A stretch of DNA of 64,000 nucleotides from Octopus vulgaris (taxonomy: Eukaryota). Made by a program: the position numbers and the translations under genes. Below, in pieces: positions 1 through 64,000 of this stretch; the stretch's first letter is position 1; the number at the start of each line of letters is the position of its first letter. The notes beneath the pieces are model-generated. The model did no database searches and had not been told where the DNA came from. It worked only from the letters and a program-made list of their open reading frames with translations. Where the stretch lies: contig OX597839.1 in assembly GCA_951406725.2 (NCBI GenBank), positions 8,370,001 through 8,434,000 on the forward strand, in the 5' to 3' direction.

Positions 1-110
1 GAAAGGCAAAGTTGACCTCGGCGAAATTTGAACTCAGAACGTAAAGACGAGTGAAATGCCGCTAAGCAGTTTTCCCGGCACGCTAAGGATTCTTCCAGCA
101 CGCCACCTTA
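1..110 (-). mobile_element. SINE family B (tRNA-derived), head part, cut by window edge
   Basis: gaaaggcaaagttgacctcggcgaaatttgaactcagaacgt...gcatttt matches the family-B copies at 4840, 7100-8435, 29665, 53398 and 56025; B-box GTTCAAAT on minus strand. Confidence 0.8.
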
Positions 111-225
111 AGTCGGAGATAAATATTAATATTTTGGTATCACTACTGCTTCCATTAATCCTTTTAAATAAACCAACTGGCGATTTACGACACCAGAGTC
201 TCAAAAGACATTGAGATACAATATA

Positions 226-279
<54 letters not shown>

Positions 280-359
280 ACTGGCAGGGAATCAGCTGCT
301 ATATCTAACCGCTGACGTGTCATTGATAAGGCCAATGGAGGCCGAAATCACGTATATAT

Positions 360-441
<82 letters not shown>

Positions 442-450
442 GTAGATAGG

Positions 451-494
<44 letters not shown>

Positions 495-1119
495 CAGGGA
501 GGGAGGAATATATAGGCGTGATTGATAGATACATGGATTTATAATATTTTCTTATGTAAACGCTTCTGTTCCTAAACAGGTTTTATCTTTCTATCTTTCA
601 GTCGTTGTTTCATTATTCTTGGCTTCATTTACTTTCTTTTTAATTTCTTCGGTGTAGATTTAACCCCCCAGATGATACCATCCCATTATACAACTGCTAA
701 CTTTCCTAAACTAATAGACCGTAACGTGACAAAGCTGGCAAAAAAGAGTTGCAAAATGGCGGAGAAGAAACAAAAAATGGCGAATGGAAAAACTAAGCAG
801 AAGATAATAACGACTGTCCTTAAAATGGATTAAATGTCACATTTGGATCATAATATCACAAGGGTAAATTTTGTACGCTTTGAATGGTTATTTGCGTCTT
901 GATGTTGTTCTTATAAGCGTGTTTGTTGCTGCTGTATTTACTTTTTGAACTGTTTTTTATCCTTTTCAATGTTGTTGATTGTTGAATACATCTTTTCTTT
1001 GCTAGTATTTTTTTGAATTTTCTCTATATTTTTTTAATTTTGCGTTTTGATTCTGCTATTTATATATATATTTTTATTTATACCTTCTTGATTGTTAGTT
1101 GGTGCTTGGAATATATTTA

Positions 1120-1631
1120 TATCCATTAGGAACTGGTGGTGTATATGTGTGTATATATATATGTATAAACGCACATATATACACACGCACATATATTCTT
1201 GTATGCATTTATCTTGAAAAATGTATCATCTTTAAGATTATATATATATATATATATATATACACGCACGACTGCACACAGACACACGGTTGTGTGCGTG
1301 TGTGCATATATCATAGTGCATAAATATACATACACACAAAGACAGACCCAGATAGATAAGCAAAGGTCTATATTTTTACAAACACACACACACATATATA
1401 TATATGTGTATAACATATATATATATATGTATGTATATATATATACATATATATGCATATATACAGATATATACATACAACCATACAGATATGTACATAC
1501 ATATACGACTATATACAGAAATATATACAAACAACCATACACATAATCACACATACATATATGTATATACATAAAATACTTCTATACATATTTATATAAT
1601 ATGCATATATTATATAAATAATATATATATA

Positions 1632-1671
<40 letters not shown>

Positions 1672-2478
1672 AATACATACATATATATACTATATGCATA
1701 CATACATATATACATACATATACGCACGTATATAATATACATATATATCTATGTACATACGTATACATGCATATGTACATATGTATACATGCAAATATAC
1801 ATACATATATAACATACATTTATACATGCATGTATATAATTATATACATAGATATGTACATATACATACATATATAAATATGTGTATACATATATACATA
1901 CATACGCATACATATATTACATAATTATATATATATACATATATACATACACATACATATATTACATAATAATATATATATATATATACATATATATATA
2001 CATACATCTATTATATAAATATATGTATATACATATATACATAAAGATATGTGCATACATATATATATATGGGTACGGGACGTCAAAAAAACGTAAACAA
2101 CATGAGAAACGAGGACATGAATTACAAATACATGAAACACGAACTGGTTTTGAACAACGAAGGAAACAAAGAGAGTAGCAAGACAGGCAACATAAAGAAC
2201 ATTCCCTTCATCAGTTGTTAAGTGTTTTATCTACTCCGCATTTTGAGCGTTTGGACAAGATGAGTTTTCCTCAGAACAGTTGCCCCGCAAAGCAAATTAA
2301 ATTAAATTTCGAATTTGCGGATGGACATTTCGTAACAAAAATAGGACAGTTATAACAATTGGGATGGGCTGTTAAGCAATAACGAGGTGAGGTAGTGAAC
2401 GCAGGAAGACAAGCTTTGACAGGAGACAGACGAAATGCTTGCTCTCTTATAGCTGAAAGAGAAGAAAGTAATACATAC

Positions 2479-2511
<33 letters not shown>

Positions 2512-2702
2512 TACATACATGTACATATACGCATATATGCATACATATATAAACATACATATATACATATATGTATACACACACACATATATATACATAT
2601 ATGTATACACACACACATATATATACATAAATATACACACATATATACATATATATATACACATATATACATATATATATATATATACACATATATATAC
2701 AC

Positions 2703-2738
<36 letters not shown>

Positions 2739-3872
2739 ATATACACACATATATACATATATATATATACACACATATATATATATACATATATATATAC
2801 ACACATATATATACATATATACACATATATACACACACACATATATATATATATACATATATATACACATATAGATATACATATATATATACACACATAT
2901 ATATACATATATGTACATATACATACATATACATATATACATACATGCATATATACATATACATACATTTATATACATGTACATACATATATATACATAT
3001 ATATATACATACAAATACATTCATATCCATCCATATATATATATTCCTGTATATATACATATATATGTATATATATATGTATATATACATGCATATACAC
3101 ATATATACACATACATACACACATTCAGAGCAAGATCGAGAGAGCGATGGAGGGAGAGGCAGAGAATGAAACGCAGAGATGGAAAGATGCATGGAGGCAT
3201 GTAGATATCCTATCAATTCCTAATGGGATTTTTTTACCGGAAGTGAAAGCAATACGTAAAGAGAAAAGAAGGAGAAAAAGAAAGAAGTATAGAAAACAAA
3301 AAGAGAAACAAAGAAACTTACTTCCGATTGAGCACGAAATGAAAATATTATATAACGAAACGAAATATATATAAAAAAAAGATGAATATCGAAAAATATG
3401 AACGAAACTTGAAAAAAATGTATAATGAATGAATAAATATATAAAGTGCCACAATGTAAAAATATGGCATTCAGGATCGATCCATTATCACAGACTTATG
3501 GTGTGTGTGTCTATATGTGTACACACGCACACACATTTATGCATATATATATATGTACATGTGTGTATGTGTATATATATATACGTATATACATACATAA
3601 ATATACATACATATATAGGCATATATACATACATATATATATATATATATAGACATATATACATATATATATTTAGACATATATACATATATATATTTAG
3701 ACATATATATACATATACACATACATATATATATATACATATACACATACATGTATATACATATATACATACACATATATACATACACATATATGCACAT
3801 ACATATATAAATTATCTGCATACATATAAACATATATATATGTGCGTGTGTGTGTCTGTATGTATACGAGTG

Positions 3873-3933
<61 letters not shown>

Positions 3934-4070
3934 GTATATTTAGGCGTATTGGCGTGCACAGTTAACGTATATTTTTGTGTGTGCTTATATGTATAAATAC
4001 AGACACACAGACATATATATATATATACATACCTATAAAGATATATACATTTATATACATGCATACATAT
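1120..4070. repeat. Compound (TA)n/(CA)n/(TACA)n microsatellite field, interrupted by non-repetitive stretches at ~2070-2470 and ~3125-3500
   Basis: Directly visible dinucleotide and tetranucleotide repeats; source of the Y/I/H/T-rich spurious ORFs. Confidence 0.9.
2070..2470. repeat. Unclassified interspersed repeat embedded in (TA)n
   Basis: Complex ~400-bp block flanked on both sides by TA tracts; resembles an octopus repeat from memory, no second copy in the window. Confidence 0.35.
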
Positions 4071-4249
4071 TAAGCATTTTTTAAATTTTTGCTTCGTATT
4101 TTTAGAGTATTCTTTTGACTTTATATGTTATTTTTTGTTGTTTCCGTGCGTTTTTTTTTCTTTCTTCAAGAAGGGAGACAAAAAACTCGGGATTGTAATG
4201 AAGGCGAATAACGTTCGCAATCTTCATCTCTAGCACTGCCATATTTTTC

Positions 4250-4790
4250 ATAATCGTTATCATCGTGTTTGGTAATGGTGTTTGTTGTTGGTACTGCCTC
4301 TGGCGGTGGGGACTTCGACAGTGGCGTCTGCAATGGTGAGGATAGTTTGTAAATGGTTGTGATAGTTGTGGCGGTGATATTGGTGGTGCTGTTTTCGGAG
4401 AGGAACTGCGACAGTGCTGGCAATAGAGAGGCTGGTTCTGGCGGAGAAGCTTTTAGTAGTGTTAGTGCTGAGGCTGGTGCTACCGTTGGTTGTAATGGTC
4501 ATATTAATGGAAGTTATGCTGCCGTTGCTGCTGGTGGAGATGTTGGTGGTGGTGTTCTTGTTTTTTGTAATAGAGGTGGATGGTGCTGCTGCTGGTAGTT
4601 GTGCAATTGGAGGTGTTGCTATTATTGCTGGTGGTGGTATTGTTATTGGCGATGGTGGTTGTGATAATGGTGATGCTGCTGATGTTGTGGTGATGGTTGG
4701 CATTGGAGGTGAGACTGGAGTGATGATTATTTTGGTGAGGGTGATGGAGATGATGATAGAATGTGTGATGTAGGAGGTAGCGCTGCTGGC
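4250..4790. repeat. Low-complexity (GGT/GTT/GAT/GCT)n trinucleotide region
   Basis: Degenerate trinucleotide repeats giving T/P/S- or V/L/M-rich ORFs. Confidence 0.75.
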
Positions 4791-4839
4791 AATAGAAACG
4801 ACGATGCAGTAGGATAAAACTGGTTTCAAATATTGGCAC

Positions 4840-5030
4840 AAGAGTAGCAATTCCGGGCAAGTCGATTACATCGGCTCCAGTAAATGACTGGTACGTATTT
4901 TCTCGACCCCCAAAAAGAATGAAAGGCAAAGTCGACCTCGGCGGAATTTGAACTCAGAACGTAAAGACCGACGAAATGCCACGTAGCATGCTAACACCGG
5001 CGTGCTAACGATTCTGTCAGCTCATTGCCT
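4840..5030 (-). mobile_element. SINE family B
   Basis: gtcgattacatcgg...gaaaggcaaagtcgacctcggcggaatttgaactcagaacg...ctaacgattctgtcagctc. Confidence 0.8.
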
Positions 5031-5047
5031 TATATCTGAGTCTGAGA

Positions 5048-5386
5048 CTCCCCCCCACCTTCGGTCACGACACAGACCATGGGATTTCACCTAGAAAGTT
5101 ACCCTCCCAGGCACAAGTCCGGGCAAGGTTGTTTATGGAAGACCAGCAGTCTCCCATACGTACCAGCCTCCTCTCCGCGTCACTGATGTTATCCAAGGGA
5201 AAGGCAAGGGCCGATACAGTTTGGCACCTGTGACGTTGCAACTCATTGCTACAGCTGAGTGAACAGGAGCAACGTGAAATAAAGTGTCTTGCTCAAGAAC
5301 ACAATACGCAGCCCGGTCCGGGATTCGAGCTCACAACCTCACGATCGTAAGCTCGACGCTCTAACTATTGAGCCATGCGCCTTCAC
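5048..5386 (-). mobile_element. SINE family C, near full length
   Basis: Minus strand begins gtgaaggcgcatggctcaatagttagagcg (A box) with gctcgaatccc (B box), then tgtgttcttgagcaagacactt...ttcactcagctgtag central domain; related copies at 11716, 17700 and 50740. Confidence 0.8.
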
Positions 5387-5496
5387 TATACATACAGACA
5401 CACACATATATATGTATATAATTATATATGTATATATGTATGCATAAAATTGTGTGTATATACATATGTATATATGTATGCATATAATTGTGTGTC

Positions 5497-5551
<55 letters not shown>

Positions 5552-5682
5552 TAGGATAATATCACAAATAATTACACTGGTATTGCCGATGATGATGATG
5601 ATGATGTTGGTGGTCGTATAGTATCGGTTGTGTTGTTTATGCTAGTGGCGGTAGAGTTGTACCTTGTTAGCTGTGATGCTAG

Positions 5683-5990
5683 AAGCTCCACAAGTCTCCG
5701 GCGAGGGGTGGGAGGTGAACCCCACTATACTCTTTCACCACAACTTCTCTCAATCTTTCTTCCTACTTCTGCCACAAAGCAGAGGAACTATGGTGTAACC
5801 CACTATGGTGTGGTAAACTTTCAGACCCTAGTCTAGATTGCGAATCTTCAGTACCCCAGGATGGATCCAGCTCTCCACCCGTTAAAAGCCCCCGTTTACG
5901 GAATGATGATAACAACGTAGCTTTCGCGCCCGTACAACCGCCAGTCTATCGCGCGTGGTAGGTGGATCTTCAAGTTGCCACAGGCATTCT
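5683..5990 (+). mobile_element. SINE family D core, headless, with a distinct 3' region
   Basis: agctccacaagtctccggc...tactctttcaccacaacttctctca matches the family-D core; downstream sequence differs from the other D copies. Confidence 0.55.
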
Positions 5991-6738
5991 TAGTAGCTTA
6001 GAGTAGGCTCGAATTTGAGATTTATTATTTGTGGCTAATGGCGAGAGTCCTGATTGGAAGAAGAAGAAGAAGAAGAAGAAGAAGAAGAAGAAGAAGAAGG
6101 AAGTTGTAAGATGTCTTGGCCAGAGATACCAGATGGTGCTCCTGTTAAAGCCAAATCTTGAAGAATAACACTTAAAGTGAGAACAATAAGACGAAGCAGT
6201 ATAGGAGTGTTCGTGTGTATGCGTGTGTACGTATACATGTATGTATATGTGTGTATACATATATGTGTGTGTGTGCCTGAATGCGCATGTGTGAGTGTGT
6301 AAGCATATATGAGCGCTATCAACATCAGTCAAATATAATTGTTGTAACAACAACAATGAGAGAAAATAGCATCAGTATCGTCACAAAGAAATTTTTAGCA
6401 ACCATTGACAGTATTATCAATAATGCGATAAACAGCGTTAAATAAACAACAACAAACAACAAAAACAACAACAACAACAACAACGGCAACTGGAACAACA
6501 TCAATAACAAAAAGAAAAAAAAGACTTCAGAAATAACAGCTAAAAGAAAGAAAGCAAAACAAAATGGAAGTAAAAACAAAAGATTTGATATCACAAAATA
6601 ACGATATCATCATTGTTATTGCTATTATCGGGATATCATCTTCAGTTGTGAAAACAGCACCAACAATGATTAGAACATTAAGAAGATAACAGCAGCAGCA
6701 GCAGCATAGATTAAAGTAATGTGAGGGGGGTGTATATG

Positions 6739-6770
<32 letters not shown>

Positions 6771-6986
6771 CACACTCATATGCAAATACATATGCATATA
6801 TATATATATATATAAATGTTTGCATAAATACATAAAATACATCCAGAAGCCCACACATGTATGTATGCGTGTGTACATATTTACATACATAAATTATATA
6901 TATATATATATACACACATATATATATGTATGCTTATATTTAGAGACACACAGATGCATATATGTATACGTATATACGTGTATGTG

Positions 6987-7062
<76 letters not shown>

Positions 7063-7099
7063 AGTAAGTGAGGTGAGGAGAAAGTAACGTCAATGCCCG

Positions 7100-8435
7100 T
7101 AGTTGACATTAAAAATAACTACAAAAACGATAGAAAATCAACACTGAATGCCCAAAAACGACCTAGAAAGAGAGAAAGATGAAGCCGTCCTCGGGGTATT
7201 CTGAATCCAGAATGTAAAACCGGAAAGAATATTTCCTAACGACTCTGCCAGTTCGCACGCAATAAAAACCACGACAATAACAATAATAATATTCCTTTCT
7301 ACTAAAGGCACAAGGCCTGAAATTTTTGGGGAAGGGAACTCGTTGATTACATCGACCCCAGTGTTTCACTGGTACTTTTCGACCTCAGCGGAATTTGAAC
7401 TCAGAAAGTAAAGACAGATGAAATACCGCTAAGCATTTCGCGGGCGTGAAAAGAACTCTGCAACCTCGCCGCCTTAATAATAATAATTCTCGGGGGAGGG
7501 GACTAGTGTATTACATCTACTATAGACCCCCGAAAGGATGAAAGGCGAAGTCCACCTCAGCGGAATTTGAACTCAGAACTTAAAAACAGACGAACTACCT
7601 ATTTCTTTACTACGCACAAGGGGCTAAACACAGAGGGGACAAACAAGGACAGACAAATGGATTAAGTCGATCACATCGACTCCAGTGCGTAACTGGTACT
7701 TAATTTATCGACCCCGAAAGGATGAAAGGCAAAGTCGACCTCGGCGGAATTTGAACTCAGAACGTAACGACAGACGAAAAACCTATTTCTTTACTATCCA
7801 CAAGGGGCTAAACACAGAGGGGACAATCATCATCATTGTTCGACCGTGGTCGAAACAATGGAATTTACCATGCTACGCCAGACTTCACGGTCCATCATGG
7901 CATTACGGAGGTCCTGTTGCTGGCTGCCTGTATCCCTGGAGATTACATCAGGGTAGGCGAGTGTGCGCCCTCTGGTATTGCGAGTAGATGGCTTCCAGAG
8001 GAGAAGAGTAGAAATTACCTCTTTTTCAGCTCTACAGCAATGTCCAGGAGAGGGGACAAACAACGACAGACAAACGGATTAAGTCGATCATATCGGCCCC
8101 AGTGTGTAACTGGTACTTAATTTATCGACCCCGAAAGGATGAAAGGCAAAGTCAACCTCGGTGGAATTTGAACTCAGAACGTAACGGCAGACGAAATACG
8201 GCTACGCATTTCGCCCGGCGTGCTATCGTTTCTGCCAGCTCGCCTCCCTAATAATAATAATAATCTTCGGGGGAGGGGACTAGTGGATTACATCGACCCT
8301 AATGTTTCTCTGGAACTTAATTTATCGACCTCCGAAAGGATGAAAGGCGAAATCCACCTTGGCAGTATTTGAACTCAGAACATAAAGGACGAAATACCGC
8401 TAAGCATTTTGCCACGTACGGTAACGATTCTGCCT
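7100..8435 (-). mobile_element. Cluster and tandem array of SINE family B copies
   Basis: About six repeats of gaaaggatgaaaggcaaagtcgacctcggcggaatttgaactcagaac, separated by (TAA)n tails or direct tail-to-internal junctions. Confidence 0.85.
7827..8048 (-). mobile_element. RTE-clade LINE 3' fragment inserted into a SINE-B tail, with 11-bp TSD
   Basis: Minus-strand translation GHCCRAEKEVISTLLLWKP...YPDVISRDTG...AMMDREVWR then (TGA)n tail; agaggggacaa duplicated at 7816-7826 and 8049-8059. Confidence 0.8.
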
Positions 8436-9030
8436 TAATGACTTTAATGAATGTCTCCTGTATTTTCCACTAGGGCATTGAATGAGCGACATTACAAAAA
8501 AGACGAGTTGAGTTTAGTTGTGGGCTTTACATAGCGTTGAATAGAATAGAAAATAACAACACAGGAAATGCGTCAAAGCCCACAGGACGCGTCGATGCTT
8601 CGTAGGGCTAAATAGCGGTGGTGTGATTCCCTTTACGTGACCGTCACGTTGAGTTGACATTATAGAACCACTATATCGCCCCTCCACCGTTCATGTCTCT
8701 CTGAGACATTTAGAAATTCAATATTTCTAATACTTAAATCATTTGCCACAAAAATATGCTATAAATAATATAGTATATATGTAGGTAGGGGCATACATTC
8801 ACACATAGATACTTATATATATTATCACCAAACGGAGGGAGCTACTGAAAATCTTACAGATAATATTGCTTAGATAGACTGGAAAAAAGAACGCTGTATG
8901 AAAGTAAAATGGCTACCAAAATGTTAGAAAATGTGCGCGATGTATAAGAAAATATTGCATGACGGGTAAAATCTGATAAATGTCTCGCACTTACAGCAAC
9001 ATAAACATACATACGTAAATAAATACACAC

Positions 9031-9069
<39 letters not shown>

Positions 9070-9209
9070 ATGCGCGCGCACGTACATGCAGACAGACAGA
9101 CAGAAGGGTATTAACGACAAAGAACACAGTTGGTCAGCTGATGTAATTTGACATTGCACAGGCTTGGGTGGCGGAATGTGTGCATGCGTGTATATATATG
9201 TGTGTGTGT

Positions 9210-9245
<36 letters not shown>

Positions 9246-9496
9246 GGGGTATGAAGGTGATGAAACGAGGGAAATATGAAAATACATTTGGGGACCAGAT
9301 AAATAAACCATACATAGACGCTCAGAATGATGAATGTGTGGGTGGGTTTATACATGTACGCTTTTTTTATGCATATATATGTGTGCGTATATATTTACAT
9401 ATAAATGTACATAAATCAATACATCTAGAAATGTATCTGCATACATATGCATCTGTGCATGCGTAAACATGTACAATTTTGCACACACACGCACAA

Positions 9497-9541
<45 letters not shown>

Positions 9542-10409
9542 TGCGCTTATATGTACATGCATTTATATACAAAGATATGTGTATATATGAACGTATAGAT
9601 GTGAATGTTTGCATACGCAAACATGTACAATTTTGCACACACATGCACAAATATATATATGCATGCACTTATATGTACATGCATTTATACACAAAGATAT
9701 GTGTATATATGTATGTATATATGTGGATGTGTTTAGTGTGTGCTGATGGTTGATTGGCTATAAAGTGAGGGGGATTACTTTCGACAAGCCAGCGGAAGAT
9801 AGCAAAAATGTCGATCGCCATTCGATACAATCTCTAGCCCCACAAAAAAAGAAATATATAAACCAAAATATAATACCAAAAACAATCCTAAAACCAAATA
9901 CAAAAAATGAAATCAAACACAAACTGATAAACTATAAATGCCCCTCTCCAGTAACGGAGGGAAAAAAATATCAGCAATTGACATTAGTCGTCAAATCTCC
10001 TTTTCTTCCATATTGATAAGTTTTTTCTGCAGCGTTGTGACTATATTTTTTGCATTATTGTACTGGATATTATTGTTATAATTTCTTTTTTTAAGCTACC
10101 CTATCTCTCCCTCGGTACTTGCGCGTGTGGATATGCGGATATGTCCGTACCTGGACTTTTCTTTGACTCTCTTTTCTCTCCTCATTGTCTCGTGTGTGTG
10201 TGTGTCATTCTCTAGAGATTAAATGAACTAGACATTTTTTTCTTTCCTCCACACAGTCGCCTCTCCCCTATGTTGGTCATTTACTCTCTCTCTCTCGTTC
10301 CATTCCTTCTCACTCACACCCTCCTCTTCCTCCATTTTCAATCCTATTTCCCGAAAAACCAATATTGTTTTTTTTTTCTCCATTTCTCTTTTAATATCTG
10401 TCTAAGAGA

Positions 10410-10540
10410 GCGAATTGGCTGCGTCGTTAGAACGTCGGGGAAGAATGCCTTGTGACATTTTTTTTTCATTTTGCACTCTTAGTTCAAATTCCACTGTGGA
10501 CAACATTGCCTTTCATCCTTTCTGGATCGATATAACGCCA
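10410..10540 (+). mobile_element. Degraded SINE family B
   Basis: agttcaaattccactgtggacaacattgcctttcatcctttctggatcgata. Confidence 0.6.
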
Positions 10541-10721
10541 CCCCATGAGTGGTGTTCCTATTCTTTCTTTGGATTCTATAAAAAAACCTAAGTTCTTACA
10601 AACGCACACATATTACGCACCATGCCTGTACATGTGTAAATATATACACGCGTACACATCGGCACAGAAATACCACTTGATAATATCGAAGGGTAGGAGC
10701 AACATAAACAAACGAAAACTT

Positions 10722-11140
10722 CGTAGGAGTGGCTGTGTGGTAAGTAGCTTGCTTATGAACCACATAGTTCTGGGTTCACTCCCACTGCGAGGCACCTTGG
10801 GGAAGTGTCTTCTACTATAGCCTCGGGCCGACCAAAGCCTTCTGAGTGGATTTGGTAGACGGAAACTGAAAGAAGCCTGTCGCATATATGTATATATATA
10901 CATATATATGTGTGTGTATATATGTTTGTGATCTATGTTTGTCCCCCCAACATCGCTTGACAACCGATGCTGGTGTGTCCGTGTCCTCGTAACTTAGTGG
11001 TTCGGCAAAAGAGACCGATAGAATAAGTACTAGGCTTACAAAGAATAAGTCCTGGGGTCGATTCGCTCGACTAAAGGCGGGCGGTGCTCCAGCATGGCCG
11101 CAGTCACATGACAGAAACCAGTAAAAGAGTAAAGAGTAAA
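10722..11140 (+). mobile_element. SINE family A, full length, with internal (TA)/(TG) microsatellite
   Basis: cgtaggagtggctgtgtggtaag (A box)...gggttcactccc (B box)...accttggggaagtgtct...gaagcctgtcg[TA/TG]...ggttcggcaaaagagaccgatagaataag...gtaaaagagtaaagag tail. Confidence 0.9.
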
Positions 11141-11179
11141 CATTAACAAACAAACATACACACACACCTCTTTTTTCCC

Positions 11180-11540
11180 ACTTTCAGTCACAAGACTGTG
11201 ACCATGCTGGGGCACTACCTTAAAGTATATTTAGTCGAATCAATCGACCTCATTTTTCATTCTTTCTTTTAAATCTAGCATTTATTTTATCGGTTGGGGT
11301 TTTTTTGCCACACCACTAAGTTACGGGGAAATAAACAAACCAGCACTGGTTGTCAAGGTATGGTGGGTGAGACAAACAGACGCAAAAACACACACGTCTA
11401 CCAAATTCACTCACAAGCTTTTGGTCGGCCCAAGGCTTTACAGGAAGGCACTAGCTCAGGGTGTCACGCAGTGTGACCGAACCCGGATACATATGGTTGA
11501 AAAGTATGCTTCTGACAACACAGCCACACCTCCACCTATA
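11180..11540 (-). mobile_element. Degraded SINE family A
   Basis: ccatgctggggcac, gtctaccaaattcactcacaagcttttggtcggccc, acacagccacacct. Confidence 0.7.
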
Positions 11541-11571
11541 TGCATACATGTACCCTAAATACATATTTGTT

Positions 11572-11880
11572 TGGAGGCACATGGCCTAGTGGTTAGAGCA
11601 GCAGACTCGCGGTCGAGGGATCGCGGGTTTGAATCTCAGACCGGGCGATGTGTGTGTTTACGAGCGAAACACCTAAGCTCCAAGCGGCTCCGGCAGACGG
11701 TAATGGCAAAGTGTGATGGCACCTGTGATGTCGCAACTCATCTCTACAGCTGAGTGAACTGGAGCAACGTGAAATAAAGTGTCTTACTCAAGAACACAAC
11801 ACGCAGCCCGGTCCGGGATTCGAACTCACAACCTCACGATCGTAAGCTCGACGCTCTAACCACTGAGCCATGCGCCTTCA
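11572..11880. mobile_element. SINE-D head (+, 11572-11710) abutting SINE-C 5' half (-, 11716-11880)
   Basis: ggaggcacatggcctagtggttagagcagcagactcgcggtc... followed by the reverse-oriented C copy ending gctctaaccactgagccatgcgccttc. Confidence 0.75.
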
Positions 11881-11884
11881 AGCA

Positions 11885-12220
11885 CACACATATATGTGTG
11901 TGTGTGTGTGTGTGTGTGTATACGCACATACATACACACGACGGACTTCTTTCAGTTTCTGTCTACCAAATCAACTCACAAGATTTTGGTTGGCCTGAGG
12001 CTATAGTAGAAGACACTTGCCCAAGGTGCCATGCAGTGGGGCTGAACCCAGAACCATGTGGTAGAGAATCAAGCTTCTTACCACACAGTCTGAGTTTATT
12101 AAATTCCCTCACAAGACATTGGTCGACCCGGGAAGGGTAGAAGACCAAAGTACTGCGCTGTGGGATTGAAACCGGAAACACATGATTGCAAAGTGTGCTT
12201 CTTAACCACACAGCCATATC
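11885..12220 (-). mobile_element. Two partial SINE-A 5' fragments
   Basis: cttctttcagtttctgtctaccaaatc...gacacttgcccaaggtgcc...cttaccacacag; second decayed head at ~12105-12220. Confidence 0.7.
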
Positions 12221-12629
12221 TCTTTAATAGTTTCAGGGTTTCCCCTTTGTACTTCTTTGAATATTCTGGAAACGTGACATCACGTCCTAAAGCACCCAAC
12301 TTCCCCTATCACTCTGCACGTAACATCTCTGGGTCACTACCCGGCGTGCCGCTCCATTCAACCAGCCTTGCTAACAGCACATCAACCTCGCTTCTTTGCT
12401 TTTCGCTATTCAAAGCGAAATGATGGCGGGATGGTGTGAAAGTGAAAGGGAATACAAGATGGCGTCTGTTTATAAAAATATTTTGATGATATTTGGTTAC
12501 GGTCACAATTAAGGCTGTAAAGGTTTCCTTGTTATATTTCACCCGCATGTCAGTAACGTGTTTACACCAGCTCATACGAAGAACCACGAAAATATAGTCC
12601 CACACGCATACACATACATACATATACAC

Positions 12630-12645
12630 TCACATAAACAGAAAA

Positions 12646-12684
<39 letters not shown>

Positions 12685-13383
12685 CACACATAACATATAG
12701 ACATACATACTATACATATATTTGTATACAAACACAGAAGCATACATATATATATATATACACATACAGACATAGCAGATAGACATACATACCATACATA
12801 TATTTGTATACAAACACAGAAACATACATATATATATATACACATACACACATAACATATAGACATACATACCATACATATATTTGTATACAAACACAGA
12901 AACATACATATATATATACACATACATAGACATACATGCCATACTCTTTTTACTCTTTTTACTTGTTTCAGTCATTTGACTGCGGCCATGCTGGAGCACC
13001 GCCTTTAGTCGAGCAAATCGATCCCGGGACTTATTCTTTGTAAGCCCAGTACTTATTCTATCGGTCTCTTTTGCCGAACCGCTAAGTGACGGGGACCTAA
13101 ACACACCAGCATCGGTTGTCAAGCAATGCTAGGGGAACAAACACAGACACACAAACATATTCACACACACTTATATATATATATACATATATACGACAGG
13201 CTTCTTTCAGTTTCCGTCTACCAAATCCACTCACAAGGCATTGGTCGGCCCGGGGCTATAGCAGAAGACACGTGCCCAAGATGCCACGCAGTGGGACTGA
13301 ACCCGGAACCATGTGGTTGGTTAGCAAGCTACTTACCAAACAGCCACTCCTGTGCCATACATATATTTGTATAGAAACACACA

Positions 13384-13449
<66 letters not shown>

Positions 13450-13510
13450 CATAACATATAGACATACACACCATACATATATTTGTATACAAACACAGAA
13501 ACATACATAT
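12630..13510. repeat. ~65-70-bp minisatellite (acataacatatagacatacataccatacatatatttgtatacaaacacagaaacatac...) interrupted by a SINE-A
   Basis: Core tatttgtatacaaacacaga recurs at ~12719, 12801, 12881, 13365 and 13480. Confidence 0.75.
12942..13356 (-). mobile_element. SINE family A, full length
   Basis: Reverse complement of the 10722 and 25077 copies from tail (tactcttttt) to head (cagccactcctgtgcc). Confidence 0.9.
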
Positions 13511-14119
13511 AGATATAGAAATGTACTGTACAAAGGAATAGTGCTATACCTACAAACGCAGACCCCACCATCACCAACATACCATCCCCACTATAACCCC
13601 ATACACTTACGCACGCACACTCCCCAAAACACAAACATTTGCGTATCCCAACACACACACACACACACAAGCATATTCGCTTATACAAATATATATACAC
13701 ATACACAAATGCGCAACACCTACACACATGAGACAACGAAAGAGCTCGACATGGTAGCTCAGACTGCTTGAAATAGCAGCAAATATCCCTTAATTGGATA
13801 ATAGGGAAAAGAGGGGCAAACTGTTTATCAGCGCCATCCCATATCCCATCGAGTCGGTCTGACCGGTTCCTGGTGGTTTCAGTGCAGGCCTTAACATCAA
13901 AGTTATTCCTGCAGCCCCCGCTCAGAGGGATTATCTTCATATGTACTAGATAACCCACTGCTGGAAACCTTACAGATGCTTCTGCTCCGGGACCGAGTAG
14001 ATTTGGGGACAACAGCTGCAAGAAATGGTTCCACGCCGTTCGAACCCTGGAACTCGAGGGCCAGAATCCCACCCATTACAGTATGTAGTTTATCTGAAGA
14101 ACAGATATGGTTTATCTTT

Positions 14120-14455
14120 TATCTGTCATTACACTGCGGCCATGCTGGGGCAGCACCTTGAGGAATTTTAGTTGAACGAATCGCCCCCGGGACTTATGTT
14201 TTTCTAATCCTGATGCTTATTCTATCGGCCTCTTTTTGCCGAACCGCAAAGTTATAAGGACATAAACACTCACGCGACTTGACAAGCGGTGCTGCCGGAA
14301 AACACATATAGATATATACATATACGACGGACTTCTTTCAGTTTCCGCCTACCAAATCCACTCAAAAGGCTTCGGAGGCTATGGTAGAAGATACATGTCC
14401 AAGGTGCCATTTGGTTAGGCAGCAAGCTTCTTACCACACAGCCCACACTAGCGCC
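14120..14455 (-). mobile_element. Degraded SINE family A
   Basis: ctgcggccatgctgg...tttgccgaaccgc...cttctttcagtttccgcctaccaaatccactc...cttaccacacagcc. Confidence 0.75.
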
Positions 14456-14721
14456 TATAAGAATATATCTCTGAAAATATCCGAATTAAATACACTCACG
14501 TCACAACTGATTGTATAGTGCTTTCCCATTTTTTTTTAAACGCTGACTGAAGATACATGTGAAAACCGAAAATCTAAAGGTAGTACAATCACAATGCAAG
14601 ATTTGAACAACTGGTTATTAAGAATGCATTAAAATAATTTAAATGCAGTTCTACTGTGGTTCTAGTGATAAGAAATTCAAATAAAGAGACAGCCGCGCAA
14701 ATTAAGGCAATGGAGAGGAAC

Positions 14722-15165
14722 CAATTCAATTCAATTCAATTTTTATTGGCTCAAAAAGCAAAAGCAAGGCCATGTATGGGGACTGAGATTTATGTACAAG
14801 GAGGGTGGTCATACAAAGAATTCAGGCCATTTCTGGTCAAGAGAGACTTTGAACCGAGCGGTCGTCGGCATCTTCACTATCTCGTCCGGCAGCTTATTCC
14901 ACGGATCCGCAACCCGGACGGAGAAAGCCCCTCTCCTTCGATTGAGATGAAATCGTCGTAGATAGAGCTTCACGTAGTGACCCCGCAGCCCACGCTCAGG
15001 AGCAGGAGTGAAGAACAGCTCTTTCGAGAGGTTAAACTTTCTGCTTATGATGTTGTGAGCGAGAATGAGATCACCACGGCGTCGTCGTTTTTCGAGACAG
15101 TAAAGGTTAACGGTCATCAGCCTTTTTTCATAAGACACAAATGCTTGAGACCAAGAGTGTACGAG
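14722..15165 (-). mobile_element. CR1/L2-group LINE 3' fragment (ORF2 C-terminus, 3'UTR and (ATTGA)n tail)
   Basis: SYEKRL...LYCLEKRRRRGDLI...LRGHYVKL...RRGAFSVRVADPWNKLP...FKVSLD matches CR1 ORF2 C-terminal motifs; caattcaattcaattcaat tandem tail. Confidence 0.85.
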
Positions 15166-15589
15166 CCTGCAGTGGTATGGTTCGTATATTTTAGGAAACA
15201 AGCGACCAACTATGAACATATAATATGCCTGCAGTTCCACAAAACAGCATAGAATATAAATACATGAAATGTCTACCATGCTTCAATAATCAAATTACTA
15301 CACAATTCAAAATGGTGGTCCGAGCCTGAATCAGACGAAGTAAAATTAACTACGATCATTCAATATAGAGAAGTTGATAGACACTTACTAATATAAAAAT
15401 ACAGACGCGTGTATATACATACCCATATATAGGCACATGACACAAATGTGTGTATACACGCATATGTACATATGCATATGTACATATGCATATGTACATA
15501 TGCATATATACATACCTATAAAAACAATATATATAAATATATATATATATACACATACATAAGTACATGCATATATAAATACATACATA

Positions 15590-15721
15590 TTCTTTTACTA
15601 CTTTTTGTCATTTAACTGCGACCATGCTGGAGCACTGCCTCCAGTGGTTTTAATCGAAGAAATCAACCACGGGTTTTATTCATTGTAAGCCTGGTGCTTA
15701 TTCTATCATACACACAAACAG

Positions 15722-15800
<79 letters not shown>

Positions 15801-15923
15801 GGTGTCCCAAAAAATGTATACACATAGTGGTTCGGCAAAAGAGAACGATAGAATAAGTACTAGGCTTACAAAGAATAACAAGTTTACAATTATTTAAGAT
15901 GTGTATACATTTTTTGGGACACC

Positions 15924-15975
<52 letters not shown>

Positions 15976-16083
15976 CGGGCTTCTTTCAGTTTCTGTCTAC
16001 CAAATCCGCTCAAGGCTTTGGTCGACACCAGGCTACATTAAAAGACACTTGCCTTAGGTTCCACGCAGTGCAACTGAACCCGG

Positions 16084-16090
<7 letters not shown>
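15590..16090 (-). mobile_element. SINE family A with internal deletion, hosting a MITE in its (TA)n
   Basis: Tail tcttttact...ccatgctggagcac; 5' half gacgggcttctttcagtttctgtctaccaaatcc...ccacgcagtg. Confidence 0.75.
15798..15926. mobile_element. Tc1/mariner-superfamily MITE, 28-bp perfect TIRs, TA target
   Basis: cagggtgtcccaaaaaatgtatacacat (15798-15825) and its exact reverse complement (15899-15926), flanked by TA. Confidence 0.85.
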
Positions 16091-16118
<28 letters not shown>

Positions 16119-16121
<3 letters not shown>

Positions 16122-16335
16122 GGTTGGCAAAAAGTCACCCGAGAGTAAATCAATCTTCCATAAATACTTAATACTCAATTTTATTTATTCATTTGGGAAA
16201 AAGTATCGCTCGAGAACAATTTTCCTGATTTTTCATATTTGAATGCTTATATTAAATTCATTCGGTTGTTAAACATGAATAAATCTTGAAATTAAATGGT
16301 TTTGATTTACTGCCAAGTGATTTTGGCCAACTCTG
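16119..16335. mobile_element. Tc1/mariner-superfamily MITE, imperfect ~35-bp TIRs, TA target
   Basis: ta|cagggttggcaaaaagtcacccgagagtaaatcaa ... ttgatttactgccaagtgattttggccaactctg|ta. Confidence 0.75.
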
Positions 16336-16703
16336 TATATACATAAATATATATAAAACTCTGACCAGAGAACAATTATCAAATTCGTGTCAACGACTTT
16401 ATATATAACATCACGTCTCCAAACATTTGATCATATATAAATATTACCATGACTCTTAAATATCTCAGCCGAGATGAACTACCGTCAGTGCAACTTAGCT
16501 GCCTGATAAAAAAAACCTTTGTCATGAGGTTATCACGGCTAACTGTAAAAAGCATTAGAGTTGAGGCCCACGGGCCAAAACCTGAAAACATGGTACACGA
16601 ATATCCGAATGGCACTGTATTTGATGGCATGCTTATAATTCTTTAACCGTTCGGCCACTTACTGTTGCCCTCTGTTATATTTTCAGTGCTTTTTAATGAT
16701 TTA

Positions 16704-16918
16704 TACTCTTTTACTTGTTTCAGTCATTTGACTGTGGCCATGCTGGAGCACCGCTTTTAGTAGAGCAAATTCTTTGTAAGCCTAGTACTTATTCTATCGG
16801 CCTCTTTTGCTGAACCGCTAAGTTACGGGCACGTAAACACACCACCATCGGTTGTAAAGCGATGTTGGGGGGACAAATACAGACACACAAACATATATAT
16901 ACACACGCACACGCACAT

Positions 16919-16971
<53 letters not shown>

Positions 16972-17133
16972 GACAGGCTTCTTTCAGTTTCCGTCTACCA
17001 AATCCTTTCACAAGGCTTTGGTCGGCCTGAGGCTACAGTAAAAGACACTTGCCCAAGGTGTCACGCAATGGGACTGAACCTGGAACCATGTGGTTCGTAA
17101 GCAAGCTACTTACCACACAGCCACTCCTACGCC
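16704..17133 (-). mobile_element. SINE family A, near full length
   Basis: Tail to head match with other A copies, including the internal TA tract. Confidence 0.9.
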
Positions 17134-17340
17134 TTTATGGGGATTTTTTACTCCTATTTCTAAACAGGCTAGACGCACAGTGTGTTCTCATGCTTAGTGC
17201 TAACTCAAATTTTATTGGTATTTGATACTATTTCATACATGCATCCGTTTATATTATTATTGCTATTATTATCAATATATTATATTTACTGCAGATAGTA
17301 TTAACAATAATAATGTCTTTATGAATATTCACTCCTCTAT

Positions 17341-17391
<51 letters not shown>

Positions 17392-17690
17392 TGGAGGCGC
17401 AATGGCCCAGTGGTTAGGGCAGCGGACTCGCGGACATGACTCCCAGACCGGGCGTTGTGAGTGTTTATTAAGCGAAAACACCTATAGCTCCACGAGACCC
17501 GGCAGGGGATGGTGGGGATCCCTGCTGTACTCTTTCGCCGCAACTTTCTCTCACTCTTTCTTCTGTTGGCCTGCTCACTTAGCCAGCAGGGTGGCGTCAT
17601 TTGAAGGCTAAAACAATGCGAAGCGCATTGTGACCAGCGATGTGTATCAACATCTGATAGCCTGGCCGATCACGTGATCACGTGATATAT
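17392..17690 (+). mobile_element. SINE family D (tRNA-Arg-like head), tail type 2
   Basis: tggaggcgcaatggcccagtggttagggcagcggactcgcgg...tactctttcgccgcaactttctctcactc...gcgcattgtgaccagcgatgtg...gatcacgtgatcacgtgat; near-identical to 61336-61630. Confidence 0.85.
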
Positions 17691-17699
17691 CACACATAC

Positions 17700-17870
17700 G
17701 TTGCCTGGACAGGTGCACGGTGTACCACACATCAGGTGTCATGTGGCCGCAAATCAACTTCAAATGAAGTGTTTTGCTCAAGAACACAACGTACTACTCG
17801 ATCCACGAACTGAAATTCCGATCTCGCAAACGTGATTGCAACACCCTAACCACTAAGCAATGCACCCGCG
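17700..17870 (-). mobile_element. Degraded SINE family C
   Basis: aaatgaagtgttttgctcaagaacacaacg...caccctaaccactaagcaatgc. Confidence 0.6.
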
Positions 17871-18489
17871 ACATATTCATATACACGCGGAAAACGCTTT
17901 GAGATATAAATAAATGAAATGTAAATAAATGAGATATAAATAAATGAGGGTGTCTATTAAAAAAAAACGATAATGGACGTGGTGAGGTTGCGTGGGGGTG
18001 GATATTGGTTGATGGTGATATTGGAATCGGTTGTGGTGGTCGTGGTCGTGGGGTAGGCTTCTTTTGTAATGGTGATAACGGTGGTGGGGGTAGGTGTTAT
18101 GGTGGCGTGGGCGATAACGTCTTTTCTTTGCATTGTAAATACAACATATACATATATATATATATGTATATATGTTCATACATACATAATGTGCATTATG
18201 TATGTGACGTAATACGTTCATATACTCGCACACGCACAGACATGTATACAAATATCTATGAATTCATGCATCAAGATTATGTGACATAATGTACAAAAGA
18301 AGTGTTTTTTTAACTAAATAAAAGAACGAAACAAAGACATACCTAACTCGGTAAAACTCTATTGGATAGAATTTCTTGAACGTGACTTGATTAGCACATT
18401 ACGCAATTATTGCCGAAAAGCCAAAACTCACGAAATCTGTAAATAAAAATATAACAACGTAATAAATCATTTACGCAAATAAAATAATG

Positions 18490-18602
18490 CATTATATATA
18501 TATATATAACGTCACACACACACACACATATATATATATATACATAAAAGCGTCATGTGTACGTGTGTGTATATATATATATGCATATCTAAAACATTAT
18601 GC

Positions 18603-18646
<44 letters not shown>

Positions 18647-19100
18647 TTATGCTTATGTATATGTGAATATATATATATAAAATTTATATACATGTTAAAT
18701 AATTGTGTGTGTCTGAGTATATAGAGAGAAAATTTATATATATTTGTATATGTATATATATATATGTGCACACATACAAATATATATGCACATATATTTG
18801 TGTGTGGATATATATATGTGTGTGTGTGTATGTATATATATAAGTAATATGTATATATATTTGTATATATGTAAAGATACACATACATAATATATGCATG
18901 TATATATTTGTGTATATATATATATATATATTGTATGTATGCATTTATATATATATGTATTAATTTATATATATATGAATGCATATATATATATATATAT
19001 ATATATATTTATTTATATATGCATGCATATATATATATATATACATATATATATTTATTTAGTTATATATTTATTTATATATGCATGCATATATATATAC

Positions 19101-19161
<61 letters not shown>

Positions 19162-19240
19162 TATATATATATACAAATATGATATATTTGTATGTATGTG
19201 TGTGTGTATGTCCATTGATATGTGTGCACATATATCATAT
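18490..19240. repeat. Compound (TA)n/(TG)n microsatellite field
   Basis: Directly visible. Confidence 0.9.
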
Positions 19241-20040
19241 AATGCAAACATGTGATAGAAAAGCAAATAGACATCATTGCAAGTGAAGTAAAATAAAACA
19301 GCGTATATAATCTAACGAAATATAAATAATATAATGAGATGAAAAAAAAAAAATGGAGGAAATATTTCTAAACCTGAGCGCTCGCACATCCGGTACCCAT
19401 ATTGCTTTATAATTTTAGACAATTGCGTTCTCTAATACAAACCAAAAAATAATATTAACAAAAACAAAAAAACCCAAAAAAATCACAGCCTATTTGACGT
19501 AGCCTTATTTTTTTTTTTTTTATTCAAAGAAAACGAAATTGTACCTCATTCCTCTGTTCAGGACTGTAAATAAACGAGGCAGTTATATGTAAATATTTCA
19601 TCCAGACGTGGTCTCGTTCACTCTGTTTCGTTTGCATCAGAGAGAAAAGGGAAGGAACTCCAAACAGATAATCGAATACGGTAGATTAAAAGAAAAAGGG
19701 AAAAACCAAAGTAAATATATACATAAACGAAAATTCACTAAAAAAAAAAATATGTATATCAGGGAGGGGAGCAATGTCTGGTATATTGTTTTTTGTTGTT
19801 CGTGTTGTTGTATTTAAAAGCTTTTGCTGTTATACTGCTTGTCTTTCTTCCTTCCGCCTGTCCTACTTTCTTTCTTTTCTTTTTTACTTCCTTCAACTAA
19901 GGGGAGTGAATTTCTTTTGTTGTGAAAACGTCACATATACATATATTAAGAATTCTATACCCATTCGTAGACACACGGCTGTAATTATGTACACCAACAC
20001 ACGTTCACGTCTATATATACACAAACACATACATATTTAC

Positions 20041-20125
<85 letters not shown>

Positions 20126-20338
20126 TAAGTATATATCTATATCTATTTATCTACATATACCTATGTAACTGTTTATATACCCAAACACACATGCATTGTG
20201 TGTAAATATACACGTATAAAGAAGTGTATATACACGCATATATGCGTAAACATTTAGACATACAAAAATCAAACACACACTCATATAGACACATATCCAC
20301 ACAAAAACACGCAGATAGACACGTGTAAAATTACTCAT

Positions 20339-20377
<39 letters not shown>

Positions 20378-21054
20378 TAAATGTTTACTCATCCAAACAC
20401 ACACACACAAAAGCAAAGAGTGGAATTTAGATAAAGAGGAAAACAAAGAAAGAAATAATAATAAAAAAATTAAGGATTCGATAAAGGTTAGGGTACAATG
20501 AGATGCGATAAATCAGGGGCTTAGTTAAAGAAAGGGAAGAGGATAAAAGAAAACAATGTGGAAATGTGATGAGGGGCGAATGTGTTGAAATTATGAAGAT
20601 AACAAGGTAAATGGGAGAAACATGTTCCAACCAGTCCTGATGTTTTCTGTTGTGTAGATTTTATGATATATATACTGTGTTGATTTGGTGTGTGGAGGGG
20701 GGAGGGGGATTCGCCCGTGACCTCTCCGCGGGATCTTTGTGAAGGTTTGAAGAAATGAAGACTGTATTCGTCAGTCGTGAGTTCGAATTATCAAAGTGTT
20801 CTGACAATCTTTGGCAGCATCGTGGGACGGGGCACACTCCAAATAGAGCACTCGACTTGAAGGGGACAATTTAGCTCTAATATGCACGTATGTATACATG
20901 TTTTCATGCATATATATAAGTATATATGCATGGATGTATTCATATATAAGTGTGTGTGAATGTGTGTGTGTATGTGTGTGTGTATGTGTGTGCGTGCGTG
21001 CGTGTAGTTGACGCCATAAGATTTATAAACTATCGAGACATCATCAGATAATTC

Positions 21055-21467
21055 GGATCTTTTCGGTTTGAACGGCAGTTTTTAAAAATAATTTCCACGT
21101 AGCTAAACACTTTTAATCTTTTATACTAGTAGAATGTGTTTAGAAAACATCTTTTTCTCTTGGCTTTATTAAGCAATTCTATGGTTTGTAAGATATTTGT
21201 TGTTTTTTTCTTCAATTTCTTCAATTTCAACCAATCAATGACGTCTATTGAGGTGAAAACATTCTGTGCCGTATGAATATGTCCCTCGTTTAAGAAACAG
21301 ATTGGGTTTATTTACATTTCTGAAGAAAGAAAGATACCCTTCCCCCACCCATAACCCTAACTCTAAAACAGATTGAAATGCAATAGATCGATACTAGGGT
21401 CATAAGTATGGGTGACAATTTCATATGACACCACTAGAAAAAACTGCCGTTCAAACCGAAAAGATCC
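21055..21467. mobile_element. Non-autonomous DNA transposon (MITE) with ~29-bp TIRs and 8-bp TSD, Merlin-like
   Basis: TIRs ggatcttttcggtttgaacggcagttttt / aaaaactgccgttcaaaccgaaaagatcc; TSD gataattc at 21047-21054 and 21468-21475; second copy at 50094. GG termini with 8-bp TSD suggest Merlin (inference). Confidence 0.85.
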
Positions 21468-21620
21468 GATAATTCTTTTTGGGAAGAGTGGATCTCGAAA
21501 CACAAAGCTATAAATAATGACATGTAAATATCGGATTGGAAAACCCTTTTCAATAGAAAAAGTTGAAAGGTTCTTGAATCCAATGCTTCGAGATCAACTG
21601 TTCCAGAAAAGAATTTCATA

Positions 21621-22620
21621 TATTAAGTCGTCAAGTATGAAATTTGTAGAAAAGAAAAAATAGTTTGCTAATGTTTGATAAATACAAGGAATAGTTTTAT
21701 TCATCAAAGTATGCACCCATATTGTCAATACACTTTTGCCATTTCAGCGGCAGTTTGTCCAGCCTGGAACTGTAAAAGCCTGGCAATCTAGAGTCAATAA
21801 CATCTTGGAAGGCCTGTTTTACAGCACCGTCGGAATTAAATTTTTTCCTATCAAAAAGTTTTCCAAATTCTAGAAGTGGTAGTAAGCGGGGGCATGATTA
21901 AGTGAGTATGGTAGGTGACGGAAAACCTCCAACTCCATCTCGTGTAGTTTCGCCAATGTCATTTTTGCAATATGTGTTCTGGCGTTGTCTTGCAATAAAA
22001 TAGGAGTGGATCTGTTGACTAATCTACGCTGTTTTTCTGTACGTTTCTGCATCATTTGGTCCAGTTGGCTGCAGTATACTTCAGCCGTGATTGATGAGCC
22101 AGGTTTAATGAAATCATAATGGATCATACCTGTGCCAGACCACCAAAACACACACCATCAGCTTCTTTTGATGAATTTTGCTTTTTGGACTGTGTTTTGA
22201 TCGTTCCTCTTTGTCCAACCATTGTGCTGAACGTTAACGGTTGTTGTATTGGATCCATTTTTCATCACATGTTACAATTCGATTGAAAAATGATTCATTT
22301 TTGTAACGAGAAGTAGCATAATGCACGCTTCTAAACGTTTCTGTTTCTGATTTTCATTGAGTTCATGTGGAGCCCATATCCAACTTTTACACTTGACCGA
22401 TTTGAACTAGGTGAGTCAATATTATTTGCTTGCTAACACCAAACAACAACGATAACTCACGGGTACTTTGAAATGGGTCTGACTCGACGATGGCTTTCAG
22501 TTCGTCATTATCCACTTTTGTTTCTTGCCGACCGCGATGCTCATTTGTGAGGTCAAATTTACCAGAACGAAAATTTGCAAACCAATTTGATCCTGTCTGC
22601 TGTGTAATAACATTAGAATG
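21621..22620 (-). mobile_element. Decayed mariner transposon (transposase pseudogene with 3' TIR)
   Basis: Minus-strand frames: WFANFRSGKFDL...STREL (HTH), WAPHEL (WVPHEL), IVTCDEKW, LLQDNARTH, PYSLNHAPAYYHF (YSPDLAPSD), LPLKWQKCIDNMGAYFDE* ending 21697; frameshifts and stops; 5' end interrupted by SINE-D. Confidence 0.9.
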
Positions 22621-22727
22621 AAGTGCTCCATTAATATTTTCGCTCAATAAACACTCACAACGCCCGGTCTGGAAACCGAAATCGCAATCCCACGACCGCC
22701 TAACCACAGAGCCATTGTGCCTCCACT
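22620..22727 (-). mobile_element. SINE family D head fragment
   Basis: ttttcgctcaataaacactcacaacgcccggtctggaaaccgaaatcgc...ccattgtgcctcca. Confidence 0.8.
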
Positions 22728-22734
22728 ATATAAT

Positions 22735-23116
22735 GGAGGCGCAATGGCCCAGTGGTTAGGGTAGCGGACTCGCGGTCGTAGGATCGCGGTTTCGATTCCC
22801 AGACCGGGCGTTGTGAGTGCTTATTGAGCGAAAACACCTAAAGCTCCACGAGGCTCCGGCAGGAGATGGTGGTGATCCCTGCTGTACTCTTTCACCACAA
22901 CTTTCTCTCACTCTTACTTCCTGTTTCTGTTGTACCTGTATTTCAAAGGGCCGGCCTTGTCACTCTCTGTGCCACGCTGAATATCCCCGAGAACTACGTT
23001 AAGGGTACACGTGTCTGTGGAGTGCTCAGCCACTTACACGTTAATTTCACGAGCAGGCTGTTCCGTTGATCGGATCAACGGGAACCCTCGTCGTCGTAAC
23101 CGACGAAGTGCTTCCA
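22735..23116 (+). mobile_element. SINE family D, full length, tail type 1
   Basis: ggaggcgcaatggcccagtggttaggg (A box)...ggtttcgattcc (B box)...terminal hairpin ttccgttgatcggatcaacgggaa; ccactatataat at both flanks (TSD-like). Confidence 0.85.
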
Positions 23117-23184
23117 CTATATAATCCAAATAAAAAGACAAAAGAAAGACTTATACACATCTTTAATGATTGTTTCTGTACCAA

Positions 23185-23900
23185 CTCTGCTTTACTTAAT
23201 TAGTAGCCCCAACTTTTCTTCGGGTATCTTTAAACCCTTGTCTAGTACCAGTCTCCAGCGGGAGTGATCATTAACAATGGCTTCACACTTTTAAACGTTC
23301 GTGTAGTGAGCCTCTCTCTTTGAAACACCTTCGAAACGATGATTGTGTCAGGGCCAGTTCATCTTATAGTATGTCTTTGGGGATCTACCCAGCCAACAAA
23401 AACACCACTGTCGCAGTAGAATAAGGAGGCTGAGAGTCTGTGGACGAGACAGTCCCGTTGTTGGTGACATAGGTAAACCACTTGATGCTAAAATCTGTGT
23501 CTGGCACTGATACGCCTCTCTTGTCCAGAGTAGATGTTCCGGGTCTCAATGCGATAAATTCGAGTGACAAGGACGCAAGCTCTGTAGACCGCATGCCTTT
23601 TATGCGCCCAACCTAGTTAGTCAGGAGCTGTGTTTCTAATACGTCTATTTATCTTAGATTCTAGAAAGAGGTTGTCCATGATGGTAAAATCGAATTATGT
23701 TAAATCGTGAACTGCCTCCAATTCAGTAATGGGAGAGGAGTGCTCAACAACGAAGTTCCGCACGTTGACTTGGTTCAGATTTATGAAGAAGCGAAAGTCT
23801 TGCCAGAGACCTACCAAACTCTCCATAAGGCGTTGCAATTACTCCTCTGAATAGGTTGCTAGTGAAGATACATCGGCAAACAACGTATCGCTGAAGTATT
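23185..23900 (-). mobile_element. Decayed RTE-clade LINE, RT C-terminal half
   Basis: Minus-strand pieces LFADVSSLATYSEE*LQRLM, TIMDNLFLESKINRRI, AVYRACVL, LRQWCFCWLG, IPKDIL, DHSRWRLVLDKGLK in the expected RTE ORF order. Confidence 0.7.
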
Positions 23901-24429
23901 TTTAGTATGTTTAGTATTTTTAGTATGATATTGAATGGTTAGTGTGAGGGGCCTGATCTGGCCAGTTTGAACTTAAAAAGGAGAACCTACCTACCTGCCA
24001 ACTTACCTACCTACCTACCTACCTATCCTCGTACCTTCCTAAATATCTACTATCTACCTATCTATCTATCTATCTATCTACCTACCTACCTAGCTATCTG
24101 TCTGTCTGTCTATCTATCTATCTTCGCGTACGTTGGTTTTAGCTCAAAGTCAAGGCAGTTTGAGCTATTTAACGTTTGATCTAGTGTGAGGATGAACACT
24201 ATCAGCTGATGTTCCGAATGCATGTTTCAGCCTGATAGCGAAGAAGATGCCAAATAGGGTAGGGATTTGTTTTGTTTTTTTCGTTCCATGATGTGAAGTT
24301 GTACGTTATATAAATACGAGTGAGTGGACAAAGGAAAGGGACGAGCTCTGTTAGGGACGTGCGAAGCTTGAACTGTCAAGGAAACCTAATCAAACTGTTT
24401 TAAATTATAGACGGACGGACGGACGGACG

Positions 24430-24487
<58 letters not shown>

Positions 24488-24489
24488 TA

Positions 24490-24738
24490 AGTTTCTTTAT
24501 TGGTCACACAGGGCTGCACACAGATGGGACAAGTTACAAGGTAGATCTTTTCTTTTGGGGGATGAAAAAAACAAAAAAACAAAAGAAACAAAAAAAAGGT
24601 GGCGTAGGTTTTCGATCAAAAGGGATCGTAAAAGGGAAAAAAGAACAAAAAATAAAAAAAAGGAACAAAAGAAAAGAGAAATGAAAAAAAGAAGAAAAAG
24701 GGGGGAGGGGAAGAGGAAAAAACGATCAATAGGGATCG

Positions 24739-24740
<2 letters not shown>
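24490..24740 (-). mobile_element. Retroposon 3' end inserted in (GATA)n, tail similar to SINE-B tail
   Basis: gtttctttattggtcacacagggctgcacacagatgggacaa vs SINE-B atttctttattacccacaaggggctaaacacagaggggacaa. Confidence 0.5.
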
Positions 24741-24801
<61 letters not shown>

Positions 24802-24904
24802 GTAGATATTTAGGAAGGTACGAAGATAGGTAGGTAGGTAGGTAGGTAGGTAGGTAGGTAGATAGGTAGGTAGGTAGGTAAGTTGGCAGGTAGGTAGGTT
24901 CTCG

Positions 24905-25076
24905 TTTGTAAGTTCAAACTGGCCAGATCAGGCCTCTCACACTAACCATACAATATCATTCTAAAAATTAACAGTCTCCTCATCGAAATTTCAAAGCTAC
25001 AAGATAACACTTGATTAATTCAAAATAATGAGAATAAATAAGCAGTATATTTGATAGAATAACATGAATGTTAAAG
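24905..25076. mobile_element. Probable non-autonomous DNA-transposon fragment (piggyBac-like end split by a SINE-A)
   Basis: ...catgaatgttaaag | SINE-A | aaagagttaa reconstitutes an ...AAAG(G/A)GTTAA type end; family assignment is from memory only. Confidence 0.35.
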
Positions 25077-25495
25077 CGCAGGAGTGGCTGTGTGGTAAGT
25101 AGCTTGCTAACCAACCACATGGTTCTGGGTTCAGTCCCACTGCGTGGTACCTTGGGCGAATGTCTTCTGCTATAGCCTCGGGCCGACCAAAGCCTTGTGA
25201 GTGGATTTGGTAGACGGAAACTGAAAGAAGCCTGTCGTATATATGTATATATATGTATATGTATGTATGTGTATGTGTTTGCGTGTCTGTGTTTGTACCC
25301 CTAGCATTGCTTGACAACCGATGCTGGTGTGTTTACGTTCCCGTCACTTAGCGGTTCGGCAAAAGAGACCGATTGAATAAGTACTGGGCTTACAAAGAAT
25401 AAGTCCCGGGGTCGATTTGCTCGACTAAAGGCGGTGCTCCAGCATGGCCGCAGTCAAATGACTGAAACATGTAAAAAAGAAATAGAGTAAAAAGA
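25077..25495 (+). mobile_element. SINE family A, full length
   Basis: cgcaggagtggctgtgtggtaag...gggttcagtccc...gcatggccgcagtcaaatgactgaaac...gagtaaaaagag. Confidence 0.9.
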
Positions 25496-25499
25496 GTTA

Positions 25500-25553
<54 letters not shown>

Positions 25554-25789
25554 TTTATTTATCTGCCTCTATTATGATGAAACCTCTGCGTCGAGTGACG
25601 AGGAGAAACTTCCTAGTTATATGCATCCATACCGAACTAAGATACTGGGGCTTGCTAAGATAGAATAAAAGTATTTGACAGGCCATGCTCCAGCTTGGCA
25701 ACAATAAACTGAGCAATACCAATAAATGAGAAGACGAAAACTTCCATACCTGTGTATGTGTACTTGTGTGCGTCCGTGTAGGTAGATAT

Positions 25790-26525
25790 GTGTGTGTGTG
25801 TGAGAGAGAGAGAGAGGGGAGAGCGGGACAGACGGATAGAGGAAGAGAGAGATATGAGAAGACGAGAGAGAAAAAAGAGACAGACAGATAGAGGGAGAGA
25901 GATACAGAGACAAACAAGGAGAGGGAGTTACAGGAAGATATACAAAGGGAGGGGAGAGAGAAAGAGAAACACAAGCAAGCAGACATACATACAGAGGGAG
26001 AGAGAGAGAGAGATACAGAGAGAGACATACAGAGGGAAAGGGTGAGATAGAGACACAGACAGACAGAGGGAGAGAGACAGACAGACAGCCAGACAAACAG
26101 AGAGTGAGAGTTACATAGAGAGGGAGGGGGAGAAAGAAAGAGTCAGACAAAAGGAGAGAGATAGAGACAAACAGAGAGACATACAGAGGGAGGGGAGAGA
26201 GAAAGAGACACAGACAAACAGAGAGTAACGGCGAGAGACATACAGTGGAGGGGAAGGGGAGAGAGAAAGAGAGCCAAGCAGTTGGTGAGTGGGAGGGAAC
26301 GAGAGAGACAGAGAGAAAGGCAGAGGGGGAGAGACAGACAAGGGGAGAGAGAGAGGGGCGAGAGACAGACATACAAAGAGAAAAACAGAGGGGGAGAGAC
26401 AGACAAGGGGAGAGAGAGAAGGGCGAGAGAAAGACATACAGAGAGAAAAACAGAGGGGGAGAGACAGACAGACAAGGGGAGAGAGAGGGGCGAGAGACAG
26501 ACATACACAGAGAGAGAGAGAGGGG
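25790..26525. repeat. GA-rich low complexity with ~60-bp repeats (gagggggagagacagacaaggggagagagagggg...)
   Basis: Visible polypurine repeats; unit recurs at ~26323, 26388 and 26453. Confidence 0.8.
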
Positions 26526-26857
26526 TAAATGTGAGTGCGGTGTAAATGTGTTAGCGTATGTATGAGATTACGAGTGAATACCGAGTGTGTATAAGATTGG
26601 CGAGTGAGAGCAGCGAGTGAACGCGTAAGATCAAACTTGGCGTTCTTACATTTTTTGTTGCTGTTGTTATTTATTTCCTCATCATTACAACATGTAGAAA
26701 AAGCTGTGAGCCGTAAAGATAAGTTCCTTACGAATCCCAGTTACACACTTCCTTTTATTTTAGACTTAAGTCGTTAATGCCATCACTCCTCTCTCTCTCT
26801 CTCACCCCCTTCTCTCTCGCATTGTCTGACTGTCTGCCTCTTACTTTCTACCCCAAT

Positions 26858-26888
<31 letters not shown>

Positions 26889-27259
26889 ACGTGTAGGCAC
26901 CTCACAACACACAACCTCGTTTCTACCTCTCAACTCGCTCAACGAACATCTAACCCCTATTAAGTATGATGCTTATTTTGTTTTATATTTATATTATATA
27001 TTTTATATTTATATTATATATTTTATTCCTTTATTTTATTTATATGTATTTATGTACTTATTTATATATCTATAGCTGGAGATCGGTATGTTGATGTTGG
27101 CTACTGAACTTCTCAGCTACGAACGAACCCAAATAAAATGTATTATTCTATCGTGTTTCCTATTAAAGACACCATAGTCCATACATGCATGTATGTGTGT
27201 GTGTATATATATATATATAAAGAGAGAGAGATATATATAGAAAGACATACATGTGTGTG

Positions 27260-27306
<47 letters not shown>

Positions 27307-27800
27307 ATACAGACACACGTGTGTGTGTATGTATATATATATATATATATATATATGAATACAGACATACACGTATGTGTGTGTGTGTGTGTGTGTATAC
27401 AGACATGTATATATATATATGCACACATGCATAAAGTGGAAGAAGGAGCGAACTAGGGAGGAATATGTGTGAAACTGGAATGTAAGAAAGAGGGACAACA
27501 AAAAATTATGCCGCTGACCTTTCCGATTTCGTAAACATGAAAAAAAAAATGAAAGCAGTGGGATAAAAAAAAATGGGGCCAGAATCGCAAACGATAAAAA
27601 AAAAATGGATTAAAAACGCAATCAGAACAAAGTCAATCTGATAGCTAAAGAATTTTCTAGAACATATTTTTAATATATACTTGTTTGGTTTTTTGGGGGT
27701 CTTTTTTTTTTTGGGCTATATATCTATTGAATAAACATATCACTGAGTATGCAGACAGTAAGAGAAAACACCAAACAAACTTCCACAAAAATACATATAT

Positions 27801-27844
<44 letters not shown>

Positions 27845-28289
27845 TGGGGATAGACGCATGTGCGTGTATAGACAAATTGGTACATATACATATTAACACA
27901 TACATATATGTATATACACATTACTCTCGTGTATTCACAGACACAGAAATAAGGGTGAGCTAGAAAGCTGAAAGTTTGACCTTCTTTTGCTGTTTTGATG
28001 TCCACTTAAAAGGACCCGTATGTTACTTTTATATTTTTGACATACATACACACACACACATACACAATTTATATAAATATACTCATTTTTTTCATTTATT
28101 CAATCTTTTCATAGGGTATTTTCACCTTATTTTGTGTTGAAAGAGGGGTGCACGCACGATTTTAGTTGGCTATTTTAAAGAGTTACAGTTAATATTTTAC
28201 AGTTAATATATAAAAAGTACCGGACTAAATTCTTTACAATGATCAGACATTTAACCCACCACCACCTCGTATCATCTAGTACATATTAT

Positions 28290-29632
28290 ACGTCCGTCCA
28301 TATAACAATACGTCCATATATAATACGTACAAATATAAAACGTCCGTATATAATACGTACAAATATAATACGTACATATATAATACGGACGTATATAATA
28401 CGGACATATATAATACGGACATATATAATACGTACAAATATAAAACGTCCGTATATAATACGTACAAATATAATACGTACATATATAATACGTACATATA
28501 TAATACGGACATATATAATACGGACATATATAATACGTACATATATAATACGTACATATATAATACGTGCATATATAATACGTACATATATCATACGGAC
28601 ATATATAATACGTACATATATAATACGTACATATATAATACGTACATATATAATACGGACATATATAATACGGACATGTATAATACGTACATGTATAATA
28701 CGTACATATATAATACGTACATATATCATACGTACATGTATAATACGTACATGTATAATACGTACATATATAATACGTACATATATAATACGTACATGTA
28801 TAATACGTACATGTATAATACGTACATATATAATACGTACATATATAATACGTACATGTATAATACGTACATATATAATACGTACATATATAATACGTAC
28901 ATATATAATACGTACATATATAATACGTACATATATCATACGTACATATATAATACGTACATATATAATACGTACATATATAATACGTACATATATCATA
29001 CGTACATATATAATACGTACATATATAATACGGACATATATAATACGGACATATATCATACGTACATATATAATACGGACATATACAATACGTACATATA
29101 TATAATACATACATATATATAACACGGACATATATAATACGGACGTATATAATACGTACATATATAATATGTACATATATAATACAGACATATATAATAG
29201 GACATATATAATACGGACATATATAATACGTACATATATCATACGTACATATATCATACGTACATATATAATACGTACATATATAAAATACGTACATATA
29301 TATATTACGTACATATATAATACGGACACATATAATACGGACACATATAATACGTACACATATAATACGTACATATATAATACGGACATATATAATACGG
29401 ACATATATAATACGTACATATATCATACGTACATATATCATACGTACATATATCATACGTACATATATATAATACGTACATATATAATACGGACATATAT
29501 AATACGTACATATATAATACGGACATATATAATACGTACATATATAATACGGACATATATAATACGGACACATATAATACGTACATATATAATACGTACA
29601 TATATAATACGGACATATATAATACGTACATA
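28290..29632. repeat. 15-bp tandem satellite (consensus ATATATAATACGTAC), ~1.35 kb
   Basis: Continuous 15-nt period with variants CGGAC, ATGTA and TCATA; gives IIRTY/YNTYI periodic ORFs. Confidence 0.95.
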
Positions 29633-29664
29633 GGACGTATTATCTAGTACAATGAGAACCCTTT

Positions 29665-29885
29665 CATTGTAATCCTTTCTCCTGAAGGCACAAGGCATTG
29701 ATTTTGGGACAGGGTATTAGTCGATTACATCGACCACAGTGTTCAACTGGTACTCATTTTATCGACCCCGAAAGGATGAAATACAAAGTTGACCCCGGTG
29801 GAATTTGAACTGTGAACGTAAAGATGGATGACATGCCGCTAAGAATCTTGCTCGGAGTGCTAACGATTCTGCCAGCTCACCGCTT
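29665..29885 (-). mobile_element. SINE family B
   Basis: aaggcacaagg...gtcgattacatcgacc...atcgaccccgaaaggatgaaa...tgccagctcaccgc. Confidence 0.8.
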
Positions 29886-29894
29886 TAACACAAT

Positions 29895-29970
29895 ACGGGT
29901 ATATTGGGCCTCGTATATTTGTACCCCAACATCTCTTTGAAGGCGTGTGCAACTCTCTCACTCAATAATT
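29895..29970 (+). mobile_element. Short 3' fragment of the (TAA)n-tailed repeat at 60205-60730
   Basis: ggtatattgggcctcgtatatttgtacccc...ctctctcactcaataat matches 60646-60715. Confidence 0.6.
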
Positions 29971-30086
29971 TTTATATTTTAACTATGATAATTCTTTCTA
30001 ATTTCTGGCACAACTTTTAACAATGTTGAGGGGAGAGGAAAGTCAATTAGTTGGACCCCAGTGCTCAACTGGTACTTATACAAGAT

Positions 30087-30782
30087 GCTATCCAGCCATA
30101 GATATTTCCAAGCACTTATCAATAATATAAGTAGAAGGAATTTCCAATTTTCAACGGGATTTTTTCTGACCATTAGATACAATGGTCAGAAAAAATCCCG
30201 TTGAAAATTGGAAATTCCTTCTACTTATATCTATATATATAAAACTGTAGTTGTGTGAGTGTCTGTCTCCTACGATTTAGATTCCTAACTCCTCCCACAT
30301 TTTGCGGTGCAGTTTAACCAAATTCGGGTATCTTATAGTCGTGATTAATATCGAGCCCGTCTGGCTATTAGCGCGCGTCTACGATGAGTCTACGATTTTA
30401 AAAATAATTTAACATCATTTTTTATTCCATTTTAATGCATAATTTTTCGTGTGTCGATGGCGGCGGAGTTGGCGTCCACGCTCAAACACCTGCACCTGTT
30501 TGCTTCTCCCCCTTCTCCCTCCCTCGTGAAGCTGTGGGGAAGGGAGTGTAAGGAAATCAACGTCGTAATGCGTTGTCAAGGAGACCAGCGTTCTTTTAGA
30601 ACAACGACTTCATGGCTTGAAGACACCAAAACAGAAATGGCTAAGAAAGCCCGAATTGGCATCTATAAAGGAAGTAACTCTCTAAAAATGCTTATATAGT
30701 TATTTCCCTTACAAACCCGAGCAACGCCGGGCGATACTGCTAGTTATTGATAATTTTTTTGAAATATCTATGACTGGATAGC
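30087..30782. repeat. ~88-bp-arm palindrome (6-nt spacer) whose right arm is split by a Helitron
   Basis: Left arm 30087-30174; right arm 30181-30229 plus 30744-30782; inner 49 bp perfectly complementary. Confidence 0.9.
30230..30743 (+). mobile_element. Non-autonomous Helitron
   Basis: Starts TCTATATATATAAAA, ends CCCGAGCAACGCCGGG-cgatactg-CTAG; inserted between A and T with no TSD, empty site recoverable from the opposite palindrome arm. Confidence 0.9.
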
Positions 30783-31044
30783 TATCTAACCAAAATTACT
30801 CTTAATCCTTCCAAGAAAGACTTCATTAAAATGTTACAGAAGAAAACAGAACTTCGTTTATCACATGCACTAGAGAGTCCCTTCTATGACTCTGATCTGA
30901 TGGGTAGGCAAATATTTTAGGATTCATAAACTGTCCCCTATAGAATTGATCTATAGAATCATTTGTACCTGATCTTGAAGACTTAGCATCAAATCTAAAA
31001 TTACGAAATAAATTTGAAAAAAAGAGCACACATTTTCTCCGGTA

Positions 31045-31205
31045 GATAGGCATCCGTCGGTCTCAAGAGATCATGGATCTGCGCCTGGAGAACTTGTGTC
31101 AGCTGTTGATGGTTGTGCAGCGTCAGCTGTTGTTGTATAGGCCCACATGGGAGTGGCAGTCTCGCATGCAGCGACTGCATTTGAAGAAGCTCTCCGCCGG
31201 CGCTA
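31045..31205 (-). mobile_element. RTE-clade LINE extreme 3' end (C-terminal zinc finger and short 3'UTR)
   Basis: Minus-strand FKCSRCMRDCHSHVGLYNNS*RC followed by ccatgatctcttgagaccgacggatgcct. Confidence 0.65.
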
Positions 31206-31345
31206 CTAACTTTTCCTTTATTCGGGCGCGTATACCAAAGTATATGAAATAATAGCTGACAATACGCGTAACTATTCAATAGGAAATATTAGACAAAATT
31301 GCATTAAAGTGAAACTCCATATTTATGATATTGTTACCAATGAGA

Positions 31346-31860
31346 GGCAATGGTCAGCATCGGCAGGGTCTGGAAGAGTTGAGACATCAGACTCGCTACC
31401 AAATGCAGATTGGTGAATGCAATTGTCTTCCCAATAGCAACATATGGATGAGAGACCTAGACACTAAAGAAAGCTGACCAGAAGAGAATTAATGCATTCG
31501 AGCTTTGGTGTTGGAGAAGACTTTTTCGGATTCCATGGACAGCGAGGCTCACCAATGGAGAAGTTCTTAAGCAGATCAGGCTGAAACTGTCGCTAGAAGC
31601 TAGGATCACCAAGCATAGATTGGCATATTTCGGTCATGTTATGCGGAGAAAATCCCTGGAGAAGGACATCATGCTCGGAATGGTCAGTGGCAAGAGAGGA
31701 AGAGGCCGACCAAGAACCCGCTGGCTTGACACCATCAAGAGGGATACCGGAATGGACATAGCCAATCAGAAAGAAGCGGCCCAGGATAGAACTGACTGGA
31801 GGACACTGATCCAACGAGTAACCGAGAGTCGACTTCGACTGAGAGGATAGATAGATAGAT
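31346..31860 (+). mobile_element. RTE/BovB-like LINE 3' fragment with (GATA)n tail
   Basis: TKCRLVNAIVFPIATYG*ET*TLKKADQKRINAFELWCWRRLFRIPWTAR...YFGHVMRRKSLEKDIMLGMVSGKRGRGRPRTRWLD...DRTDWR...VTESRLRL; in-frame stops. Confidence 0.9.
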
Positions 31861-32189
31861 ACCGATGATAAATAAAGCAAAATACTTAACCAGGGATAAT
31901 ATAAACACCTGAATGATAAATTAAATTGTGTAGGATGTTTCTAAAACTTTGTTGAAAACGTAAGGAATAACAGTCAAAATCATATAAGAAGGATATGAAT
32001 TCCTTAATTGGAATTCTTTAATATATAATATATTTTATATCTCTTTGCACGTCTAACTTTTAGAACTTCTCTCTGAACTTATATGCAGAATCTTATAATA
32101 ACGGTGCAGCTACGGATAATGTTGCAGCGGTTCAGTACTGATGCATTCTGACCTTGCTTGTTATTCTAAGACAGCATCAGTATATACTA

Positions 32190-33145
32190 GAGTAAGGAGA
32201 TGGAAATGGACAAGCGAAGAGAGCAGGGAAATGGTGCAGTGCTACTCGGAAAGTGAAACTAAAGTAAGAAGTTACAGAAAAGGTGTGTTAGAAAAAAATA
32301 TGTTTGAAATAACAGAGCAGAGACGAGTGGACCAGGCTAATGTTATTAGGAGAAAAAAAGCGAATGATAAAACTGCAAGTAGACGAGATCAGAAAAGAAC
32401 TAGAAAAACAAAAAGGCCAAGAAGTAGAGCAAGCCAAACAACATTGGTGATAGAGTTCAAGTCAAAGAAGAACCTACAAGAAAAAAATAATAGCATTACC
32501 AATCAGGAAAGGAAAACTGATACTAGCGACTTAAGTGAGGAAGATCAGAAGACTTTAGATGAGTTGAAGGAATAATGAGTAAAGAAGAAGGAAAAATATT
32601 ACCAGCATTAAAAGGTGTTAATAGAAGGAAGTTGCTAGATATTAGTAGGGAGGTAGATTCTGTTATCAGTAGGATACATGAACCTGGTAAAGTGCTAGAA
32701 GACGAGAAATATAAAATATGGTGGGATTTTGATATTTAGACTGACAGAGTAATAGAAGATAGAAGGCTTGATTTAGTAGTAGTAGATAAAGAGAATAGAA
32801 AGTGTCAGGTAATTGACTTTAGTCCCAATGGTGAGAATATGAGAGGTTTAGAGAAAAATAACAAAGTACCAGAAACTAGCCATTGAGTTGCAGAAGCTAT
32901 TGAAAAGTCCAGGTAAAATGTATCCTTGTGGTTATAAGTGAATTAGGAACAATTCATTAAGATTTGAATAGATGGATAAAGGAGATAAGTATAAAAACTT
33001 GTTGAGCGCAGTTCCAGAAAATAATACTATTAGGGATACATAAGTTACTTAAGGAAGCTCGTTGCATTTAAGGTTCCTTGTTGAAGCCAAATGCTTGGTA
33101 TATTTTTCAATAGTCTAATCTGTTGTGCGTATATGAAATAATAAT
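32190..33145 (+). mobile_element. R4/Dong-clade non-LTR element relic with N-terminus fused to RLE domain (RT absent)
   Basis: RWKWTSEE...EITEQRRVDQANVIRRK (N-terminal motif), then from 32677 HEPGKVLEDEKYKIWWDFDI*TDRVIEDRRLDLVVVDK...VIDF...EKITKYQKLAIEL (restriction-like endonuclease); ends aataataata. Confidence 0.75.
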
Positions 33146-33519
33146 AGCATGTAAAATACTAACTGCCCATGAAAATTCATACTTACACATTCAGTCAGTC
33201 ATGTGTCCTAGCCTATGTAGTATGATAGTAATGTGTCTTTATACGGTCTATTCCTGGCTGATTCCATATCGGATATTCTCCAGAGCATCGGATTAATGGA
33301 TCAGCTTAAATCAATTATGAGAGTCTACTATGGTATTAAGTAATTATTCTCCCGTTCGTAATAAAAAAAGTAGCGTGTCTATTTATATATATATATATAT
33401 ATACACTCATATATATGAACATTTAAAAATATACACATGCATATATATGTGTATCTATATGCATGCATACATACATACAGGAAAATAGATAAGGGACACA
33501 AAGAGAGACAAATTTAGAG

Positions 33520-33521
33520 GG

Positions 33522-33569
<48 letters not shown>

Positions 33570-33625
33570 AAAGAAAGAAAGGAGAGAGAAAGAGAGAGAA
33601 AGAAAGAAAGAAAGAGAGAGAGAGG

Positions 33626-33663
<38 letters not shown>

Positions 33664-33669
33664 GGAGGA

Positions 33670-33746
<77 letters not shown>

Positions 33747-33830
33747 ATACAGATAGTCCAACAGGCAGGTAAACAGACAGCATATAGAGACAGACACAGG
33801 AAGGGAGAAAGATGAGATAGAGGGACAGAG
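33520..33830. repeat. (GA)n/(GAAA)n microsatellite
   Basis: Directly visible. Confidence 0.9.
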
Positions 33831-34284
33831 ATAAAGAAAACGAACAGTAAAATATATTAATAGAAATATTAGAACCATATATAGACATATATATATATAT
33901 AGATAAACATACATATATATATATATATGAATTAATACATTTACATATATGGACTCACATACATAAACGCACACATTATATATGTCCGTGGGTGTCAGTA
34001 TGTGTACGTATGGGTTTGGTGTGTATGCACTTCAACGTGTGTTCTCGTGTGTGAATAAGGGCTGTTGTTATATTTTATGTATACACGCTCGAATACTTGC
34101 ATATATGATATACGTATACTCCCGAGTATCCGTGCTTTGTTCTTTTGGTACTGTATATATGAATGCAAATAGAATCTTGATTCAATACACAACAACACAT
34201 AAAATTCCCATAAACACGGGAACGTACATGTGTGTGGATGTCTGTTTTGCCGGCAGGTGCGTGTGTAACGTGAAGTATACAAAC

Positions 34285-34285
34285 G

Positions 34286-34319
<34 letters not shown>

Positions 34320-34448
34320 CGTATATGTATGTGTGTGTATTGTATATACTTTTAGGTAAAATGTTACATTGGCATATGTATATATGTATATATATACAAA
34401 TATGTATGTATATATATATATATGTATGTATATATATAAATATGTATG

Positions 34449-34481
<33 letters not shown>

Positions 34482-34680
34482 ATATATATATATATATATA
34501 CATACATATATATATATACATATATATATACATACATATGTATATATATATATATGTATGTATATATGTATGTATATATATATATGTGTGTGTGTGTGTA
34601 TATATATATGTGTGCGTGTGTATATATATATGTGTGTGTGTGTGTGTGGATGTTTATATTTATGTGTGTATACATATACA
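34285..34680. repeat. Compound (TG)n/(TA)n/(TATG)n microsatellite
   Basis: Directly visible. Confidence 0.9.
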
Positions 34681-34998
34681 CTGGCACCAATATTAAAGTG
34701 ACCCTCGCTATAATTATATGCACAGATATATGTATACACATAGATTAATACTTGTGCACACACGTGAATGCAGGTATGTAAATGCCTCTATATTACACAT
34801 GCGTTATGTTCAATGTATGAGTGTGTGTATGTATGTATGTATGTATGTATCCAGGGACCATGCGTGTTTGTATGTACAATTGCTCGAGTTAATATATACG
34901 CCAGTTTTTAGCATTTCTTACTTTTAACTGTTTCGGTTCCCTCTCTGGTTTTATCTCCCTTTCTGAACGTATATATTATGTATATAGAGGTATGCACA

Positions 34999-35036
<38 letters not shown>

Positions 35037-35317
35037 CATACATACATACATACATACACGCACACATATACATAAACACATAGATTAACATATCTGTCTA
35101 TATATATCTACATAGAATGTATAGATGTTGGTATAGTTTATTGTTTTAACATAAGGCGCGTGCACACACTTTCATACTTAAATACATACACACAAATGTG
35201 TATATAAGTTCGAGTGAGTTTGTGAGTGTATCTGTAAATGTATGCACAAATATATACAGGCATATACATATATACACGCAAATATATATTTGTGTATATG
35301 TATATATACAGATTTAG

Positions 35318-35361
<44 letters not shown>

Positions 35362-36512
35362 ATACATATCTTTATACATACATACACGTGAATATATATT
35401 GGTAACTCAGGACTTACGTTTATGTGAGTGACAATGTACATTTATTCTAGTACAAGTTTACAGAATTGTATTTGTGTGTTCGTATGTATAAATGTATGGA
35501 CATACATGTATACATACATACACATATCCACTTATGTATGCATATATGTACGGACTCATACGCGCGCTTACACACATACATACGCAGCTGTGCGTAAAAC
35601 TGTGGAAATGTTGTTTGTATTTGTGTAATGCCTGTGGACGCTGTCGCCTCAATGAAACTTTTCCCTGAGCCATAAAAACTTTTATCTACTAATAATAAAC
35701 AGGCAACGTTTGACAACTTATCAGACAACATGGCTGCTGGTTTACAGGCTTAAACAATGGCCGCTTTGCTAGACTCCATCTTGTCTTTACTGTATAATTT
35801 ACCACTTTGAACGCAATACTGACTATTGCAAGATTTTATTTTCTAATTTTGATTCTTAATGGTTTCGATAGCTTAGTATCAATTACCCATATCAGGTTAT
35901 AAATATAGTTCTTGGATTTTATAGTGCTATACTTTCACAAAGACTTAAGACTTAAGAAATCATTGCTTGTTTCTACCAGAAACGTTTAAAATGGTTCAAG
36001 AATCTCTCCAAGAGAAAATATATTTCTTTGTGTGTGTGTCTAAGTAAACTTGGAATAGAATAGTATTTGTTTTGTGTTTTGGGAATTGAGTCTACTTGTA
36101 GCTACTATTGATGTTATTTCTTCAAGTTACTGATGGGGTTTCTTTTTGTGTGTATTTGTTTTACTTTGTTAAATTGTTTTTGTTTGTGTGAATGTCTGTC
36201 GAGCCTGGACAGATCTAATGAAATAAATCTATGATCAAAAACTATTCCAGCTGTCACCACACCGTTTCGTTTACAGTGTATCTAGGATCACATTATCCTA
36301 TGTGTCCATTGTTTAAGACGATACAGTATGAGCCTGAACATATTTTGGTTGTTATTTCTAGCAAGTTGAGCGACGACGCAGAGGCCATTTTCCATGTGTC
36401 CATTGTTTAAGACCATAGAGCATGAGTTTGAAGATCACTATTTCTAGCATGTTGAGTGGCAATGCAGAAGCCCTATTGTTGAATGTTTGTGGTTGGTGGT
36501 CTTTGTATAATT

Positions 36513-36673
36513 CAGTGGTTCCCAACCAAGGTCCGTATGACCCTTGGGGACCCACAAAAAAATTTGTTGTTAAAACGTATGTACAATGAATTGGTCGTAC
36601 TTCTACAACACACAAAATATTTTAATTGTTTTGTATACAACTCTTAATATTTAATTATAAAGATACAATAAGG

Positions 36674-36731
<58 letters not shown>

Positions 36732-36745
36732 AATATTTCAATGGA
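36513..36745 (+). mobile_element. hAT-type MITE, one end only
   Basis: Begins cagtggttcccaacc, a typical hAT/Charlie TIR; no partner TIR found. Confidence 0.45.
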
Positions 36746-36749
36746 TGAA

Positions 36750-37635
36750 TGAATTATCCAATGTTTACCGTTAAACTGTTACCAAGGTAGCCAAATTCCC
36801 GTCAGAAACACGGCTGAAGCGACCTATCCAAAGGTAGAAACTCCAGGTTAATGTGCAGTAATTTGTATGTTATAAATGAATAAATAAATAAATGGAGTTG
36901 AACGAAGATGTTAATAAAATTCTTTTACTTTCGACATATGTTTCGAAGACAATATGGTTTTATTCCAAAGGAATAAACGGTGTAAAATGCAATCTTCTCA
37001 TCAGGAAAGAAAGAGAGCCTCTCTCAACAACAAGACGTTATAACAATTACGATGACTGCCTAAATGATAAACAGAACGTTATTAAGTATTTTTAAAAAAC
37101 CGTTAGCAGATTTGACGTCAAAGGCAGATAGTAGAAAGAGAAGGGTTAAAGGAATAATAAGTAGAGAACAAGTAGAGAGGGGTATATAGGTTTAAAAAAA
37201 TGTTCAAAGGCTTGGAAGTAGATTTCTCTATTGAAGTAAAGTGCAAGTTAAACTAACTGTTTAAACTATAAAGACTGGCGATATCACTTATATGAGTAAA
37301 AAGTATGTTTCTGCCAGTGTTTACATTTGTACGATCGCTCTATAAGTGTGTTAACAAGTTGATTCTTAGAGAAGAGAGTATGGAAGAGTTCAGAGTTGCA
37401 AATGTTACAAAATCTCTTGCCCTTATCGAAAGGAATGGATACGTACAGTATGAACCAATCTAACTTAAAATCTTTATTGTTGTCTTTAAGATGCCAAACC
37501 AATTTACTTAACCCTGTACTATGGCGTTTTTTGCTATCCCTATATGATGAATAATGATTTGAAATTCTCTTGGATAACTGTAGAAGTAGACATCGGTACC
37601 GGAAGAAATTTTACACTGGTATATAGAATTCTTGA
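36750..37635 (-). mobile_element. Penelope-like retroelement 3' portion (GIY-YIG endonuclease relic and pLTR)
   Basis: Minus-strand KNSIYQCKI...RHSTGLSKLVWHLKDNNKDFKLDWFIL...PFDKGKRFCNICNSE...LVN...E...KCKH matches the PLE endonuclease C-terminal signature; hammerhead fold downstream of the stop. Confidence 0.8.
36928..37009 (-). ncRNA. Type I hammerhead ribozyme with palindromic minimal stem III
   Basis: Minus strand: ctttc-CTGATGA-gaagat...(tttattcc ttt ggaataaa)...gtcttc-GAAA-catatg-TC-gaaag; stem I ctttc/gaaag, stem II gaaga/tcttc, stem III ACATATGT, GUC cleavage triplet. Confidence 0.8.
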
Positions 37636-37639
37636 GGTG

Positions 37640-37965
37640 GAGGAGGGTGGGGATAGGCGGAGGGTGGGAGAGGAAGGGGTGAGAGGGTGGAGGGGAAAGA
37701 GGAAGGAGGGGGAAAGAGGAAGGAGGGAGGGGGAAAGAGGAATGTGGGAGAGAAGGAGGCAGAAGAGAGAGGAAAGAAAGAGAGAGAGAAAGGAATGCAG
37801 AGACAGACAGAGGAAAGAGAAGGGGAGAGGGGAAAGGAAGCAGGGAGAGGACGAGAAGAAGGAGGGTGGGAGCGGAAGGAGGGATGGAGAGAGAGGAAGA
37901 TACAGAAAGAAAGTGAATGAGGGAGGGAAAAAGAAAGGGAGAGAGAAAGAGAGGGAGAGGCAGAT
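37640..37965. repeat. GA-rich low complexity
   Basis: Polypurine tract. Confidence 0.8.
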
Positions 37966-38488
37966 TTGCATTACTGCATGCAAGACCCCTTATACATACA
38001 AAAATATGCACACATACTTGCATGTATACATCCTTCGAAGATCTCCTAAACGTCAGTTTGTGACAACATCTGTCACCATCACCGCCTTCACCATCTCCTA
38101 CATCACAACCAAGATGCCACCTATCACCAACCATTTTCTTTCTTTTCATTCGATCACCCAACTACCTTCATCGAAATTAGAACCACCTACCACCTACCTA
38201 TCTGTCCTCATAAACAAGGAGCCGTCGCCACCGTCGTCGCCCGGACGTATTAACACATTTCACTTCCACTAACACAACACTAACAGCATCTCCCCCACTT
38301 CATCTCCCGCCCGAATATTAACCAGTCACTATTTACCATCATCGACCATCCGACTCCTCCACCGCCAAACAACCACCGTACCACCAACGTCGCCAGTAAT
38401 TTACGGTAATATCTAACCATTCCAAAGTCACGCCCATGCTATCAATCATCACAACCAGTCTTAGCAATACTACTACTGCCTCTTAAGA

Positions 38489-38529
<41 letters not shown>

Positions 38530-39184
38530 CACTACTACAACCTCTTAAGAACCCAAGCCGACCAAAAGCAAGACAAAATACCCACACCTCCCATCACAGT
38601 TTGCAGCCTGCCGACACTGTCAGTTGACTTCCGGTGAGAAGTTTATAACTTCCGCCCGAGCCACAACTCAATTGATACACTTTACTCCGGTGAATATTGA
38701 TCGAACTGTTCAAGCGTAGAGCGAGAAGGGATTAGTTAGGGGACGGGGTATGGGAGAAGAGATTTGTGAGTGATGGGGGGGAGAGGTGTGTTCGTGACAA
38801 TTGGGCGAAGACATCCCCACCAAAACACATAAATAAACTGTTTAACAATAAATACAAACAGTCTTCTTACCACCATACCTCCATAACCACCGTCATCGCC
38901 ATTGTCTTCGTTGCCGACGTCTTCAACGCCGTCATCATCATCATCATCAACGCCACATTTAAATTCCTCATAATCGTTAACATCATAATGATGGTCATCG
39001 TCCTCCTCATCACACATATCTCGATAACAATATCAGCACAATATGGCGGCTGCAATAATAATAATAATAATCACCGTCCTTCCAACCATCGCCATCACAA
39101 TCATCATTATCATCATCATCATCAACAAAATTATTGCCGATGTCACCGTTATTATTATCATCATCAATATGACCTTTTCAGTAA

Positions 39185-39452
39185 CGAGGCGGGCGGGCAG
39201 AAACGCTGGCATTACTTAACGGCATTTTGTCTGCCTTTACATTCTGAGTTCAAATACCGCCGAAGTTAACTTTGCCTTTCTTCCTTCTGGGGTTGATAAA
39301 ATAAGTTCCGGTTGAGCAATGGAATCGATAAAATAAGTTACAGTGGAGCACACAGATCGATAAAATAAGTTACAGTGGAGCACGCAAATCGATAAGATAA
39401 ATTCCAGTTGAACAATGGAATCGATAAAATAAGTTACAGTGGAGCATCAGGT
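39185..39452 (+). mobile_element. SINE-B head and core running into five 32-bp tandem units derived from its core
   Basis: ttctgagttcaaataccgccgaagttaactttgcctttc then gataaaataagtt...gagca...atc x5. Confidence 0.75.
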
Positions 39453-40095
39453 CAACCAAAGCTTTGTGAGTAGATTTGGTCGACGGAAACTGAAAGAAGC
39501 TCGGCTTATACATATAAGTGCGTCTCTGTATTTGTGTCTGTCCTCCACTACCACTTGAGAACTGGAGCGGGGTGTTTACGTTCCCGTAACATGACGGTTC
39601 GGCAAAAGAGACCGATAGAAGTAGTACCAATTTTAAAAATATAAAAGCACTGAGGTCGATTCATTTGACTATAATTCTTCAGAGATCAACATCATAGGCG
39701 TAGGAGTGGCTGCGTGGTAAATAGCTTGCTTACGAACCACATGGTTCCAGGTTCAGTCCCACTGTGTGGCACTTCGGGCAAGTGTCTTCTACTATAGCGT
39801 CGGGCCGACCAAAGCCTTATGAGTGGATTTGGTAGACGGAAACTGAAAGAAGCAAGTTGCATATATGTATATATGTATGTACGTGTCTGTGTATGTTTGT
39901 GTGTCTGTGTTTGTCCTCCCAGCATCGCTTGACAACCGATGCTGGTATGTTTACGTCCCCGTAACTTAGCGGTTCGGCTAAAGAGACAGATACAATAAGC
40001 ACTAGGCTTACAAAGAATAAGTCCTGGGGTCGATTTGTTCGACTAAAGGCGGTGCTCCAGCATGGCCGCAGTCAAAATGACAAACAAAAAAGGAT
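39445..40095 (+). mobile_element. Two SINE-A copies in tandem (decayed 39445-39690; full 39697-40095)
   Basis: ggcgtaggagtggctgcgtggtaa...cagcatggccgcagtcaaaatgac. Confidence 0.85.
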
Positions 40096-40113
40096 AAATG
40101 AAATATATATATA

Positions 40114-40525
40114 TATCTATATATATATATATAAACGGCAGTTTGTCTGTCTGTGTGTCTGTCAGGTTGTACCCTCACCCCGACCACGGTTGTACCCTCA
40201 CCCCGATTCTGATGAAACTAAACACACACATAGCCCAATGTCATAATTCAAAACTAACGCAGCGAACATTTTGAAAAGCTCCCCCAGTTTTGAAAAGAAT
40301 CGATAAATTCGACATGGGGTCGAGAATCTAAACTTTTTATATGCAACACATTTTCTGTCGGGAGACAGCTAGGAACATCGTATACATAGAAGTATTCGAG
40401 TGAAGAGAAGACATTGCAACCTACACATGCGCCTTCGTTCCCTAGAGGGAAAGGACTAGATTGGGATTAGTCGTTGCCTACCGGGGGCTCTTACATACCC
40501 GGGCAACGCCGGGCTATGCTGCTAG
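40114..40525 (+). mobile_element. Non-autonomous Helitron, second family
   Basis: a|TCTATATATATATATATAAA...CCCGGGCAACGCCGGG-ctatgctg-CTAG|t; internal direct repeat ggttgtaccctcaccccga x2. Confidence 0.85.
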
Positions 40526-40723
40526 TTAACTTATAAATTAACAGAATTTAAAAACTGACTCTTGGGCCGAGAGCTTCGTGCCAGTTTAATAATTAACATG
40601 CAAGAAGCTGTCGATCCTTGAGTCACTTCCTAACTTATGCAGATTTTTTTTTTTAAAAGTAGAGAGATAGGTGGGTAGAGGGAAAAGGATGGATGAATAT
40701 TCGTAATTTGAGTTCTTACAACA

Positions 40724-40771
<48 letters not shown>

Positions 40772-41010
40772 CATACATACATATATATATGTGTGTATAT
40801 ATATGTATATATATATATATGTGTGTGTATATATATATATGTGTGTATATATATGTATATATGTATATATATATATGTATATATATATATGCGTGCAAGT
40901 GTGCGTTCAAGTATCTGTCAGTTTATGTATGTGTGTATGTGTGTTTGTGTAAATGTGTGTGAGTATATATGTATATATGCATGTATTTGTATGTGTTTAA
41001 ATGCTTGTGT

Positions 41011-41049
<39 letters not shown>

Positions 41050-41491
41050 TACGTGTACACACATACACACACATATATATATATTATTTGTATGTATGTA
41101 TATCTATGCATTCATGTAGTCAGAGACTAATACAAACATCTTTACAAATGCTTGAACACTGAGTGCACGTAGATATTAATTTATACTGACACGCTCACAA
41201 CTAGACAAATGACGTTGACTCACACACACACATCGGCACATATACACCAGAGAGACCGACAGACCGATAGATAGACAGATATATATACAGATAGAGTGAG
41301 GTTCAAAATACGTACGTTAAAACAAGTATGCATATCTGCATTGAAATATACATGATCACACACAAATTTGTCAGACGGAATTAAAAAAATAACAAAAATC
41401 AATTGCAACTCAAAATAGATAAATACATAGACCGGAAGTCGTATTTTCTTTAGGTCAGAAAACCACCATCTATTTACATGTAAAATAGGCC

Positions 41492-41547
<56 letters not shown>

Positions 41548-42399
41548 CATATCTTTAAAATATCTGCATATATTTATACGCATGTTTAGTATTTTTCTTC
41601 GGCCTACTTTCACTTTCACATTCTGTTTCTATTTTATAATTTACTTTAGCTTTGTTTATTGTTGTTATTATCAGTTTGATGGTGGGTGATGATGATGCAT
41701 GACTTTCCTCCTTCCTTCCTCCAGGCTAGATCTCAGCATCTCACGATTTGGGTAAATGATCTAATTCACCCGGATGTGCGAAGGGCTGTGCGACAAACTT
41801 ATTTACTTAAGAACCATTAGGTTATCACCTACCCCCACCCCAACCCCCGTCCACATGCGCCTCTCAGTAAATGCCTCCCCCCACCCTCGTTTATACCGCC
41901 ACCGACACCACCGGCCCCATTACACTTCTATTTAGCACGGCCAGTTGAATCTAACGATTTTTGCTGTTGCTGTTGTTGCTATTACTGTCATGCCTCTCTT
42001 TGTCTACGTGTGTGTGTGTGTGTAAATTTTTTAACACGACAGCTATTACATTAAATTATCATTAGATTTCTCCGTTTAATTTATAGCCTTCCGTGTATGT
42101 CTATACATACAAACACGCACACAAACACATATGCACACGTACGTACGTACATACAATCGTAATGTGTATTTAGAGGTTCAACTGTACTCCCTTTCCTTTC
42201 ATTAATGTTTTTATATATACGCTTTAACTTTTAAATTTTTCGACATCAATTTGTAAACAACTGTATTCTTCTACTTTTTCCGCTTAAAATTCATCATAAT
42301 CACCCGTGATCTCTTTTTCTTTTCACTTCTCGGTAGAACCGCTTTACATTCTCAGCACAAACTTTACCGATGACATGTTTGTCTTTCAGTCTTCTACAT

Positions 42400-42710
42400 T
42401 CGAGAAAATAAAGTACCAACGAAGTACCGAGGTCGACTGTATCGACTAAGCATTTCACTGAGTTCAAATTCCGCCGAGGTCGGCAATGCCTTTCATCCTT
42501 TCGGGGTCAATAAAATAAATACAAACTTAGTAGTGAGGTTGATGTAACCGACTTATACCCTTCACCCGATAATGTTAGCCTTGGGCCAAAATGTGAAATC
42601 ATTATTAAGGCGGCGTTCCGCCAAAGTCGAAGACCTATTGGGCAAAGTGGTCAGCAGTATCTCTTCTGACTCTTTATGTTCTCAGTTCAAATTCCACCGA
42701 GATCAACTGG
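42400..42710 (+). mobile_element. Decayed SINE-B fragments
   Basis: ctgagttcaaattccgccgaggtcggcaatgcctttcatcctttcggggtc; second head at ~42608-42705. Confidence 0.7.
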
Positions 42711-42961
42711 ATACGTTTTAATGATTATAGTGGTGATTCCACTAAAAGTCTTGATCACTCTTGATCGAATTCCTTGAAAGGGAGAGGAGAAGAATAAGGA
42801 AGGGTGGGAGAGAAAACCAGAAAGGATGATGAAGAACAAAAGAGGGAGAGAGACAGGCAGGGAGGAAAAGTAAAGTTAAGAGCTAAGAGTGCGCATCATA
42901 ATTATTAAGATAAAACTTACTTGGAAGTTGATGCGTGGTGTTCGATCATATAATAACAAAA

Positions 42962-43021
<60 letters not shown>

Positions 43022-43136
43022 TAAAAACGGTAAGATACCAAAAGGAAGAAAGAGACCTAATATTATGTAAATAGAGGAAATTTATCTGTAATATAATATG
43101 TGACAATTATTCAATAGCCAAGATAAAGAGATGGCC

Positions 43137-43199
43137 AGATAACCGAAGAGATGGTGTTGTGGATTTCCACCTCGGCATCCGAAACTCAGAGTTTTATCT
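43137..43199 (+). ncRNA. Variant type I hammerhead-like motif, unit 1
   Basis: agataa-CCGAAGA-gatg...gtgg attt ccac...catc(c)-GAAA-ctcagag-TT-ttatct; stem I agataa/ttatct, stem III ACTC-A-GAGT; deviations are U4->C and one extra C in stem II. Confidence 0.55.
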
Positions 43200-43234
43200 T
43201 GGCTATTGAATAATTGTCACATATTATTTTACAG

Positions 43235-43265
<31 letters not shown>

Positions 43266-43381
43266 TAAAAACGGTAAGATAACAAAAGAAAGAAAGAGAC
43301 CTCAATATTATGTAAATAGAGGAAATTTATCCGTAAAATAATATGTGACAATTATTCAATAGCCAAGATAAAGAGATGGCC

Positions 43382-43444
43382 AGATAACCGAAGAGATGGT
43401 GTTGTGGATTTCCACCTCGGCATCCGAAACTGAGAGTTCTATCT
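43382..43444 (+). ncRNA. Variant hammerhead-like motif, unit 2 (stems I and III mutated)
   Basis: Same core as unit 1, but actgagagt and ctatct disrupt pairing. Confidence 0.4.
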
Positions 43445-43476
43445 TGGCTATTGAATATTGTCACATATTATTTTAC

Positions 43477-43531
<55 letters not shown>

Positions 43532-43564
43532 GTATATATATACAGGATATATATAAACAAGATA

Positions 43565-43990
43565 TATAGACGGGTGTGGAGTGCAGTGAAAGCATTTGAA
43601 GAGGCCAAGATAATGCAAGTAAGATTCTAAAGAGATCTAATGAAGAATGTAACGATCGAGAAGGTGAATGGCAATGACCTTTTTGCGTACACAGTCTGCG
43701 ACAGAGGGAAAACGAACCTCCACCAACTATTCTGCCTATATATCTGTGCACACCTTTGAATGCAGTATGTACGAGGTTTGCACATCCAACAGAGGCCTCA
43801 AGAGACATTTCAAGATCCACAAAGAGCAGAACTTATCTGCAGGTATTGGTAGTGCAAATCGGAAGTGCAATCAATGTGGGTGTCTTTTCGGAACATTGTC
43901 TGGTTCAAAAAGCCACATCACATGCCATGATGGTGCTAAGGTGTAGGTACAGGAGGTGGTCAAACGGTCAAACTCTGTATAAGGAGTAGA
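43565..43990 (+). mobile_element. Probable RTE-clade LINE C-terminus with two C2H2-like fingers
   Basis: RVWSAVKAFEEAK...FECSMYEVCTSNRGLKRHFKIH...KCNQCGCLFGTLSGSKSHITCH*; no TGEKP linker. Confidence 0.55.
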
Positions 43991-44022
43991 TAAGCACCAT
44001 ATATATATATATATGGTGCTTA

Positions 44023-44104
<82 letters not shown>

Positions 44105-44311
44105 ATTTGAAATTTAACGTATATATGAATACATTACAGGTTTTATGATTCCGTGGGTTGAAAACTTATCGATTATCAGAGAAAAATATCCATCAACACT
44201 GGACAGAGAGATTAGAATCGCCTACTTATTTATAGCTGCTTATAGTCCAAAAAGAGTCGGGCATCCATGCAACACACATATCAACACAAAAACCGACTAA
44301 TATACACATGC

Positions 44312-44354
<43 letters not shown>

Positions 44355-44583
44355 CATGTGTGTGCATCATATATATGCGTGTGTGAATTATATACATACA
44401 TAGCTTGATGTCTTCCTACGTACGTATATATGTGTGTGTGTATATATATATATATATATAAAATGTATGTATACCGCGCGGTGAGTGGCTGTGTATTATG
44501 ATGTCCAACCTCATTAAGAATAAAACATTGAACCACTTAAGTTTAAGGATCTCAGACAAATTACTGTGGTTTTTAGGAGAGAG

Positions 44584-45200
<617 letters not shown>

Positions 45201-45621
45201 TTAAGACAAAAAGCTGAGACGAAGAAAATAAAATTGTTTTGTGAATCTAAGCGTTAAGTGAAGTATGGAACGAATCTATTAAATCGTTAATTGGTAGATA
45301 AAAGTCGTGAATGTTTCTTGTCTACTCCAAGTAGTGACATTATGGCTAACGACAAGGAATCACTTGGCTAAACTAAGCCAGCATCCCCAATTATCGATCT
45401 GTTTTGATATCTAGACGTCTCGATTGAATTTAGAGTCGAAATCTTAAGTTATACTTCCAGGCTTTCTATGTCGCACACAATCCTGCCTTCGTTTCTTTGT
45501 CTCTCTTTTACACGGTCCTTGTATTGTGCTTTTTAAACAAGTTACAACGCCAATACAAATATCTTCATCATCGTCATTATCATCATAAATATAGTCGTGG
45601 TCATCATCATCATCATCATCA

Positions 45622-45802
45622 AACGCAGGCGTGGGTGTATCGTCAAAGGTTTGCTTTGCAACTACATGGTTCCGGTTTCAGTCCCATTGCGTGACATCTT
45701 GGGCAGGTGGGTTTTTTTCTCTATAGTTTCGGGCAGACCAAAGCTTAGTGAGTGGATTTGGTAGACGGAAACTAAAAGAAGCTTGTCGTGTGTGTGTGTG
45801 TG

Positions 45803-45835
<33 letters not shown>

Positions 45836-46010
45836 ATCTCACCATGTTTGGTGATCGGTGTTGGTGTGTTTATATCCCCGTATCTTAGCGGTTTGGCCAA
45901 ATAGAATAAGCATCAGGTTTAAGACAATAGAGTACTAGATTCGATTCATCCGATGAGACGTTCTTCAGGGCAGTGCCCCAGCTTGACCGCACTCTAATGA
46001 CTGAAACAAA
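45622..46010 (+). mobile_element. Degraded SINE family A
   Basis: acatggttccggtttcagtccc...gagtggatttggtagacggaaac...aatgactgaaac. Confidence 0.75.
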
Positions 46011-46619
46011 ACAGCATCGTTGTGTCCATTATCAGCATCATCTTCATGATTTTAATTCACCCCACTCTTCCCTTCTTCCTTATTATCTTCATCAACATCA
46101 TTTTCATCATCATCATCATCATCATCATCTTCATGATGATAATTTTCCTACTCCACACTCCTCCTACCAACCATCCCATTCTTCTCCTCCCTTAATCTCC
46201 CACCCCATCATCAACATCACCGCCATTTCGGTTCGCAAGTAATCGTGTGTCAGGTTCGATCCCATTGTGTATCACCTCGTGACAAGTCTCTTTTAACCCA
46301 TCATATTTACAATGTGTTTTCAACAACAAAGTCTTGGGGCGAAGTTTTGAAGACTGAATCTGCGTGGAAACCATTTTAAAATATCAACCCTTGTTTTAAG
46401 ATGTTTCACCTAAGCTGTCATCAGGTTTATATTATATCCAACTCACCTGGGAAATCTTCAGTGGAATCTACTCTGTTGTAAGGATTCGGAACAAGTCGAA
46501 GCCCAGATAAACGAGTAATGCCTGCTGGAACCTTTTCCTGAAACCCAAAGCAATTTCAAATGGTTTTTCTGAACCAAGAGTGGTCACAATTCAAATGAAA
46601 CAAATATTAAATTTACTAG

Positions 46620-46890
46620 ACATGGCTGTGTAGTAAGAAACTTGCTTCTTAATCAAATAGTTGTGGGTTCAGTCCTACTGCGTGGCACCTTGAGCAGGTG
46701 TCTTGTATTATAGCTACAGGCTGACCAAAACCTTGTGAGTGGAATTGGTTTTCAGAAGCAGAAAGAAGCCCGCCGCATATATACCTTTGTGTGTGGACGT
46801 TTGTGTTTGTCTACCTACACCATTTGGCAACTAGTTTACCTATGTCTCTATATAACTTAGCAGTTCGGTTGAAGAAACTAATAGAATAAC
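46620..46890 (+). mobile_element. Degraded SINE family A
   Basis: catggctgtgtagtaag...gggttcagtcctactgcgtggcaccttgagcagg. Confidence 0.7.
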
Positions 46891-46899
46891 TTGCACCCT

Positions 46900-47200
46900 T
46901 AAAGGACTTTCTTGTGACTTGCGCATACCTGGGCTATACTTAATAGCTTCTGGTTTCGTTGCGCCCGATCTAGAGCTGTCCAAATAATACACATTGTTTC
47001 AGCTTTTTCTATGATGCCTTTCCATTCGCCAGTTCAGCTGCCTTTCAAACTCTGCGCCCATCCTGTGAGACATTATCTACAGATGGATAATGCCTTTTTA
47101 GCTTGATGGTATTTTCTTGTGCATGCAACCCGCTACCGTGGCTAATGGATAGCTCATGCCACTGTTGAAGCACTAAGAATAAGATTTTTGCAGCAAAAAG
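46900..47200 (-). mobile_element. Highly decayed LINE fragment, possibly RTE
   Basis: Minus-strand KQCVLFGQL*IGR resembles the RTE KQxLFGEL motif; many stops. Confidence 0.3.
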
Positions 47201-47332
47201 TGTATATAATTAGAAACTGTTGAAGCATTCCACATCGTAGATCGAAAATTTCACGGTTCTGATCATTCAAACGATTTAATATTCGACACCGGAAAACTCA
47301 GAGTTGTTTCAGAAAGCATCATCTGCAAATAT

Positions 47333-47380
<48 letters not shown>

Positions 47381-47733
47381 CACACACGTGTGTGAGTACT
47401 AGAGTAAGCACATAAATGTGAAACAAGGTTGCAAAATTGTACTCGAATACCGGAGATAGAGTAATGTGCTTTATTATTAAAGCTACCAAAAAAAAAATGA
47501 GTGAGTATATATACAGGTATAAATATATACATATATGTAGGTAGGTATTATGTGCACGTGTATATGTATATATAATAAATCTTCTTGATGCAATAAAGCT
47601 ATTTGATGCCATTGCAGTGATAACATTTCTCAAGTTGATATCTCATGCTGATAAATTTAATATTAGTTTCATCTCCTGTACCAACACACACACACACGTG
47701 AGTGTGCACGTGTGTGTAAGTACATGCATTTAG

Positions 47734-47785
<52 letters not shown>

Positions 47786-48339
47786 GTGGGGGAGAATATT
47801 TACATAAGAATTGGTGAAGAGGATGAAGACGTCGAAGATGGAATACGAAAGAATATCATATGGAAAAAAGTCAACATGTCAACATGTGCATGTAAATACA
47901 TATATACATGTTACACACATATATATATCTATATATATATATATAATGCTCTGTGTGTGTAGGTGTTCGTGTGTATGCGTGCTTGCGATTTTAGGAGTGT
48001 GCTCTATACATTACGCGTACAAACACTCCATTCTCTCACACATATACGTTTGCTATATATATATAAATGCATGCGCACAAATTGCAATGATATTGAGTTT
48101 TCTATTTGCCTTAGTCGATTGCGTTCACGACCCGTGGCTTTCAGCTATCATACACTCAACCCGATAGATTATCGATCAGATGGAAAACACAATCTGACAA
48201 CAAATTCAAACACGGTGAAGATGTTAGAGCAAAAACGTAAAAAAAAAATACCAATAAAGTAAATTAAAATGAAATTATATATATATATATTTACAGAATA
48301 TATATAGTGTATATATACACTATATATGTGTGTATATAG

Positions 48340-48990
<651 letters not shown>

Positions 48991-49118
48991 ATATATATAT
49001 GTGAATATATATGTGAATATATATATTATATATATATATATATATATGTGTGTGAATATATATATATAATATATATATATGGGTGTGAATATATATATAT
49101 ATGAATATATATATGAAT

Positions 49119-49174
<56 letters not shown>

Positions 49175-49456
49175 TATATATATATATATGAATATATCTA
49201 TATATATGGATTTATATATATATATGAATATATATATATAAATAAATATATATATGAATATATATATATAAATAATATATATATATATATATATGAATAT
49301 ATATATATGGATATATATGTATATGTACATGCATGCATGCATACATACGTGTGTGTGCATGTGTATTCGTACACATGTAGGTAGAGAAAATATATGTACA
49401 TATGCATATATACATACGTGTGTGCATGTAAGTGTATATATATATGTGTGTGTGTA

Positions 49457-49497
<41 letters not shown>

Positions 49498-50039
49498 GTG
49501 TGTGTGTCTGTGTCGCTGTGTGTGTACATACATATAGATATGACACAGGACTCTAAGTCCTACCCTGTATTGTTCTTTACGCAGCGAAAATATATTGAAG
49601 AACATTGCTTGGCTTTTATATTATTTATTTATCTATTTTCGTTTTAGTGTTGCTTCTATTCACCTCCATTTTCTTTTTACTCACATGTACAGAAATACAC
49701 ATACACACACACAACACGTTTATATGTGTACGCGCGCGCACGCGTGCGCGTGGGTGCGTTGAAAGGTGAATGGATCACCTGTGCATTTCCACGTTATTTA
49801 ACAAAAAGAACGATTACCTTCCCTGGATTGATTTATAGCTGAAATCACTGTGTACTCTGCAAGCCGGTGTACTTCGAAGTACGCCTCCGAACGTTTAACC
49901 AGAAGCACGCACCAAATCTCACGTATTTTTGATCAAAATTTAATATCACCCAAACCTTTCTAGAATTCATTATTATCCAAAAAAAAAAACAAACAAAAAA
50001 AACAGACACGGCATTATTAAAAACTGATCAATGCGTCGC

Positions 50040-50600
50040 AAGCATGGCTGAGTGGTTAAGCTGTTCGCTTTGCAGTAGCACAAGCCAGGCGTCGGATCTT
50101 TTCGGTTTGAACGGTATTTTTTTCTAGCGGTGTCATATGAAATAGTCACCCATAATTATGACCCTAGTATTGATCTATTGCATTTCAATATGTTGTAGGG
50201 TTAGGGTTAGGGGTGTGGGGAAGGGTATCTTTTTTTCTTCACAAATGTAAATATACCCAATCTGTTTCTTAAACGAGGGACATATTCATACGGCACAGAA
50301 TGTTTTCACCTCAATAGACGTCATTGATTGGTTGAAATTGCAGAAAATGAAGATAAATAACAACAAATATCTTACAAACTATATAATTTTCTCAGTAAAG
50401 CCAAGAGAAAAAGATGTTTTATAAACACATTCACCAGTATACGAAGTTTAAAAGTGTTTAGTTACGTGGAAATTATTTTAAAAAAGTGCCGGTCAAACCG
50501 AAAAGATCCCAGGCGTCTTCTACAACAGCCCTGCTCAGCCAATCCGTTGTGAGTGAATTTGGTAGAGGAAAATTGTATGGAAGCCCGTCATAGATTTATT
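50040..50600 (+). mobile_element. Degraded SINE-A-like copy interrupted by the Merlin-like MITE
   Basis: catggctgagtggttaag ... caggcgtcttctac...ttgtgagtgaatttggtagaggaaaa...gaagcccgtc. Confidence 0.6.
50094..50509. mobile_element. Second copy of the Merlin-like MITE, opposite orientation
   Basis: Same TIRs; TSD caggcgtc at 50086-50093 and 50510-50517; interior is the reverse complement of 21055-21467. Confidence 0.85.
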
Positions 50601-50739
50601 CATACACACACACACAGATACATTAATATATATATATATATATGGGGTGGGGCGCTGAAAGGTTCCTGGATGTGGGTAAAACAAAATACAAGCGGATGAG
50701 TTAATTATGATTTTATTCAACATATTCCTCCTGTCAGAC

Positions 50740-50880
50740 ATTACCAGTGAAGGTGCAACAAATGACAAAATCAGATGACAAAATGATCACACAACAACGT
50801 GTGAGATTTCCGGTCTGGGAACCGCACACATAATCCGGCAATCATGAGTGCAACATCTTAATCACTGAGCCATGCGCCTT
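50740..50880 (-). mobile_element. Degraded SINE family C head
   Basis: cactgagccatgcgcctt terminus shared with the copies ending 5386 and 11880. Confidence 0.5.
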
Positions 50881-51213
50881 TACAATACATTATACACATA
50901 TATTCAACATTTTGTAACGATGGATACTGTCAAATGCTTTACTGAAGTCCACAAAGGTTATAATGGCAGGAAAATGTGTTGATTTAACTCCTCCTATAAC
51001 ACGCCTGTGGGTTAATATCTGATAGTTTAAATCCATTTTGATTTGGTCTCAGATGGCTATCAAGGACCGGTTGAATCCTGTTGAAGATCATTTGGTAGAT
51101 GACTTTGAGTGAGATATTGGACAGGGCAGTTCCTCTGTAGTTAGTTTCATTGCTGAGGTTTCTTGTCTTTGTGATTGGCATGGAGTCAATCTCTGGTCTG
51201 CGCTTTCTTGGTT

Positions 51214-51625
51214 ACTCTCTCTTTATTCTCTTTTACTTATTTCAGTCATGTGACTGTGGCCATGCTGGAGCACCGCCTTTAGTCGAGCAAATCGACCCCG
51301 GGACTTATTCTTTGTAAGCCTAGTAATTATTCTATCGGTCTCCTTTGCCGAACCGCTAAATTATGGGGGCCTAAACACACCACCATCGGTTGTCAAGCGA
51401 TGTTGGGGGATAGATACAGACACACAAACACGCACATAAATATTATATATATAAATATATACAACGGGCTTCTTTCAGTTTCCGTCTACCAAATCCACTC
51501 ACAAGGATTCTGTCGACCCTAGGCTACAGTAGAAGACACTTGCCCAAGGTGCCACGCAGTTGGAATGAATCCGGAACCATGTGGTTGGTAAGCAAGCTAC
51601 TTACCACACAGCCACTCCTACACCT
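51214..51625 (-). mobile_element. SINE family A, full length
   Basis: Tail to head match with other A copies. Confidence 0.9.
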
Positions 51626-51639
51626 AAATGAAATAAACA

Positions 51640-51712
51640 CGAGCTTGCCAGGATTCGAAGCTGGAATCTTCTGATCCGTTGTCAGACACGTTATCCATTG
51701 CGCCAGTACCTC
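51640..51712 (-). pseudogene. tRNA-Arg(ACG) pseudogene, probably 5'-truncated
   Basis: Minus: (gaggtac)tggcgcaatggataacgtgtctgacaACGgatcagaagattccagcttcgaatcctggcaagctcg, close to eukaryotic tRNA-Arg-ACG; U33->A, G53->C and a mispaired acceptor stem. Confidence 0.8.
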
Positions 51713-51860
51713 TTGATAACTTCAAGGAGAATTTCATGATGGCCAGCAACTTTTCTCTCTTTCAGTCTATTCTTGTCCCTCTGAAGGTCTTCCAAATCGA
51801 AGCCCCCTTCTCGCATATGGTATTCCAAAACTAGTTAGTTTTTGTCCTTTCAGAGACATA

Positions 51861-52260
51861 CGCAGGAGTGGCTGTGTGGTAAGTAGCTTGTTTACCAACC
51901 ACATGGTTCCGGGTTCAGTCCCACTGCGTGGCACCTTGGGCAAGTGTCTTCTACTATATCCTCGGGCCGACCAAAGCCTTGTGAGTGGAATTGGTAGACG
52001 GAAACTGAAAGAAGCCCGTCGTATATATATATATATATATGCGTGTGCGTGTATGTGTGTCTGTGTTTGTCCCCCTAGCTATTGCTTGAAAACCGATGTA
52101 GGTGTGTTTATGTCCCCGTTACTTAGCGGTTTGGCAAAAGAGACCGATAGAATAAGTACTGGGCTTACAAAAGAATAAGTCCCGGGGTGGAGTTGCTCGA
52201 TTAAATGCGGTGCTCCAGCATGGCCGCAGTCAAAATGACTGAAACAAGTAAAAGAGTAAA
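51861..52260 (+). mobile_element. SINE family A, full length
   Basis: cgcaggagtggctgtgtggtaag...gactgaaacaagtaaaagagtaaa. Confidence 0.9.
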
Positions 52261-52264
52261 ATAG

Positions 52265-52640
52265 TATACGAGAAGACCACAGCTTCTGTGTTGTCTTATA
52301 ACGGAGAAACGGAACTTTTTCAAATACTGGCTGGAGTGCTACAGGGAGATATGCTTGCAACATATCTGTTTGCAATTGTACTGGATTATGCAATACGGCA
52401 GCGAGAAGATCATGCAAGGACGGCTGCAACTCTCTGGTCACTGCCCGCGTCACGCTGAACTGGAAGCATTCAAATGAGTCTTGTGGAACTCACTTCATAG
52501 TGATGTAAGCAGCAGCAAACGTTGTCACGCTTACATCGACAATTTCATCGTAGACACTGGCCTGGAATGTATCCAGGTCCTCGAGGCAGTGATGATGAAC
52601 CGAGAAGTGTGACAGGTGGATTTTGTTGCTGCGGCACGGG
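52265..52640 (+). mobile_element. RTE-clade LINE, RT mid and C-terminal parts (sense), internally deleted
   Basis: YEKTTASVLSYNGETELFQILAGVLQGDMLATYLFAIVLDYAIRQ, then RLQLSGHCPRHAE...VLW and YIDNFIVDTGLE...AVMMNREV. Confidence 0.8.
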
Positions 52641-53169
52641 TTGGAACCCGGCCATAAACTCTATGTATGTGTGTGTGTGTGTGTGTGCCTTTGGCCCCAC
52701 CACTGATTGACAACCGATGTTGGTGTTTACGATTAGTAACAATTTTAAGGAAGAGTTTAGTCAATTACATAGCTCCGGTACTTGATTAGCATTTTAAAGA
52801 GATGAAAGGCGAAGATGACCTCGGTGAGAAATGAACACAAGCGTCTAAATATCAGTAACTTGTACTATTCCCAGTGCTAACGAATCCTCACGGTGCTGTG
52901 GCCTAATGTGATCAAAGATATCGAATTATCTTCAGACAAGAGACCGACGATACTTGTTCAAATTCTTACAAAGGGTTAATAAGCAGACAGTGAGATTATT
53001 AAAACCGTGCCACAAAACCATACGAAGAGTACATCTAACGAGCGCTTCTCTAGGCAATTTCAATTCTGCTCAGCTTCACTCCCAAACTCATTGGTTCGAA
53101 TCGAGTCTACAACGGAATACACCAACTGAAGCTGACGCACGAAACTGAAGACTTGTAGAATACCTTTTT

Positions 53170-53770
53170 ATGTTTTATTTTGTTTCAATCATTGCACTGT
53201 GGCCAAGCTGTGGCACCACCTTGAAGAATTGTATTCGAACTAACCAACTCACGGTACTTATTTTCTTTTTAAGACAGGTATTTATTTTGCCGAACCGCTA
53301 GGTTACGGTGACACTGGTTATCAAGCAGTGGTGGGGTTCAAACGCACACCCAAACACGCGTGCGCACACACATATACGACAGGCTTCTTTTAGTTTCCTC
53401 ATTTCTTTATTGCCCACAAGGGGCTAAACATAGAGGGGACAAACAAGGACAGACAAAGAGGTTAAGTCGATTACATCGACCCCAGTGCGTAACTGGTACT
53501 GAATTTATCGACCCCGAAAGGATGAAAGGCAAAGTCAACCTGGGCGGAATTTGAACTCAGAACGTAACGGCAGACGAAATACCCCTGAGCATTTCGTGCT
53601 AACGTTTCTGCCAGCTCACCAGTTTTAGTTTCCGTTCTACCAAATCCACTCACAAGGTTTTGGTCGGCCCGAGGCTTTAGTAAAAGGCATTTGTTTCAAA
53701 GTGCCACGCAGTGTGACTGGATGCCGAACCATAAGGTTTGAAAGCAAACTTGTTACTAACAAACCACGTC
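53170..53770 (-). mobile_element. Degraded SINE-A with nested SINE-B (53398-53620)
   Basis: cgacaggcttcttttagtttcc | B copy | ttttagtttccgttctaccaaatccactcacaagg; ttttagtttcc duplicated as TSD. Confidence 0.8.
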
Positions 53771-54109
53771 TGCATCTATCAGGAATGTTTATCGTACAAA
53801 AACCAATATAAATTCTATTTACATTTTTCTTTGAGAATATTTTTCCGTTTTGTGTTTTTTTTTTTTCCTTTAATAATCTTGATTTACTGCTCATAATACA
53901 CTTTCCACTTAGGTCATTCCATATTTTTTGGTTGGGCACGGATGAACGGGCCGATATGTTGTGGGGGTATCAAAAACCCAAAGAATTATAAAACAAAGAA
54001 TTAATAGAGATAATAATTGAACGTGACTGTGGTTTTAATTTTCTGTATATTCATCAGTTTGATGTAGTTGAACAAAGTGATGAATAATCATGCAGACAGA
54101 CAGAAATTG

Positions 54110-54312
54110 TAGATATATATATATGCATTACATACACATGCATATATATGTATATGTACACACACACACGCACATATGTATATGTGTGTGGTGAGTTTAT
54201 GTGTATATATATGTACATATAAATATGTACGTATATATATGTGTGCATATATATACATATGTACATGTGCATATATATTTATATATATATATATGTATGT
54301 ATATGGTGAGTT

Positions 54313-54353
<41 letters not shown>

Positions 54354-54361
54354 ACATATAA

Positions 54362-54403
<42 letters not shown>

Positions 54404-54591
54404 ACATATAAATATGTGTATATATATGCGCATATATATATATTAGTATTATATATATATATATATACACACATGTATATGTGTGTGGTGAGTTTGTGTG
54501 TATATATATGTATATATAAATATGTACGTATATATATATATGTGTATAAATGTGTGCATATATATATATACATATGTATATGATGAGTTTA

Positions 54592-54622
<31 letters not shown>

Positions 54623-54625
54623 TAT
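54110..54625. repeat. TA/TG-rich minisatellite (recurring tggtgagtttatgtgta, ataaatatgt)
   Basis: Motif at ~54189, 54304, 54487 and 54581. Confidence 0.7.
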
Positions 54626-55076
54626 TCATATAGAAAAAAAAATAGTCAGACAGATCTATTATTTGACTCTGCACAACACAGTGGGTGCAAAGTCGTATAA
54701 ACAAGTTTATTCAATTAGATGATGTTAACGGACAGAGTATATTACAGGAACTTGAAAGAACGACCGCTGTACGAATATTGAGAATATGCTAGATAATATT
54801 CATACGAACAATACTCACATCCCACGCGTTGTTTTCCCTGTGTTGGTCGTTGGTATCATGTTTCTGAATGTATGTGTGAATGTGTGTATTGATGTATGTG
54901 TTTGCGCGTACGTGCGCGCTGAGTAACGTTTCATCGTTTCTTCAGATAAACCTAGGGTCAACCCTTGTTGTGAGAGTAAAATTGTAATAGATAAAAATAT
55001 GCAGAAAACCATAGGTTGGACTCTGTATATCACACATATATAGCACTTGTGCAGGCGCGCGCACACACACACACAT

Positions 55077-55290
55077 TCTCTTTACTCTTTTACTTGTTTC
55101 AGTCATTTTGACTGTGGCCATGCTGGAGCACCGCATTTAGTCGAGCAAATCGACCCCAGGACTTATTCTTTGTAAGCCTAGTACTTATTCTATCGGTCTC
55201 TTTTGCCGAACCGCTAAGTTACGGGGATGTAAACACACCAGCATCGGTTGTCAAGCGATGTTGGGGGGACAAACACAGACACACAAACAT

Positions 55291-55355
<65 letters not shown>

Positions 55356-55519
55356 CACGACGGGCTTCTTTCAGTTTCTGTCTACCAAATCCACTCACAA
55401 GGCTTTGGTCGGCCCGAGGCTATAGTAGAAGACACTTGCCCAAGGTGTCACGCAGTGGGACTGAACCCGGAACCATGTGGTTGGTAAGCAAGCTACTTAC
55501 CACACAGCCACTCCTACGC

Positions 55520-55520
<1 letters not shown>
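55077..55520 (-). mobile_element. SINE family A, full length
   Basis: Tail tctctttactcttttacttg to head cagccactcctacgcc. Confidence 0.9.
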
Positions 55521-55577
<57 letters not shown>

Positions 55578-55580
55578 CAA

Positions 55581-56907
55581 AACATTCAAACACTGAGGTT
55601 TGAAATCAGATGTCACTACTGAATGTTTCTGACAACAACCACTAGAAATCGATGGCGCTCTTTTTTCAACAACAAATACTGTTAGAAAATTACTATTTCT
55701 AAATCTCACGACGTGAGATATTCAGCCACACTACTTTGTAGTAAAGACTGTTTGCCAACATAGCATGGCAGTCCTGGTTTAGGACTAATGTTGCTGTAAT
55801 TTAGCCCCAGGAGACATCGTCCCAAGCTGGCTATACGACACGATCTGTGTCCTTATATTCTCGAACATGGGAATGCCTTGTTCGTTTTTGATTGCTTCGG
55901 CCCTCTCATCACCATTTTACATCATATTGCCTTAGCGAGAGAAGAATGGACAGCGCCCATGTTCTTATAGTGAGTCTTAGGAAGCCGTTGGAAGCAGGGA
56001 TTATAGTTACCTTGAAAGAGGAGACATTCTAAATTTTGCCACAAGGCCAGCAATTTCGGGGAAGTGAGTAGTTTGTCCGTAAAGGCGGACAAACTACCTA
56101 TTTCTTTATTACCCACAAGGGGCTAAACACAGAGGGGACAAACAAGGACAGACATAGGCATTAAGTCGATTACATCGACCCCAGTGCGTAACTGGTACTT
56201 AATTTATCGACCCCGAAAGGATGAAAGGCAAAGTCGACCTCGGCGGAATTTGAACTCACAACGTTGCGACAGACGAAATACCTATTTCTTTATTACCCAC
56301 AAGGGGCTAAACATAGAGTGGACAAACAAGGACAGACATAGGTATTAAGTCGATTACATCGACCCCAGTGCGTAACTGGTACTTAATTAATCGACCCCGA
56401 AAGGATGAAAGACAAAGTCGACCTCGACGGAATTTGAACTCAGAACGTAGCGACGGACAAAATACCGCTAAGCATTTTTCCCGGAATGCTAACGATTCCG
56501 CCAGTTTGTTACCTTTTAATTATTGCGAAAAGCATTATATTCAGGCCCATAAGAGACTTTTGTGAAAGTATAGACCTTTTGGTTGCATTGTAAGTATGTA
56601 TCTGGTCTCAGGGTAACTAGAATCCCTTCTTCCAACTGCTTCCGAAGACTCCCTATAAGAACATGGGCGCTGCCCAATCCTCTTTCACTAAGGCATATGA
56701 TGAAAAACTGGTGATGAATGGCAGAATCAATCAAGAAATGAACTTAATGTACAATGAAATTGAGATACAGAAAGACAGGCATGAGGGAGACAGAGACAGA
56801 CAGAGTATTTGTTGATGAAAAAAGAGCGCCATCGATTTCTAGTCGTTGTTGTGGGGAACGTTCACTCAACTGGACCAGCAGTAGTTACATGCTTTCAAAT
56901 GAATGTT
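55581..56907. repeat. Old inverted duplication: arms 55581-55680 plus 55887-56015 versus 56603-56735 plus 56805-56907
   Basis: ctagaaatcgatggcgctcttttttca..aacaaatact and cagcgcccatgttcttatag..agtctt.ggaagc.gttggaag each occur in reverse complement on the other side. Confidence 0.8.
56025..56515 (-). mobile_element. SINE-B tandem multimer (184-bp units)
   Basis: cctatttctttattacccacaaggggctaaac...gacgaaata unit at 56097 and 56281, with a complete head only on the last unit. Confidence 0.9.
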
Positions 56908-57053
56908 AGATTATTTCGGAAACTGAAGTCCCAAACCGCTGCATTACTGAAAGAAAAAGTGATTGGATATTAAGTTACGTAGTCTTGGTTCAGCTGGAAG
57001 TTAATGGAACGGTGGACTGAGAAATACTGCACATTAATTACACATGCGCACAC

Positions 57054-57054
<1 letters not shown>

Positions 57055-57125
<71 letters not shown>

Positions 57126-57153
57126 TGATAGATAGATAGATAGATAGATAGAC

Positions 57154-57188
<35 letters not shown>

Positions 57189-57189
57189 G

Positions 57190-57263
<74 letters not shown>

Positions 57264-57321
57264 AGAGATAGATAAATAGATAAACATATATATAGAGAGA
57301 AAGATAGACAGACAGACAGAG

Positions 57322-57410
<89 letters not shown>
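57055..57410. repeat. (GATA)n plus (TA)n microsatellite
   Basis: Directly visible. Confidence 0.95.
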
Positions 57411-57639
57411 CATGTATATGTATGTACGTATAATAGTAACTATTTCATTTTCATATTTCGTCCACTGAGGATCGCAAACATTTGCTCGGATTAAATTTCC
57501 TCGCGGATACATCTGTAAAGACGTTCGATGGATTCGTTGGTAAAGATACGGAATTTCAGATGCATACATTTCTCTGTGTGTGTGTGAGACAGAGAGAGAG
57601 AGTGTGTGTGGATATATGTATAAACAAATATATATGAAC

Positions 57640-59330
<1,691 letters not shown>

Positions 59331-59784
59331 CAGGTTTATATTTATACATTAACAGATGTGTGTATAGGTGTATATATGGGTATACATATGCCTTTTCCCC
59401 ATCTATAACGTTTCCAACCCAACCCACCTCCGCCTGTTCTCCCCCCCACTATTTTTCCTTTCCTCTCCCCCTCCCCATCCCACCCTCCTCTGCCTAAAAC
59501 TCTCCATCCAATATCTAGTTGCTACTATCAAGTTTTTAATAGACTCTCTGTGGTGCCAACCTCTTCATTTATTGGAAGAATTCTTTATAATTTTTTGTTT
59601 TTTATCATCTTTTTTTTTTTTCTTTCGAAGACTTGAACAAGAATACAGAAATAAACGATAAATTCCAAGATTGGTTCCGTGCCAAACACTCAATCTCTGT
59701 CCAATGGTTTGGCAGCATTCGGATTGTTGTTCATTTTTCCCCTCTTTCGCTAACATCTGATTTTCGTTTGCCTTATTATTATCA

Positions 59785-59831
<47 letters not shown>

Positions 59832-60024
59832 GTTGTTGTTGTTGTTGTTGCTGCTGCTACTATTTCTTATTAATTCATTAAATTTTGAAAAGTCATAAAA
59901 TAATTTCATCGCCCCATCATCAACTCCGCCATCCTCATCTTAATTAACGCTATCAGTACCCCTCGCCAATCTCCTCCCCCTCCTCCTATTACTACTACTA
60001 CTAATACTAATAATAATAATAATA

Positions 60025-60135
60025 ATCCTTTCTACTATACGCACAAGGCCTGAAATTTAGGGCAAGGGGATAGACGATTACATCGACCCCAGTACTCAAC
60101 TGGTACTTGGTTTATCGACCACGAAAGGATGAATA
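60025..60135 (-). mobile_element. SINE-B 3' fragment with (TAA)n tail
   Basis: aataatcctttctact...gcacaaggcctgaaattt...cgattacatcgaccccagt...gaaaggatgaa. Confidence 0.75.
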
Positions 60136-60150
60136 GTAGTAGAAATAATG

Positions 60151-60182
<32 letters not shown>

Positions 60183-60204
60183 AAAAAGAAGAAGATACAA
60201 AACA

Positions 60205-60730
60205 AAAACCAAGTGTTAACATGTACATTGTCTTGTCTTGGTATAAAAGATGGGCTACAGCAAATATTCTGCTCAATACCACAGATTTGCTTGTCAGTTG
60301 TTTGACCTTAACCAGTTGAGCATGCCCCTTAGTGGCTGACGATATGTGCATCTCTGATCATGAGCAGAAGTAGTGGGGGAACATCATAGCCGTGTGTTGA
60401 AAGGAATTTTTAGAGGTTTGGATAATTCACCTTTGGAAACATGGGTGGTTTGTTCAACATCCTTAAACAACCCTTATTCAGGGACCGTTTGAGCGGGATG
60501 GGCTACTCAACCTGAAGAAAATTCTAACTGGGCCCCACCTGCAAGGTCATGTGCTGTTTACCTTGATATGAGATCACCATGTCACGCACATATGGTTGTG
60601 ATTCATGTGCCTCGTGTACCCTTATCAGACAGGTAGTCATGATAGGTATATTGAGTTTCGTATATTTTACCCCAGTATCACTTTGATGGCATGAACTGCT
60701 CTCTCACTCAATAATAATAATAATGATAAT
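60205..60730 (+). mobile_element. Retroposon 3' region ending in (TAA)n, unclassified
   Basis: Ends ctctctcactcaataataataa; 5'-truncated second copy at 29895. Confidence 0.55.
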
Positions 60731-60753
60731 AATAATAACAACAACAACAATAA

Positions 60754-61130
60754 CGAAGGCAGGATATAGAAACCTTTAAAAGGGACAAACAAGAGTGTCT
60801 AATAATTAACGTGGCAGTGCCAGGAGATCAACATATAATCATGAAAGAAAGAGAAAAGGTTGATAAATATGGAGACCTGGTAATTGAGATCGCTAAGAGT
60901 CGAATATAAAGGTTATTCCTATTGTCATCGGAGCATTGGGTTCAATACCACCCAAAGTGAAAAAGAACAGAAAACATCTGAAAACCTTAGAGATACCCTA
61001 CAATCTAGATGTATTGCAAAAGTCGGCATTACTTGGAACTGCATGCATATTGCGTAAAGTACTGTCTGTCTGAAATCCTTGTTCTGACCTGACAAACAGC
61101 ACAAACTCTTGGTAAAAGCAATATCTTCAA
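60754..61130 (+). mobile_element. R4/Dong-clade element 3' fragment (RLE domain) following a (TAA)/(CAA) tract
   Basis: RRQDIETFKRDKQECLIINVAVPGD...EREKVDKYGDL...IKVIPIVIGALGSIP...LQKSALLGTACILRKVLSV*. Confidence 0.8.
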
Positions 61131-61136
61131 TCAACA

Positions 61137-61273
61137 AAGGCGGCGAGCTGGCAGAACCGTTAGCACACCGGACGAAATGCTCAGCAGTATTTCGTCTGCC
61201 GCTACGTTCTGCCCAAGGTGCCACGCAATGGAACTAGACCCGGAACCATGTAGTTGGGAAGTAAGTTTCTTTC

Positions 61274-61285
<12 letters not shown>
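61137..61285. mobile_element. SINE-B head (+) fused to SINE-A head (-)
   Basis: aaggcggcgagctggcagaaccgttagc...gctacgttct then gcccaaggtgccacgcaatgg...ccggaaccatg. Confidence 0.7.
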
Positions 61286-61331
<46 letters not shown>

Positions 61332-61335
61332 AGAC

Positions 61336-61630
61336 GGAGGCGCAATGGACCAATGGATAGGGCAGCAGACTCGCGGTTTCGATTCCCAGACCGGGCGTTG
61401 TGTGTGTTTATTGAGCGAAAACACCTAAAGCTCCACGAGGTTCCGGCATGGGGTGGTAGCGATCCCTGCTATACTCTTTCGCCACAACTTTCTCTCACTC
61501 TTTCTTCTGTTGGCCTGCTCGCTTAGCCAGCGGGGTGGCGTCATTTATAGGCTAAAACAATGTAAAGCGCATTGTGACCAGCGATGTGTAGCAACATCTG
61601 ATAGCCTGGTCGGTCACAGTGATCACGGTA
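61336..61630 (+). mobile_element. SINE family D, tail type 2
   Basis: Near-identical to 17392-17690. Confidence 0.85.
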
Positions 61631-61869
61631 ACATATATATATATACGACAGGCTTCTTTCAGTTCCTGTCTACCAGATCCACTCCAGTCTGGTGGGCCTG
61701 AGGCTATGGAATACAACACGCATTAGACCGATATGACTGAACCGGGGCCCATATTGTTGTGAAGCAAGCTCCTTACAACATAGTTATGCCAGCGGCATAT
61801 TGATGTTAAGTAGTGAATATGGCAGGGGTAGCGTCAATAGTAGCGTTAACATCTGTGGTTGAGGAGATT

Positions 61870-62180
61870 GTTTGTTGTTTGTTCCTCCTCGAGCCATGCC
61901 AGGCTCATAAGGGCCGGTTTCCCGGTTTCTTGGCGTATAGGCTCCCCACCTGGACAGGACGCCAGTCCGTCACAGGTGAGCTGCAAGATACAGGAGGAAA
62001 GAGTGAGAGAAAGTTGTGGCGAAAGAGTCAGCAGAAGTTTCGCCATTACTTTCTGCCGGAGCCGCGTGGAGCTTAGGTGTTTCACTCATAAACACACACA
62101 TCGCTCGGTCTGAGATTCGAACCCGCGATCCCTCGACCACGAGTCCGCTGCTCTAACCACTAAGCCATGTGCCTCCACAC
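61870..62180 (-). mobile_element. SINE family D variant, tail type 3
   Basis: Minus: tggaggcacatggcttagtggttagagc...gggttcgaatctc...actctttcgccacaactttctctcactc...cctgtgacggactggcgtcctgtccagg...(aaac)n. Confidence 0.85.
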
Positions 62181-62539
62181 AGGTTCAGGAGATGGTTTTG
62201 ATGATAGAAATACTCGTGGCGTTACTGGTGCTACAGTTAATGGCGATACTCCTGCTGGTTAGTAGATGATAATATGAGAGTTATTAGTAGTAAGTTTGAT
62301 AATGATAGCGGTGGTGTCGGTGATGGGGCGGCGGGGAATCAGTCCCATTGGTAAATGGTTAGTGTTAGCTATGATAGCAATAAAATAGTTCGGTCAGAAG
62401 ACATAACGCAAATGGCGCCAGGCAGAAAGAAAATAGAATAGCAAAAACGGAAAACAATACATGTGCTTGTGTTCGCGTGTGCCTGTATGTATGTATATCA
62501 AATAATTATAAAATACGGAGACGGTAACTAATTGTAACA

Positions 62540-62698
62540 TGCACAAACACACACATGTACATATATACTCACACATACACACACATATATATATATATAT
62601 ATATACACATATACTCACACACACATATATATATATACACTCTCACACGCATATATATATATACTCTCATACACACACACACATATATATATACTCAT

Positions 62699-62729
<31 letters not shown>

Positions 62730-62794
62730 CTCATACACACACACACACATATATATATACTCATACACACACACACACATATATATATACTCAT

Positions 62795-62837
<43 letters not shown>

Positions 62838-63260
62838 CTCATACACACACACACATATATATATATATATACACTCTCACACGCATATATATATATATAT
62901 ATACTCTCATACACACACACACACATATATATACATATATATACTCTCATACACACACACATATATATACACTCTCACACGCATATATATATATATATAT
63001 ATACTCTCATACACACACATATATATCTACTCACACACACACACATATATATATATATACTCACACAAATATATATATATACGCTCACACGCATATATAT
63101 ACTCTCATACACACACACATGTACATATATACTCTCTCACATATATATATATACTATCACATATATATACATATACTCTCACACGCATATATATACACTC
63201 TCATATATATACTCACACACACATATACAGACACATATATATATACATACACACATACAC
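62540..63260. repeat. Minisatellite of tactc(a/t)(ca)n(ta)n units
   Basis: Directly visible ~30-bp variable units. Confidence 0.85.
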
Positions 63261-63349
63261 TTGTGTGGGGTGGGGTTGTGTGTAATAAGAAAAATAAATA
63301 TTGAGTTATATGATTTGTGACTAGTGGAGTCAAATATACACTCTGGCCA

Positions 63350-63830
63350 TGATAGTTGTTGTTGTTGCAGTTCTTGTGATTCTAGTTGTAGTTTGTGGTT
63401 GGTGATTTGGCTGTTGATACTCTTCTCAACGATATTGTTGATGATGATGATGATGGCAAAGACGGCAATGGTGTTAGCGATGATGATGATGATGATAGCA
63501 ATGATGGTGATGGTGTTGATGATGTTGGTGATAATGAAATATGCTCTTGTGCCTTTTGCTGTTTCTTTTTTGCCAAATTCTGTTTGTTTTTACTTGTCAA
63601 TTTCGCTTTCAGTTTCGCTTTCGCTTTGTCATTTTTACTCTTGGCATCGTTATCGTCACTTCCGTTTCTTACTCTCAATCTCTTGTCTTCTACTTATTCA
63701 TTAATCTTTTCTACATTGAATACTACTACACCTACTACTGCTCTTACTAATACCACCACCACCACCATCACCATCACAATAGCTGCCACTGCGATTTCTG
63801 ATTATTATTATTATTATTATTGTTATTATA
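63350..63830. repeat. Low-complexity trinucleotide region ((GAT)n, (GTT)n, (TAC)n, (CAC)n, (TAT)n)
   Basis: Directly visible. Confidence 0.75.
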
Positions 63831-64000
63831 ACGACGTTAATGCCGTATTTTGTTGTTTAGCAACAAGTCATTCATGTTGAAGCAGTTTTATGATTAAAGC
63901 GTTCCAAATATGTCAAGTACAGAAACCTTGCTTTGTTGGTTGGTACGTCTGGAGGGTTCCACACTAGCAGCAGCCAAATCCAGGAAGATGGACTTGCTCG

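Follow-up and report, generated by a model that had tools for sequence, protein, structure and literature searches.

Head-to-head insertions of a Penelope-like element between (TA)n tracts of Octopus vulgaris and the ends of their arms

Closest described systems

Among the described retroelements, the closest to the sequences analyzed here are the EN+ Penelope-like elements (PLEs) of the Hydra clade, the nearest named family being Hydra-1_Obim (Craig et al., 2021, PMC8557442). Members of this clade possess a C-terminal endonuclease with CxxC and CxH around the catalytic E and N, RWK and DKT motifs, and a CxCx5C linker, lack CCHH, insert into (TA)n, and leave inverted 5'-truncated copies with a tail on one side; their hammerheads lie near the 3' end and read GAA-ACNN-N-NNGT-T. 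The octopus family resembles them in these respects, and its ACTC-A-GAGT-T is identical in Penelope-3_HM. It differs in the hammerhead core, CCGAAGA as opposed to CTGA in all Hydra hammerheads listed there, and in the tail, which comprises ~70 nt compared with 30-40 nt.

Poseidon_Ac (Frangieh et al., 2024, PMC11167929) likewise has two fixed 3' ends that bound a tail and an AT-rich target; in vitro, two reverse transcription start sites flank the tail and both target strands are cleaved and extended. A protein dimer is predicted, hammerhead cleavage is not needed, and initiation takes place inside an RNA that continues into the ORF. The ORF of Poseidon_Ac starts inside the hammerhead, whereas that of the octopus family starts downstream of the tail, and in the octopus family the template AUA at both sites matches the TA target. 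Pairing of one site with the other in inverted insertions, or priming of both on one RNA, is not reported in the parts of that article covered here. Adineta vaga Penelope shares with the octopus family the inverted pLTR, an optional tail on one arm, and junction palindromes, and its pLTR carries a TATA and an Inr-like motif (Arkhipova et al., 2013, PMC3846280); its few copies were explained by self-priming on an antisense template, whereas the thousands of octopus copies permit counts. How the inverted ends and one-sided tails of PLEs form is treated as an open question (Craig et al., 2021; Frangieh et al., 2024).

Metazoan non-LTR retrozymes, like the units described below, are short, non-coding, PLE-derived sequences with a type I hammerhead and a tandem dimer (PMC7229834; bioRxiv 10.64898/2026.07.22.740005). 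In contrast to retrozymes, which form head-to-tail families with expressed circles and a ribozyme free to fold, the octopus unit contains an inversion that blocks the predicted fold, and it exists in three copies.

Inverted pLTRs with a one-sided tail are thus already known qualitatively (Arkhipova et al., 2013; Craig et al., 2021), as are hammerhead-bearing Hydra PLEs in octopus and the U4C core change in a viroid (PMC3088659). In the literature covered, mostly at listing level and with the supplements of Frangieh et al. (2024) and of the bioRxiv preprint outside its scope, we found no statement on twin priming of PLEs, on a count of an end rule or on strict end pairing. The same holds for U4C in PLE hammerheads, although the small PLE variants of Luense et al., also outside that scope, may list it.

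The locus and its parent family

The window, i.e., the whole stretch of DNA analyzed, comprises 64,000 nt of Octopus vulgaris contig OX597839.1 (assembly GCA_951406725.2, positions 8,370,001 to 8,434,000). An earlier reading made from the letters of the window alone (the sequence-only reading) described two ~220-bp units between (TA)n tracts, and they are indeed present (Table 1). The units have a period of 245 and 96.3% identity, with 8 differences over 217 positions, 4 of them private to each, and they are about as distant from each other as either is from a third copy of their junction. Each comprises an inverted and a sense arm. The inverted arm of unit 1 is, as had been claimed, antisense over its whole length to the region downstream of the ribozyme, and its 5' end gets as far as hammerhead N17, 1 nt past the scissile bond. 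Its partner within the unit, however, covers only ~45 bp (43083-43127); the remaining ~65 nt are the antisense of a PLE 'tail' that occurs in sense only in other copies and that in full-length copies runs on into the 5' UTR, followed by the ORF. Reference (ref) coordinates are window positions minus 41879 on the sense arm, which places C3 at 1264, N17 at 1314, the short 3' end at 1354, and the long 3' end at 1424.

Table 1. Coordinates of the two units and their parts in the window
Feature	Position	Strand	Remark
(TA)n target tract, left	42970..43018	.	window sequence
Unit 1	43019-43234		flanked by (TA)n
Inverted arm of unit 1, 5'-truncated pLTR copy	43019..43127	-	ref 1314-1424; terminates at the long (tailed) 3' end
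PLE 'tail' of unit 1	43019..43086	-	~70 nt separating the short and long 3' ends
Head-to-head junction of unit 1	43127..43129	.	one extra base; exact junction 3x in genome, all on contig C26
Sense arm of unit 1, pLTR copy	43129..43234	+	extends between the common 5' stop zone and the short (untailed) 3' end
Type I hammerhead-like motif, unit 1	43137..43199	+	core with U4C, palindromic stem III; predicted cleavage 43193/43194
Stem I	43137-43142 / 43194-43199	+	AGATAA / TTATCT
Core	43143-43149	+	CCGAAGA
Stem II	43150-43179	+
Extra C	43180	+
GAA	43181-43183	+
Stem III	43184-43192	+	ACTC-A-GAGT
N17	43193	+	U
(TA)n spacer separating the units	43235..43262	.
Unit 2	43263-43478		flanked by (TA)n
Inverted arm of unit 2, with tail	43263..43372	-	duplicate of the unit 1 inverted arm
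Sense arm of unit 2	43374..43478	+	C3 at 43388; changes private to this unit: 43432 (stem III), 43439 (stem I)
(TA)n target tract, right	43479..43528	.

The genome searched comprises 2.8 Gb in 227 contigs. The unit as query gave 1,636 candidates, a 43-nt core had 162 exact matches, and a 19-nt core in which position 4 was left free had 4,635 (controls, 0). Two samples were drawn: a core-anchored one of 90 loci (from 100 listed of the 162 matches, contigs C1-C15) and a downstream-anchored one of 70 loci (from 100 listed of 462 matches, contigs C1-C4, listed places already sampled being mostly not repeated). After removal of 10 duplicates, 150 insertions remained, and 138 of their 150 3' flanks are TA, which bears out the TA association proposed earlier.

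The sequence of the units proved to be the 3' end, or pLTR, of ORF-bearing copies. At locus L054, a 1.35-kb inverted arm leads from the short end through the motif and the 3' UTR into a GIY-YIG ORF; at L153, L157, L167, and L169, an upstream pLTR passes through the tail and ~110 nt of 5' UTR into the ORF. Loci selected by their GIY-YIG ORF continue into the same pLTR end. The suspected link to PLEs therefore holds, down to a PLE ORF joined to the same pLTR, whereas the notion of a small non-autonomous element does not: the same sequence ends full ORF-bearing copies, and the junction of the units occurs three times in 2.8 Gb. The pLTR and the start of the ORF are represented in contigs from four putative RNA sequencing runs, which do not resolve ends, strand, or level.

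Intact 708-aa ORFs are found in a tandem and inverted array of a young subfamily. The single ORF encodes a reverse transcriptase (FDIVDFY / SMGS / YKDD) followed by a C-terminal GIY-YIG endonuclease (IIY..YVG), with RWK in RMRWKAF, DKT in FSDKTKN, CSCRNKELC as the CxCx5C linker, CGLC (CxxC), CPH (CxH), no CCHH, and no Cys between IIY and YVG. A Pfam search of the reverse transcriptase fragment matched no RT family, and the GIY-YIG match (E 0.0024) remained below the cut-off. Judged by these motifs and by likeness to Hydra-1_Obim assessed by eye, the family would belong to the Hydra clade; it is a distinct family, with 28 of the first 45 residues identical to Hydra-1_Obim (by eye) and a different pLTR sequence. 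It appears to be unnamed in the searched supplement text of Craig et al. (2021), which is incomplete in places and in which two short pLTR motifs of the family were not found. An identity as Naiad was dropped, as the endonuclease is C-terminal, and a MITE with terminal inverted repeats was rejected, as the ends are two different sites of one strand.

The insertions display the anatomy of EN+ PLEs, i.e., 5' truncation, partial tandems forming pLTRs, an inverted 5' copy, and a tail at one end. We regard it as very probable that a Hydra-clade PLE with intact copies elsewhere in the genome left each unit as a head-to-head insertion of its pLTR end, truncated at the 5' side and likely primed from both ends of a cut (TA)n tract on one uncleaved RNA, and that the pair likely reflects later local duplication. 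The locus itself is an ordinary transposon footprint. The usefulness of the family lies in its thousands of insertions, intact young ORFs, two sharp ends, and subfamily markers.

The dimer is probably a product of slippage, or of unequal exchange, involving the (TA)n flanks and would now be decaying neutrally. That it is instead an assembly artefact, produced from two haplotypes or a duplicated read segment, we consider improbable. The repeat is short and lies between TA tracts, and a second copy of the junction was present in 0 of 99 sampled inverted insertions (four that were flagged are palindromic junctions read on both strands), both as an artefact would have it; on the other hand, the two units differ at 8 of 217 positions, with private changes in each and a mutual distance similar to that from the third copy, and the unique flanks are single, not doubled. 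In four runs (three guessed to be DNA, one of unclear kind) compared with the locus, repeats being skipped, the junction is crossed by a single 57-nt contig that has <31 letters on each side. The same window contains a common interspersed repeat as a 184-bp tandem dimer (56088-56466) and an 88-copy 15-bp minisatellite (28295-29632); local tandem duplication is not rare here.

The window also contains, at 36726-37640 on the minus strand, the 3' end of a different PLE family. The sequence-only reading tied this Penelope relic to the units, but it has no DNA match to their family; its endonuclease remnant is 31% identical to the C-terminus of the units' parent element (E 7e-8), and its hammerhead, at 37004, has a canonical CTGATGA core and stem III AC-ATAT-GT.

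The hammerhead motif and its predicted cleavage site

A relaxed type I hammerhead descriptor matched the window twice, in unit 1 and at the canonical site 37004 (minus strand), and had 0 matches in each of 10 shuffles. Unit 2 fails it because of its private changes in stems III and I, which leave ACTG-A-GAGT and a C opposite A at position 1.1. Rfam gave no hammerhead match in the unit at E <= 10, and on the whole window the 150 matches listed of 475 contained microsatellite and miRNA noise alone. Folded in isolation, the hammerhead shows no unusual stability (z -0.6 to -1.5).

GAAA, stems I-III, and NUH of type I hammerheads are all present, but the majority core is CCGAAGA, not CUGANGA. The variant core and the extra C noted earlier are present, and U4C is family-wide: among the first 100 matches listed, 93 have C4 and 7 have U4, a split as expected from CpG decay. 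Among 72 copies caught by pattern, U4C occurs in 61, GAA in 70, ACTC in 67, GAGT in 69, and U at N17 in 72, with one extra C/U ahead of GAA. Even intact young copies carry U4C. The position and stems of the motif in the pLTR match the Hydra PLE layout (File S2 of Craig et al., 2021), the core differing by U4C. A natural U4C core in a viroid hammerhead, cited in Perreault et al. (2011, PMC3088659), much reduces activity in vitro and is tolerated in vivo; the same core change is here fixed over a retrotransposon family of thousands of copies. We think it reasonably likely that the U4C hammerhead cleaves weakly or only with the help of protein, and that it is dispensable for these insertions. Amplification to thousands of copies with such a core tests the need for hammerhead cleavage in PLEs. 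Another U4C-type variant within this genome is an unrelated hammerhead-like motif ~100 nt downstream of the element at L022/L045 (core CCGACGA, 4-bp stem II, GAAAC-GTC).

In folding models, the pairing probability of stem I falls from 0.4-0.98 for the sense arm alone to 0.0 for the complete unit and likewise for the dimer; in the complete unit, the 3' strand of stem I is covered by pairing with the inverted arm, which is predicted to block ribozyme folding. Together with the two stem-breaking changes in unit 2, this argues against the tandem as a working ribozyme dimer.

The sequence-only reading took the units for a non-autonomous retrozyme-like element whose left arm was cDNA run to the 5' end of a self-cleaved RNA and whose tandem was a ribozyme dimer. 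Its starting point is correct, since the identity of the left arm begins within 1 nt of the scissile bond in this copy, and the dimer formally resembles retrozyme dimers (PMC7229834; bioRxiv 2026.07.22.740005). The ends of other arms tell against it. Among the 159 ends not fixed by an anchor (99 partners and 60 downstream-anchored arms), 5 lie <=3 nt from the scissile bond, compared with 6.0 expected from the neighboring rate, and 129 arms cross the bond; the 95% upper bound for ends at the cleavage site is 7% of arms. The breakpoints thus show no tie to the site. None of 30 anchored arms of the young subfamily starts there, the 27 independent best look-alikes of the unit have ends dispersed over 1290-1325, and 2 of 95 long arms end at the site as the window copy does. 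Within the window's own insertion, moreover, the sense arm crosses the cleavage site. No genomic footprint of a cleaved template was found in the sampled insertions or the young arms. The coincidence of arm end and cleavage site is a property of the window copy, not a family trait.

The third copy of the exact junction (L002, G000:C26:9762560-9762775) lies 1.35 Mb away with unrelated flanks and 5 private changes, which might speak for mobility of the unit; it probably reflects DNA-level transfer between TA tracts. Three junction copies among thousands of insertions, all on C26, mean that the unit is not a mobilized retrozyme or spreading element. Nor is there a dispersed head-to-tail family of the same unit (no doubled stub in 99 insertions) or a complete, freely folding hammerhead in every unit. 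The retrozyme-like model is largely refuted, and we hold it to be very improbable.

The end rule and the formation of inverted insertions

Inverted insertions of the family have two fixed 3' ends ~70 nt apart, and they combine them with great regularity. Of 150 insertions, 99 are inverted, and of these 95 are long/short, 1 is short/short, 0 are long/long, and 3 are unclassed. Solo copies comprise 33 long, 16 short, and 2 unclassed; under independent choice, ~44-50% of pairs would be mixed. The young subfamily is long/short in 13 of 13 classifiable pairs among 30 loci, which brings the overall count to 108 of 109 classifiable inverted insertions. Such a rule tightly constrains any model and can be tested directly in the existing in vitro assay.

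Short ends read CAGATATA in 42 of 69 cases and long ends CCAATATA in 48 of 63; both pass into TA via ATA, and after both sites the template reads ATAAAT(T/C)..CCTC. The likeness is one of sequence motif, as minimum-energy folds of 64-nt pieces gave no consistent twin hairpins behind the two ends. The two arms of a pair share minor alleles in 18 cases, compared with 4.3 in permuted pairs (maximum 12 in 2,000 permutations; 82 pairs, 5 partly linked sites), and 15 of 33 informative allele cells are discordant. Among the 95 pairs, the short arm reaches farther 5' in 50, the long arm in 24, and both equally in 21; in 12, the arms have no overlap at all. Neither arm is therefore a plain copy of the other, although the excess of pairs in which the short arm leads loses significance once the 12 pairs lacking overlap are set aside (38 vs. 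24, p 0.10), and later one-sided deletion could mimic non-overlapping arms. In 12 pairs the long arm stops within the tail, in 9 of them <=16 nt from the short site (p 0.004, with a window chosen post hoc).

We lean towards double priming, in which the target ends prime at the long and short sites of the same RNA, each via AUA/TAT pairing. The enzyme would cut the (TA)n tract, and both DNA ends would prime on one uncleaved RNA, each at its own site; the two cDNAs would halt, mostly near the RNA 5' end just upstream of stem I, and would be joined through microhomology or short palindromes. A related process operates in L1 twin priming: the same RNA also serves the second target end as template, and the inversion is joined by microhomology. 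There, the position of the second site is random and the arms lack overlap, whereas the octopus family has two fixed sites and, in most cases, overlapping arms. Counting against AUA-paired double priming is an anole assay in which the start site of reverse transcription is the same for both strands and is not homologous to the cut DNA (Frangieh et al., 2024). Shared alleles are also expected if a cDNA folds back, if one locus supplies two RNAs, or if gene conversion occurs.

Fold-back is in our judgment unlikely. In this model a single cDNA would start at the long site, turn back on itself, in many cases at TGGCCA or at the palindrome of stem III, and copy its own strand; the endonuclease would resolve the product at the short site, and later deletions would yield asymmetric junctions. 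Fold-back does predict arms meeting at the same template position, as in 21 of 95 pairs, many at the palindrome TGGCCA, and junctions are often palindromic (10/95 overlap by 6 at TGGCCA and 2/95 by 13 at stem III); about half of the young pairs have arm stops <=30 nt apart. It would also produce the strict long/short pattern and the shared alleles, and both self-priming (Arkhipova et al., 2013) and endonuclease-mediated resolution (Craig et al., 2021) have been proposed. However, in 50 of 95 pairs the short arm holds template absent from the long arm, 12 pairs have no overlap, the AUA context is the same at both ends, and reverse transcription initiates at both sites in vitro (Frangieh et al., 2024).

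A still less probable alternative has two RNAs held by an asymmetric protein dimer, one primed per site. Overlapping arms would then need no strand displacement, very unequal arms such as those of L054 (1.35 kb vs. 170 nt) would fit, and a dimer has been predicted (Frangieh et al., 2024). Against it, the arms share subfamily and rare alleles beyond permuted pairs, which would require both RNAs to come from one locus, and nothing known forces the asymmetry.

Free arms also tend to stop at a common place: of 84 reaching the core, 64 halt at ref 1243-1264, within 21 nt upstream of the core. Solo copies begin at ref 1238-1264 in 33 of 51 cases; core-anchored solos cannot start farther 3', and among 18 downstream-anchored solos, 7 do. 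As solo copies also start in the zone, the TGGCCA palindrome alone is insufficient to explain it. Of 34 window-type copies that are long enough, 33 carry a TATAA 29-31 nt ahead of the A at ref 1250. The arguments seem to us evenly balanced on whether the stop zone, just upstream of stem I, is a transcription start. It may alternatively be a splice acceptor, but the copies showed no recurring upstream exon and the contigs no GT..AG joint.

The young subfamily (2,482 exact pattern matches in the genome) is without the TATAA box and has more long arms than window-type copies. The stop zone persists in it, in 9 of 27 arms as against 64 of 84 window-type arms (p 1e-4), and a second cluster of 5' ends lies 334-348 nt upstream of C3 (5/30 arms). 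Between the two subfamilies, 34 of 216 fourfold-degenerate sites differ (three old copies, their own decay included), compared with 2 of 66 hammerhead positions, both unpaired, and 0 of 64 positions of the tail body in the closest alignments. By these comparisons the tail is clearly conserved (p 3e-4 at 12%), and the hammerhead weakly so once the anchor is removed (p 0.02-0.07).

We tentatively hypothesize that double priming on a single uncleaved RNA is an obligatory step of PLE integration. Both (TA)n strands would be cut by a protein dimer, and one end would prime at the short site and its counterpart at the long one, through AUA/TAT pairing; from an RNA starting inside the pLTR, both cDNAs would run off after 100-175 nt like retroviral strong-stop DNA, and long copies would come only from tandem, circular, or jumped templates. 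If this is true, a single step would account for TA targeting, for the tail on one side only, for the inversion of the pLTR, and for the abundance of tiny stubs, and the U4C hammerhead would be retained as an attenuated or structural motif.

The young array with intact ORFs (L204/L205, G000:C1:57208785-57222600) consists of four head-to-tail 2,580-bp units and 1.2 inverted units, 99.3-99.96% identical; it contains two intact ORFs, one at L204:2628-4754 (minus strand), and its outer ends are one long and one short. The differences among its units, at 7 sites, are nested; unless changed later, the units therefore do not all derive from one circle. At least two pairs of sampled loci with near-identical junctions, L077/L078 and L110/L111, 470 kb and 29 kb apart, are probably segmental duplicates, each perhaps representing one event. 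Finally, five inverted insertions (L058, L088, L108, L110, L111) contain 130-280 nt of other sequence between their arms, possibly template switches onto foreign RNA or DNA.
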